The notes under the pieces: model-generated | Database searches by the model: none | The model's input: only the letters and a program-made list of their open reading frames with translations | What the model was told of the DNA's origin: nothing | DNA from: Klebsormidium nitens | Lineage: Eukaryota > Plantae > Klebsormidiophyceae | Reading direction: 5' to 3' | DNA: 64,000 nt | Assembly (NCBI GenBank): GCA_000708835.1 | Contig: DF237151.1 | Coordinates: 1-64,000 of the forward strand | Part shown: positions 1 through 64,000 of the stretch, piece by piece | How the letters are laid out: each line of letters begins with the position of its first letter | Numbering within the stretch: the stretch's first letter is position 1 | Made by a program: the position numbers and the translations under genes

Positions 1-4
1 CACT

Positions 5-2459
5 TTATCCGATGCGCAGCGACGTCACCAGCGGATCGTGCACCTCGAAGCTGTCAGTCGGCCGGACCAGCTTGGGGAGCTCGAGCTGCACACCTTTCGC
101 GTCGAAGGGCAGTACCGGAGCCCAGAGCGGACTCCCGGCAACATGGGGGCAAGCCAAAGCCGGGCATACGCAGCTTGTGCACACTCTGGTTACGCCGCTC
201 ATGGCGTCCCTTCCGTCCCCTCCACTCAACGCCTGTGGCGCGGTGTGCGTGGGCACAACCTCCTCCTTTTCAGCTTGCAGCACCCCCGTTTCTGTCAATT
301 GCCCACCTTCCCGCTCTGACTGAGTTGCCCAGAACGTTTTCGACCGCTTTGGCACCCGTTCTGAGCCACGACCTCCCGGCTCCTGTCTTCCTCTCTTCCC
401 CCCGGCCTCGCGCGCGTCAGTCCCGACTTGGCAGCACCCGTTCTCGCAAGTCCCCCGCTCAAAATCTGCCCCACCGAAGAGCTGCTGGTGCTGCTTGCAG
501 AAGCACGAGGCCCCTTTGCAGCTTGCGGCCTCATGAGGCTGGCCCACGACAAGCTCCATCAAGTACCGTTCGACCGAAGACAGGCCGGACGACCCTTCTG
601 CTGAGCTTCCCTCTTTCGACTCCGGCGCCCGTTCCCTCTCCTCCTTCCGGTCCGTTTCGAGCAACCAGGCACGTGCCCTTGCCAGCTGGTCATTGGAGAA
701 CAAGCAGCCGCTCACCGTGACTCGCACGATGCCTCTGCCTGGATTCCGAAGAGCGTCTTTGACAGCGCGTATGTGGTCGCAGTCTCCCGACGTGCTGCAA
801 CCCGACTGCTTGCCCTGGCAGTACCACTCCTCCCCCGCGCCCTCATCCTTGTGCACCATCGTCCGCTTGGGAGAAGGGGAAGCTGCATTCCAGTAGACGA
901 CAAAGACCCGCTCAGCCCCTCTGCTGCACGGAACCTTGATAACCCGCCTGCCCTTCTGGAGCGCAACGTGGCTGGCTTGCTGGCGCGACCCCAAAGCCGC
1001 GAGCGCCAACTTGTGGACGCATGGAGCATCCGGACCCAGGCGCCCGCGGTCGCAGGTACAGCTGGGCTTCCCAAGGGTGTCCCAGTGGACCGTTTCGAGC
1101 AGGGCTGTGGATTTGCTCGGTCGTCCAAGCGGCTTTGGCCTGCCATTTGCCCAGACGGTCATGAGGAAGACCAGGCCAGGGGAACCCTCGTCTCCCCGTT
1201 CAGAACCGTCTCCCAGCTCATAGATCGAGCACGTCCCGTTCTGAACGCCCGCGAGGAACTTCGTCGCCTGAGAGGTGAGAGAAGAAACTGCCGCGCCATC
1301 GGCATGACAGCGCTCCTTGCTGTCTGGACACTCGGCGCCTGATGTAGAGGGGTCTTCCTGCGGACAAGAGGATTTTGAAGTGAGTCACTGCAATCAAGCA
1401 TCAGGTACTTTGGCCATTGCGACTAGCCGGCAGTGGAATATCAAAGAGACGTTACCAGTGAGCCACTGCAATCAAGAAGGTACTTGAAAAATAAAGCAGA
1501 ATCATTGCGACTTCCCAATCAATTTGTACTTGCTGACCACAAAAGCAGTGTAAAAGCTCTAGATCCAGTCAATTGCAATCGAATTTCTGTGCATTTGAGA
1601 GAAAAGTTGACCAATGAGCTGCTCTCTTGTACAGTTGTTATGTGGTGAAGCTTGACACCTTCTGACACCTTTTTTTTAATACTTGTAAAGTATATTACTA
1701 CACGATTGCACTGCACAACTTTTACGGCGTGGCACCTATGGCACCTTGGCACCTCATTTTCAATCATGGAACCTTCATCCAAAAAACCCTGACTGAAGAA
1801 AAAAGAAGAGGTGGTGGTGCCAGGGCGTCATCCAAAAATGAGACCAACGTCAGGGCGCGGCAGTTTCTGAGGGGTCAAAAGCCAAACCAGAACGTCACTG
1901 CACTCACCTGCAACTTGCGCTTAACGTCCGCTCCAGCAGTTTTCCCCCTGTTGAGCGCGCTCTCTGCAGCGGATTTTGCTACCTTGCCTGTGACTGACTG
2001 TCTGCTCAACGCATCTTGCACCGCCAACTCCTCTATGTAACCGCTTGTGAGCTCTTTGACCTGCTTCCAGGGAGTGCTCTTTGATTCACGCTTGAACCAC
2101 GTCTCACTGGTTGCGGCCTGCTTTTGTGATACTGTCACTGACCTCTCGCTCACATGAACAATGCCAACCCAGTGTTGCACGCAAGAAAGACACAAAGGCT
2201 GCGCGCGTTGTTTGCATTTGACAGCCGACGAGATGGCAAACCCAAGGAGAGACTGCTGAGACTTGCGGAAAGTGATTCTGTGTGTCGCTTCTTGCGCGCT
2301 TTTGATCAAGAGAGGCTGCTTGCATAAGACGCACTTGCTGGCTACAGGCGTTTCGCTGAACAGAAGAGCCGGATCAACAATATATCGTCCAGTCTGCAGG
2401 CTCTTCTGGTCCTCAAACCCTAAATTGAGAGCTTGGGAGCCCTTCTGCTGACATTGCAT
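5..2459 (-). CDS. Spliced SWIM zinc-finger / Cys-rich protein (possibly KDZ/Zisupton-transposase-like N-terminus); exon chain only partly resolved
   Basis: ORF 5..1162 stays open upstream to an acceptor near 1338 (ctctacatcag|). It carries a SWIM-type CxC-x(n)-CxH motif (CTCDRGRLGPDAPCVH), a second Cys/His cluster (WYCQGKQSGCSTSGDCDH) and a C-terminal CxxCxC-xxx-CxH. The upstream ORF 1875..2534 has CxxC motifs (CVLC, CLSC) and ends at a strong GTGAGT donor (exon end 1908). The link between 1908 and 1338 is not phase-resolved. There is a TAA at 5-7, but the gene may splice past the window edge. Confidence 0.5.
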
Positions 2460-2976
2460 GGTCCCTGGTGAATTGCATTGGCTCGGGTTGCGGCTTGCAT
2501 GCAGACTCGGACCTGCGGAATGTGATAAAACCACTTTGATTTATGGGAGAATTTATACCCCTTCTGGTCAAGGCTGCTCCGGCCTTGGTCATTCGACCGA
2601 GAGACTGCTGCCTGCTGTTCAGCTATACCACGTATTTTATCTCGTTTTTCAAGGCTGCAACGTGGTTTATCTGGGTTTTTAAAGCATGCAACGTAGGTCG
2701 TTTCGGAGCGGTTCTACGAGAGGTTATACCACGTGGTCCACCGGCCGGTGTAAAAGTTTCCCTGGTTTCCGGACCGGCAGCCCTTCACGGCCTAGGGGGT
2801 GCCGTACATGCATTCCTCTACGGCACAAGTTTCCTAAATAACGTCAAAGTGCCGGAACTCTGACATATATCGCGCAGTAACCGTCCGATCTGGCAGGGCA
2901 TCTCTGCGACGGATCTCCGCCGCTCATTTTATGCCAACCATCAGTTGGTGCCCCCTTGGAGACTAACGCCGAGTAA

Positions 2977-4229
2977 CGGCCTTTTCACAAGAGGACAGTT
3001 TGACGACAGTTTATAAACCGGGGCGTTTCAGAGCCCCAGTCCTGCGACAATTCGGTGCCACGTCAAGCAATCAATCACCGTAGGATTTTGCAAATGGTCG
3101 CCAAATTGACGTCAAACTGTCGCTAGGGGCCAAAAACTGTCCGGGCTCAGGGCTGAAACGGCCGGAGAGTTTGACGTCGTCCGTATTTTCAGGAAGGTGG
3201 AAGCTTATATCGTCCGGTCGTTTGATCTCCAGCAGACGTTGCAGAAGTTGGATTCTCGGCCGCATCGACGGCATTCGGGGCGCCGTCGTTAAACCGGTCA
3301 GGCATTAGCATAAAATTGAACTCGGGGAATATTACCGCCACTTTAGGTTGTTGGCGACCTAACCCCAGAGGGGCACGGTCTACCGTCGCCATATGACGTC
3401 AGGGGGACCGGTCCCCCAACGTCCTCTTTACGATCCGGTGGTACACCTCCTGAGTCCTGCAGTGCCAAATTCCAAAATACTGAGGTAAAATCGGGTTAAC
3501 TCGGTTTCAGAGGGCGACAATTCCGAAGGTAAAATAATGCGCACGTACGTGGCTAATGAACGAGCACAACAATCGAATCCGGTGGTGCCAACTGGAAGGG
3601 GCCAAAGTGGGGTCAAGTTTCAACCGTCAAACTGTCTGGATCAGTGTTAAGACTAACTTTTTGAATTGGGAGTCCCGGGACACCCTCGAAGTGGTCATTG
3701 GGGGTCTTTTGGACACCCCGAGGCTTTCAATCGGGTGTCCCCAGGTGTCCCACCCGAGGACGCCTTTCAAGGCTGTTTTGGGTGTCCCTCTTTGGCGCTA
3801 CTGCCCCGGTGCACACTTTGTTCCGGCCATGCGTCTCAACCACTTGTTGTGCCCTCCCTGCCCCATGAAACGTCTGTACAGTGTGGGTAACAGCTGCCCC
3901 GACCACCAAAAGAGCCAAATCCAATCTACAAGATTGTATTAGATAGTATAAGCACAATAATCAACTTATATTCTAGAAGACCAGAGATTATAAATGGCTT
4001 TTATGCCCCCAAATCATGTACAGGGGCACAGATAGCCATCCATGAAGACTGTCATTGGGTGTCCTTGGGACCCCCTGGCTTCGTTCATTGGGTGTCTTTC
4101 GGACACCCTGGCGACCCCCTTTGGGGTCAATTTTGGCCATTGGGTGTCACTTTTACCTGAGAGGGGACACCCAATCTTAACACTGGTCTGGATGCTGGAA
4201 CATCAAATTGTCCTCTTGTGAAAAGGCCG
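2977..4229. mobile_element. Non-autonomous PIF/Harbinger (Tourist-like) MITE, about 1.25 kb
   Basis: 27-bp terminal inverted repeats, 2977-3003 (cggccttttcacaagaggacagtttga) and 4203-4229 (reverse complement cggccttttcacaagaggacaatttga), 1 mismatch. Flanked by TAA at 2974-2976 and 4230-4232; TAA/TTA target duplications are typical of PIF/Harbinger. No transposase ORF inside. Confidence 0.85.
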
Positions 4230-5188
4230 TAAAGTACCGTCAAACCGTCCGTACGGTACCGTATCTGGAGCCAACGTCATCTACCTTCCTGACGCAGACT
4301 GCATGCGTCACAGTGGTCCACGTGGAGTGCTAGCCTCGTACGGAGTTTGCGCCCGGCATCATTTGCGATCTTTTGCGGATCTGTCATCATGATGAGTAAC
4401 TACAGGGCCAGACGGTAGACCGGTTCATCCAATTCATACCCAAGGGCCAACACTTCTCAAATCCATTGCATTAAAAGAAGCCGCCCTATGATCCGGGCAA
4501 GCCCGGGAGATGATGCGGTTAGCTTTGGAGTTAAGGTGGTCATTTCTGTAGTGTGCCTTGAACCGCTTGGTTAATGCTTGGGTTAACTTCTATCTACCGG
4601 GTGGAGCCGCTGCGCATACCTGTAGCTGTAAATGGCGCGTTGTAAAACATTAAAATTTGCCAGCTCCCTCTGTCAGTCTGACTGCTGTGTCATACAGATA
4701 CCTCCACAAGTATCAAATGTGATCTGTCGGTCGCCATGGAAAAGGCCAGCTCTGCAGCTGAAGGCAGAAAAAGCTTCGCATTTTCAGGGGCATTCTAGCT
4801 ACGGTTTGTTTTTACAGGAGAGCTTGTCTTTGTGAATCCCTGAACATCTACACCTGTCTCAGAACTTTGCAGGATCAACGGCTTGTCCATATTAAATTTG
4901 CGGCCTCACGAGTGCCTTTACAGTCTCCTTGTCAAGCCTCCTCTCTTTCCCTTGAACTTTGTGTGTTCCCTGTGGTTGCGAGAGCCCTGCTATTACACCT
5001 AACCTCAGGCCAGCAGGCTGGTTTTCGCCGGGGGAATGCGATTTGGCAGCGCGACCATGCAAGTTGAGGCTTCAGACGAGGACTGACAGACACCCTGGTT
5101 GGGAGGTTGCAGCAGCAGAGAATGCAAGGGAGGCAACCTTTTGAGGAACGGGTTCACGTCTTCCAACCGGGTTTGGTCTGAGAGGTCA

Positions 5189-8100
5189 ATGGACACGACT
5201 CAGATGTCACATTCAGGTGGTCGAGAAAGCGGAGATGGAGATGCTCGTAAGTGCTGCAGTTCAACCCTTTGTTTGAGCTGTGAATGTATGTTCAGCTTTG
5301 TGTTTGATCATGCTGGTTTTCAGGGGAAGGCACAGGATGAGACTTGTTTTGATGTTGCATTTGGCTGCCAAGGGGCAAAGTAATAGTTTAGATGTCAGAT
5401 TGTTTATTGATCGTCTGGCATTGGCACTGGCAGCACTTTCCAATATAACGAGCTGTATCATGTCTGGCTAATTTGGACCACAAAACACACCGTCCCTGTA
5501 TATAAGATTCAATCTGGGGTCTAAGTGGCGCTCCCAAAAGCAGCATTCATGGGTTTCATTATTTGCTGCCCAAAAGAAGGTAAGGAAGAGCTATCTCTTC
5601 CACCATAATAGTCCTAAGACCTCTACAGTGTTCACAGGGATCCAAGCTTCCATTTCGAAGGCCTTTTTTGCAGAAAGCCTCAGAGGTTTCTTTAGCCCCC
5701 ATTCCTTCAGCCGTTCATTAGCTTCCCCAACCTTCTCGCCGGGGTCCATTCCAGGGGTTGCATGTTCTGCCCCACAGAGCTGCGATTCATTCCCCTGGCA
5801 AACATCTTAGAGTTAAATCCAAGTTTTTGTAATGTTCAAAAGAGGCCTGAGCATGGATTTACTCTAACAAAGTTTCCTTTCCGTCTGGCGTCTTTCCATT
5901 GCCCTCGTCTCAACAAAGCTTCCTGCTGCTCTGGTTTGCCGATCCTTGAGTTGTCATACTATCAGATTCGATCCACACACTGGACATGCATTCTGCTGTC
6001 AGATTCAATTGAGACACCTGGATAGCGAGTTCCGAAGGTCGTAGCTTGAAGGAAAACCAAGGAAACCCATCGGCATTGTTTCAATTGATCGAGTGGGGAC
6101 TCATAACTTATCAATGATCTGAGGGAAGGAAACCCTGTGCCTTTGCTAACACACTTGCCAATGCCAGGAAGACATGACAGCTGGCATTTGCTTTTTCGGA
6201 TCGCCCCACCTACTCTTCTTCCACGAATCGTTCATCAGCCAGTCTTTCCCAGTGTGTGCCGCCAAGCAATGACTAGTCGCCCCCCTCCCCTCCAACCTCA
6301 AGGATTCCAATCGCATTCTATCTCTCTTGACAAATGCCCTTAAAGCCCCCCCCCCCTCCTCCCTTCCCCCTCGATAAGGAGATTTTGTCAGCCAAGCTCC
6401 CCAATCCATTATGCAACTGGACTTAGAGGACCCCCCTCCCTTCGCCCCCCAGGAACTCAACAACAATCATATCCTTTCTACATAGAACCCCCCCCTGGTT
6501 GCAGAGCTTGCCATCAGCAAGGCTGCCCAGAGAATCGTACAACTGGTCTTCGCCCTCCTCCTTTTGAATCCAAGGGAGAGAATTACAATGGACTCTCTTC
6601 TGAAGAATCCCCGTCCTCCTCCTTCTGGTTGCAGAGGTTTTTGCCAGGCTGGCCCAGGAAACCTTGCAACTGTTCTTTGGGGCCGCCGTCTCTTCTTTGG
6701 TGCCCCCCTGCAGAGTTCTGCGCAAGCCAGCCAGGAGACTATGCAACTGGCCTCCGCCCCTCCCTTTCCCTCCTAGAAAACACTTCACACCAGATCTTTT
6801 CGTGAACGTCCGTTCCCCCCACCCCCATTACAGAGGTCCTCGCCAGCCAGGCTGCCCAGGACATGATGCAACTGGTCTCCGCCCCCCTCCCTGTTCCCCC
6901 TCAAAGTAAATTGCAATTGGTTGTGTGTTTAACCCCCCCCCTCACCCCTCTTGTCGCAGAGGTCTTCGCCAGCCAGGCTGCCCAGGAGATAATGCAACTA
7001 GTCGTGAGCCACCATGACTCCGAGGAGCTCGAGCAATCGTCCACGCAGGAGCGGACGGCCCCCGCCGTTTCCGGGGCCAGGTCTGTGAAGGGGGGGACGT
7101 CGAAGGCGAGCGAGGAGGAATTAGGGGAGAGCCAAGGGGATGGGGGTGGAGACCAGAGAAAGCGGAAACTGAGCAAAGTGCAAGTGCGGGAACTAGAGAA
7201 ACTGTACCAGGGGGGGTACACGGGAGCGCCAGGTTGGTTTTTTCAGTCCATCTAAGTTTCTGGTTTAGGGTTTTGGCGGGTCAGTAATGCTACGGGTTTC
7301 GGCGGGTTCTTCTCCAAAGTCTTTCTTCTTAAGACGTTTTTACCATGTATGTGTAATCCGTCTCTCAGTTGCATACATGATCTTTGCAGCGTCTGCCGCT
7401 TACTCTACTTGGACAGGTCAATATGATCAGTCCTGTCCACTTTTCGCCCTTCTGCCACGTGGCTCTTGTTGGTTGGTTTTGATAGTGGGTGAATTCTGAC
7501 AGCTGCTGTCGATAACCCACAAATCACCACGTGGCACCATGCTTCTGAAGGCGCTGATCTTGACACCACACCAGCTAGCATCTACATTCAAGCAATTTTG
7601 CAACAAAGTTTTTGCGTCTTTGCCGCGCGCGATTACTGGAGATCCATACCACCGAGCGCCAGCTGGCGATCTGCTACGATATCGTCTTCTTGCCACGTGT
7701 CACATCTTGATATTCTCATGCAGCGGGCCACGCTGCGATCGCCGCTGATCTGGAAGCAGAGCGTGCCAGGTGGCAATCTCTGCTGTAAGGACCCAGTTTC
7801 CTGCCACGTGTTTCGTTTCATTCGTGTTTGCAGCGGGTCGTGCTGCAATCGCTGCGCGGATTTGGGAACCACCGAGCGCCAGGTGGCAACCTGCTACGAC
7901 TTTGCCGTTTTGCTGCCACGTGTCTCATTCTTATTCGTCTTTGCAGCGGGTCGTGCTGCGATCGCTGCGCTGGTTTGGGAACCACCGAGCGCCAGGTGGC
8001 AACCTGCTACGACTTTGCCCTTTTGCTGCCACGTGTCTCATTCTTATTTGTCTCTGCAGCGGGTCGTGCTGCGATCGCCGCTGACTTGGGCACCACCGAG

Positions 8101-10021
8101 CGCCAGGTGGCAATCTGGTTCCAGAACCGGAGGGCGCGGCAGCGGAGCAAGCAGACGACCCAGGAGTACGACCTGCTTAAGAAGGACTTCCGGCTGATTC
8201 TGCTAGAGAACAAGCGGATGCGCCAGGAGGTTAGGGCCTTAACCCTTGTTTACAGTGTCAACGATCAATCTTGTGAATTTGATTGGTTTTGCCTTTGCCG
8301 TTGGAAGCAGTGTGGAGGCAAGTATGCTAAAGAGGTAGCAGCTTTCCGGTTTCGCTGTTCGTTGATATAACAAATAGTTTTGGGTCTGTGATATCGGCTC
8401 ACGGGAGAGAGGCTTCTACATTGTCTGCTTGGGTAGGAAGCAGATGCGTCACGAATCTAGCGAACCAAGCCTTTGTGAATCAAAGCATTGGCGCCCCTTA
8501 CTGCGAATCTCAACAAGCTGGTCACTAGGTCCTTTTGTTTCGGCAAAAAACACTTCTGCTGCTTTTAGCAATCCCACATTCATGGCGCAAAGCGCCAGAT
8601 ACTCTGTATTTGTGTAAAGACTCAATTTGCCCGATTTTCGAGCTTACTTCTGTGGGCCGAGTCCAAGGTCCGCTGAACCAACTACGATAGCTCCGCTAGC
8701 TTTCACTCGTCCTGACTGGTTCGCTCAGTGTTCGCTCAGTCTCACAGTGACGGACACTTTGTCGGGCATCGTACTCTCGAACGCCGGGGCAAGCGCGCCT
8801 TCTGCTGTAAACTTAAATACGCCGTCCCAAACCAAGAAAAAGCTCAATCTGGCGTCACTTGCGGGCGTTGTGTGCTGTACACGCACAAGGGTACATAGCT
8901 TCCGAGCCACTCTTTGCATCTGCCGAACGAGGGTCTCAGCGCTTCGAAGCCGTCTCCTCCTCTATTCATTTTGCTGCAGACGGCCTCTTATGTCGGATCA
9001 TGTAAGGAAGCCACTGAAGCAATACCCATCAAGTTTAAAACCTATAATGATCTAATACCTGTAAGAACCTACCCGGAACGAAAGCCAAACGAAATCCCTG
9101 ACCAACAGACATGACGCGCTCCGCACCCGAACCCACCCTAATCACCACACCAACCCCACCCGTTCCCCGGGCGTGTCTTATAGCTCTTAGATCCTTATAG
9201 GTATTATACTTTATCCTTATCTGAAGCAGGACGCTCATCTGCTGGTCGTCAGCCATATAGAAAGGTCTAGAATGTAAGACTCGTCTTTCTTGTGACAAAG
9301 CCACGCCTGCTTCGGCACTGGCTTGAACTTTGGGGCGGATAACGTGCGTTCGGAAAAAGTCCGACCCAATTCTCTGTGTTTGCAGTTGACCGAGCTCAGG
9401 CTTTTAGTTGAACGATCAGACGCCACCCCAGATCACGCCTTCCTCAATTTCTCCGCAAGCGAGAAAGAGAGCGCCGCGGCGCGTTTTGACGCCGCAGAAC
9501 CTGCGGGGCAGCGAGCGCTTATGCCGGCGTTGCACTCGCCTATGGTGCCGATTCGCGCGCCTGGGGGAGTGCTGGAAGCGCCAGTCGAGAACCCCCGGGA
9601 AAGTTTACCCAGATATGCGGAAGGCCCGCCTAGCCATAAGCGGTTGCGGGTTGACCCTCCTATGGCGACCGAGGGGTTCGCAAGCGAGTCGGTGCATCCG
9701 GTTTTCGGCGACGTTGACTTTACGGATGAGTTGTGGGACAGCGTAATCTCATCGCTGGAGCAGAGCTTTGGGTCCGAGGTCATACAGGACCTGTTCAGGA
9801 ACGGGGACGCGTTCGCAGAACTGGGCTTGCCTAAGCCGCCGAAGTATGGTTATAGCCTGAGCCTACAAGAAACGAGGCCGGGGGAGTGCCACGTGAGCCA
9901 CGTGGACCACGTGGCACGAGGGAGGACTGACGCGGGGGATCTGAGTCTTGTGCAATCGGCATTGGCGTTTCAGAGCGACGATTACGTAGGTATCAACAGT
10001 CCGTGTTGGGCGGATTTGTAA
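5189..10021 (+). CDS. Homeodomain-leucine zipper (HD-Zip class I/II-like) transcription factor, about 378 aa, 4 exons
   Basis: Exons 5189-5246, 6960-7232, 8060-8229, 9386-10021; GT-AG, phases 1/1/0, total 1137 nt. The spliced homeodomain KRKLSKVQVRELEKLYQGGYTGAPAGRAAIAADLGTTERQVAIWFQNRRARQRSKQ is in canonical register and is followed by a zipper (EYDLLKKDFRLILLENKRMRQE-LTELRLLVE). Exon 1 is the least certain. Confidence 0.85.
6380..7005 (+). repeat. Tandem array of degenerate copies of the HD-Zip exon-2 acceptor plus exon start
   Basis: Unit of the type cag|aggtcttcgccagccaggctgcccaggagataatgcaact, with the AG ending near 6504, 6634, 6713, 6833 and the functional 6959. Similarity generally increases towards the functional exon. 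Confidence 0.85.
7640..8115 (+). repeat. About 113-bp tandem array of HD-Zip exon-3 acceptor plus helix-2/3 coding start
   Basis: gcag|cggg acceptors end at 7723, 7833, 7946 and the functional 8059 (spacings 110, 113, 113). Each is followed by a variant of accaccgagcgccaggtggcaa. Confidence 0.9.
9115..9170 (+). repeat. Short dispersed repeat, copy 1 (in HD-Zip intron 3)
   Basis: gctccgcacccgaacccaccctaatcaccacaccaaccccacccgt resembles 20103-20150 (gctccgcacccgtacccaccctaaccaccaaactaaccctacccgt). Both are followed by a tat/tta-rich tract. Confidence 0.6.
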
Positions 10022-13000
10022 AGTTGCAGAGGCGCGTATTAACGTGGCGAGTTGCAAAGGTAGTCAGGAAACGAGTTGTACTACTGGTGGTTTCTGTTTA
10101 TTGCTGGTGCTCTACGATTCAATGCTAGGCATCCTCCATTCAAGTTGCGGGCGCAAGTGTCGGTTAGAAGATATTGGGAATTACAAACCCGTGTGACGTC
10201 AAACATGACTTAGCTATTACGTTGAAAACCTTGTGGTAATTTGTGAGAAGTTGGAAGTAAAATATGCCGCATAGCGTTCTGAGTACGGTCGGGATTATTG
10301 CCTGACAAAGACAGGATTGCAGTGCAATTGCTGCAGTGGTCGAGGTACTGATTGGTTTCAGTGGTACCAGTCAAGATGTAAACTTACGCAAGTGGGTCAA
10401 TTGAGTTGAGCCGGCACTCGTGCAGCGGCTGCCGACCCGTCAACCAGTACGTTGGTCCAAGAACAGCAATTGCCTTGCGTGTTCGTAAATGAGTTCTTTC
10501 CGATCAACTTAGTTCTGATATGACTGAGGAGCTATACTGCTAATGATGCGAGCGTCTCGTGCTCTTCAAAGAACTGCCATCAGTCCGGTCGCGATGTCTC
10601 TTCGACTCGAACTTAGCTAGGACTGTCGCGTGCACGCAATGGCATGGGATCAAACGGTCTTGTCTCGGTTGGAATCCCGTCGGTATTCCATGAAAGTTGT
10701 CTGACCGCGGACCGCGATACTATATACTAGACCGGACTTCAGCGTACGGCCAAGTCAGAAGCCTGCACGCTAATTCGATCGTAACTATAGTCCAATGAGC
10801 GCGGGCGGCCCAATCACTTGAGATGCCGGGTGACAGCGCCGATGCGCACGGCGGATCGTAGAATCCCAACTTTCCACAGCTGTTATATGCATGCACATTT
10901 TAGGAATTGAGAAGATCCTTTACAGCCGAACTTAGTCACGTGCATCGGACATGACGCGGTGTGTATGGGGAGATCCGCCTAGCTCACTTGATTGAATGCT
11001 TCCGGCCGACTTCTTCACATAATGATTCAGAGTATGGTCAAGACTCCCGCCCAGCCGGATCTTCGGTTGCAGCGTGTCTCAATTTTTGGAAGATTGATCA
11101 GAAAACCACTGCCTTGTTGCTTTGAAGTGGCTCAGTGACTGTCAGCTTGAAATGCTGGCATGCAAACTTAGAAAGAAGGGGATATGCAAAGCGGCCAAGC
11201 GCCAGGCAAGCCGCAACTCTGCAAATCCAATGCGGAAGCCCGGACATGCATGTTGCCAACTTGCAGCTTATTGAGTGCTCACTGCTCAGCCAGAAGCCTG
11301 ATGCCGGGACATTTCATTGGATTGAAGCCCTGCATATTAAATGACACAGATGGAGTTTCGGACGTGGGCTTGAAGCTTCCGTTTGGTTTACAGTAGCTAG
11401 GTTACTGCCTGCGGTCACTGCACTGACTCGACGAGCCCAAGGACCGCGTGGGTTAGCAACGCGGGTTACCACTGACTTACTGCCCACCTACTCAATTTCG
11501 CGACGGTGAACTACCTATACCGCAATTTTAAAGTTCAGTTTGTGCCGTGGCGCCGTCCGATCGGCGCCACACGGCCTTCGAACCGTCCGATCGATGAGTT
11601 TGACGTCGACGCAAATTTGACACGCCGACCCACAAGCTCCCCCGTTCCCCGGCCGCTTTATAAGCGGTCGCTCCGCACCAAGGCTGGCATCTTTGCGCTT
11701 GGGGCAATGACGCAGTCAGTGAGGGTTTACCGAGACGCGTCTATTGCTGGTTGAAAACTATATTCCAAACCCCCTTATCCATGACCCTCGGGTCGGGATA
11801 AGAATTTCTGAAAGGCTGACCTGGAAAGGACTCGGCCTACATACACCCCCTCATTACAAAACACCCTCTCACACAAATTGCTTTCCACAACGCACCTTCC
11901 ACAAACCCCTGCATACTACCAACCAATGCATACACTGGCCCGCCCACCATACATTCCACCTCAATCTTAGCCCAGCCAACCTACACCCAGACACTCATCG
12001 CTTCATCACATGATCATATAATATTGACTTCCACCCTAACCAGATTACTTCGATAAACACACTCGTTGCTTCATCAAACGAAGAATTCTCAAAGTATCGA
12101 CTTCTCCAAGCGTCAGCTTCGACGAAATTAAGCAGATCTTGTTCCCAGCCCAAGCAAGCTCACATTTCCAATTCACATGGAAGCTTAGTCACCAGTTGGA
12201 GCTCAAACGACTCCAGGGTTTGCAGCCTGCGTCTACATTCCAACCATCAAAAGTCCTTTCGTATAGGACATGTCAAAGACATGCGTGTTGCATCATTTCA
12301 GGCTGGCGCCATCCATCTCCCGCAGGCTATTGTCGTCCTTCAAAACCGCCACTTATTCGGGTAGGTTGTTTTGTCTAGGAGTTGCATCAATGAACTTATT
12401 TGCCTGCTTTTAGCATGATTTGACGCGGTCAGAGTAAGCTTCAGGGTAGGCCGTGCTATGTACGTTGATATCGGCTGTGGCAAATGAAATCTTAGGAGAT
12501 TATCTAGGAAGAACTTGCTTGCAGTCGTGTACTGCACAACCAATAAACGGACTTGCTTACGTACCCTCGAGTCTCCTGGACGCTTTTCGACAATATTAAG
12601 CCGATGAAAACCAAAGTTTCTGCGTCTACGTCTTAGGATCCTCCACACCTCCAGGGTTTGTACAGATTATGATGGCTGCAATCGCCTGACGGACCACACA
12701 AAACCTTGACATTCAAAATACGAGGCGGAATCCCTGACTTATCCATATTGAAAGTCTCTGCCGAAAGTCCTGATTACAATCTTAGCATACTTTCAACAAC
12801 CCCAACAACCGCCGATCAGATCTCCTCTTCTTCTACTCCCACGAGACCTCACTCTTTCCGCCGAAGCGCTTGTTTTCTTACTAGCACACACTCCCCATTG
12901 TTTCTTCTTCGTTGCTTCGTCCCGCAGCTATACAACCGTCCTTGACACATCTTTTTCCACGTACTTTCCTTCTGCTTGCTGCTCTTTTCGGCTCGTGCAG

Positions 13001-13337
13001 TCAATCATTGTCTCTTACCACTGCTCTCCGCTCACTTTGCTCGCTCCTTTCAATTTCTCCTCACTTCCTCGCAATCTCATGACGCGCCCAGATGGTCCCG
13101 CCGCCCTCACACCCTCTCACTTGTCACCCTTGCTAACACTTTTCAGCTCCGACCGCTTGTCCTCTCTCTTCACTCCCTCTTTCGGCCCGTCCGCAGCTTC
13201 TCAATACCTCCAAAACTCTTCTCATTCTCCGACGAGGCTCACCATGCTAGTAGGTCAGTGGTCGAATTCCGGGCTTGTTTTGACCCCAAATATATATTCC
13301 CTAATTTGAATTCTTTGCGTCACCAGCTTATGAGCGT

Positions 13338-16300
13338 TCACTTTCTCAGAGTTTCCAGAACTCCGACCGCCGCTCCGAACGCCTGGAGTGCGCTCAGCCG
13401 GGGGTGGTGCTCCAGCACGAAATCGTCCCCCCCGGCATGCATCATCACCAGACACGTCCTGCTGACGTCATCCTGCGCGCGGAATGGTGAGCCAAGAGTC
13501 TCCAACCAGTTGCACGAAGAGCTACGCAGACTATTCTACGCGTCGGAAACGGGTTGTTGGCAGGAATGGTCTGCTGACGTCGTTATGCGTAGAAGGCGGC
13601 GACGCCACGTCAGCAGAGGTACCTCCGTTGCGCGGGCAAGCACAGATGGCACTATTCGTTCTGTCGGCCGTTGACGTTAGCCGGCTCCTCCTGGCTCAGT
13701 TTGCTGCCGTCACACGCCGCTCTGACACAGTTTTCGAATCTCAATCTGATCAAATCCTGAAACCTTGTCTGGTCGAAGAACAGACTCTAATCATCGCAGT
13801 GTGAATCCGCACCTGGCCGCTTATTCTCAGCGCCCCGGACCCATCGGCGCCCGCCAGCTCGTCGTTCTCGCGCCCCTTGGGCTTCCTTCCTTCGCAGACG
13901 TCCACGTGGCACTTTTCGTCCCAGCCTCCACAGTCGCAGGCGGCCTCGGGTGAGCGCCACTTGGCGAGCAGCGGCGTCGAGCACTGCGCGGAGAAACCAG
14001 TTTTTGGGTACCTCCGCAAAATTCAGGGAACAGATTTGTCATAGCTTTTGTTGTGTTGGGCAGTAAGACTTGCACGCATCTCGACCTTATTTTGGGCCCT
14101 TCTGGAAAACGTTTAATTTGGTCGCATGTGCGGTGAGGCCGCAGCGTCACGTCATTACGTCTTTACTTTATAAAATAGAACATTCAGCGCTTTTCCGTTC
14201 CGTTTCTCTTTCACGAAATGATAAGAGAGTCTATCGGTGCTTCTGAGCGCCACAACAGATCGAAATCCTTCTCAAACCCTCGACAATGTCGAATGATCGT
14301 ACTGGTTTGGACCCGATTAAGAATGGATTGAAAGCTGCCGAAAGCTTCTGATAGACAAATCTTGGTCTTGAGGTAGAATTTGTGTCCAACTTCGAAAGTT
14401 GGAAGAAAAGTTCAAAGAAAAGAAGCTCGACGAAACGTACAAGTATTTTCCATCTTCTATGTTTTGAAAACATCAAACTCTATTCGCGGCTAGCCGCTAC
14501 CCGCGTGACATCAATTACCGTCCGCGTGACGTCACTCGGAAGCACCACGACCAGCCGCCCGCCCTCGTCGGACAGCGCCATGGTCTCCGTTCGGGCGTCC
14601 GAAGCAGACGCCTCCGCGCCTTTCCAGCCCGCTTCCGATCCCATTTTTCGGTTCGACATGCGCGCCGCTTGGTATCGGATTCCGCCCAGTTGGAACAGGA
14701 CGAACTGTGCTCCGCCGGAAGAGGCCGCCAGTTCGGCAATGGGCTGCTGTTTGCCCCTGAAGAAAGAAAAGAATGTTTGAACCGTATCCTCTCAGCGCGG
14801 CCTTGTTTATGAGACCATCGAAGCAACTCCTTCGCGGAAAGTTTACGTAATCAGGAAAAAGATTGAGTGACGGCAAGGCTGCCGGGGATCTCATTTGGAA
14901 CGCAAACACGAGCTCGATTATCAAGAAGCCATCAAGTCAAATGACAGCGGCCGGCGGAGCGAGGATTGCTTAGGTAAGCCGTCCGTATCTTGTGGATCAC
15001 GGCAGTCCTGTTCTTTTGGTGCCTGGAGACGCAATTTTCGGCCCGATAATAAGAGGAATCTGCTTTTCTACGGGCCGCGCGAAGGGTCAGTTTCAGTTCT
15101 AGTGACGCCTGAGCAACTTCTGTCCTGTAAGGTTCAACTGTGGACAGTTTTAAGCTTTTGAATCATTGAAATGCGTGTCGAACTCGAAGAGGCTTCGTTT
15201 GGGCTTTAACACGCTCCCAAAAGGTGTGATCAATCAAGCGGTTGACTCACTTCGCGGCTGCTCGCCAGACGCGCTTGTTCCGCCCCGCGAAGATCCGGAA
15301 GCTCCGCTGCTCCGTTCCGCCCGCCGGAAACGCCTTCAGCACGCCCGGCCCCGCCGGATCCTCCGCCAGGCTGTATGCCGGAGGCCCTGTTTCTCCATCC
15401 GTTACTTCCCGCAGCCGCTTGATATAGCACCGCCTCAGCGCCACAGGGCCCCCGGCTTTCCCCGCGGCACTGTTCCGGCCTTCCGGGGGGGGCAGTCTCA
15501 AGCTGGTTTTCACCCCTGCGCGACTCCAAATTGCTGCGGAGAGACTGCGGCTGTGGCTCAGCTTCCGTCGCGGTTTCTCCCCTCGAAGGGATCCCTCAGT
15601 CAGGCTCCTCGGCAGCTTTCCTGCGGTCTCCGAGACCCCAAGACTCTGCGATAACCCTGCCCGGTTATTGCCACCGGTCAATCCCCCAAACCGCTTTTTC
15701 CGCCATAACCCGACCGAGAGGGCCCTGCGCAGCAGCACCTTGCCGGGCGTCCCGTCCTCTGACCGCTCCCCCGGCTTCAACCGCGTCGGAAACAGGGCCT
15801 CCAAGGTTGGCGTCCGAATTGGGTTTGCGATCGTCAAGATTTGGGTTTGCGTAACCGGAAGCAGGGCTGCTTCGCTCGGCTTGCTCGCGCGCACTACGAG
15901 CGCGCGGGACTCCGGAAGCTTGAAGGGTTTGAAGGTGGGCGCTTCCTGGGGCGGTTCCGAGTTTGTGAGGGTTAAGCTCTGGGTTTGCCTAACCGTCTTC
16001 GCAGCCACATCCCAGCTCTTGCGGAGCGCCCAGATTCCCCTCATCTCTGGTGGCGGTCGGTTTCCGGACCAGAGCCCTGTCGTTAACCCGGTCGGTAACC
16101 CGGGTTGCCCTCCGGCCGTCAAGGCGTGTCTCCGCTCGACCGGTGATTCCGTTGTTTCTGTCGATTCCGTTGTTTCCGTCTCCCAGGCGCTTGGACTAGG
16201 ACTCACCGGGGGCTTAACCGGGATGCTCAGCGTTCGATTAAGCGGAGGTTTGCCTAACGGAGACCTGACCGGGGTGTCGATGGCGGGTGATCTGAACGAA

Positions 16301-19270
16301 GATCCGGAACCGGACTTGTCGTTCGGAGAGTTAGCCAAGGCTTGTAGCGGGGGTTGACTTGATGCGCTAACCGGGGACTTAACCGGGGAAGTAACCGGGG
16401 GCGTCGCCAAGAGCTCGAACAGAGGGTTTATCGCAGTCTTCACCGCCCGGTTAACGTCCGTTTGCGCGTCCAAAGAAGTCCGAAGCGTCCCACTAACCAT
16501 GTCCTTAACCATCGGTTCTGGACTGGGTTCGAGTCCCCTGTTTGTTTCTCCGGCCAGAACCGGCCGCGACGCCCCGAACGCGCTCGCCCAAACCCTGAAA
16601 CCCTGGCTGTCGCGGACCCGGAACGTTCCGTTGCGTAGATCGACGGAACTCTGCCCGACGTTCCAAGTCGCCGGGCGAAATTCCATCCCTCGTTCCGTTT
16701 CCTCGTCCCTTTCATCTTCCGTCCGTGTCTCCGTTTGCCGTTCCGTTCGCTTCTTGAGCGCCCCCACCATCCTGGCCGGAACGAAGGAAAAGGCAGGGCT
16801 TGCGGGGGCTAAAGCGGGCGGAACGCTGGCACCGGACGGAACGGACGGAACAGACTTGAGCTCGAGAACGGATGAAACGCTCGGAACGGACACAGTTTTC
16901 GTAGTTCGCAAGGGAGGATCGAACGGAATGTCCTCGAAAACGAACGGACCGGAACCAGGTACATGGCCGGAGTTGGATGAGATTTCCGGACTGGTCCGTA
17001 CGGGCGGAATGGACGGAACGGACGGACCGCCGGAAATGGACGGACCACCGAGACGGGTGCCAAGTGGAGGAGAGGCGCTCAAGCATCCCTGCACAAAAAG
17101 TAAATGCATCGGAGATATACGAGGGCACCTGCTAGAATATGAAACAAAGTCCTGTCCTGTCCTGTCCTTTGACATTCTGCCGAGAAGGGATAGATTTAGT
17201 TCTGGCTTGACAGAGGGCTAGGAAATTGATCTTTGTCAAGTTCGAATCTAGGGTTTGTTCTTCTCTGGCAGTCATAGGATTTTGAAACTGGTGTAGGACG
17301 CAAATTCGAAATCTGGTATAGGCCGATACCTTAGTCTTGTGAGCAAGGAAGTCTAATCTGCGGTTAATTTCTTGTCAAGCTGAAGTTCCATCAAAGGCAG
17401 CAAAGAAAAGCTGATGGCGGAATGGGCAGACCACAAAACGGGCCAAATCACAGAATGGGCGGGGCACAAACCTGCGCGAGGACTCGGTTGCGGAAGACGT
17501 CAACATCGGGTTCCGGTTCCGCTGTCCGTTGTTCCGCTGCGTCGGGCACGTCGGGGAGCGCCACACGGAGCTTTGGTCCGGCACTCTCCGTGTTTCCCGG
17601 TAGTGTTCTCACCTCTCTTGGCACATCCACGAGACGCATGCGTTCGAAGCTGTCCGTTTCCGTTTCTTTCCCATCGCTTCCGTTCCGTGGGCTCTTGCTT
17701 TCAACTGCTTGCGTCCTCCTTGTGACAGCCGTTATTGCCTTCGCTCCGTTTCCGTTACATTCCGTGTCCGAACTAGAACCCTTCCGGACATCTTCCCGGT
17801 GAGTGAACGTGTCGCCCTCAGTGCTAGAGTCGTCGCCCTCGAGCACCCAGTTCTCTCCATTTTCCGTTCCGTTCTCATCGTCCCGCCGTCCGCCGTTGCC
17901 ATAAGCACTTTCCTGCGCGCCAGAGACCCTTGTTTAGGTTCTTCGCAGGGAACAAGACCTCAAGTTCTCCATCGACTTGCTTGAAGCTCTTCCAGATCCG
18001 GAGTATTGAAAAGATCGTCAGACCTGTCTACGGTGGGCACGTCGGAAAGCTTTGCGTAAAAAAAGTGACGAGGGATCCGGCTAAGGATAAATCCCAAAGA
18101 CAGGGTTTATAATATTTGCAGCATAGAGTATGGTTCGCTCCTCAGAAATGAACTCAAAGTGATTCTCGACAATTGAACCAAGTCCTTTTCTGTTGCAGCA
18201 GTGCTAGCCCTTCCTTCTTAACCTGTCAACCCGGGGTGATCTCTCACATGGTCTCTTTCTGGCGTCCTATAAACCCTGGTGAAAACGATTGAGCGCTCCG
18301 TCCTCACCTCTGCATTCCGCTGACGCATTCCGTTCCCGCTCGCTGGTCCGTAAGCCCCTTCCTGCACTGCGTCCGGCACCACTGCTTCCGCCTCCCTCGA
18401 TCCGACCACCAGATCCATTCCGCACACTTTTTCTTCCAGCGGATTGAACGCCTCCTTCTTACTGTCAGACTCCCCTCCACCCTTTGCCTGGCTCGTTTGC
18501 TTCGCCCCTGAGACTGACCTACTTCTGGGTCCGTTCTCCTTACTTGGAGTGTCAGAACCAAGCTCATTCCGCTGCGGTTCCGGTCCCGCTAGCCCGCCCT
18601 CCTCTTCCGCCGGAAGCAGCGCCTCCGCCTCCTGCCCTTGCGCGCGCAGCCACCGCGGCCGCTTCGCGCTGTCGAAGCCTCTCCAGGACGGAACGGAAAC
18701 GGAACTCGAGCTGTCAACCCGAACGTCTGCGCCAAGGATGACGTCAGCGGGATCCCTTTGAATTGCTTCCAGGCCATTGTTTGCCGAAGGCCATTTCTCG
18801 AGGACAAACTTGTCCCTCAGGGCTCTGCTGGGCTCTCTTGAGAGCGGCGCGATGCCCCCTGCTGACGTCACGCTCGTCCCGGCTGACGTCTCGCCCCTGT
18901 CATTTGACGTCAAGCTACCCCCTGCTGACGTCACAAATGTTTCTTTGGGTACTTCATTGAGCCCCTGGTCTGGCTTGTCCGCGTCAAAAAAGGCCATCTT
19001 CTCGCCTATTTCGGCCAGTTCCGGGGCCGAACTTTGACGCAAGCCCCCACTTTCCGCCCTTCCTCTTCCGTTGGACGTGGAGCGGTTCGTTCCGTTGGAG
19101 CCATTCCGGCGATCCCACGCCACGGACTGCGACCGTGACACGGTGATCCTTTCTGTCATGACGGCCCTAATTAGAGCGGTTTTGATCGGGGGAAGATCGC
19201 TAAAGCGGTCACTCCCTCTGCGGGTAAGGAAACCAAAGGGCTCTCGTCTTTCGGTAACTACTTCCCCCAT
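13338..19270 (-). CDS. DUF3527-family protein with a very long low-complexity N-terminal region
   Basis: Exons (minus) about 19270-18308, 17912-17472, 17088-15251, 14756-14519, 13983-13813, 13472-13338, phase-consistent. The C-terminus has the DUF3527 motifs VVVLPSDVTRT-CSTPLLAKWRSPEAACDCGGWDEKCHVDV and FVLEHHPRLSALQAFGAAVGVL. The start codon and 5' exons are uncertain. Confidence 0.75.
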
Positions 19271-20102
19271 GCTAAAATATTATCGTGCGCAGGAGCCCTC
19301 TAGTTTCAATGTTTAAGACTTGTTTCCCTTGCCCTTTCATAAGCTGTTTCTGACAGCTCTCAGAAGCTTTGAGCAACACTCCGGTTGGCGCTCATTGTTG
19401 CCTCGCCGCTTTCGCTGCATCAGTCGCCCCTGTTTCTGCAATCACTCTCCTCATCCACTTTGCCGCCCACATGCTTCTGCCAATCTTGAAAGAATCCCTA
19501 GTTTCCGTTCCTGTGAAGAAGAAGCTTCACAATCTTCTAGCTTCCTTAGCGGCCTTTGGAGAAGATCCTCTTCGCCACCAGGTTCAAGAAGAGGCGACTC
19601 CTGTGACTGGCAGCTAAAACAGAACCAACCCTTCTAAGCGTACCAGGAATTCACTCCCTCTTCTTTTCAGGACTCTCTGCCAGTCTGATGTAGCTTTCTC
19701 GTCTGCAACTGTTTCTTGAAGAGGGTGAAAGAAACAGGCCCTGACGCGATTCTACGACAATGTCGGGTAAGTCGATGCTGAGAGGAGCTTAGTTGCGCCT
19801 TAGAGTCTCGAAGTTGACACCCTTTCCCCGCAGGTTTCTCGGAATCCACGACTTTGGCTCCTTCAAGATGGCGCGTTTCCTGAAAGCAAACGAAGAAACA
19901 AGACGGCAGTCATCTCCCCCCCTCGGAACGCTCCAACTTGTCAGTTTCAACGCCGCGTGAACACCTATGCCGCTGATGAAGACTTGCCCTTGTAAGCTCA
20001 TTGGAAGCTGGTCATTCGTGATAATTCTCAAGAAAGATAATAATAAGCCAAGATAACAATAAGCTCCGACTGACACTAAAAACCCTAACCCAAAAAGATA
20101 CC

Positions 20103-20150
20103 TGCTCCGCACCCGTACCCACCCTAACCACCAAACTAACCCTACCCGTC
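20103..20150 (+). repeat. Short dispersed repeat, copy 2
   Basis: Similar to 9115-9170, same orientation. Confidence 0.55.
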
Positions 20151-22517
20151 CCAGTGCGGTTACCTTATTATTATCTCGGCTTACTATTATTTTTCTTGAG
20201 TTTCATTCTTTCGTGCGTCCAGTCTCCGTTCACGTTCCCCAATCTTGTCTGCGATTCTTAGTAGCGTACTAGGAGAAGGCCTCTAAAATTCGGCGGGCCG
20301 GAACATGTTTAAAAGAACTCTTACAGAAAGATTTTTGCCCTAGGTTCAGTTCAGCAACCTCTATGTTAAAGCGACAAGAGGACTGCTCAATCCTGGTTCG
20401 GACGTCACATCAAAGGTCACATCCAGTATGAATGCAATTGCGGTTCGGGTCCCTGTGCGGTAAGCCGTGACACAGAGTGAGTTTTCTAAATAATCAGCCG
20501 ACGACCCAACGCCACGCGGTCACGTCAAACTTTTGTCAGATGAGTCTGTTAGTGACGTCAGCTAGAGTCAGGAAGCGCGCAAGCTTCGTTATGAAACGAT
20601 GGTAGTCAGCGACGAGAAAGCCTGGCCCCGCAGAGTGAGAATCGTGGGAAGCGTCAAGCGTGCGCGAGCGCACTGGGACGCGGGGGGTCTCCTGGCAGTC
20701 GAACAGACTCACTCAGCCTGGGGGGCTGGAACTGACTGCGTGTTGAGAGTATTGCAATTCAACGGCGCTGCAGGGCCGGCAACCGTGCGGGTCACGTGGC
20801 GTGCACCGATAGAAGGAATGGCTTTAAGACATAGCTAGATTAGTATAATACAGAATCCGCGCTGATGGCATGGTTTTGCTTGCATATGATTTGTATCCCG
20901 CATGATTCACATGCCACTTGCAGGACCGTCCCGCGTAATGGTAGTGCCAACATGTCAAGGAGTCAGTATGAGCCTGCCAGCTGGCTGCGCGGCGCTGCGC
21001 CGAATTTATGCGCGGCCGCTCCACCGGGCCGCTGTGGGCCCCATGGATGTTCAGTCAATAAGGATCCGTAACATGATCGGATGGCATGGGTAAGCTGGAC
21101 TCCCGAGGCTCGGCCGGGAGCCGCGGTTCTGGCAACGTGGCCAACCTACCACATGGTCCGATCGCTCTCTGATACTCTGTGGTATTACCTCAGTGGCATG
21201 CGCCGCGGCCTGTGAGACTCAGAGGCAGATTTACATGCTACGATCCATTAGATCGATTACGTTATCTAGATGTATACTAAATCAGCAATTGCATGTATTG
21301 AAATTGCATGCAGACCCATTTTAAATCTACGACGACCAATGATGATCGCAAAGACACAACACAACCGTAATAATCCATGACGGGCTCGAGGCCTTGCCAA
21401 GTAAGACACCCATGTCCGCCTGCGCGCATCTCTTGCACTCACGCGACTGAGCTGGGAGAGTACAAAGTCCTAGAGGATCTTGAACCGACTCGGCGACTAG
21501 TAGTATAATTTCTGGATATGTTTATAGACGCTCACGCCTACATAAATGGATGACTTTCTTCCCCCAAGTCAAGCTTTGAAAGCCCTACAGACATCTACCA
21601 TGTGGATAGTATTGGTGGCCTTTTTGTGGTCTTTTGCAGGTGCAGTACGTCCTCCGCTGAGAGGTCCCCGCCCTACAGGACAATCGAAAGCGAATGTCAG
21701 ATCTCGTTTCGATGGCTCGATGCTGTTGCCAATAGTCCCGAGTCATCAATGTCACAAAATCCAAAAGACGAAAAGGCAAGAATGAAACTTAGCGACTCAA
21801 CGAGGCTCGGATCGAGGCAACTGCCCACAGCAAGAAGCGCCCGAGAGCAAGGACTTTCGCAGGGCGGTAAACATGTAAACCAACAAGCTTTCCCGTATTC
21901 AGAGGATCAATCTTCGTTGTCAAGGTTACCCCGGTTTTAACGGTTCCTCCTACTTAATACGGGAGTGCTGGCAAGTCATTCCTGTGGTAGGCTCAACACA
22001 AATCTGACGATCTCTGGTACAAAGGACAGTTGCTTCAACAACAAGAAATGTAGAATCGTCTCGATGATAGATTTGGAAAGATCGGTTCCTGTTCATCGGT
22101 CATTGACCAACCGTGTCACTGCTCCAAGTCTTTCCGAACCTTTAGGTTCGAAGAGCTGAGCATTGTCCCAGGAACCCAAAGCTCATTCAAAAACAACAGC
22201 AAGGCATATCAAGGAAATGACCAGCCGTTCAACGGCAGTCCACCGGTCCGGCCCTGAGAAGAATACCCAAAAAGTAGAAAGAAACTTTCCAGGGACCCGT
22301 AAGCCCAGTCGAAAGAGTCTGACAAAGCGTGCCAAGGAAAAGCACAAGAACGGCGTATGTCAGAATGATTGTCCATGACCAGAAAGATCAGAAACTGTTG
22401 GCGGCTGAAAGAATTGGATTGACAATTGCCTATGGATAAAACAATTCGTCGAGATATGGTGCATTCAACCAGCTCTTACTTCGCTCCTCAGTCGATGAGA
22501 AAACAGCCTTCAATCGG

Positions 22518-24586
22518 TCAATCTATTACCAGATCTGTGCGAGCAGCCTGTCCTCAAGCCATTGTCCTCATTACCGTGCCCAGTTGCTGGAAGATGGGAC
22601 ACAAACGAGCTATAAGGAAGACTCTTGCGGCAACCATTGTAGCGCCATGGATAAGAGCGGAGATGTGTGTGGGATTGCGTGTACTCACTTGCAGATATTC
22701 CTCGACGGATTCCGGGTGGCGGACATGCCGGTAGGAAAACCAGCCATGTAAGGAGGCTGCGTCGAGCGCTTCCCTGCGCTCCTTCCTGGTGATAACCGCC
22801 GTCATCTCCACTTGGGGGTCCGTCTGCCCCGTAAGAATCGCGTCAAAAAGCTTCGTCCAGTCCGCTTCCGACTTCCTCAAGAACTGGTTCAATGCATACA
22901 GTTCGAGCGGCACCCACGGGGGCCGGGAGTTGTGATCCTTCGCACGGTCATAGTAGCCGCGCTCCTCCAAAGGCGTCAGAATGCTTGTCAACCGCCCCGC
23001 AACTTGGACGAGTCTCGTCAAGTCCAAGTCTTGAAGGAACTCCGCCCCTTCTTGCAAGGTGCCAACCTTGTCGGGCTTCGGAAGGTGCTTGCACATGAAT
23101 TTGGCAGCTCCCGATTGCCCAATCTCGGTCCCCTTCTGTGAGCCTTGCCTGGTCGCAAATCCTAAAGCTTCCGCAGGCTCTTGGCCTGTGACTCCGAGCA
23201 GCAAATGCCCCTCCGCACAAACGCACCCCTCAACGCACGCGCCTTCACAGAAGACATCCAGTTTGAAAAGGGGTTTCGCGCAGTAAGGACAGACTGAGTC
23301 TACCAGTGGCACCACAGTCTTTCCGCTGCCTTGAGAAGGGGGCCCCACGTCCATGGCTTTTGCGATCTCAGACTCTGCGAAGTCTTTCACAATGCCCCTA
23401 GCCCCAAAGCACTTGGCAGGGATCCCTCTTCCCGTCGGCTCAATATCCCTGTCATCTGACAAGCTATGGTAGCACAGCTCCGAGACCAGGAACTCGTCCT
23501 TTGCAAAGGCAGCCTGCAGCTGCAGGCTGGCGACCGCTTCTTCCCCAGTGAGCCAACGAAACTCGGCGCTTCTCCTCTGCACATGCCCCAGGTACTCCCA
23601 CCAGCCGTGGCCGTTCCACTCTATGTCGTCCATGACAACAGCGTGCTTAAGGGTGGGGTAGAGGCCGGGGCAGTACGTTAGGAGTTTGAACAGGCCAAGC
23701 CAACCGCTGGGGGGAGTATTCACACCGTTGTACCCAAGGTCCTCACAGAGGCTGCTGGCCAGTTGCAGGCACCTGCAGGGGAAGCGATCAGAAGCTTATC
23801 AACATTATATCACATTGCAGGTAAAATGCCCAAATTTGGAAAGCCAAAGTCATAATGGGGTGACTTGGTGTCATCGAAGATGTCAAATACGGTCAAGCAT
23901 AAGAAACCTGAGCCTATTGAAGAGCAGAAAAGCAGCTAGCAAGAGACTATGCGAGAATTCGTCAGGAAGCCTGTGCAAGGCTGGAGTTCACTGGTAAGTC
24001 AAGTGGTTCAGCAATGTGTGGAGCTCTGTCCATGGCAAGATATTCCAAACCCATGGGGGCAGTTTCAAGTGCTGAGAAACTGCTGTTTGAAGGAGGCTAT
24101 AGGCTGCTCACAATGACTTCCTTGTAGATTGAGCTTCATACTAAAATAAGGACCTGGTGCAAATCTGAGACCTATTTATTCAGAGTAATGTCAGTCAGAC
24201 AACAGCCCGTACCTCCGCTATCATTTCTTATCTAATCTATCAACAATGAAATAAACGAGGATACTTTCCAAAACGCACATGAGTGCACTTTATAAAACGC
24301 TGCAGGGTATTAGAAGGTGAAGACAGCTGGTTCATTGAGTTGGCCTATCAGCCATACCTATGACCAGAAGAAGGACAAAGGTCTCCAAACAAGTTATGCT
24401 GCAGAACGCAGGAACTTACTTATCCCTCCAAAAGCTGTTCTCTGCATAGGCGCGCAACTGAGTGCACACCGCAGCAAGAGGCGCTACATCCCTGGGGCGT
24501 CCACCGATAAGGTTGAAGATCCGTTCCAAACAATCGGGATCCAAGTCAAGAATGGAGGCAGGAGCAGTGGCTTTCTTCAGCGCCAT
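22518..24586 (-). CDS. EID1-like (EDL) F-box protein
   Basis: Exon 1, 24586-24420, encodes an F-box ([44 protein letters not shown]). Exon 2, 23772-22689, has EID1-family motifs [42 protein letters not shown] and CVCAEGH. A short terminal exon 22547-22518 is tentative. Confidence 0.75.
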
Positions 24587-25356
24587 GAACGTGTGCTTTC
24601 AAACTGCCTCGAGCTTGACAAGTTGCGGGTGCCGCAATGTTGCGTGCGGCTGGATCACGCAGTGACGCTGGATTGGATTCCCAAATACATGAGATGCAAA
24701 TTACGGTAGTTGCTCGCACCTCTTCTTTCGAAGTCAATCTCCTCCTGCCACTGGCTATGCCCATTCAACGTTCACCTTGAAGATCCGATTCCCAGCACTG
24801 GCACTGGCAGCAGAGCTCTCAGACTTGCTTCTGAAGTTTGAACTTTTGGCGCGAATGAAAACTCTGCTTCCGGTGCGAGAAGACGGGCGCCTGCTGCCAG
24901 GACCGGCAGCCGTTTCTCTAATTTTAATATGACTTTGCTCAAGCAAATATGCAGTCTTGATTGAGGGGAACCGTTCGATCTGCCGGTGCACATGCTGGTC
25001 ACACCGATGCTAAGCCTAAACAGTCGAAGACTAGAGGGCCGATATAGTCGAAGACTAGAGAAGCCGATCGATGTTGTGATGATCAACAACAGAGGGACCA
25101 GCCTCAGGCTCAGGCTTCGCTGAGAAACAGCCTGAGCAGATCTATTATTGCCATGATAATGAATGCCAAGCTCTTGCTCACCACATTCAAGGTAAGGGGT
25201 CTCCGCAAGCGGCTTCTGACGTTTCCCTGAGTGGATGTCATGGACCTCTTGATCACCTAGTTTGCACAGTATGGTCAATGCCAACCTGGGAAGTGCTAAT
25301 GTGCCAAAGCGTCTGCCTGACATTGTGAAAATAAGCAGGACGAAACGCTGTCTCAA

Positions 25357-28300
25357 ATGCTGGTCAGCAAAGTGGCCCGCCAAAGAGTCACTGGACTTTT
25401 CGCTGTGAGGGCCATGGCCGGCTCAAGTCCCCTGGGAAAGGAACGGCTGAAAGACTCTGCATTAGCAGGGAAAGCAGAGCCAAACGAAGCGTCATCACAG
25501 AGAAGACTGAGGATACAAGAGCGTATTGAGCGTAGGAAGCAGGAGCAAGATGCTGCCATGAACAGCCACATGTTTGCTCAGAGGGTGGACCCCCTGACTG
25601 GCGCTGTAGACTGGGTGGTGGTCGGGGAGCAGACTGGGGCGTCTGTTTGCACTGAACCTTCCCAGGATAGCTCAGATCAAAGCATAGAGTCTGTCGAGAC
25701 TACCAGTAGTGGTGAGCGAGGGGACTGGAACGAAGCTGTCGTCCAGTCTTCGTATCTTGACATGCTGAATGATGGGGCGAGAAATCGGGCGTATGCGGAG
25801 GCGATCGCAAAGGTGGTGCAGCCTGGGGACCTGGTGCTAGACATCGGGTGAGCTTTCGTGCTAATCATGATCAGCATTGCTTTCAATGAGAACTGATCAA
25901 AGCGGTGCTGGATTAATGTTTCCTGTTTTGCGGGTCTGTGAGCTAACGTTGTGTAGCTGCAATTTCTCTTTTTCCTGCTCCACTCTGATGATCTATCACA
26001 TCAAGCATCATGCTATTAAAAGCACTAGTCCCTGCGCGTTGGAAGCGAGTCCTGCGCATCACTCTCTGAGCTTTGGAGAAAGCCATCCCAATCGCAGGGT
26101 CTCACTCTTCCATCGTGAATCCCCGGGTCTGCCATCTCCTAGCTCTTGTGAATTAGTATGGTGACTGCAGGGACTGAACTGCAGGTAACCAATCGCAATC
26201 AAGACCTGTGTACAGCGTTTGCTTGGCACGTTCATTTATGCAGCTTTTTGGGCCCTCACTTGCATCTTGTCTATCAGATAAATAACCTTAACGAATGGGG
26301 CGGGAAGAAGGATGAATACAATGGAACTGGACCTGACATCACGAAGTTCGTCATCAGTCCTGAAAAAAGGGAAATCCCCTTTTTACAGGACTGGAACCGG
26401 ACTTCTGTCCATGCTGGCGGCGCAGGCTCTGAGGAAGAAAAGCACCCTGCTACCCAGCCCCCCTCTCCTTAACCCCGATCTTAACCCGGAACTTGTAGCA
26501 CACACCAAACCAGACAACCCAGCATGCCCGCAAGTCCTCACTTGCGAGTCCTTCCCTCCCATGGCACAATTAGCAGAGACAGTAATCCAAGCAAACGGTA
26601 TGAAGGATGACATCCGGGTATTCAACAAGCGCTCGGATGAGCTGACAGTTGGGGACGGGGGGGAGCTGCCAAGGCAGGCGGATGTGTTGGTAAGGTTCGT
26701 TGCGTTTATCCCTTCTCTTGGACCTTGTTTTCGGCTCTTCCTGGTGCTTTTTTAAATGACAATGTACCAACTGCACACTGTCCAGGCGCATGTGACCAGG
26801 TTTACCATCACAACCTTCCACGTAACAAGAAGCTTTCTGAATTCTTGAAAACCGTCACCAAACGAACCAGGTTGTGGGAAAGTCGCATGTCAGGGACGCA
26901 GATGCGACAAACCGACCAAGAGTTGTCACCAAACGTGTCTTCGACCTTTAAAAGCTGAAGGCACCCCCTTCTCAAACAAATAACGAACTTTGTTCCCCAT
27001 GCAAGAGTTTGTTATCTTCCTCGAACCATAAGAATTGAAGGGCGTTCTCAATGCCAAGTCGTAGTTCCTTGCTTGTGGCGTCACAAGTGTCAGAGATCCG
27101 AATTGTCAAGCTACTGGCAAGGGCCACCATTTCCTTCTGACGAAATTGTCACACATCCACTATGACGTCACAGGCGTCGATAATCCTGGACTCTAAGCTT
27201 CCGAAAGAGGCCTTCCGACCTCGCTCGCTCATCCTGCCGCAGCACATCTTTGACTCGACAGATGTAAAACTTCGAGACGAAAAAATTGTAAGCCATGTTC
27301 AATCTCACTTTCGATGACGTCACACAGCTTCCGCAACGACGTCTCAGGTGTCAGAAAGATGTGAACTCCGAGCTCCTAGGCGAGAGCCGGCCTCCTCCCG
27401 ACCCTCATTCGCTTGTCCAGCCGGCAGTAATTCTCCAAATAAGAGCTCAAAAACTTCGAAGACAGAAGTGAGCTGAGGTCTTTTACAATGACTTCTCACG
27501 TCTCTGCTGTGACGTCACAGGTGTCGGAGATCCTGGACTCCGAGGGCCTCCTCCCGACCCTCGTTCACTCCTCCAGCCGGCAGCCCATCTTCCAATCAGA
27601 CCCAAAACCCTCAAGACTAAGCCGCGTTCCAATGTCATTTTGATGACGTCACACAGCTTCCTCTCTGACGTCACAGGTGTCAGAGATCCTGGACTCCGAG
27701 CTCCTGGGCGAGGGCCTCCTCCCGACCCTCCGCGACGCCTGGGCGCGCCGCCTGCGCCCCAGCGCACGCACCGTCCCCCGACGCGCGCGCGTGTATGCGC
27801 AGCTCGTCGAGTGTGAATACCTCCGGACGTGTCACGATCTGTCGGGACGCGAAGCGGGGTTGCCGGACGGCGTCCGAATCGCGACAGGTCCGGAAGCGTG
27901 CCTGGGGAGAGGCCCGCCGGCGTGGGCGGTACACGTGGACGCTTTTGGCGACAGTCTGAAGCCGGTGAGTACTTCAGAAGTTTATCATTGGACGTACATC
28001 AGGAGGGAGAGCACTGACAACAGTGTTTTGATGTGGGAGAATGCAGTTTCAAGCTATCAACGGCTTGCCTTTGGCACTGCAAAGGAACCATTCGTCAAGT
28101 GGCAAGGAAATGCAAATACCAAGATTGGATTGTCAGCACAGATTATGCCGTGGTTTCTCCCTCAAAGGATGTTGCGTCTGTAAGTCTTCTTTTTATCGGG
28201 GCAGCATACGTTGGCCTGGTCGGTGCCTCTCAATACTCGTCCCAAAACTTGATCGTGGAGATTAACGTGGAGACTATAGTCAGACAAATGCTTAACCTTT

Positions 28301-31300
28301 GGTTTGAAAACAGGGTGATCTGACGAATCTATCAAGGGCTAGCCGACTTCTTTCCGCGATCTTTCTTCTATTTGCTTCGTCCGTTTCAGCTTGACGTATC
28401 CAAACAAGTGTACTTAGGTGCTTGCCTGCAATCTGACCGTTTCATTACGCGCCAGTGCAGCTCTCGGCTCCATTTCCCGTGTTCGACTTCGACTTTGCAG
28501 CTCCTCCTTCCGGCGACAGACACGTGGCTCTCAACGTGACGTCATGTGTAGACGGCACGGCCCAAGGTTTGATTACCTGGTACGTCTTCCGCTTCCTGCG
28601 CTACCTCTTTCTGGCCGTTCTGTTTCTATCAAGGGAAGGAGCGCTTAAAACTTTTCAATAATTGCTCATTCGCAGCTGTCTACAGGAAGCGGGAACATAC
28701 GAGTAAGATGCAACGAACGTTGATTCAAGTATTACAATCAAGTATTCCAACCAATCACTGAAAGTTCAGATGTCCCGTGTGTCTGCTTCAAAGACAAGGT
28801 CCGAGGCCAAAACCATGGCCGATTTTAACCACCAGACAGTGTCTCGCCTTTGATCACGCTTAAATCAGCAGAATCCTGCCTCGGAAACCTCCCGTTAGCT
28901 TTCATATCTCTTCTAGATCCCTTTCTTTTCATCACTCTTCTTGTCTTCTTTCTTTCTCAAATTCGCTGTATCTCCGCTGCAAAGCCGATGATCAACCCCT
29001 TCCTTTCACGCTCTGTCTCTTTCCAGGTGGTCCATCGACTTAGACGACGAGGGCTCCATCACTTACACCACCGCGCCCAAGTACGCGCTCTCAGACGCCG
29101 ACACGTGTCGCTACCGCGGCTGGCACCACCACTGGCGCCAGTGCGCCTGGCCGTTTCCCTCCGGAGGGTTTAGGGTGTCGGCCGGTGGCGCGGTCTCAGT
29201 AGAAGCGACTCACGACGACATCGGGGTATGGTACCGGGCGGGACCGAAGCAGGTTGTGACCCCAGTAGAAAAGAGCGGCGTTGCGGGAGTGACTGCGGAA
29301 GAACCAGGCCGGTCAGCTGTCGGCAGTGGATCGATGCCGTCAGCGGTGACGTCAGCAAACGAGCCGGCAAAACCCGGGCGTTGGAACGCGGGGTCTGGAA
29401 AGCCGCTTAGCTTGGACGGTGGGCCCCTCGAGTGTCAAGAGGTCCAAACGAACAGTGGGCTTGGAGAAACGGAGGACGGACGATCTGAAGCGTCCGCTGA
29501 AGCGTCCGGGCAAGCGGAAAGTGGACAGGTGGCGGGATCTAAGTTTAGCTGCAGGTGCGGGGCGCACGTGAAGCAAAGCCCGGAGCGGATCGGACAGCTG
29601 GGCGATTCGGTGTGGCGGAGAAAGCTCAGCTCAGCCGTTCGAGAAGCTCTGGCGTCTGCCGTGCGTGAAGGGCGAGGAGTGACGTCACAAGGGGGATGGG
29701 TGACGTCAGAAGACGGGCGGAGAGAGGCGGACGGCGGGTCGGATGTCACCTGTCAATCGGGGGGCGCTCCGAACGGTGAAGCAGTCGGATTGGAGGACGC
29801 AGGGTCGAACGCGGCCGCGGAAGACAGTAGTGGAAGAGACAGAATTGATGCTCAGGAACTGGACGATTCAACAAGAGCATGCACGCTTGCCCCCATCGTT
29901 TTGGTTGCAGACGACAGCCCCCTCCTTCCTTTGCTCGCGGCCAAGCACCTTAGCGAGATTTTCGAACCGGGAAGTAGCTCGCGAGAAGTCGAAACCTCTA
30001 GCCTTCCCCGAAACACAGATAGGAATCACAAAAGCAAGGCGTCTTCTGCCAACGCCTCAGAACACAAAGCGCCGAACGGTTGCGGTTCTAAGAGTCGGGA
30101 GTTTGCAGACCCCGGGACGGTTCCTAGGGAGACAAAAGCGGACGGACTCGCTGCTGGAGCACTGAACGGAACGAACGGACCGTCGGAAGGACGGAATGGC
30201 TCTGAAGCCCCAAAAGTGCATTTTTTGGCCCGGGAGGGACCAGCGGCGATACAAGGTTTCATGAAAATTAGAGGGGAGGCCACAGGGATCCCGCCTGCTT
30301 TTGTTCCAGATCGGTTAGTGGGAAGAGGGGGGAGCCTTTTAGCGGAAGACTTCAAAGGAAAAAAGGCGAGTAGAAAACGCGGTCCCGTCTTTTACGTTCA
30401 GTAATCGAGTATCAAATTGGGCCATTCAAGGTCTTTGATCGCGGGGGGACTGAGAGGGTGTCCCTCTTTCGACCTTTCTGTTGGGTGTTCCAGAGTTTGA
30501 CGACTTGGGGACGTCCAATAAAAGAACTACACAATGTAAAGCTGCTTTCGGATGACCGGCTCCGTTCTGAACGGCCTTCGCACCAGTAATTTTACGGGAA
30601 ACATAGCACTACTCTCACTTCTGAGTTTGTTGTGAGGTTTGCTTCGATACCAAAGCTGCGCGCTTGCCCCATACTTCCGCAAGAAAATTCGACGCAGACC
30701 TCTCTCAAGAACTAAGACAAGGTTTAGGGTTTTACTTCCTAGTGGAAGTTGCTTCCTTTCTGTTTTCCTTCCTCTTGAAGGAAGACGAAGCTTCAATCTC
30801 CATGCAATATCTACAGCTCTTTCCTGTTCCAAGCATGTGCAGATACAAACTGCAAAAGAAACAAGCAGTAAGCACTGATCTTCTCCAGTCATCGAAAGAC
30901 AACATGGATTCTTGGGATTCTTTGCAGATCGTGGCTCTTCTTGCGGAACCCTGGTACAGCACGTGCGAGTCGGGCCCACCCTGGGCGCACGCGCTTCGCT
31001 TCTGGTAAGCTGTCTGATCGCTCGAGCGCCAAGCTGGTGTCAATTTTTTTTTGATAATAGCAGTAAAAGGAACAGACGACCGTTCGTTCTTTTTCTTGAG
31101 ATCAGACTGCATGGAATCACCTTCGAATGCTTCCACGGGACTGCATCGAGGATGCTATTTGATTTATCGTACAAGTGACCTTATGAGACAGATTGATCAG
31201 AGAGTGATTTGTGCGCCATGCTAAGTTCCTTTTTCATGAGTGAAGTTCGCGCTTTCAGAACAGACGAGCAGAAGATAAAGTTGATGCACAGCATGCGCTC

Positions 31301-34300
31301 GTCTTATCAAGCTGGGTGCAAAGTTCTGAGTTGCACCACTTCGCAACGTCTGGCTTCTCATGTAGACGCCACTACCGTTCTACAGAATAACCTTGGGGTT
31401 ACCCATACAACTGATAAAGTAGCTCATGAAAGGTCATGTTGACTGATGTATGCGAAAGCGGAGAGTCCGTGTCGATCAAATTTGTGACACTTACCACCGC
31501 TTCGTCCTCTTGCTTATCACATAAAACCCACAAAACCCTTGGAAAACTTCAAATATAACCGAAGAGCAGTCTAGCTGGCACTTCTTCGCAGGAAGTATTC
31601 ACTCCCCAACCGGGGACCGCGTGCTAGCCACCTTGCATGCACTTTGAGGCCTCTGCTCTTTCTCCGCTTTCCGTTGATTCGTGCATCCTTTAAGATGACC
31701 ATGTTTGCACAGCTTTATCCTCAAATACAGGCAACTAGGCGGCTCAGTCTTACTTCCGCGGGTCCTTACAAGCGGCGTTTCCGACTGCTCCTAGACACTC
31801 AAAATGTCGGCAATGCGTCCCAAGCGTCCGGTTTTGTTTCGAACGTTCGCAGTTTGTGGCGAATGGAACAAGCGTAGAAGGCTTTTGCCTCAAGCCTGCT
31901 CAGCACTTTAAGCGTCTGAGCTTCTGAGGCTTTCACCGAACGTTTTGCGGCTGTCAACGGACGTCCGAACCTTCCCTGGGCCTGTTAAAAGTAAGGAGTC
32001 AAAGTAGGTGCCAAACCAGGATCATTTCAAGCCCTTCGAGCGAAGGAGGGGATCAGAAATCAGCACAAAAAAGTAAAAAGAACAGACTTTTGAGTCATGA
32101 AGTTGCCATTCTGACGTGCAGGCACCTGAGAACTATCTTAGATACGGCAATGGCCCCAACGGCGCCAATCGTGCCTTTCCGGGCCGTTTTACGGGGGGTT
32201 GCCATTTCCGCTCCGGTAAGAACTAGAAGACGGGCAACAAATAACAGCATTAGCAGAAGGCAAGGATCCAACCCGGTGCTTATACATTCCTCGTATAGTT
32301 TGGCTAAGGAGACTAGCAGGATGTAAGGTCGACCCTTTTGCGTGCTGAAAAGAAGTTGTGTGGTGCGCGCCAGCACGCGGATGCCAGCTACAAAGAGATT
32401 ATGGGAAGGGCGCCGCAACATTTGCAACAGCAACTAATCCCCACCTCTTCGGGGTCGAGCCACTCGATTTGACAGGCCTCCCCTCTTTACGCCGCCAAGC
32501 TCTTTGGCGCTACATGCGGCACCAGTCGACCTTCCGTTGTCCGCCCACGGTGGAGTCTGACGTCATCTGACAATCCGTGACGTCATCCCGCTTGCAGGAC
32601 CTGTGGGAGAGCCGGCGCGCCCTCTCCTCCGTCGAGGGCTTTGACCATTCCCCGGCCAACCGTCTGCTGGGCGCATGCGGACTGTCCGGAGCAATGGTTC
32701 CAAAGGATTCGGACGCTTCGGACGGTTTGCAGGATCTGGCAGCGGGCTGTCCGATTCTGCCGTTCCCGCTTTGGCAGTGTGGGGCTTCTTACCAGGTCAA
32801 GTTTCAACTCAACGCTGTCACTCTTCTGGAAAGAAGTCTCCGATCTTCAGTTTTGGAACCAGGCCTATAAAATCTGGACTCCCATTGTTCGATCAGAGAT
32901 GACACCCCGTCCAATTCCCCGCGAGCTGCGTTGGACGACCTTATACCAGATCGGGCGGGGCTTCTTGGGTTGACTTCTGGGTCTCTAGAATAGATGACAA
33001 AAGGAAGGAAGGTAATTCCAATCTTCCCCAAGTCATTGCATCGCAGCCGGTACCTACTGTTGGAAAGACGACGCTCGGCTCTAGAATCGACTGTAGTCTC
33101 AGAGTCGTTTGCCCCTCTGGTAAAAAGACTCTTTCTTTACCGACAAGCTTCCCAGCATGAAATTGAATTTCTTAACGGAACCCGCATGCGACCCGATTTA
33201 TCCTACTGCTGAGGTGGAGCTGCAATTCGCCAACGGCACGTGTCGCATGAATCTTGCAGCCTTCTGACATCCTAGAGTCAAGGCTTGCAATCAAGGGCTC
33301 ATCGTAGCATATCCTTTTTCTCCGCAGGAAGTCAGCGAGCCGTTCGATCTGCTGACGTTTGACTTTACTGAGAGGCTGACGTCACTCGAGGGGATCGCTG
33401 AGGTCAGTTCCGTTAGCTGACATGCAATTTCGAACTTCAGAGATGATACCATTTGGATTCAGATTCGCACAGTCAACCTACTAGAGCCAGTGCTGCTGCT
33501 TTGCCACTTCTCAATCCTACCACCAGACCCGGGGATTCACTGCATCTTGGTATGTTGATACCCCTGCATGTTGCACGCCAAAAGCATAGTCCATCAGTTT
33601 TAGTCTGTTTACGAACCTCGCTGCAAAGATCAAGATGTTTCCGGTGGCGCCTCTTTGAACAAACTGGGACTCTCAGTTTCAATTTGAAGGCGGCTTTATC
33701 AGAGGCTAGGTGAATTTGATCCCCGGACTTAGATTGAAGTACTGAAGATGAGCGCAATCCGTCGAGCATTGCAATCAAGGCGTCAAACATTCACGTCGCG
33801 TGTGGGTTGGCAGCTTTGTGACCTTTTTTTCGGACGATGCAAAATTCCAGCCGGGTTGAGCCAGACAGTTCTCTGTCAGAACCACATGCTCTTCTTTTCG
33901 GTCCGTAGCAACGATTGAAAAAGCAGTAATTGCGGTCGGCTGCAAGGATACTCGTTTCTCACAGCACGTCGTGATTGGCAAAATTCTTCTTTTGACGACA
34001 GGCGTCGTCAGGCGGGCCGGAAATGTGTCACGGGATCGCGCTTTGGATGGACTACTACTCAAGCGGCGACCAGTCTCCCGTACTCTCCACCAGATGGTCG
34101 CCTGGTAAGCCATCATTTGTAAACGCTCCTGTTCACTAATGATTCCTTAAAGCACGCGAGCCGTCCCGGCAACCCTGTTGGAGCCTTGAGTCGACAAAAG
34201 GTTCAAAAGCGGACCAGGCACTTTAGTTCGATGAGGGACGCTGTACGACTTGACGCCTTTAGTATGTGCTTAAAGCTCGCTGAGCCTCGAAGTGCCCCGG

Positions 34301-34667
34301 CGAAGCGGCCTCTGTCCTCACCTCAAAAGGCATCTCTCATTCTACTGTCTTGGCTCAGAATCGTCTTCCAAACTCGTGAACGTCTCCCTCGTAAGTCGTT
34401 GATTAGAGTGGGCAGTACTAAAGGTCACTGAAAAGAGCGTATTGTCAGTTAGTATCCAATAAACGATCCGGATTTCTTATTCTTGCAGGTGACGCGCCGT
34501 CTGTTCACAAACAGGGCGTTCAGCTTTTCCGGCTGCCGGTTCAATTAAGGACCAGTGGCGGGGTCGTGCTATCTGCAGAAAACGTCAGGAATTTGCGGAT
34601 TACCGCGTGCTTGGATGGCCGAGCTGGCAAAGTCAGATTTGCCGCCAGAGTCAAAGAGGACACTTGA
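25357..34667 (+). CDS. PRMT7: Protein arginine N-methyltransferase 7 (tandem PRMT fold), 11 exons
   Basis: Exons 25357-25847, 26389-26689, 27677-27964, 28461-28579, 29027-30365, 30928-31004, 32122-32215, 32598-32795, 33328-33402, 34002-34104, 34489-34667, phase-consistent. Motifs: RVDPLTG, SYLDMLND, VLDIG-G/TGTGLLS, VSEILDSELLGEG, HHWRQC, AEPWY...LRFW, DLWESRRAL, CHGIALWMD, KQGVQL. Confidence 0.93.
27070..27740 (+). repeat. Tandem decaying copies of the PRMT7 exon-3 acceptor plus exon start
   Basis: tgacgtcacag|gtgtc(a/g)gagatcctggactccgag-like units with junctions near 27087, 27173, 27347, 27520 and the functional 27676. The 27520 copy has a 12-nt deletion between two GAG triplets. Confidence 0.85.
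30366..30927 (+). other. Inferred non-canonical GC-AG intron in PRMT7
   Basis: AAG|GCGAGT donor at 30366 joined in phase 0 to tttgcag|ATC at 30928 gives FKGKK-IVALLAEPWY, matching the plant PRMT7 region as I recall it (KKVDLLIGEPYY). Read-through otherwise hits TAA at 30404. Confidence 0.6.
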
Positions 34668-35379
34668 AAAAGTACGGCACCAAAAACAGCTGTGCTTCGA
34701 CTGATTAGCAACGACCCTAGCATATACATGCATTGCAAGCCGGCCAGTGTGATGGTTTGCCACTGTAACTGGGTCGTAGATGTATGATTAGCCCGGATGG
34801 AATTTAAAGGAGCAATTCAGCCAGAGTGTCGATGAATATCATGGTACCGCAAGTTGCAACATGCATTAGCACGAACTTTGACAAGCTTCCCAGCCTCTGA
34901 GTCTTGAAGGGAGAGAAGGCTGTTGACAGAAGACACTTGTGCACATGATCTCTCGGCCTCATGTCTCACTTGAATACGCGTATTTTCAAGTATATTTAGG
35001 CCAGTTATTTCAATATACCGGTATATGTACGTAGATGTTCAAGCCCTGTTCATGATGCCTACTCATAATGCGCTCCTGTCTAGTTCGGAGCCGGATGGGG
35101 CGCCACGTGGACCGTACCCGACGCGGTCATGCAGTCGCGCGCTCGGGTGCGCGCGCGCAGGTAGCGAACTCGATAGCAATGGCGTCGACTTCAGCTAGAT
35201 CAGCAGATCATGTGTGCACTTGAGGTTTCAGCAGGCTAGCCAGGAATTTAAGGGGCGCATGCTCATTAGAAAGGGCTGGCATGCTGAGAAGAAGCTGCAA
35301 ACATTTTGGAAAAAGCATGCGGGGTCCGCCGCAGCTGAGGGGCGCTGCCAGATTCTGGGAAGCGTAGGTCGCTGCAATA

Positions 35380-38300
35380 ATGCGTCCACTTTCGTTTGGG
35401 GGCTACGACATGGATCCGCATGGGGTGGGGCTCCTTTTTCTTGGCGCAGTTGGGGGTGCTCTTCTTCTCCCATTGCTGCGCCTGCTCAAGTGGCTGGTGA
35501 CGTCATTCTGGGAGGAGTCGGTCCCGCTGATCGAGGTGGGGACCGAGAAAGGTGGGTGGGAAAGCGGTGCTCGCTCACATATGCAAGCATGTTTCTAGAA
35601 AGCATGGAGCAAGGGAAGGATGTCTTGCAGGAGCGTTGAGTCAGGATCAAGCTTAGCAATTTTTCAAGTGGGTGCACACATTCAGCATTTGGATTAACAC
35701 CAGAAGCAAGCGTACTGGACAGAAGCTCTCTTGCTGGTCGCCAGAGTGTCCGTTGTAATGTTGTCATCACGGCGATGCTCAAGCCTGAGACTCGCCCTAC
35801 CGCCACCGCCAACCAATTTGGCTGTTCCGCAGTGACAAGCAAGTGGGGGCTGTCGACCACGATCTTGAGATTTGTGGACTCTAAGCTCAAGTCCAGGACA
35901 TTTGCAGCAGAATCTAGATCTGGTGGCCTAGAGCAGGTCTTGTCTTGCTCTATCATGGCCTTTACTTTAAGCTGAAAGAAGATTGCCAACTATGCTCACA
36001 TGTCTGCTAGTTCATGCCCCAGTCTCCTGCATATATTGCTGGAACAGCGGTTGCTAACGCTGAAAAGCCACAGGCAAACGTCATTGGAGGCAGCCTGCTA
36101 TAAAGGAGCGGCAAATTCAAAAAACATTTGCAGCACCTTTTTGAATTGTTCTCTAGAAAGCTTGCATTTGGTCCATTCTCACGGAGTGATTTACCGGCAA
36201 ACTTTGATTCCATAAGCAGACACATTTTGTTTCCCAACTCTGACTCCCTACTTTCCTTGCAGTTGATCGGGTGGAAAAGTCAAAGCGTGTCGAGAACCAC
36301 TACATCTATGTGAGCAAGGCCAATCCCCACCTCTTTACTTGAAGCCTCTTCTGTAAAAGAGTATAAAGTCTGTCCACAAGACATTGACATTACGCATCAA
36401 AACAGATGCATTCCAGTTCATCCAGGATGGTAAAGTCTGCATTGTTGTCCTTTTCGGAACTTTCTCCGCCCTGTCCAGTTTGATCCACCTCGCTCTCTTC
36501 GCCTAACCGTCTGTGATGTTGAGGCTCAATTGCGTAACAGCTCTATGTTGATATCCCCCTGTAAGGCAAAAAAGAAGAAGATATTTCAGCCCCTCCTTTC
36601 TGACTCCCTGGGCTTCTGGCGGCATAAGCCAATAACTCTTTGACCTCTCAGGTGCCTCGGAAGAAAGACGAGCATCCGAATCGAGTCAATTGCTACGATC
36701 CGGCGACCATGGAGTACCTTGGATTTGTTCCAGCCCTGAACGCCGAGTCGGTGAGTCTGCCTAGGCTTCTACTGTCGTCTCCTGCTCTCTTCGCTGTTGT
36801 CGAACTGGAGTAAAGTAGCTATCAGCGCTGAATGCTGAGTTGTGGAGGCTTTTCAGTCTAATAATACCCTTCCTCTTAGCTCTCACCTGTCTAAGTATTC
36901 AATCCACCGCCTTCGACTGTCCTTCTTCCCTCTCTGATCTCCGGGTTTCTTGGCAGCGATACCATCTCCAGGTCAGGAAGATAGTGTAACGAGCATGGAC
37001 GTTCTGCACAATTGGTCTGGATGACACCCTGGTCATCACAAATCCTTGAAACCAAAGCGCTAGTTACTTCACTTCCCAACCGGCTTTCTTCTAAGCCCCC
37101 CGAACAAGTTTTTGAGTGTATCGCAACATGATGGCCCCTTTCTCCGATTCGAGCAGGTGCGTGCACATGTGGAGAAAGCGAGGGCCGCGCAGAAAGAGTG
37201 GTGCAAAAGCAGCTTTGCCGTCCGGCGACGGCTGCTCCGAGTCCTTCTCAGATATATTGTGGAGAATCAGGAGATCATCTGTCGGTAAGCGAAGTACACC
37301 CTAGCTGGCCGAACGATAACAGGCCTTCATGAATGCACTGTGTTTGAGTCGCTTTCGCATCTGTGCAACGCACGAGGGTTCGGAAGCCAGGTTTAGATTG
37401 CCTTGTGAAGTCCCAGAAACTGGTCCTGCAAAAACATTCGGAAGCAACCACCTTATTCCACATCCCGCACTTGATAGGTCTACCTCTTTTCTCAGAACCG
37501 GCACGAAACACCGTAGCTCCACTCACGGCCTTAACCACCCAGCCTTGCACTACCAACCTCGATTCTCTTGCACAGTCTTTGCTCGTGTTGTCCACGTGCT
37601 CTTGGCGAGGTCCTCGCAATGTAGACAAGGTTGAACGGTTGCTGTCCCAAGACGATCGGTCGCTGCTTTGGACCTGCCGATTGTTGACTTCCGCGAGATT
37701 AGATTGATAGCTTTTCAATCCCCTGACCTCCCTGCCTGATCTGCGCGCATTTTGGTGAGGTATTGGTTGATGCGGCGCTCAGTGAACCCTTACCATGTGC
37801 GAAGAGAGAGCGAGGATGCTGTCGAAAGTGGAATGACACTTGGGGCTGACTCGGTTAGTTGGCACCTGTCGAACGCTAGTTATCCGTGACTCTCACGAGT
37901 CCGCCTTCTTAGCAGAACTTCCACGCGCGATTTCGGCAAGCTAATGGTCGACGTCGACGCGGCGCTCGGCGAAATCCTTACCACGTGCAAAAAGTTTGCG
38001 TGGCTGCTGGCGGACGGCAAGCTTTGTTTCTGTCGTCCTCAGAATCTAAAGAAACCCAAGTATCATTCTATGTCTTTTGCAGCATCTCTGCGCGCGACTC
38101 TGGGAAGGTAATGGTCGACGCGGGGCTCGGGGAAGTCCTCACCACGTGCGAGAAGATTGCGTGGCTGCTCTCGGAAGGCGAGCGGTGGTTGCGGCCCGAG
38201 CGGCGGTCCGTCGGACGCACGATGCTGCACAAGGTCGCGCGCGTGGAGTACGAGCCGCTCGGCGTTCTGGGTGCAATCGTGCCATGGAACTACCCGTTCC

Positions 38301-41300
38301 ATAACCTGTTTAACCCAGTACTAGCGGGCGTGTTTGCGGGAAACGCGGTCGTAGTCAAGGTGAGGCTGGATCTCGAAAGATGATTCTTTGTTGGTTTGCA
38401 GACGTGTAAAGTTCGAACCGCTCGGAGTACTGGGGGCAATCGTGCCATGGAACTACCCGTTCCGTAACCTGTTCAATCCGGTACTAGCAGGCGTGTTTGC
38501 AGGAAACGCGGTCGTAGTCAAGGTGAGGTTCACTCTTCTCGGAACTGCTTACCCGTTAGATTGCAAACGCGTGGTATGAGCCGCTTGGCGTTTCGGGCGC
38601 CATTTTGCCTTGGAACAACCCGTTCCATAACCCTTTCACTTCGGGGCTGGCGAGTATGTTTGCGGGGATTGTGGCCGTTAAGGTGAGTTTGGTTTCGAAA
38701 GCTGCTCAGTCGCTGGTCCGAAGTTGGTTTCTCTTTGTAGCCTTGCATTGCTAAGGGTGATTAAGAGGACCACCCTTGCTGTCAGCTTTATCTTCTGTTC
38801 CAAGTTCGGCTCGTACGGGATCCACTTGCGACTGACTTGAAGCGGTTGCTTTGTCCTCGTCACCTGCTCTGTTCTGTTTTATGGGGCCCGTGCTGGATCA
38901 GGCCGGAGGATCGGGGTGTTCTGGACGCAGTGGCACTGCCCGTTACCAGCGAAAAGCGAGTTTAGGCTTTGTGGAGCTTGTTTATCTTCATGGGACTGGC
39001 TTCTCTAGGTCTCTTTTGGCGGTGAAAAAGACTTCTCGCAAGATATATTTGTAGGCTTTGCTCCAGTCGTCTGGTCACAAAATTTTCTTTGCGCATTTGC
39101 GCTGACACCGCTCTTACTATCAACACAACCATCGAGTGCCCAAATCCGTCCGGATATGTCCGACCTGTTTGCTTGTCCCCCGTTATAGCACCATCGCTCA
39201 GCCATAAGCCCCTGACATCATGTCAGGACATTATAAGTTTTCGTACTGAAGTTCTGTGTCCATCTTAGGTCTCCGAGCATACTAGCTGTTCCGCCGGTTT
39301 TCGTCAGTCTATATCATCTTTTAACGTAACATTAGTACATCATGGTAGGACGAATCGCTTGGTTTATGACAAAGTCGCATATTTTTTCCAGGTATCCGAG
39401 CACACTAGCTGGTCCGCCGGTTTCTACCAGTCCATCATCCACAAGGCCCTCGAGACCGTTGGCGCCCCGCACGACTTGGTGCACATTGTTACCGGCTACG
39501 GGGCGACCGGGCAAGCCCTTGTCGAGTCCGGTGTGAATAAGCTCACGTTCGTCGGGAGCACTGCCGTGGGGAAGAAGGTCATGGCGGCGGCCGCAGAAAC
39601 CTTGACACCGGTGGTTCTGGAACTAGGGGGAAAAGACCCGTTCGTAGTCTGCGACGACGCAGACCTGGAACAGGTGGTGTCAATTGCGCTGCGGGGGGCG
39701 TTCCAGGGGAGCGGGCAGAACTGCGCGGGGGCGGAAAGGTTTTACGTCCAGGAGGGTATTTACACCGAGTTTGTGGACAGGGTGGTGGGCAGTGTGAATA
39801 CGATGCGGGTGGGGCCGGCGCTCGAGCGGGGGCACAGTGACGTGGACATGGGGGCGGTGTGTATGCCGACACACGTGGATCACTTACAGGTGACCACTGC
39901 CTCTTCTTACATTTGTTTTGCTTAGGGCTCCTTTCTCAGTGTAGCGTGGGTGATCCTTCTTCGTGGGGTTTGAGTGGGCACTTGACGCTTGTTCAGAGAA
40001 TTTTTGGAAATACGCGACACGGCGAAATAATCATCAATCTTTAGATCTTGCGCACAGAATTTCGATACAAAGTCTAATGTGTGCAATGCGGTTTCCAAAA
40101 GGCAACTGAAGGGTGCCCTTCGAGGCTCTGAAGGCTGGCCCAATTTATGTTCGATTGGATTTGACAAATGGAAGTCTCTTCTTTTGTCAACTTGTCCCAG
40201 TACTCTGTCTGTTCACATGGGAAACGATTGCTTTTCTCGTCGCTGTTGGACTTGGCTCACTCCACACCTTTCTTTATACGCAACAGATTCCACTGGCAAG
40301 GATCCGAGGTTCTCGATTGTCAGGGCTTTCGGTATTAAAAGGTTCGAAGCTTTTGCGATTTGTTGCCGAAGGAGCATCAAACAACGATACTAACCTGTGA
40401 ATGGGCGTCAGCTTGGGCCTAACAGGCGTCTAAACCTTTCTATGGGAATTCGCCACTTGAAGGAATCGTCCGTGCGCTTCTCCACCGAGTTGACAGCAGA
40501 CTAAGGGCACTTCCTTGCTATATTGGCATTAGACGGAGCTGACGCACTGTTCCTCACATTCGTTACGAGGCCGCACAAAATGCTCGTGACGTGAAGCAAG
40601 GTGCTAACGTAGTCTCGGATGTCTGCAGAGCCTTGTAGACGAAGCGGTCGCGGCAGGAGCGAAAGTGCTTGCGGGGGGCACGCCGTTGCCTGAGATAGGG
40701 GGGCACTTCTACCCCCCCACTGTGCTGGTGAATGTCAATCATGGGATGCGGATAATGCAGGACGAGGTGAGGGAATTGACACCGTTCTGCACGAGACATG
40801 CGGGGCTGGCTTAAGCGTCTCTGAAATTGTCAAAAAGTAGATAAAGTTTGTTGCCTGGTCTTATCAGATTGCATATCGCTCAGCCATACAGGATCAAGCG
40901 GACCTGTGCGTAATTGCCAACTATTCCCGTTGTTCTTCCTTGACGCTCGTTGGCAGGTTTTGGTGTTGAGCCAAAAAATGTCGTTCGCTTCCAATTTGTC
41001 GGCTGGTCTCGAGGTCTCTACAATTTCCTCACGGTCGCACTTGAGTAGAATGCGGCCAACCTACTCAAGGGCTCTATTAACAGATGGAGAGCAGGTTTGT
41101 TGTTTGTCTCATTAATTGACTTCTCCCCCAGGTTTTCGGACCGATCATGTGCATCATGCGATTCGACACGGACGATAAAGCGGTCGAGCTCGCAAACGAC
41201 TGCCGATTCGGACTGGGGAGTAGCGTGTTCTCGGGGAGCAAACGACGGGCGCGCGCGATCGCGAGCCGGATACGGGCCGGCATGGTTTCCATTAACGATT

Positions 41301-42984
41301 TCAACGCGACGTATATGTGTCAGGTAGGTCTTCTGTACCTTGATTGATAACAGCGTGTGACGTTTCTTGAATTTGAATGAGACTTTTATGCAGGGTTTGG
41401 CGGGTGGGCGTTTCTGTCTGCGCATCCATGATATTCAACGTGCGTCAGGGATGCGCCAGATGGTTTCGGAAACGTGAACAAAGCAACGGAAACCGTAGTT
41501 TTGGCTAAGCGAAGGAGAACATCTTCTTTGCTGGTCACGAAGCGTCCACCAGCCGTTGATGCCTCTTCCTTTTTCTCTCGTGATCTCATTGCTGCTTCGA
41601 ATCTGTCACACTCAGAACAACTCCGGGCTTCAATCTGAATTTGTTTGACGTCGCTTTACGCGGCAATCGGTCGATCACGACGATTTGGTGATATTTATGT
41701 GCATATCCTCGCCGTGACCATCGAAAGCACAAAAGCACAAGGTCTTGCAATTAGGACCCTGTGCTCGTGGTTCTTAGAGTTCCCTGCTCAAAGCCGCAGC
41801 TTCAGGAGGAATTCCTGCGCTCCGTGCATTTGCAATTCTCATTCCGACGTCACCTTGTTTCAGCGGTTGCTCACCGGCCATCTTAAACTTCGACGGAAGA
41901 AACTCACGCCTTGCGGTGTTACGACATTCCCGTAACTTTACTCTTGTGAAGACGGTGCGAGCTGACGGGATCACAATTCGTCCGCAGTCTCTGCCGTTCG
42001 GGGGCGTCGGTGACAGCGGCTTTGACCGCTTTGCGGGCGTCGAAGGGTTGCGCGGGTGCTGCTCCGTCAAGTCGATTGCGGAAGACAGGTTCTCGTTCGT
42101 CAAAACGTACATTCCAAAGCCGATCCAGGTGAGCGGGTTAAGATCTCAAGCGTTTCACGTCCCCCTTTTAGGCTGGAAAGAGAGGTTTCGGTTGTTTTTG
42201 TTGTTCTCGGAAGATGGATTTCCATTCATGTAAACGGTCATCCCGAAGCCGAACCGGATGTGACGGACTAAGATCTAAACCCTGTAACCGTCCCGGCAAC
42301 AGAGTTTCCCATCATTTTCAGCTTTTGTAAAGAGATGGGTGCTTTGGGAACGCCGGCTCTCGGTTGTCAGACCTTACATCCCGAAGCCGCCTCAAGTATT
42401 GGTTAAGGTCTCAACACCGGTAACCGTTCTTGCAGGCGTAGTTCCTTTCACTTTGACGTTCTCGCAAGAAACTTTTACGACTTTGAGACCGCATACCCCA
42501 AAGCTGACTCAGTAAGGGATTGTGTTCAGCGCCTTTTGCTGTTTCGACCTTTGGCAATCTGCTGAGAGGAACAACTGAGTGTATTCAATGTTCGAACGAA
42601 CACTCGATCGTCAGCAGCAAATGCCTCATGGTCGGACTTCATATAGTCGTAAAAGGTCTGTCAGACGTTCGGTTAGTGTCTGGAACGGACGAGCCGCATC
42701 GTCAAGGGTTTGCTTCCATTGTAGAACGAACGTGGCCATGACGTCGTCGTCATATCTCTTGAACTTGCGTACTTGGATGATACATCCCAAAAGACATCTT
42801 CTTTTTGCAGTACCCCGTATCAAGCTCGGGGTTCCAATTCCTGCAAGCCTTAGTGGGGCTCTTCTACGGGGCGGGCTTGCGGCGGAAGGTCAGCGCGGGC
42901 TGGGCTTTGGTGCAATGCATGCTGCCGCCGCCGAAAGCCGTAGAAACGCAGGCGAAAACGAAGGGGTCGAAAAAGGCGAAGTAG
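35380..42984 (+). CDS. ALDH22A1: Aldehyde dehydrogenase family 22, N-terminal membrane anchor, 10 exons
   Basis: Exons 35380-35551, 36263-36309, 36652-36750, 37157-37284, 38083-38359, 39392-39889, 40629-40766, 41132-41323, 41988-42128, 42811-42984. Motifs: [69 protein letters not shown]. An alternative start at 35410 is possible. Confidence 0.92.
37735..38690 (+). repeat. Echo copies on both sides of ALDH22 exon 5
   Basis: Upstream acceptor-plus-start copies at about 37740-37810 (old) and 37910-38015. Downstream exon-end-plus-donor copies at 38402-38528 (near intact) and about 38578-38690 (older, donor GTGAGT retained). Confidence 0.85.
39255..39320 (+). repeat. Echo of the ALDH22 exon-6 acceptor plus start
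   Basis: cttag|gtctccgagcatactagctgttccgccggtttt versus functional ccag|gtatccgagcacactagctggtccgccggtttc at 39392. Confidence 0.8.
42225..42515 (+). repeat. Three decaying echoes of the ALDH22 exon-9 3' end
   Basis: The functional aaaacgtacattccaaagccgatccag|gtgag is echoed as catcccgaagccgaaccggatgtg (about 42240), tacatcccgaagccgcctcaagta (about 42377) and cataccccaaagctgactcagtaag (about 42493). Confidence 0.65.
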
Positions 42985-44892
42985 CGGAAACCGCTACCGA
43001 GAGGGGCCGAATCGGTGCAAGGGAAACTGGGAAGCGTACGGAAAACGTGTAGTGTCCAAACATTCTTTGCTGCAAACGCTTGAACAAGGTAGATGTGGAA
43101 GCTTGCAAGGCAGCTGGCAGCAGCCCGGCCGTGGGAAAGCAAATTTTTCCGTGCGGTCAGTCATGTAGTCAATAAGGACGAAGGCCAAAGTAAGGTCACG
43201 CAAGCCTGAGTGTATGGCTATTCATGCCCCATTTATTCGATCGGCGGTGATTTGTGCTCAGTGCTACAACTCCGACTTCGTAAGAAACACAGGTCCTCAG
43301 ATGACTTGCAAGTGACAAGAATCAGTGTCTTTGCCATCGTGCGAGGGACTCAACAGCGTCCTGGCAATTGACGGTCGGATCTTCGTGCAGTACAATGCTG
43401 GCCGCTAATTGCAATGGGTGAGATAGAACGTGGGCGGCAGCTCTCAACTCGGATTAACATTTGCAGTGGACGCAGTGACCAGATCTGTGCATCTGGCATG
43501 TCTTTGTTGGATGCATATGCGCGGTATATACTTAGCGTACCGTCATTTTGTAGTGACAGCGGGGTAGGTATTTTACAGGCCCCTTTCTCTGGAGGCCTCA
43601 AGGGCCCCCCCGTCCTCCCGCCTAGCGACTCGGAGATTGCCCCGAGCTTATGGCCTCAGAAGTTACAAACTGGGTCAGAAAGAGGGGCATTTTGCCTGGT
43701 AATTTGCAGAAAAACTGGCCGGGGCTGCGCCCCGGCGAAAGCTCTCATGCCCCCCCCCCTCCCCCACCTTGGCTTAGGACAACAGGTCCCATGGCCCCCC
43801 GGGCCCCCCCCCATCAGAATCCTCCTACCCCGCTGCCACTTCAAAGTGACGGTACCCTTATGGGCCAACTTATACATCATATGCTGGCATGCCAAGCCTG
43901 GTCGGCCCCCCCGGGCCCCACATAAAACCGTCCCATTTTGATCGATCTGACATGAATGTAGCATACTCGGAAATGTACGTATTTGAACAGCGATCGGATG
44001 AGATTTTGTTTCAACATATCAATTAACATAATTCTAGTGGAGCTCGCGGTTACGTATACCATGATGCAACGGTACATAATAAGCTTCATGGCCTTTGAAG
44101 GTACGACGGTCAATTGCGCCATATACAAAATGCCGTATACAAATTATGTGCACTGCGAATTGTCCGCGCATTGAATTCCATGCTATATAGGCGTTGGATA
44201 CGTATACGTTGCCGCGACGGCCACATTCAGAAAAGCTTCCATGCAAGATTTTTCGACATGTGACAAACTGAGCTTGACGTACGTTAGCTGGGGCCGCGAT
44301 TCCAAAACGCATGCGACCATGCCTTTTGTAGTAGGGTAATTAGCGTAATTTGAGTGCATGTGGGGGCTGTTTCGACGCAATGAATCTGACAAACAATATC
44401 AACGTTACCATTTATGTACACTTGACACTAAAATAGGCGGGTCCAACTCCAGCAGATGATCCAGTTGGGTTGCTCGTTCCTGCTTCGTCGACGGGTCTAG
44501 TAGATTCTAGAGGCTACCCACACAACTAACTTCCAACTCTTTTGTGTTGGGCACAGCATGCCGCTGTTCAATAAGTGCGGTTCAGTCGACCCTTCTTGAT
44601 TACCCAACGACAAACACCGTTTGAACTGATCCTTCGTAAGATACTGAGATGCTTGTCGAGCCAGCAATTTGGTAGCGTGTATCTGTGAGGGTTACCCCCC
44701 CGACTGAATGTAGTCCATCTAAGCCTAGCTGGTGACTTTCAATAACGTGCGTTCGGGCTAGCCTTAACCTCCGTAAGCGCCCCGTCAAACCCCCCCGCGT
44801 GACAAGGAAGCTTTCCTCGCCACCTCCCCCGAGCACTCACTCCTTTCCCGAGTGACGTCACGCTGATGTCACCCAGAAACCCCGCGGCCCCC

Positions 44893-47800
44893 TCACGCCG
44901 CGACCGCCTTCCGTGTCGCCCCGAAGTGCGTCATCAACAATTCTTCGACGACCGGGACGAGCTGGCTCACGGGCACCCCCTTCTTGACGCACTCCCCCAG
45001 GTGCGAATCGGAGCCAATGCGGCCCCCCAAAAAGATGTCGACGCCCTCGCACGGCTTCTTGTTCTCGTCGCGCGCGGCCGCGCCCATGAACCCGATGTCC
45101 GCCACTTGGACCTGGACAAAAAGGGAGTCGGTTTCAATGCTCTGATTTTATTGGCGGAAGAAAAAGAGGAACAGAAGAGTTCTCTGTTTTATTGCGCGCG
45201 CCTATGAGCCCAATGTCCGCCACTCAGGACCTGGTTAGGAAAAACAAATGATTCATCAATCTTCTTGACTGTAAAGAAGCGTGTCTGCACCCAATTTGAA
45301 CACCCCATGATTCACAAAGCACTCGCTTAAAAAACACGAAGGAATAGAAAGTTTTGATACAAAAAAACGAGGTTCATGATATGTGTGTCAAAAGACCTTA
45401 ATCACAGGCGCAGTCCCTCGTGAACGTAAGCAAAGAGGGAACGAACGGGAAAGAGGACCAACTCGGCGAGAAGCGCGAGTGTCCGCCGGTGACTGTTCGG
45501 GACCCAAGTGCGATGCAGAAACTTTTCAATGCACTTTCTCAGAGAAATAAGCGAACCAGGAATCTGTTGAGGAAGGGCCCTAAGATCAACGAGTTCGCCG
45601 CTAATCGGAGGTGTTCAAATACCCAATTAACTTCCACAGGCGCTTCCTCGTGATTGAAAGTGAACCGGAAAACGCACCTGTCCGCAGGTGTTCGGACAGC
45701 CAGTCCAGTGCATCCGGACGGGCGTGGGGACGTCCAAGCTCGCCTCCAGCTGCGCCGTGATGTCGAGCGCCCGATTTTTGGTCTCAATAAGAGCCACGCC
45801 GCAGAACTGGCTGCCCGTGCAGGAGACCTGGGGGAAGAACAAAACACGTGACGTCAGCAAAGAGTGGAGGCACGTCAGGGCACGGAGTCGAAAAGCCAAA
45901 CTGGCTGCCCGTGCACGAGATCAAAGGCAAGGAGGGGAAAAGTCACGTCAGCAGTGGACGACAATCGGGCCCCATTTCCAGTCGTAACAGGAGCTGAAAC
46001 TGTTACCCAATTGCCCCGACCAACTGGGCAAATCGGATGTTAGGTGAGTGTTCTTGATGTAAAGAAGATAGCCGTCTGCTCAAAAGGCGGAAGTAGAATC
46101 AGAAGAACACCGTCATCCCTATCAAGCGGTTGGTTTACCCTGGTCTTTATCCACCAGGATAGTGCTTCCTCAAACGGCGCGAAGCAGGACCAGACGAAGC
46201 GCACTCAATCATGATTTGAAGAAACCACTATGGTTACTCACCAGGTTAGCGCTGAGGTTGCTCGGGAACGGCGTGAACTTCTTGAACAGCGGGTCCGCCA
46301 AAAAGGCTTCGACTTTGTCGTCCGGAACGTTCGGGATGATGAAGTTCTGTTCGACCGTCATGCGGAGCTCGCCGCTGCCGTACTCTTCCGCAACGCGCGC
46401 AAACTCGAACATGTCGTCGGCCTGAGGGAGGAGGTTAACCGAGGGTTAGAAAGATAACCCAGTAATTTATCTGGACCATAACGTTCTGTTCGACCGTCAT
46501 GCGCAGCTCGCCGCTGCCGAACTCTTCCGCAACGTGCGCAAACTCAAACATGTCGTCGGCCTGTGGAAGGAGGTTAACGGAGGGTTAGCACATGATATGG
46601 AGGATAAGAGCTAGTAATTCGCATAGACGAGATTGTAGCCGACCGATCATGCGCATTTCGCCGCTGCTGTACTCTTTCGCGAATTAGAACGTGTCGTCAG
46701 CGTGGAAAGATGTTGATGGGGCCTTAGCCGGAAGTCAAAGAGTTAGAAGAGCGCCTTCGCTTCCTTAAATCCAATAGGTTTTGCTCGACCGTCGTGCGCA
46801 GCCATACTCTACCGCGATGCATGCAAAATCAAACATGGTCGTCGGCCTGTGAAAAGTATCGGCATACTTGGCACAGGGTTTTGGCCGGCCCGATGCACTT
46901 TGTGAGTGGAGTTTTGAGAGACCGACAAGAGCTGATTGGAGGGAAGATGTCTGTACTCTTCGGTGCTATCATTCGCTGCTATCATTTGCCTTCAATGTCT
47001 CCAGTACGAAAGAGATCAACATCTTACGGGTACTCGAGAAGTTGGGCATGAATCTGCAGTTCAAAGGACTGTGACTAGTGGGCGCTGCTTCAGCGTTGAA
47101 TTTGCGAACACGTAGCACTCTTTCCAATTTCAGTATCGACCGCCCTTCGATTCCGTGGATTGTAAAATTTGTAAACTTATCCCCAAGCTTGCGCCTTTCC
47201 ACATCTGCAACCCTGGAATGTCTTCACGCTGTGATACAAGCGCCCCAAACCCGTCAACACACCGACCCAGACTCATCTAACCCCGCCTTTAACTGCACCG
47301 AATCCCCACAAACCCTGCCCTCAACCTCACCTGCAACCGGCCGACCGGCACCAACACACCCACGAAAATCAAACCGCCTGCTTTTGGTCGATACAAGCCT
47401 CTCATGACCAAAACCCCACTTTAACCTTCCTTTGACCAGCCACAAACCCGACCTTAACCTCACCTGCAACCGGCCAACCGGCACCAACACGCCCACGAAG
47501 TTCAGCCCCGCCTGCTTCTGCTTGTTCACACCGAAATAACTCCGCCGTTTCCACGTGGGGTCCACCATGTCCGTTCCGGCCCTTGGAATGGTTCCGGTGG
47601 GCATCCGTTTGGCGACCTCTTCCCGGAACGCCTCGAGACCGATCTCGTCGATGAGCCACATCATACGCGCCTTCTGGCGGTTGGCGCGGGAGCCCAGGTC
47701 GCGGAAAGCTTCCAGAACGGCCTTGCAGAGCGGCACGACGTCATCTGCGGAAACAAAGGACACCAATCAGGATTTCAGAAAAGGCTTGCCAGGTAGACCT

Positions 47801-50800
47801 CGATTTAGCAAGGGTATGACGTTTTCAGTTCGATGTTTTTGTTTGATAATTTAGCAAGCGTTCAGCACTTCAGGTCTCTGTTTAAATCGCACGGAGTGAA
47901 ACGATTGGATGGGGCAGTGGGTTGGGAATCCCAGAGAGCAACTCTTGGGCAATGAGAACCGTGGCGTTGAATCGAGCGACAAATACACTCTACGAAAGAA
48001 GCAGGCCAAGCGCAGACGGCGACTAGTCCGTACAACGAAGCAGGAAGCCCGAGTCAAACGCCGTCAATAACCCAATCACTGTTTTCCAAAGCCGCTGAGT
48101 ATTGGCAGATATCCCCCCCCCCCCGGAAAGAATTCAAGCCCACCCACCTGACGGGACCCACGCATCCATGGGGATCGCCTCGGCGCAGCGCTTCTGGGAG
48201 AAGAACCCCCCCACTAGGATGTTGAAACCCAAAACTCCGTCCTTTGTCGCGGGCATGTAAGCGAGATCGTTGATATGCGGGTGCTCGTACAAATCGTGCG
48301 TCCCAACCACTGCCACGTTCCACTTGCGGGGCAGGTTCGTGATGTCGAGATTGCCCTTCTTGTTGTTATTGATGTAGTCGTTGAGGGCAATGTTGTAAGG
48401 AATTGTGTCGAGAATCTGCACGAATGATGAGATTCTTTAAAAAACGGTTTTGTGAAGGTTACCTGGACAATCTGCGTCGGTTTTCACTATCAACGAAAGA
48501 GAGCCATAGGTTTGATCTAGTCGTATAGCCGTTGACAGATTTGCTCGGTTTTGAGATAAGGTGCTATATCCTTAAAACGGATCTAGAATACCAGGCGCGC
48601 TTCATCTGCTTTCCTTCACATATAGTCTTGCAGGTATAATCGTGCTCAACTGGACGGTACAACCGCTTAGCGACTCCTGTTCATCAGAAGCCGAACGCCA
48701 AAGCCGTTTCCACTTGGCAGAGCCAGCATCAAGACTTCTTTTACAAAACACCCAGGTAACCTGAAAGTCGGACAAGTGTCAGAATGCTTTTTCAAGTCCA
48801 CTTGAAAAGGGGGAAGAAGAAAGTCCAACTCAAACTCACCTCCTCAGGATCGATGCCTGCAAGGGGGCTCCCCACCCCATTGCGCACGTTGTCCATCCCC
48901 GACTGAATCGCGGACAACCCGTGCTCCTCAAAACCCTTCATGATTTCCGGAACGTCCTCCAGCAGGATTCCACGCAGCTGGTAGTTCTGACGCGTGGTGA
49001 TGTCAGCGCAGCCGTCAGCACCGTACTTTGCGATCACGCTGGCGAGGTATGCGGTCTGCTTGGCCGTGACGATGCCGTTGGGGATCTTGAGCCGCATCAT
49101 GAAGCGCCCGGCTGTAGAGGAGGGTTAAGAATTGGGTTAAGTAGCTGATGTGGGTAACGTAACAAGGTTGGGTATATAGTGCATTGATCGAGCAGGGTTT
49201 TTGCGACAGGTATGCTTGCAGGCTGCGGAGGCTGAGGGAGACTTTGAGGCACGTCATGGATAATCAGCAGCGAGGAGGTTTGGAGCAAGTCCATTATTGA
49301 CGACCTGTTTTCGGGGGCTTGTTGGTGGAACCTGGTAGTAAAGTAAACTCAGCTATCCGTGTCACGTCTCCTATCTCTCTTGGGTGGCCTTTGAAATTGA
49401 ATCCCTAGGTCCGTTTTCAATTGAAGAACATATGCGCAGCCTTCAAACATGGTGGCAAATCCAGTCAGTACTGCTGCTTGCACCAGTAGTGAGTTCCTCT
49501 CCCCCTCGACTTCGTATACCTTCTAACATGACCCTGGCCATGATTGTGCACCGGCATGCACCCACAACCTCGTTTCTAACAAACCGCCCTCCTTCTGTGT
49601 TACAATCGAAGGTACACTTGTGCACCTGAGAATGGAGCGAGAAGTTATCTGCCGATCCAGACCGCATCCTCAAATATGGCTTCAGCGACCAAGCTGGCCC
49701 GGTGGGCACTGATTAATTGCCTGACGGGGGCCCATTCCCCCAACGCCCTTTGAGAAAAGTAGTGCAAATCCACTCACGTGTGCGCTTGCGCCTGTGGAAG
49801 AGCCCCATCCACTTGAGCCGGACGTCAATGTCGTCCTTGCCTTCTTTCGTTTTGTCCACCTCCGCAAAGCCCTGCTCTGCCAAGTCCTTGATCCGCATCT
49901 CCGTAAACAGTTTCATGGGCTCAGCCCCTAGCTTGATCTGCGAGCCAGTGTAAAGAGGTGCGAGTAAGTAAACATGGGGTGGGAATAATGGCACTTTTAG
50001 TTGGGGACTTCAACCGTTCACGTTGATTGTCAAACCCGCAAAGCCTTGCTCCGCGAGGTCCTTGATTCTCGTCTTTGACAGCGGATTCAGCCGGCTAGAT
50101 CTGCTAACATGAAGTAAGTGCAAGGTGAGAGTATTGACAGTCTGGATTTGGACATTCGGAAAATCAACATTCACTAGATAGCCATTGCACCCCTGTCGAT
50201 GGTCAGCCCAAAGTTTGCTTCGTCCAAGCGGTTCTCAGAAGAAATCGAAAACCCAGATCTGCCACAGACATGCAACTTGGTGCTAAACTTGCCCTCTACG
50301 CGTACTCGCAGCTTCCGCATACCTTGTAACGGCTCACCCAACAACTGCCTACACTCAGATCTCCTTTCCAAATTATCGTCCCTTATGCAGCGGCAACAAA
50401 AGCTCGATCCAATACCTGTCCCCGAGCACCAAGGAGGCCAATCAACCAAATACATTTTTACGTGACCACATCAAGCTGATGAAACTTCACTTTACCCAGA
50501 TCACTTCTATCTGAAACAGAGTGAATTTGTGCGGAAGCAACGCCTATCTATTCGCACATCATCATACAATTGCAAAAGTCTGCATGTAAAACCAGGACAA
50601 TACCACCCACTCCTTCTGATGTCTATATCGCTACATCACACTGATCGTGCTGAGACCTCACCCACAAGCTTAATCCACAGCTATTCCAGCTCAATCTGTC
50701 CACCGCAACTTCCAAGACGCAAGCTGAGCTTATGCGCATCCCCAGAAGATCAATCCACAGCAAACATCGTCACACGCACCTTTTCAGCTGGGTTTAGACT

Positions 50801-51151
50801 GGCTTGGAACTCCTTCTTCAGCTCCCAAAACCCCTCCTCATTCTTGGCCACCCGAGGCACCAACCGTTCCGCATCGACCTGTGGGGGGGCACTTTCCCCC
50901 TGCATCGGCGGGGGGGGCGCCGTAGCGACCGCCTTTGCGGCCACATCCCTGGGTTTCTTCTCGGGCACCTTTTCAGTGGCGGAGATCACCGAGGCCCTGT
51001 TTTGGGGGGGTGCGGCGCACGGGGCAGCCTTCTTTGGCAGCGGCATTGCACGAAGGCCGGCGAATTGGGGCCCCAGTGCAGCATGTGGGTTAGCGGCAAA
51101 CCCGGCTGGGGTTTGGGAGACGCCCGTGCGGGTTAATGTGGCAGCCTTCAT
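44893..51151 (-). CDS. NII1: Ferredoxin-nitrite reductase, plastid-targeted, 8 exons
   Basis: Exons (minus) 51151-50780, 49937-49778, 49111-48840, 48415-48148, 47744-47464, 46421-46242, 45827-45678, 45111-44893, phase-consistent. Motifs: RLKWMGLFH, FMMRLKIPNG, ADITTRQNYQLRG, NLPRKWN, and the siroheme/4Fe-4S ligands CTGSQFC and TGCPNTCGQ. Ala/Pro-rich transit peptide. Confidence 0.95.
46480..46860 (-). repeat. Three echoes of the NiR exon-6 acceptor plus start
   Basis: Copies at about 46480-46565 (near intact, acceptor retained), 46640-46705 and 46785-46850 of cag|GCCGACGACATGTTCGAGTTTGCGCGC. Further NiR echoes lie at about 45195-45240, 45890-45960, 47325-47395 and 50035-50105. Confidence 0.85.
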
Positions 51152-53566
51152 GGTTGCTACAGAGTGCCGTCCAATGTTGATGCTCTGTCGGCCTATCAAA
51201 GGGGCGCTGCAGGCTTTCACTCCAGGGGAAATACTTGAAGTGTGCCTGTCGTGATCAGCTTACGTATAGAGGGTGAAGGGTCTGAGATGCTGAGCTGAAC
51301 TCTCCACGGAACAACCAAGGAAGGGCTGATCTAAGTAGTAGTGAATATGGACTTTGGATCGAGTCACCTGCGAAAAATCTCTCCAACTTGCCAGCTTCTT
51401 CTGAGCGCCCCTTAGCAGATCTCAATGCATATGCTCGAGTAAGATAGCAGCAGTAAGCGTGGCACCAAAATGCTTTGTACGACTGCAATGCCGAGGGTTG
51501 TGAAGATGACCTTGCAAGCTTCAGCGATCTGAAGAGATCTGAGATTAGTGCTTTGAAGCAGGCCAAGAGAAGGAAGACCCAAGGAGCTAGGTAGCCATGC
51601 AATCCAGCAGTGGAACTGTTCGGAAGGGACGGGCCAATGGTCAATGTGATCTGGGCGCACTGACAAGTCATCTGGAGCTCAGTCGGGAGTCAGACAGCAC
51701 TACCTACCTGGTCTGGATTCTGGTCTGGTGTGCATTATTTGTTGGGCTTCGTTGGTTGCCTCTAGCTCAAAGAAGGGTGGCCGAAAGAGGACGCTGAGGG
51801 GATCCCGTGGCGACTCCTCTGCAAGATCAGCTGTGGAGGGAACGCAGTTCCAAAGGGCGGAAGGGGCACGAGTCGAGGCATTTGATTCGTCGCACATTTG
51901 CACGTGGTACCCGTGACTCTGACAGCACGGCTGATTGTGCCAGGCCACGTGTCAGGTCGACTGCGGCCCCGGCCGCGGGGCTTTTACGCGCGTGTGAACA
52001 TGGATCTGAACGCGCGCTCAGAGTTGTAGCACTGTGTCTAATAAAAGTCCAAAGGCTTCAGAGCTGAGTGACTCAGAAGAATCTACCGGCCACCTTGACG
52101 GTACCCAAAAGAGAGCCCGGTTATATAGTCCCGGGCCCTAAATAGGCATGAAGGGAGCACTTGATCAGTAAAACTTAAAAGACGAAGTGAGACTCGGAGC
52201 CTGCCATTGCATTGCTCATGCACGAGGGTGGTCGCATTTCGCTTTTGAATTGTGCTCTGAAGAGCCTGGAAAGCTGTGAGAAATCTCAAGCAATCTGCGG
52301 AGAACCTGCTGGGAACTCTTGAAGGGGAAGTATACTGCGTCCTTGCTGCGGACACTCTTCAAATCAACTCCTTCTGAGTTCGAGGACCGTGCTAGCTGCG
52401 GTTAATTAATATAAGGTGAGAGAGAGCAGAACGGCCTTCCTGATCAGAGTGCTGTAGCTGTACAGTCAAGAGCCTTCTGCAAGCAACATTCAGTATGTCT
52501 TCTCTCTCTGCCGACCAATCTGCTTCTCTCAGATAGGTCTACTTACAAGAAGCTTGATTGCATGTTAGGGCACATACTTGGTGTGCAATTCTGATTCGCT
52601 GGCATCCAATCTGCTTGTGCGCAATGTGCTTTTCGCACTGTGTCAGAACCTTGAGAAACTTCATTCAGTGTTCACAGCTGATTGGCGCTGCGTACTTATC
52701 GCCACTGGATATTGAAAATGCTGGGTCTCACGCAGTTCAGAAGTTCTTCAAACAGCAGACATAGCTCTTTTTTGACCACTTACAGCTGCCTCTAGCTCTT
52801 GACTGGACCTTCTGCATTTGATTCTCAACACCCTAATCTTGGAAATGGACTGTCATCCCTTTATTGCTCAAATTGTGCAGCAAAATGACAGGTTATTATT
52901 AGTCCATTGCTGTGAATCATCACTCCTCTGGCACTTGAAGTTTGACAGGTCATCTCCATAAGGTTCCCTCAAACGGCGTCCCCAGCTAGCATTTACTTTC
53001 ATGGCGTGCTCTGGTTTTTAGAGGAGCAAGCAGTATCACATTGCGCATTGAGGTTTATACGGAAGCTTGGACTGATCCTTTCTTCATGTAGCAAGTTTTC
53101 AGTAGCCACCGATGAAAGAAATTCTCCTCAGGCCAAAACTGATTTAGTGCAGCAGTCAACAACATCCCAAGTAGCAGAGGATCATGAGTCTCAGCTGCTT
53201 ACAAGTCCGGAGAAGAAAAGTGTATTTGACACTCCCTGGAGCCTACCTTCATTTCTAACACTAAAAGACTAGAAATGACTAATTTTTCATTTAGATTTAG
53301 TGGTTCTATCAGAACCGTTATGAAAGTGACTTTAGGACAGGAAGCCGTGCCTAAGTGCCTGAATTCAATTCTTTTCCCTGTCGTTACAGACTGTCTGTAC
53401 ATCACCTGGCCCTTGTCACCTAGTTGCAATGCTGTCAATGTCAGTTTAATGAAACAGCATCACTCGACATGTTCCGGTCCCTCTAGCTACTCTCCATCCG
53501 CAAAGAAAGTGCCCTTTCTCAGGCATACTCAGGAAACTACGTGTCTCGTCAATTCCTGCTGCAGAT
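51152..53566. promoter_or_regulatory. Divergent intergenic region between NiR (-) and LYR/NAR1 (+)
   Basis: Head-to-head orientation, a TATA-like tatata near 52124-52129, and cacgtg elements near 51901 and 51947. No convincing ORF. Exact promoters are not resolved. Confidence 0.4.
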
Positions 53567-53842
53567 ATGCCCGCTCTTTGGCTTAACCCAACCCACGCCA
53601 ATGCCAACCGAACCGTCGTCCTCAGTCTCTACCGCCAGCTCCTTAGAGAGCTCGACAGAAACTCCCTAGGCCTCGGCCTTCTCGCCCGGGAGTCGCGCAA
53701 GAACGAGCTGCGGGGGTTTTTCATCCTGGGCCGCCAGGAAGAGTCCGTATACAACATAGAGAAGCTGCTTGATACGGGGCGCTACGTGCTCGAGCAACTG
53801 AGGCAAGGAAAGGTCCCGACCGGCGAACGGCCCTTCTTCTAA
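53567..53842 (+). CDS. Small LYR-motif (Complex1_LYR-like) protein, 91 aa
   Basis: VVLSLYRQLLRELD...RKNELRGFF...LLDTGRYVLEQL matches the LYR tripeptide plus downstream R-x-x-F pattern. It is preceded by an acceptor-like gctgcag, so an upstream exon is possible. The stop lies 9 nt before the NAR1 ATG. Confidence 0.7.
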   Translation: MPALWLNPTHANANRTVVLSLYRQLLRELDRNSLGLGLLARESRKNELRGFFILGRQEESVYNIEKLLDTGRYVLEQLRQGKVPTGERPFF

Positions 53843-53851
53843 CGTGGCCAC

Positions 53852-56800
53852 ATGGCCGCTGTCCAAGTCGTCCGAACGAGCTCCGTTTGTGGCGCCGTCC
53901 GAAACTCCTCTGTGAGCTGCCGTGCGAGCCCCTCGGGGCAGCCCCTCCCCGTGCCTAGTTACCGCCCCTCCGCCCCTGCTTTGCGCAGCCGCTTCCTCTC
54001 TAAGCCTTTCCTACCCTCCTTGGCCCCCAGCAAACTAGCGCGAGCCTCAAAAAGCCCCACTCGCGCCAGCGTTGACATCAGCACCCCCTTTGGGACGGAG
54101 ATAACCACCGGCGGGGGGAATGGCGTGCAACCGACCCCCGTCGACTCCAAGGGTGACCTCACCCCGCGGACCAGTCAGATCCTGGACGTCCCGGTTCCGA
54201 GGGTTCTGAACGCGCGGCAAGTGTACGTCGCTGCCGCAAAGCTTGCGGTTGTTAAGGCGAAGTTGACGAACCTGAGGATTTTCCTCCAAGCGATAGTGGC
54301 TGGCGTTTTCATCGCCCTCGGGGGGGCGCTTTTTCTGACGGTCGGGGGGGCGTGCCCCACGATGCAGGCAAACAACCCTGGGCTTCACTCGTTCTTCAAG
54401 GGGCTCATCGGGCTGCCGTTCGGATTGACCCTCTGCGTCTTCACAGGTAAGGTCTGCAGTACTATCATCCCGCTGAATGTGCCAGCTGAATCGTGGCCAT
54501 TATTTTTCCTTAAGCAGTACAGGGTTCTGGAGTTTGCGAAACACGAGACTCAGTCAAAGTGCACTTGGTTCTGATCTACGAGTTCCTAGTACTGTCCCGG
54601 ACAAGGGCTATTAGGTTTTAAACTGCCCCCATTGGTCACACCATGCTGTTGATTGCCGTGTTTGCCATGACAGCGCACGTTCCCTTGCCTTAAGTTAACA
54701 TTGAACTCAGTGCGCTTCATGTACCGTTTGCTAAGTTTTGGGAAGGCCATCCCGTCCCAGATGCGACTTGCGCATACAAACTTTTGCATGCAGAAGATTC
54801 CATCCGAATAGCTTGTGCGTCAATGGAACATTTTGCTGGACAACATTCGTCTCAGAGGTCTAATCATACATTGGACTCTTGGACTCCATGCTTGAATCCC
54901 CATAAGCAGACACCATGCCTCTGTTGACAAGCTTTGAAAACGAGGCCCTCCCTTAAGTATGTTGTGCATTCAGGAAAAGTAAGCTTTGAGAATAATAAGC
55001 TCGAACTTCCAAACTGAAATTCTAACCCATAAAGTCACCTGCTGCGCGCCAATCCCCAACCTAAACCCACAAAGAAATCGTACCCGTTCCAGTCTGCCGA
55101 CCTTATAGTTCCGACAGATTACTATTCCAGATTGCCGTTTCTTCTTCTGCAAAGACCTCAAGGTGCGCTGGAAGATTGCCTTAGCAATTCCTCGATCTGG
55201 CTTCCACGACTCTCAAAGCAGGAGCGGAGCTTAGCGAGATACGGTCTGTCAACCATTTCAAAGCCAAAGGAATTGCGAACATTGCAATAATCGAGCTAAA
55301 CAGCTAGGATTGACTTTGGTGGTGCGTCTCTGCCAGGTGTCGAGCTGTTCACAGGGAACACCATGGTCATGACCGCGGGCTGGCTGGACGGGCGCATCTC
55401 CTTCGGGCAAGTCATGCGCAACTGGCTCTTCAGCTACACGGGGAATTTTTTCGGGTCGCTCCTGGCTGTGTGGGCCTTCTCCGTCGCTCAGATCTGTAAG
55501 TGGTGAAAGTCTCTGATGAACGCTTTATCCGCGAAGTAATCGGCAATCTTGGCAAGTGTCTGTAACTGCAATGGGCGGTTCGTAGGTCGTTCTAAGGGCC
55601 TCCTCTGTCGATCAGATCTGTTGGGCCATTAACATTTCTCTTCTTTCCTTCTGAGTGGGTCCAATTATCAGGACATTCTAGGACTCTCGTCGTCGGATTG
55701 ATTTTGCTGCGCTCCTTCTCGGGAAGAAGGGCGACCTTTCTTCCTCTGTTAGTTTTGGTACCCTTGTGAAGAATGCTCGCAGCGTTGTTGGATTGCTGCT
55801 CGACGTTTGCGCCCTCGTCGTAGTTCAGATGCCTGTACTAAGATGAAGGGTTCCGCTGCCCTCCTCATGACGGCTCGTAAACTGTATTATGCAACTTTCG
55901 AGAATATTGTCATCCCTGACTGACCCTTCACGGCGAACTGATGAGCCTTCCGTCGACTGCTGGATCTGAAATATTGTGTCTCCGTTGCAAGGAGACTTCG
56001 ATCTGGTCGACCTACCAGTCAAGCACATTTCTAACGAAACGCAGCCATTGTTCTGCACTGAATGCACTCAACAGTATCTTGGAAGTCGCTTGACGATCCA
56101 GAAGCATCCAGAAAGTCATGGCCAGGACTTCGCGCTCGTGTCAAGGCGTCAGAATGATGCGATAAACCCAACTTGAAGAAGGGTCTCAAAAGCATACGAA
56201 AGTCCTCAAAGGGCCACCATCCGACCGGAAACGCACAGAACCACTGATGCCTAATCGAACACTTCGACTTACCATTTCGTCTCCGATTCCGCTCTCTCTC
56301 AGTGCCGCATGCCGCTAGCCAAGCCACGTCGATCGGCCTGTCGGTTGCCAAGACTAGCTACCCCCTGGCGACGGTGTTTATGAGGGGAATACTCTGCAAC
56401 TGGATGGTCTGTATGGGTGAGTCGTTCGCCAGATTCCGCTCGTTCCGCTCGTTCTGCTCGTGCACCCAGTTTCCGTTCTGCCAGCGAACATCCGTGACTG
56501 CGAGAAACCGTTTTGAGAGGCTTCAGGGTTTGGTTCCGGGTGCGAGGGTGACATGATGGACGATTTCACTTGCCATTGTAACCGGCCATATGAGATCTGT
56601 GGCGCTAGTTCAGACCTTCAGTTCCGAAGTTGATGTGGAGGAGTTGAAGATTGAACTTCTCAGCTTCTGCATCATTGCTATCTTCGTTTTGTTCATTTTG
56701 TTTTCTCTGTTCCCGCTCCACAGACAAGTCCCCCAGTCTCTCTCCTTGCGGTGCCGCAGTTTTCGCGGGTTGACGCTGGGATGCGGCAGTATAACATGTT

Positions 56801-57882
56801 TCTACTGCCATTGCTTTGGAGCTGTTTGTGGTACTGACGCAGCGACGGATCCTGTACACGGAGTGACTTGTTTTTATGTCAGATTTCAAAGCCTCCCAAG
56901 GAAATGATACAACTTTCGCTGCGGTCATCTTCTATACCCAGCAGAGTGGCAGCTCAGCTTCTGGCGAACTTATTCGCCACAAACAAGTGATCCAGATTTT
57001 TGATGAGTCTGTGTAGCCGAGCAATTGAAACTTGTCACGTGCCCCTCTCGTGTGCAGCCGTCTGGATCGCGATCGCGTCCACCGACGGCGTCTCCAAGTA
57101 CGTCGGCATGTTCCTCACGATCAGCTCCTTCGTGGCGTTGGGCTTCGAGCATTCCGTCGCCAACATGTTCATCATCCCCTATGTAAGTTTGCCCATCGCT
57201 TATCCCTATTTCGCGCTTGATATGCGCGTTTGTTCCTCTGGGAGCTAAAGCTGTCTTCATCGTCAAAACCGGGGGTGAAGGTTTTCGATACCGTCTTCTT
57301 TCTGTGGCACCCACCTGAGCCCTATCGTCGTATCCCCGTCTTTTTGTTCTGCACACCCTCTGTTCTGTCGTACCTGCTGATTCATTTCTGATCGGTCCTA
57401 CTCTCCGTATTATGGGCAACACTTTGCCGCCGTTTTGTGTTGGATAGACTTAGGGTGCGAAGAGGCGACCAAGTTGTGCTTGCTGACGTCAGCACTTGTG
57501 GTGTTCGGGGTCTAGTACTGTTCAAGAAGCACGTTTTTCTTGGTCCACGAAGGATCTGTTTCGTAAGCTACTTGGGGCCTAGGAGGTTTGGGGATGGATC
57601 AAGCGGCAGCATGGCGGACTGCTCACGTTATGATTTATCTGCTGCTGTCTCATTGCGAACGGGGTCGTCGCTGCTGGAAAGCCTATCGCCTGAGAAACGT
57701 GCTGAACGCCTGTGTTATTAATGCAGGGAATGCTTTTGGGCGCTAACGTCAGCTGGTCTCAATACCTGCTGGGCAACCTGCTGCCGGTTAGTATCGGGAA
57801 CATTATCGGTGGCGCCTTTTGCATGGCGGGAGTCATGGGGTACTTCTACTCCGAGAACCTGAACAAGCCGAAAGAGGCTTGA
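53852..57882 (+). CDS. NAR1: Formate/nitrite transporter (NAR1-type, probably plastid-targeted), 5 exons
   Basis: Exons 53852-54446, 55337-55495, 56303-56416, 57058-57182, 57727-57882, phase-consistent. FNT motifs: AIVAGVFIALGG, GVELFTGN, GILCNWMVCMAVW, GFEHSVANMFIIP, NLLPVSIGNIIGG. Ser/Arg-rich transit-like N-terminus. Confidence 0.92.
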
Positions 57883-59904
57883 GGTAGGTTGCAGTGAGTA
57901 CAGTGTTGTCGCTTTGTGTGCGGATTAGGGCCCAGGCGGATGTGCGAAGCTGGTCACTTTTGTTGTGAATTTGTCACTGTGCAACATCTTCGGGCTTTGA
58001 AGTGTACAAAGCAGGTCGTCCTTGTAAGTATAAAGTCTAGCTGATTGAGGCTTCCTTATGCAGCTGAGTGATTTGATTACTAGCTTTTCTGAGACAGTCA
58101 AGCAGATACTCAAGATACCCCGACACTGGCCGCTGGTGTTTCTCGGCCTTCACTTCAAGCTGAGCTAAGCAGGCTCGTTGCGACTCCGCACTTATGATTA
58201 CGTTCAACGGTATGTCACACAGCTAGGTCCGTGTGATGTACGTACCGGCCAGTCAGTGACTGAGTTTTCGCGCTTGAAAACGCCGTTGGATTTCAATTTG
58301 CGGCGCATTTGCGGCCGTCTACTTTTCCCAGGCTTGCCTGCACGTCGCGCTGAACATGATCAAGACCATCATGGTTAAGACAGACCGTCACAGTGACTAA
58401 TTTACACAAGTAGGCCCGGCCATATCATTGTGGTATATGGCAACATGATGCGCGGCGATAAGTAAGTCCGGTATTTTGCAGGTCAAAATGATATCGCCTC
58501 CGGCGCAATAATCCGGCTTTGCATGAATTGCATCATTTGTACGCATGCATGTCCGCTCGACATGCTGAACGTGACCAGGGAGTACAGGTACCTCACTTTC
58601 ATGATCAAACTGAATAAACGTGCACCATTTTAATTGCACCACATGCGCTATATCGAGCTGGCGGCGGCCGCGGCGGCCGGCCCGGCCGCTCAGCTGCGTT
58701 CCATGCAGTCCTTAGTATCCCCAGGCCGGCTAGCTAGTCTGATCGTTGATTGACGAGCTTTAGTGCATACTGAGATGCGTATACAGCGGTCAGATCAGTA
58801 CAAGCTAGGTACGTACGCGTTTCGTAGTGTGTTCGACAGTGCACACTTCTTCAAGCAACATACGTACATGTACCAACCGTTGCCAGGTTGAACTCTAACT
58901 TATCATTAGCTTAGCTTAGCAATGATATATAGTACGCACTGTCCGATGTGGCGCGGCCTGCATGGCCCGTCCGACGGGCCGGTCCGGGCGCCCCTTATTA
59001 CCAGGGCCGGGCCCGGCTTTGCTAGCTTATTAGGTGCGCAAACGGTGGCGGCAGCGCCGCATCCAATGTGAAGCATGGGATGTACAAGAGGATCAGAGTC
59101 AGAAGGCGCTGCACAACAACATATACATATGATCGCATGAATATAACGACTCTAAGTAGCAATGTCTAAGTCACATGCGCAAGGTCAGTTCGTGAGCTGA
59201 GTTTCTCCATCATGAACTTATGCTTACATGTCTTAGAAGTCGACCGGATCGACAGCTAAGCTGTGAGCAAGCGCCGCACGCTCAGTCGTTCAAATTAACT
59301 TAACGCCTGGAAGACGTCATGAGTGCGCTTGCTTGGCATCATTGCTTATGAACATGACCCAGCGTTCTGTTTATGACGTTCCACTAGCTGTAGTCGCAAC
59401 TCCGACGTACTGCACCGTCAGGCTCGCAAGACCTGAAGTTACATAATCACGTCGAATGACTCAGGGTGACTTCATGTCGAAGAATTCGCGCCTTCAATCG
59501 ATAATGTTACAGGTATCTACGAGCCAGTCTCGACTGCAAACAGGCTGAGGGCCTTCGCTTTCAAGCTACCTTCTTATTCCCCGTCTATCTACGGGACTAC
59601 GGCTCCTAGTATATCCACACAAACGTATCAGACGGCCTTGGGAGGACGAAACCGCCCTTCGTTCTTCCTCTAGGAGCGAAAAGCAAACATATTTACGAGT
59701 CTCTAACCTTGTGGAACGTCTACCTTGTCTCGATTCAATCCTTTTTGCTATCGAGTTCGTTAGTCATCAGGGAAACGCCTTTACATCAAGAACCTTTCGA
59801 GCAAACGCCTCCCCAAGCTGACGTGGCTCGTCCTGCTTGGTTGGTTCGACTCTTTTGCCAGAACCCGCTAAGATCCTCCATTAGCCCGTTGACGTGGCGT
59901 CTTT

Positions 59905-62900
59905 TCAATCGTCGATCGTCTTTTCCAAGGCATCCGCCTTCAGGATCGCATCGGAGTCGTAGCTCTCGTGGGTCGTGAGCGTTTTGACGGGGCCCAGGTA
60001 ACGCGTGCGGGCATACGTCACCCACAGAACGACGGCCAGAATGAAAACGGCGGCCCCGGAAACGGGCGTCCAGTTGAAAGTATCCCTGTAATTGTGGGAA
60101 AATAGTGAGATGCTGATTCATATTCAGATGGAAAGCCCTTGGATAGGGTGTGAAGAGTCTCTACGGTTCTGGCGTTAAGCAGTCTCTACGGTTCTGGCGT
60201 TAAGCAAGCAGATTGGTAGACGAGTAGGCCGGGCACGTATGTACAAAAATACGGTAGAGCAAGGGAGTAGTACCGGAAAGCCGGAACGAACAAAGTGCTT
60301 CACTAGACCGTCGGTATACTCTCAACGCCTCCAAAACTATGCGGGTCCGATGATTGAATGTCAATCAACTTCCAATGTCGGGTACTAAGGCGTTCCTTGC
60401 GGGCAATGTGCACTGGGGTTCGGAATCGGTCTCGCGTTTCATCGCTCAGCTTTAACTCCGGCGTGATTGCGGGAGCGGCTAATGCCCCTTGAAACGAAAC
60501 GTAGGAATGACAATAAGACCAACGCGCGCTCACTTGTCGATCGGGTAGAAGGTTGGAAGGCAGAAGACGACACTGCCAAAAGTCAGGTACACGACTGCCA
60601 CGCACGCGCACGGGACGCCCCACCTGGGCGGAGAAACGGCTCGCGTCAGAGACCGGGAGAAGGGTCGGGGCTTCGTAACCGGTCAGCGACAGCATTAGGG
60701 AGCCAAGCAGTGCAAAACGAATTGCGCTTTCACAACCGTGTCCTTGAGACTGTTAGATCGGAAGATCCTGTGACGAAGCCGACATCGGTTTTCGTGTTGA
60801 AATCACGTGCTGAATGTTAAGGATCAGGACCTCGCTTCGAGAAAGTTTTGGAAGCCTCTGGGGTTTGCGCTTGAAAAGTCGCAAATGCTAGCGAGAACTG
60901 CAGGGGAGCTTCGGATGAGAGCAGGAGTCCGTCTGGATTGAAAACGCTGTCTCGGATTGATTTGTGGTCGGGTTTACCGTACTACATTAGACGGCCTCCC
61001 TATTCAGCAATGCTACAAAATCAGCATGATGTTCCCGGTGTGTGAAACTCACTTTCCCAGGTGAAATGGTCCCCGGGTGAAGTTCTCCGGGCGCACGATC
61101 CGCAGGAAGATGGGAATACCGTATCCGATGTACGCGCCAATAACCCCGATGGAAGCGACCGCGTTGAAAGCGACGAAGGACTTGAGCGAAAAGAGAGAGA
61201 TGCCGATGGAGAGAATGGCGGAGACCCAGTTGGCGACGAACGGAGTGTTGGTTGCGGCGGGGGACCAGTGCAGGAATCCGCTGAGCGGAATGGCCTTGTC
61301 GCGGGTGATGGCGAACATCTGCGGAAACGGAACGGGGTTCAGTGGAAGAGGAGCAGCTTACAAACTTACAAGCACAAACTTCGATCCGATGTTCTGGGCC
61401 TCAGCATGTTCTCTTCCCGCTGGCTAGGGTCGTCTGAGAAAGTCGCGAGCAAGAGTGACGTCAGCAGAGCGACGACGTCCGCTAGATCGTCTTTTGTATC
61501 CGAAGTCTGAAGTTGGGCGCTTCCGATGCTCTCTCATCGACCATGCCAGGTGTACACCTTATCTCTTAAAGTGATTCGAATCCGTGTTTCCTTTCAAAAT
61601 TTAGCCGAACCCATCAAGCTCGACTTTTGAAACTTTTTCAAACCTTTCCGTGGACAGCAATTTTCTGTATATCGATGTTGAGGGTCTCTCCCCATTCCGA
61701 TGTGCCCATCAACTCCGTCGAAGAAGAATGCAACCGAGGGTGACGTCAGCAGAGCGATGAGGCCCTCACACTGTTTTCATGCCAATCTCAAAGAGTGACA
61801 TTTCGTTGCTTAAAACTGCGACCAAAACTTACGATTCCCGACGTGGGCGCAAACTGGCTCAGACCGCTGAAGAAGACCGCGAGCAAGGGCAACGTCAGAA
61901 GAGCAACGACGCCTGATATTTTCCAGATTTTATAGAATCTAACTTTTGAGTCAGTTTACTTTAGGACACTCACGATTCTGGACGTGGCTGCCAGCTGGCT
62001 CAGCCCGCTGAAGAAGACGGCGAGCAAGGGCAACGTCAGCAGCGCGATGACGCCCTTGACGGTGCGCCCGCCGCTGACGAACGCGTCGTAGTAGATCTGC
62101 GCGCCCGCGCTGAAGCCGCCGGTCGCGTTGCCAAGATCCAGAACGGAAGCCGGGTCCTGCGAGAGAGATATCGTGTTAGGTTAAGGGTTATGGCAACTTG
62201 ACCCAACCAGGAAAAAATGTTTGTGGTAAAAGTTTCAATCGGGTTGGGACTGCGCGCCCGCGCTGAAGCCGCCGGTCGCATTGCCGAGATCCAATACGGA
62301 AGCGGGATCCTGTGAAAATAAATTCCGTGTTAAATTACCGGTTAGGGAATGTTGACCCAACCCAGAAAAAAACGTTTGTGGCAAAACTTTTCATTGGGGT
62401 GGGACTGCGCGCCCGCGCTAAAGCAGCCGGTCGCGTTGCCGGGTTCCAGAGCGGAAGCCGGGTCCTACAACAGGGTTTTCTCAAGGTTTTGTTAGTTCCT
62501 ATAAAAGTGTGATTAGGCCGGTTTCAGACAGATTTAGTTAGTGCTAGTTTGAACGACGTAAAGTCAGACTAGAGTTTGAGAGGCTTTCAAAATGATTTAA
62601 GCAATTTCTTACAGTACGGCGTACTATCTCATGCTGAAGCTGCCGGTCGCTTTACTGAAGTACAATCAGGAGAAAGGACTCTCAGAAGGAGGATTTGAAG
62701 CTTTACGAAGGACGTGGACAGTGACGAAGCGGCCGTATTGGAGAAGCTATTGCGCGCGCAAGTGGAAGGGGCTGCTTGCTTTGCTGACACTCAAAACAGA
62801 ACTGGATCTTCTCGAAGATGGATGTGGGCTTCCAGTCCTCTTGGGCCTTTCAAGAAGAAGATCGAGAACGCGTCTTTGTGATTCAAAATGAAGGGCTTTT

Positions 62901-64000
62901 CAAGCTCCCGGCTAGGACGTCAATATCGTTTGCCGAGGTCAACATCGACGCAGGGTCCGAGGACAAAGGGGCCAGGAAAGACTTCAAAGCGCGCGAGTAG
63001 TTAACCGCTTGCGCGCTTGCGCCGGCAATTGACCACAGTCCACTTTGCAAGCGGCACAGAATGCATGATTGCACGGCGTTGCCGAAAAGGAGCTCGACCC
63101 GTTTCCTTTGTAGATTCGAGAAGTTTTGGAAGGACTTCTTCTTTGCAAGTAGACAATCTAAGACAACATCGAGACTATAATTATCATATCGAGACTATAA
63201 TTATCATTTGTGAAAATTACTATTGTAACAATCGTAATTAAGCTGCTGAAAGAAGCAGCGGGGCAAACTTGAGGTCTCACCTGGATGCAGAAAGTGAGGA
63301 CCAGGATGTATATAAAGCCGGCGATGGAAGCGGTGAAGACGGCGGTGACGATGCTCACAGGAGCCGTCCAATCGGAGCGCTCCGTCTCCTCCGTTAAGTG
63401 CGTGGCAGCCTGTGATCAGAGGAGTCAAAAACTCTGTCTTCTAGTTTCCGAATTTGCTTTTCGGCGGTGGAAAGTATAGGTTGTGATCAAAGATTAGCAA
63501 TCTCTCGACCAGATCACTGGAAGCGCTTTTATTGCCAGCGTCCGAGCGTCTGAAGTTTCGTTCTGCGATCGGCAAGCCTAGTGAGTCCGACTCCCAGATG
63601 TCTCGGTCTGATGTATAAAGCTCAACCATTCAGAACCGCCCGGCCGAAGTGGTCGATAAATAAAGCTGCATGCTTCAGATGTTAATGTTACAGATGCCAA
63701 ATAACGGGTCGCATGCGCAGAAATGTTGATTACAGAAGCAAAGCTCGACGAATGTGTGACCACGGCCGGGCAACATTTGAGTTTAACACGCCCATTTTAA
63801 GGGGCATGATCGTCCATTCACGTCATTCACACCGGCCACTCACGTCGTAAGCGCAGAGTGTGAACTGGCTCATGAGCATCCCCAGGATGAAGACGTAGAA
63901 CTTGTTGTGGACGCCGGTCCCGGTCGCTGGCTCGTAGTGCGTGAACACGAACTTGGCGGACTGCTTCTCCTCTGCAGATAAGGTGTACATATGGGCGTGA
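59905..64000 (-). CDS. APC-family amino-acid/GABA permease (BAT1-like), 5'-partial
   Basis: Exons (minus) 63971-63844, 63409-63281, 62156-61974, 61318-61053, 60623-60534, 60085-59905, phase-consistent. Motifs: KQSAKFVFTHYE, ILGMLMSQFTLCAYDAATHLTEET, SRIMFAITRDKAIP, FTRGPFHLG, FCLPTFYP, NWTPV, YLGP. Confidence 0.88.
60156..60205 (+). repeat. Perfect 25-bp tandem duplication (intronic)
   Basis: agtctctacggttctggcgttaagc twice. Confidence 0.95.
61440..62670 (-). repeat. Echo arrays on both sides of permease exon 62156-61974
   Basis: Acceptor-plus-start copies at 62250-62312, about 62403-62466 and about 62633-62670. Exon-end-plus-donor copy at about 61828-61915 (GTAAGT donor retained), with fragments near 61740 and 61450. 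Confidence 0.85.
63168..63207 (+). repeat. Perfect 20-bp tandem duplication (intronic)
   Basis: atcgagactataattatcat twice. Confidence 0.95.

Follow-up and report, generated by a model that had tools for sequence, protein, structure and literature searches.

A small LYR-protein ORF directly upstream of NAR1 in Klebsormidium nitens probably shares a bicistronic mRNA with the transporter gene

Introduction

When a small open reading frame (ORF) ends only nine bases before the start codon of a nitrite transporter gene, are the two expressed from one mRNA, and does the small protein serve nitrite assimilation? This question is raised by a LYR-type ORF that lies directly upstream of NAR1 in the streptophyte alga Klebsormidium nitens. 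An earlier note proposed that the two genes form a bicistronic unit, citing bicistronic nuclear mRNAs in green algae as precedent. LYR cistrons are indeed documented: chlorophytes produce hundreds of bicistronic mRNAs, with five LYR subfamilies among the cistrons (PMC7896298), and translate them by leaky scanning (PMC11892635). These mRNAs have been described in chlorophytes, however, and K. nitens is a streptophyte. Our literature search found no report of polycistronic mRNAs in Klebsormidium. Here we analyze the locus within a window of 64,000 nt, the whole stretch of contig DF237151.1 from position 1 to 64,000.

Results

The LYR ORF is a selected gene missing from the annotation

The LYR ORF starts with the ATG at 53567, remains open for 91 codons and closes with a TAA at 53840-53842 (Table 1). 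It matches the Pfam family LYRM_2 (PF23655) with 77.6 bits against a cut-off of 27 (E 6.4e-22), and its matches to PF05347 and PF13233 fall under the cut-offs of those families. Orthologues share 89% and 69% identity with it, and a dN/dS of 0.10-0.20 indicates purifying selection, which implies translation but does not specify the source RNA. The ORF is a genuine, selected protein gene and no chance frame. Start, stop, Pfam match, orthologues and dN/dS all agree with the intact 91-aa LYR ORF described in the earlier note, and conservation, whose absence had been named beforehand as a possible refutation, is borne out.

The ATG at 53852 opens an ORF of 240 codons, which encodes the N-terminal portion of a Form_Nir_trans domain. 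It is the annotated start of the K. nitens formate/nitrite transporter GAQ84713.1, with exon 1 100% identical, and the NAR1 coding sequence spans 53852-57882 of DF237151.1. This second ORF is likewise real and under selection. Our searches used the exon-1 ORF as the NAR1 query; for the codon-usage table used in codon shuffles, the exons were concatenated in a script.

Table 1 Features of the LYR-NAR1 locus (positions in the window)
Feature	Position	Strand	Basis or remark
NII1 (ferredoxin-nitrite reductase) CDS	44893..51151	-	divergent from LYR-NAR1
Start of continuous conserved block upstream of LYR	53506..53542	+	its first 15 nt are identical in L001
Putative 3' splice acceptor (pyrimidine tract + CAG), ends 2 nt before LYR ATG	53543..53564	+	inferred
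LYR ORF	53567..53842	+	91 codons + TAA stop; LYRM_2 family; unannotated in GCA_000708835.1
Sole other ATG between the two starts; out of frame, weak context, 22-codon mini-ORF	53601..53669	+	
Junction stretch	53777..53884	+	4 differences from L001 in 108 nt
Inter-ORF spacer, 9 nt, no AG, no ATG	53843..53851	+	same length in L001 (8286-8294), 2 substitutions
NAR1 exon 1, including predicted transit peptide	53852..54446	+	GAQ84713.1 mapping, domain search
NAR1 exon 2	55337..55495	+	GAQ84713.1 mapped onto window; follows the 890-nt intron 1
NAR1 exon 3	56303..56416	+	GAQ84713.1 mapped onto window
NAR1 exon 4	57058..57182	+	GAQ84713.1 mapped onto window
NAR1 exon 5, including stop codon	57727..57882	+	GAQ84713.1 mapped onto window

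LYR and NAR1 are paired throughout the Klebsormidium lineage

We identified five related loci of the Klebsormidium lineage (L001, L002, L012/L013 and L014) in which LYR is followed by NAR1, with a nitrite reductase gene upstream and divergent in L001 and L014. The LYR homologue of Closterium stands alone, and the pairing with NAR1 is also absent from a streptophyte alga contig in ENA. Conservation of the pairing in other algae, which the earlier note had asked about, thus holds for the five lineage loci and fails in Closterium and another streptophyte alga. A search of metagenome contigs for related loci returned no true relative, from a collection that evidently does not include the JGI sample behind L002, and exact-protein look-ups with the K. 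nitens LYR protein and NAR1 returned no transcript-derived contig.

The related loci show two architectures. The gap between the ORFs is 9 nt in L001 and 0.7-1.4 kb in three of the five loci, which form the L002 clade. In the long-spacer loci, GT(A/G)ACT directly follows the LYR stop codon, and ~130 nt upstream of the NAR1 ATG there is a strong acceptor, the interval between them being free of ATGs. These signals fit an intron inside a common transcript, and the LYR ORF of these loci, bounded exactly by splice-like signals, has the form of an exon. L012 and L013 are unspliced genomic DNA. A spacing of this size also gives three of the five loci space for a separate promoter, which counts against a shared transcript.

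In K. nitens, NII1 and LYR-NAR1 are separated by a shared upstream region of ~2.4 kb. A Pfam scan of 10 of the 20 window ORFs of at least 170 aa found no further nitrate-assimilation gene, so that on this sample the nitrite module consists of NII1 and LYR-NAR1 only.

Only nine bases separate the two ORFs

The LYR stop codon ends at 53842 and the NAR1 ATG begins at 53852; this 9-nt gap, read directly from the sequence, is as the earlier note reported, and its point that separate regulatory elements would find no space there stands with the confirmed spacer length. Two consequences follow from the spacer: an mRNA that contains the complete LYR ORF has to continue into NAR1, and a NAR1 leader of more than 9 nt necessarily overlaps LYR. 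From this nine-base abutment, the two genes probably share one mRNA. They are also in the same reading frame (285 nt from ATG to ATG), as in L001.

Conservation with L001 is unbroken from 53506, 61 nt upstream of LYR, through LYR and the spacer into NAR1 exon 1. The putative acceptor just ahead of LYR is present in five of five orthologous loci and resembles the four NAR1 acceptors. Within the block, the junction stretch (Table 1) takes in the 3' end of LYR (the last 21 codons), the spacer and the first 11 NAR1 codons. Synonymous divergence (pS) from L001 is 0.12 in this stretch compared to 0.46 in the rest of the ORF (Fisher p 0.019, post hoc), a local fall in synonymous change that is suggestive and that is absent in the comparison with L002.

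We examined the region for signals that could direct ribosomes to the second ORF. The LYR start codon has G at -3 (C at +4), the NAR1 start codon has G at +4 (C at -3), and the intervening ATG has neither; these contexts are of intermediate strength and would match leaky scanning only loosely. That ATG opens a mini-ORF that ends before NAR1 and is conserved in L001, not in the L002 clade. Upstream of NAR1, K. nitens has one extra ATG where synonymous-codon shuffles predict 1.09, and in the other loci ATG counts lie at or above the shuffle expectation, with no significant depletion. The absence of internal Met codons from the LYR ORF is not distinctive within its family. The RNA fold of the junction showed no unusual structure (z 0.29), Rfam models gave only sub-threshold chance matches across 51100-54000, and a sigma-70 and terminator scan, whose models are irrelevant for a eukaryote, found nothing notable.

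The LYR protein belongs to a streptophyte family of LYR-fold proteins

The LYR tripeptide of helix 1 is formed by L21-Y22-R23, and the basic residue and Phe of helix 2 are R49 and F52. In a 36-sequence alignment F52 is invariant, and Y22, R23 and R49 are conserved in at least 90% of sequences. The protein is modelled as a three-helix LYR bundle: an AF2 model (pLDDT 80) places helices at residues 11-29, 38-55 and 61-79. The best Foldseek matches to this model are L0R8F8 (7o9k_v and 5ool_v at the top), ISD11, NDUFB9 and NDUFA6, with ISD11 superposing at an rmsd of 1.5 A across 66 residues; the small size of the protein keeps the E-values weak (0.4-1). Past helix 3, a C-terminal tail ending in RPFF is modelled as disordered and is invariant across the Klebsormidium-lineage copies, unlike the tails of other streptophytes.

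All named homologues of the protein are streptophyte LYRM_2 proteins, and the subfamily appears to be confined to streptophytes. A PDB sequence search at E up to 10 returned no match, though ISD11 structures were included; with LYRM_2 as the best family, we rejected an identity as ISD11, SDHAF1 or LYRM7. Same-fold homologues stand alone in Closterium and in land plants, and on this ground we rejected assignment to the conserved-peptide uORF (CPuORF) class.

Motif positions and Pfam family indicate that the protein is probably an orthologue of Arabidopsis LYRM12 (AT1G65032), a plant-specific mitochondrial protein of unknown function (PMC12257267). Both are ~10 kDa in size, and the LYR and R..F motifs lie at 23-25 and 50, 53 in Arabidopsis and at 21-23 and 49, 52 here; land-plant LYRM_2 members carry them at the same places. 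The genes of land plants and Closterium stand alone, whereas K. nitens LYR abuts NAR1. The ORF probably encodes the sole LYRM12-type LYR protein of K. nitens. Since the LYR domain begins at residue 11, the protein has no N-terminal extension able to act as a plastid transit peptide. In Arabidopsis, 12 of 12 LYR proteins are mitochondrial by GFP (PMC12257267), and by analogy the K. nitens protein is probably mitochondrial and may bind acylated acyl carrier protein (ACP). A plastid role was rejected.

Discussion

Taken from the anatomy of the locus, the most probable explanation, which we hold with some reserve, is that LYR and NAR1 form one transcription unit with a bicistronic mRNA, a lineage-specific arrangement and not a nitrite/Fe-S module. 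The upstream region that it shares with the divergent nitrite reductase gene would drive transcription, and the mature mRNA would carry two independent ORFs. The first AUG (53567) would yield a small protein of LYR fold that is probably orthologous to LYRM12 and would act with acyl carrier protein in mitochondria. The second (53852) would yield the plastid nitrite transporter; ribosomes would get to it by scanning past the LYR start codon, which is only moderately good, or, alternatively, by reinitiating across the 9-nt spacer. LYR would then be a small gene carried in a larger gene's leader, like several LYR subfamilies in chlorophytes.

The strongest competitor, which we judge possible but doubtful, holds that the genes are nested neighbors with two overlapping units: most NAR1 mRNA would come from an internal promoter or start site inside the 3' part of LYR or a little upstream of that part, and LYR from a separate transcript that is longer or prematurely polyadenylated. 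The unusual conservation of synonymous sites in the last 21 LYR and first 11 NAR1 codons against L001 is what a DNA-level element predicts, and the reduced synonymous change at the 3' end of LYR fits an internal NAR1 promoter equally well. The wide separation of the ORFs in the L002 clade points the same way, as do the non-exclusive polycistrons reported in other eukaryotes (PMC7896298, introduction). Against this, promoter-like conservation is indistinguishable from coding constraint, the conservation with L001 runs continuously from upstream of LYR and is not centered on the junction, and a LYR-only mRNA must still end inside NAR1.

The position of LYR in the NAR1 leader, 9 nt from the start codon, also suits a mainly regulatory upstream ORF whose translation, perhaps via the RPFF tail, sets ribosome flow to NAR1 and couples nitrite import to a cellular signal, with or without a LYR function. 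The disordered tail, invariant in the lineage and different elsewhere, and the constraint on the junction nucleotides against L001 agree with such a role, but that constraint disappears against L002, the homologues of Closterium and land plants are stand-alone genes, and selection acts on the entire three-helix domain, which is not the pattern of conserved-peptide uORFs; we consider the proposal unlikely. Quite unlikely, too, is a dual-purpose first cistron, in which translation of the mitochondrial LYR/ACP partner would physically gate ribosome access to NAR1 and sister species would include or skip LYR as an exact cassette exon, thereby setting the ratio. If true, nitrite import would be tuned to mitochondrial or carbon status on a single mRNA, and the locus would give streptophyte algae their first described regulated nuclear dicistron.

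We find it very improbable that the LYR protein helps nitrite reductase to mature its Fe-S or siroheme centre and that this is why it is co-expressed with NAR1. The reductase is a plastid enzyme and obtains its clusters from the plastid SUF system, whereas the LYR protein has no transit-peptide extension and is no orthologue of ISD11, SDHAF1 or LYRM7. LYR does lie beside NAR1 in five lineage loci, near NII1, and ISD11 is among its best structural matches; ISD11 and SDHAF1 are LYR proteins that act in Fe-S handling (PMC4381221, PMC12257267), which counts in favor of a functional module. The linkage is absent in other streptophytes, however, and the uniformly mitochondrial location of the Arabidopsis LYR proteins speaks against it as well. 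We therefore abandon the tie to nitrite reductase Fe-S assembly drawn in the earlier note, on the grounds of family, missing plastid extension and lineage-limited pairing, and see in the present evidence no new nitrite/Fe-S pathway. Stop-codon readthrough into a LYR-NAR1 fusion protein is barely conceivable and was rejected: in K. nitens and L001 the ORFs share a frame, split by the TAA and three sense codons, but chance alone would put one pair in three in frame, no stop codon is less leaky than TAA, plastid import would be blocked by a LYR domain preceding the transit peptide, and a fusion is impossible in the L002 clade.

The K. nitens reference annotation gains a missing gene that was hidden in the apparent NAR1 leader. 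If the shared transcript is confirmed, chlorophyte-type bicistronic mRNAs would extend to an early-diverging streptophyte alga, and the recurrent bicistronic encoding of LYR proteins would reach streptophytes too, which bears on whether the land-plant ancestor had this mode of expression. The two architectures in sister lineages, a 9-nt junction and a LYR ORF framed as an exon by splice-like signals, constitute a natural experiment on the origin of such loci and on translation of the second ORF.

Several known systems resemble this locus. In humans, the MIEF1 mRNA carries an upstream ORF for the MIEF1 microprotein (L0R8F8). This microprotein is likewise a three-helix LYR protein, and the top Foldseek match to ours, but it has no detectable sequence homology, belongs to another family and precedes a gene for a mitochondrial protein, where NAR1 is plastidic. 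The CDC26-TTM3 bicistron, conserved in land plants and green algae (cited in PMC11892635), is a bicistronic nuclear mRNA with a small first ORF in streptophytes and raises the same issue of nonsense-mediated decay; its proteins are unrelated to those studied here, and its pairing is deeply conserved, whereas that of LYR and NAR1 is confined to the Klebsormidium lineage.

The closest likeness is to the bicistrons of chlorophytes (Gallaher et al. 2021, PMC7896298; Duenas et al. 2025, PMC11892635). There, too, a small conserved ORF lies directly upstream of a larger one on the same strand (273 nt here, compared to a median of 291 nt for ORF 1 in A. protothecoides), the inter-ORF distance is very short and far below normal intergenic distances, both ORFs are conserved, a LYR-family protein can be one of the cistrons, and colinearity is kept in related species. 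The differences are that the partner here is NAR1, which the main text of neither study mentions; that the host is a streptophyte alga and LYRM_2 apparently a streptophyte-only family; and that no ATG depletion is detectable at the K. nitens locus. By analogy, the LYR-NAR1 arrangement is best read as another case of this known bicistronic class, in a streptophyte alga.

A LYR gene lies directly upstream of NAR1

The window sequence holds a LYR frame that opens with an ATG at 53567, runs for 91 codons and closes with a TAA at 53840-53842. The ATG of the formate/nitrite transporter gene NAR1 follows nine bases past this stop at 53852, in an ORF that holds the start of the formate/nitrite transporter domain; checking coordinates in the sequence bore out the stop, 9-nt gap and ATG of the earlier note. 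The spacing of the two ATGs, 285 nt, places both ORFs in a single reading frame. In a protein search, the NAR1 exon-1 ORF was 100% identical over exon 1 to GAQ84713.1, "formate nitrite transporter [Klebsormidium nitens]", and mapping this 382-aa protein back onto the window gave a five-exon model with GT-AG borders in every intron. Past NAR1, the next annotated gene encodes an amino-acid permease. The GCA_000708835.1 annotation places no gene between NAR1 and the divergent nitrite reductase gene NII1, and the protein collection searched has no entry for the exact 91-aa product; the LYR ORF is thus a gene missing from, and to be added to, the current K. nitens gene set.

Annotation may systematically overlook small ORFs located in what look like leaders of K. 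nitens genes. Also within the window, an aldehyde dehydrogenase-like exon-sized ORF lies at 39359-39925 (Pfam Aldedh, E 1e-43), and nine other long ORFs scanned had no Pfam match.

Genes, exons and splice-like sites (window coordinates equal those of the record for scaffold DF237151.1, GCA_000708835.1)
Feature	Coordinates	Strand	Basis
NII1 (nitrite reductase)	44893-51151	opposite NAR1	annotation
NAR1 gene (GAQ84713.1)	53852-57882		annotation
NAR1 exon 1	53852-54446		protein mapping
NAR1 exon 2	55337-55495		protein mapping
NAR1 exon 3	56303-56416		protein mapping
NAR1 exon 4	57058-57182		protein mapping
NAR1 exon 5	57727-57882		protein mapping
Splice-like sites, second clade	L002:3448-3456, 4680-4700		
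Splice-like sites, second clade	L012:458-466, 1060-1080		
Splice-like site, second clade	L014:9325-9333		

The LYR ORF encodes a LYRM_2-family protein

The LYR ORF is a genuine protein gene. It matches Pfam LYRM_2 (PF23655; 77.6 bits, E 6.4e-22), and its dN/dS is 0.10 (dS 0.6) and 0.20 (dS 1.1) against the related loci L001 and L002, respectively. An AlphaFold2 model built from a 36-sequence family alignment contains helices at residues 11-29, 38-55 and 61-79 (mean pLDDT 80), and the alignment shows conservation of the LYR tripeptide (21-23) and an R49/F52 pair. Top Foldseek matches to the model were nearly all LYR proteins, with E-values that are weak, in line with its 91-residue length; the complex I subunits NDUFB9 and NDUFA6 were among the best, and others included ISD11 (rmsd 1.5 A over 66 residues) and the MIEF1 microprotein L0R8F8 in mitoribosome assembly intermediates. 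Family assignment and sequence search ruled out ISD11, SDHAF1 and LYRM7 as the identity of the protein. Only 67 cluster representatives of the family emerged from an exhaustive profile search, and those with names are without exception streptophytes (land plants or Closterium). Protein size and motif positions agree with Arabidopsis LYRM12 (AT1G65032), making orthology to LYRM12 a well-founded lead. LYRM12 is a plant-specific protein of unknown function that GFP localizes to mitochondria, as it does all 12 Arabidopsis LYR proteins (PMC12257267).

The earlier note had linked nitrite transport to an Fe-S assembly factor serving nitrite reductase. Nitrite reductase matures in the plastid, and the LYR protein carries no transit-peptide extension. 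Together with the wrong LYR subfamily, the mitochondrial location of plant relatives (PMC12257267) and a LYR-NAR1 linkage limited to one lineage, this makes the link unlikely; what stands of that interpretation is a probable bicistronic locus with a real LYR gene.

LYR-NAR1 pairing is confined to the Klebsormidium lineage

We recovered five related loci, from a Logan contig (L001), a JGI metagenome (L002 and L014) and genomic Logan data (L012/L013). L001 reproduces the K. nitens order of divergent nitrite reductase, LYR (89% identical), 9-nt spacer and NAR1. L002, L014 and L012/L013 form a second clade, with LYR identity of 69-73% and distances of 1378, about 690 and 747 nt from LYR stop to NAR1 ATG. 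Outside this lineage the LYR gene stands alone: in Closterium the closest called gene is 4 kb off on the opposite strand, and in an ENA streptophyte contig the neighbors are GRAS and SAC3. The 375-aa land-plant protein P0042, probably a merged gene model, has an N-terminal LYRM_2 domain and a longer C-terminal part with helical repeats by eye, which hints that in some land plants, too, a LYR gene sits immediately before another gene.

At all loci, a pyrimidine tract and CAG resembling the four NAR1 acceptors end 2-3 nt upstream of the LYR ATG. In the second clade, this acceptor-like site lies 3 nt before the ATG, a donor-like GTGACT or GTAACT directly follows the TAG stop, and another pyrimidine tract and CAG lie ~130 nt upstream of the NAR1 ATG with no intervening ATG. 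With such exact flanks, the second-clade LYR ORF resembles an exon within the NAR1 leader: it looks like a cassette exon, with alternative inclusion a possibility. In K. nitens and L001, by contrast, the LYR ORF is joined to NAR1 exon 1. A short motif, AAAGTG..GCC..TTT then CAG, precedes LYR in K. nitens (53506-53525) and L001, and in the L002 clade (L002:4620-4640) it precedes the NAR1 acceptor instead; it could have arisen by chance, serve as a branch-point or promoter element, or be left over from a rearrangement.

Conserved blocks in the NII1/LYR-NAR1 intergenic region

A 155-nt block at 51777-51931 is 84.5% identical to L001, with identical runs of 47 and 29 bases and two CACGTG motifs at and slightly past its 3' edge. 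The block has no Rfam match, was not found in L002 or L014, and may act as a cis-regulatory module within the divergent promoter for nitrate assimilation. Shorter L001-conserved blocks lie at 51397-51456 (82%) and 52488-52528 (85%). In the latter, a CCAAT motif sits some 1 kb before the LYR ATG; this block could be where the true promoter lies, should a leader intron end at 53564.

Reduced change at the LYR/NAR1 junction

Across the 108-nt junction (53777-53884), K. nitens and L001 differ at 4 positions, compared with the ~20 that the rest of the ORF would predict. In the last 21 LYR codons synonymous divergence is 0.12, versus 0.46 elsewhere (Fisher p 0.019, post hoc), a reduction not seen in the L002 comparison. 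This is suggestive of additional constraint linked to the tight LYR/NAR1 spacing, which could reflect an element for translational coupling or else an internal start of NAR1, the rival raised in the earlier note. Four further tests lent the bicistronic reading no support. Junction RNA folded no better than shuffled sequence, and Rfam gave no above-threshold match. ATG counts equaled expectation from synonymous shuffles (codon table from joined NAR1 exons), and absence of internal Met is common across the LYR family.

A probable shared transcript

The LYR ORF is under selection and must therefore be translated, and since only nine bases follow its stop, any LYR-bearing mRNA continues into NAR1. 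K. nitens/L001 conservation is unbroken from 53506 across LYR and NAR1. Most simply, both ORFs would sit on one bicistronic mRNA that terminates at the poly(A) site of NAR1, and we somewhat favor the existence of one mRNA common to both genes. NAR1 would be reached by leaky scanning past the LYR start codon or, alternatively, by reinitiation over 9 nt. At the LYR start the base at -3 is G and that at +4 is C; at the NAR1 start they are C and G, respectively. The sole ATG between them (53601) has G at neither position and opens a 22-codon ORF that closes before NAR1. These contexts are compatible with such a transcript, without being diagnostic.

In chlorophytes, the same two-ORF architecture has been demonstrated by Iso-Seq, proteomics and mutagenesis (PMC7896298, PMC11892635), with leaky scanning as the main route to ORF 2 (PMC11892635) and five LYR subfamilies encoded on bicistronic transcripts (PMC7896298). 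Most likely, LYR-NAR1 adds a streptophyte member to this known class of algal bicistronic loci, sharing a LYR cistron with the chlorophyte examples but differing from them in its lineage.
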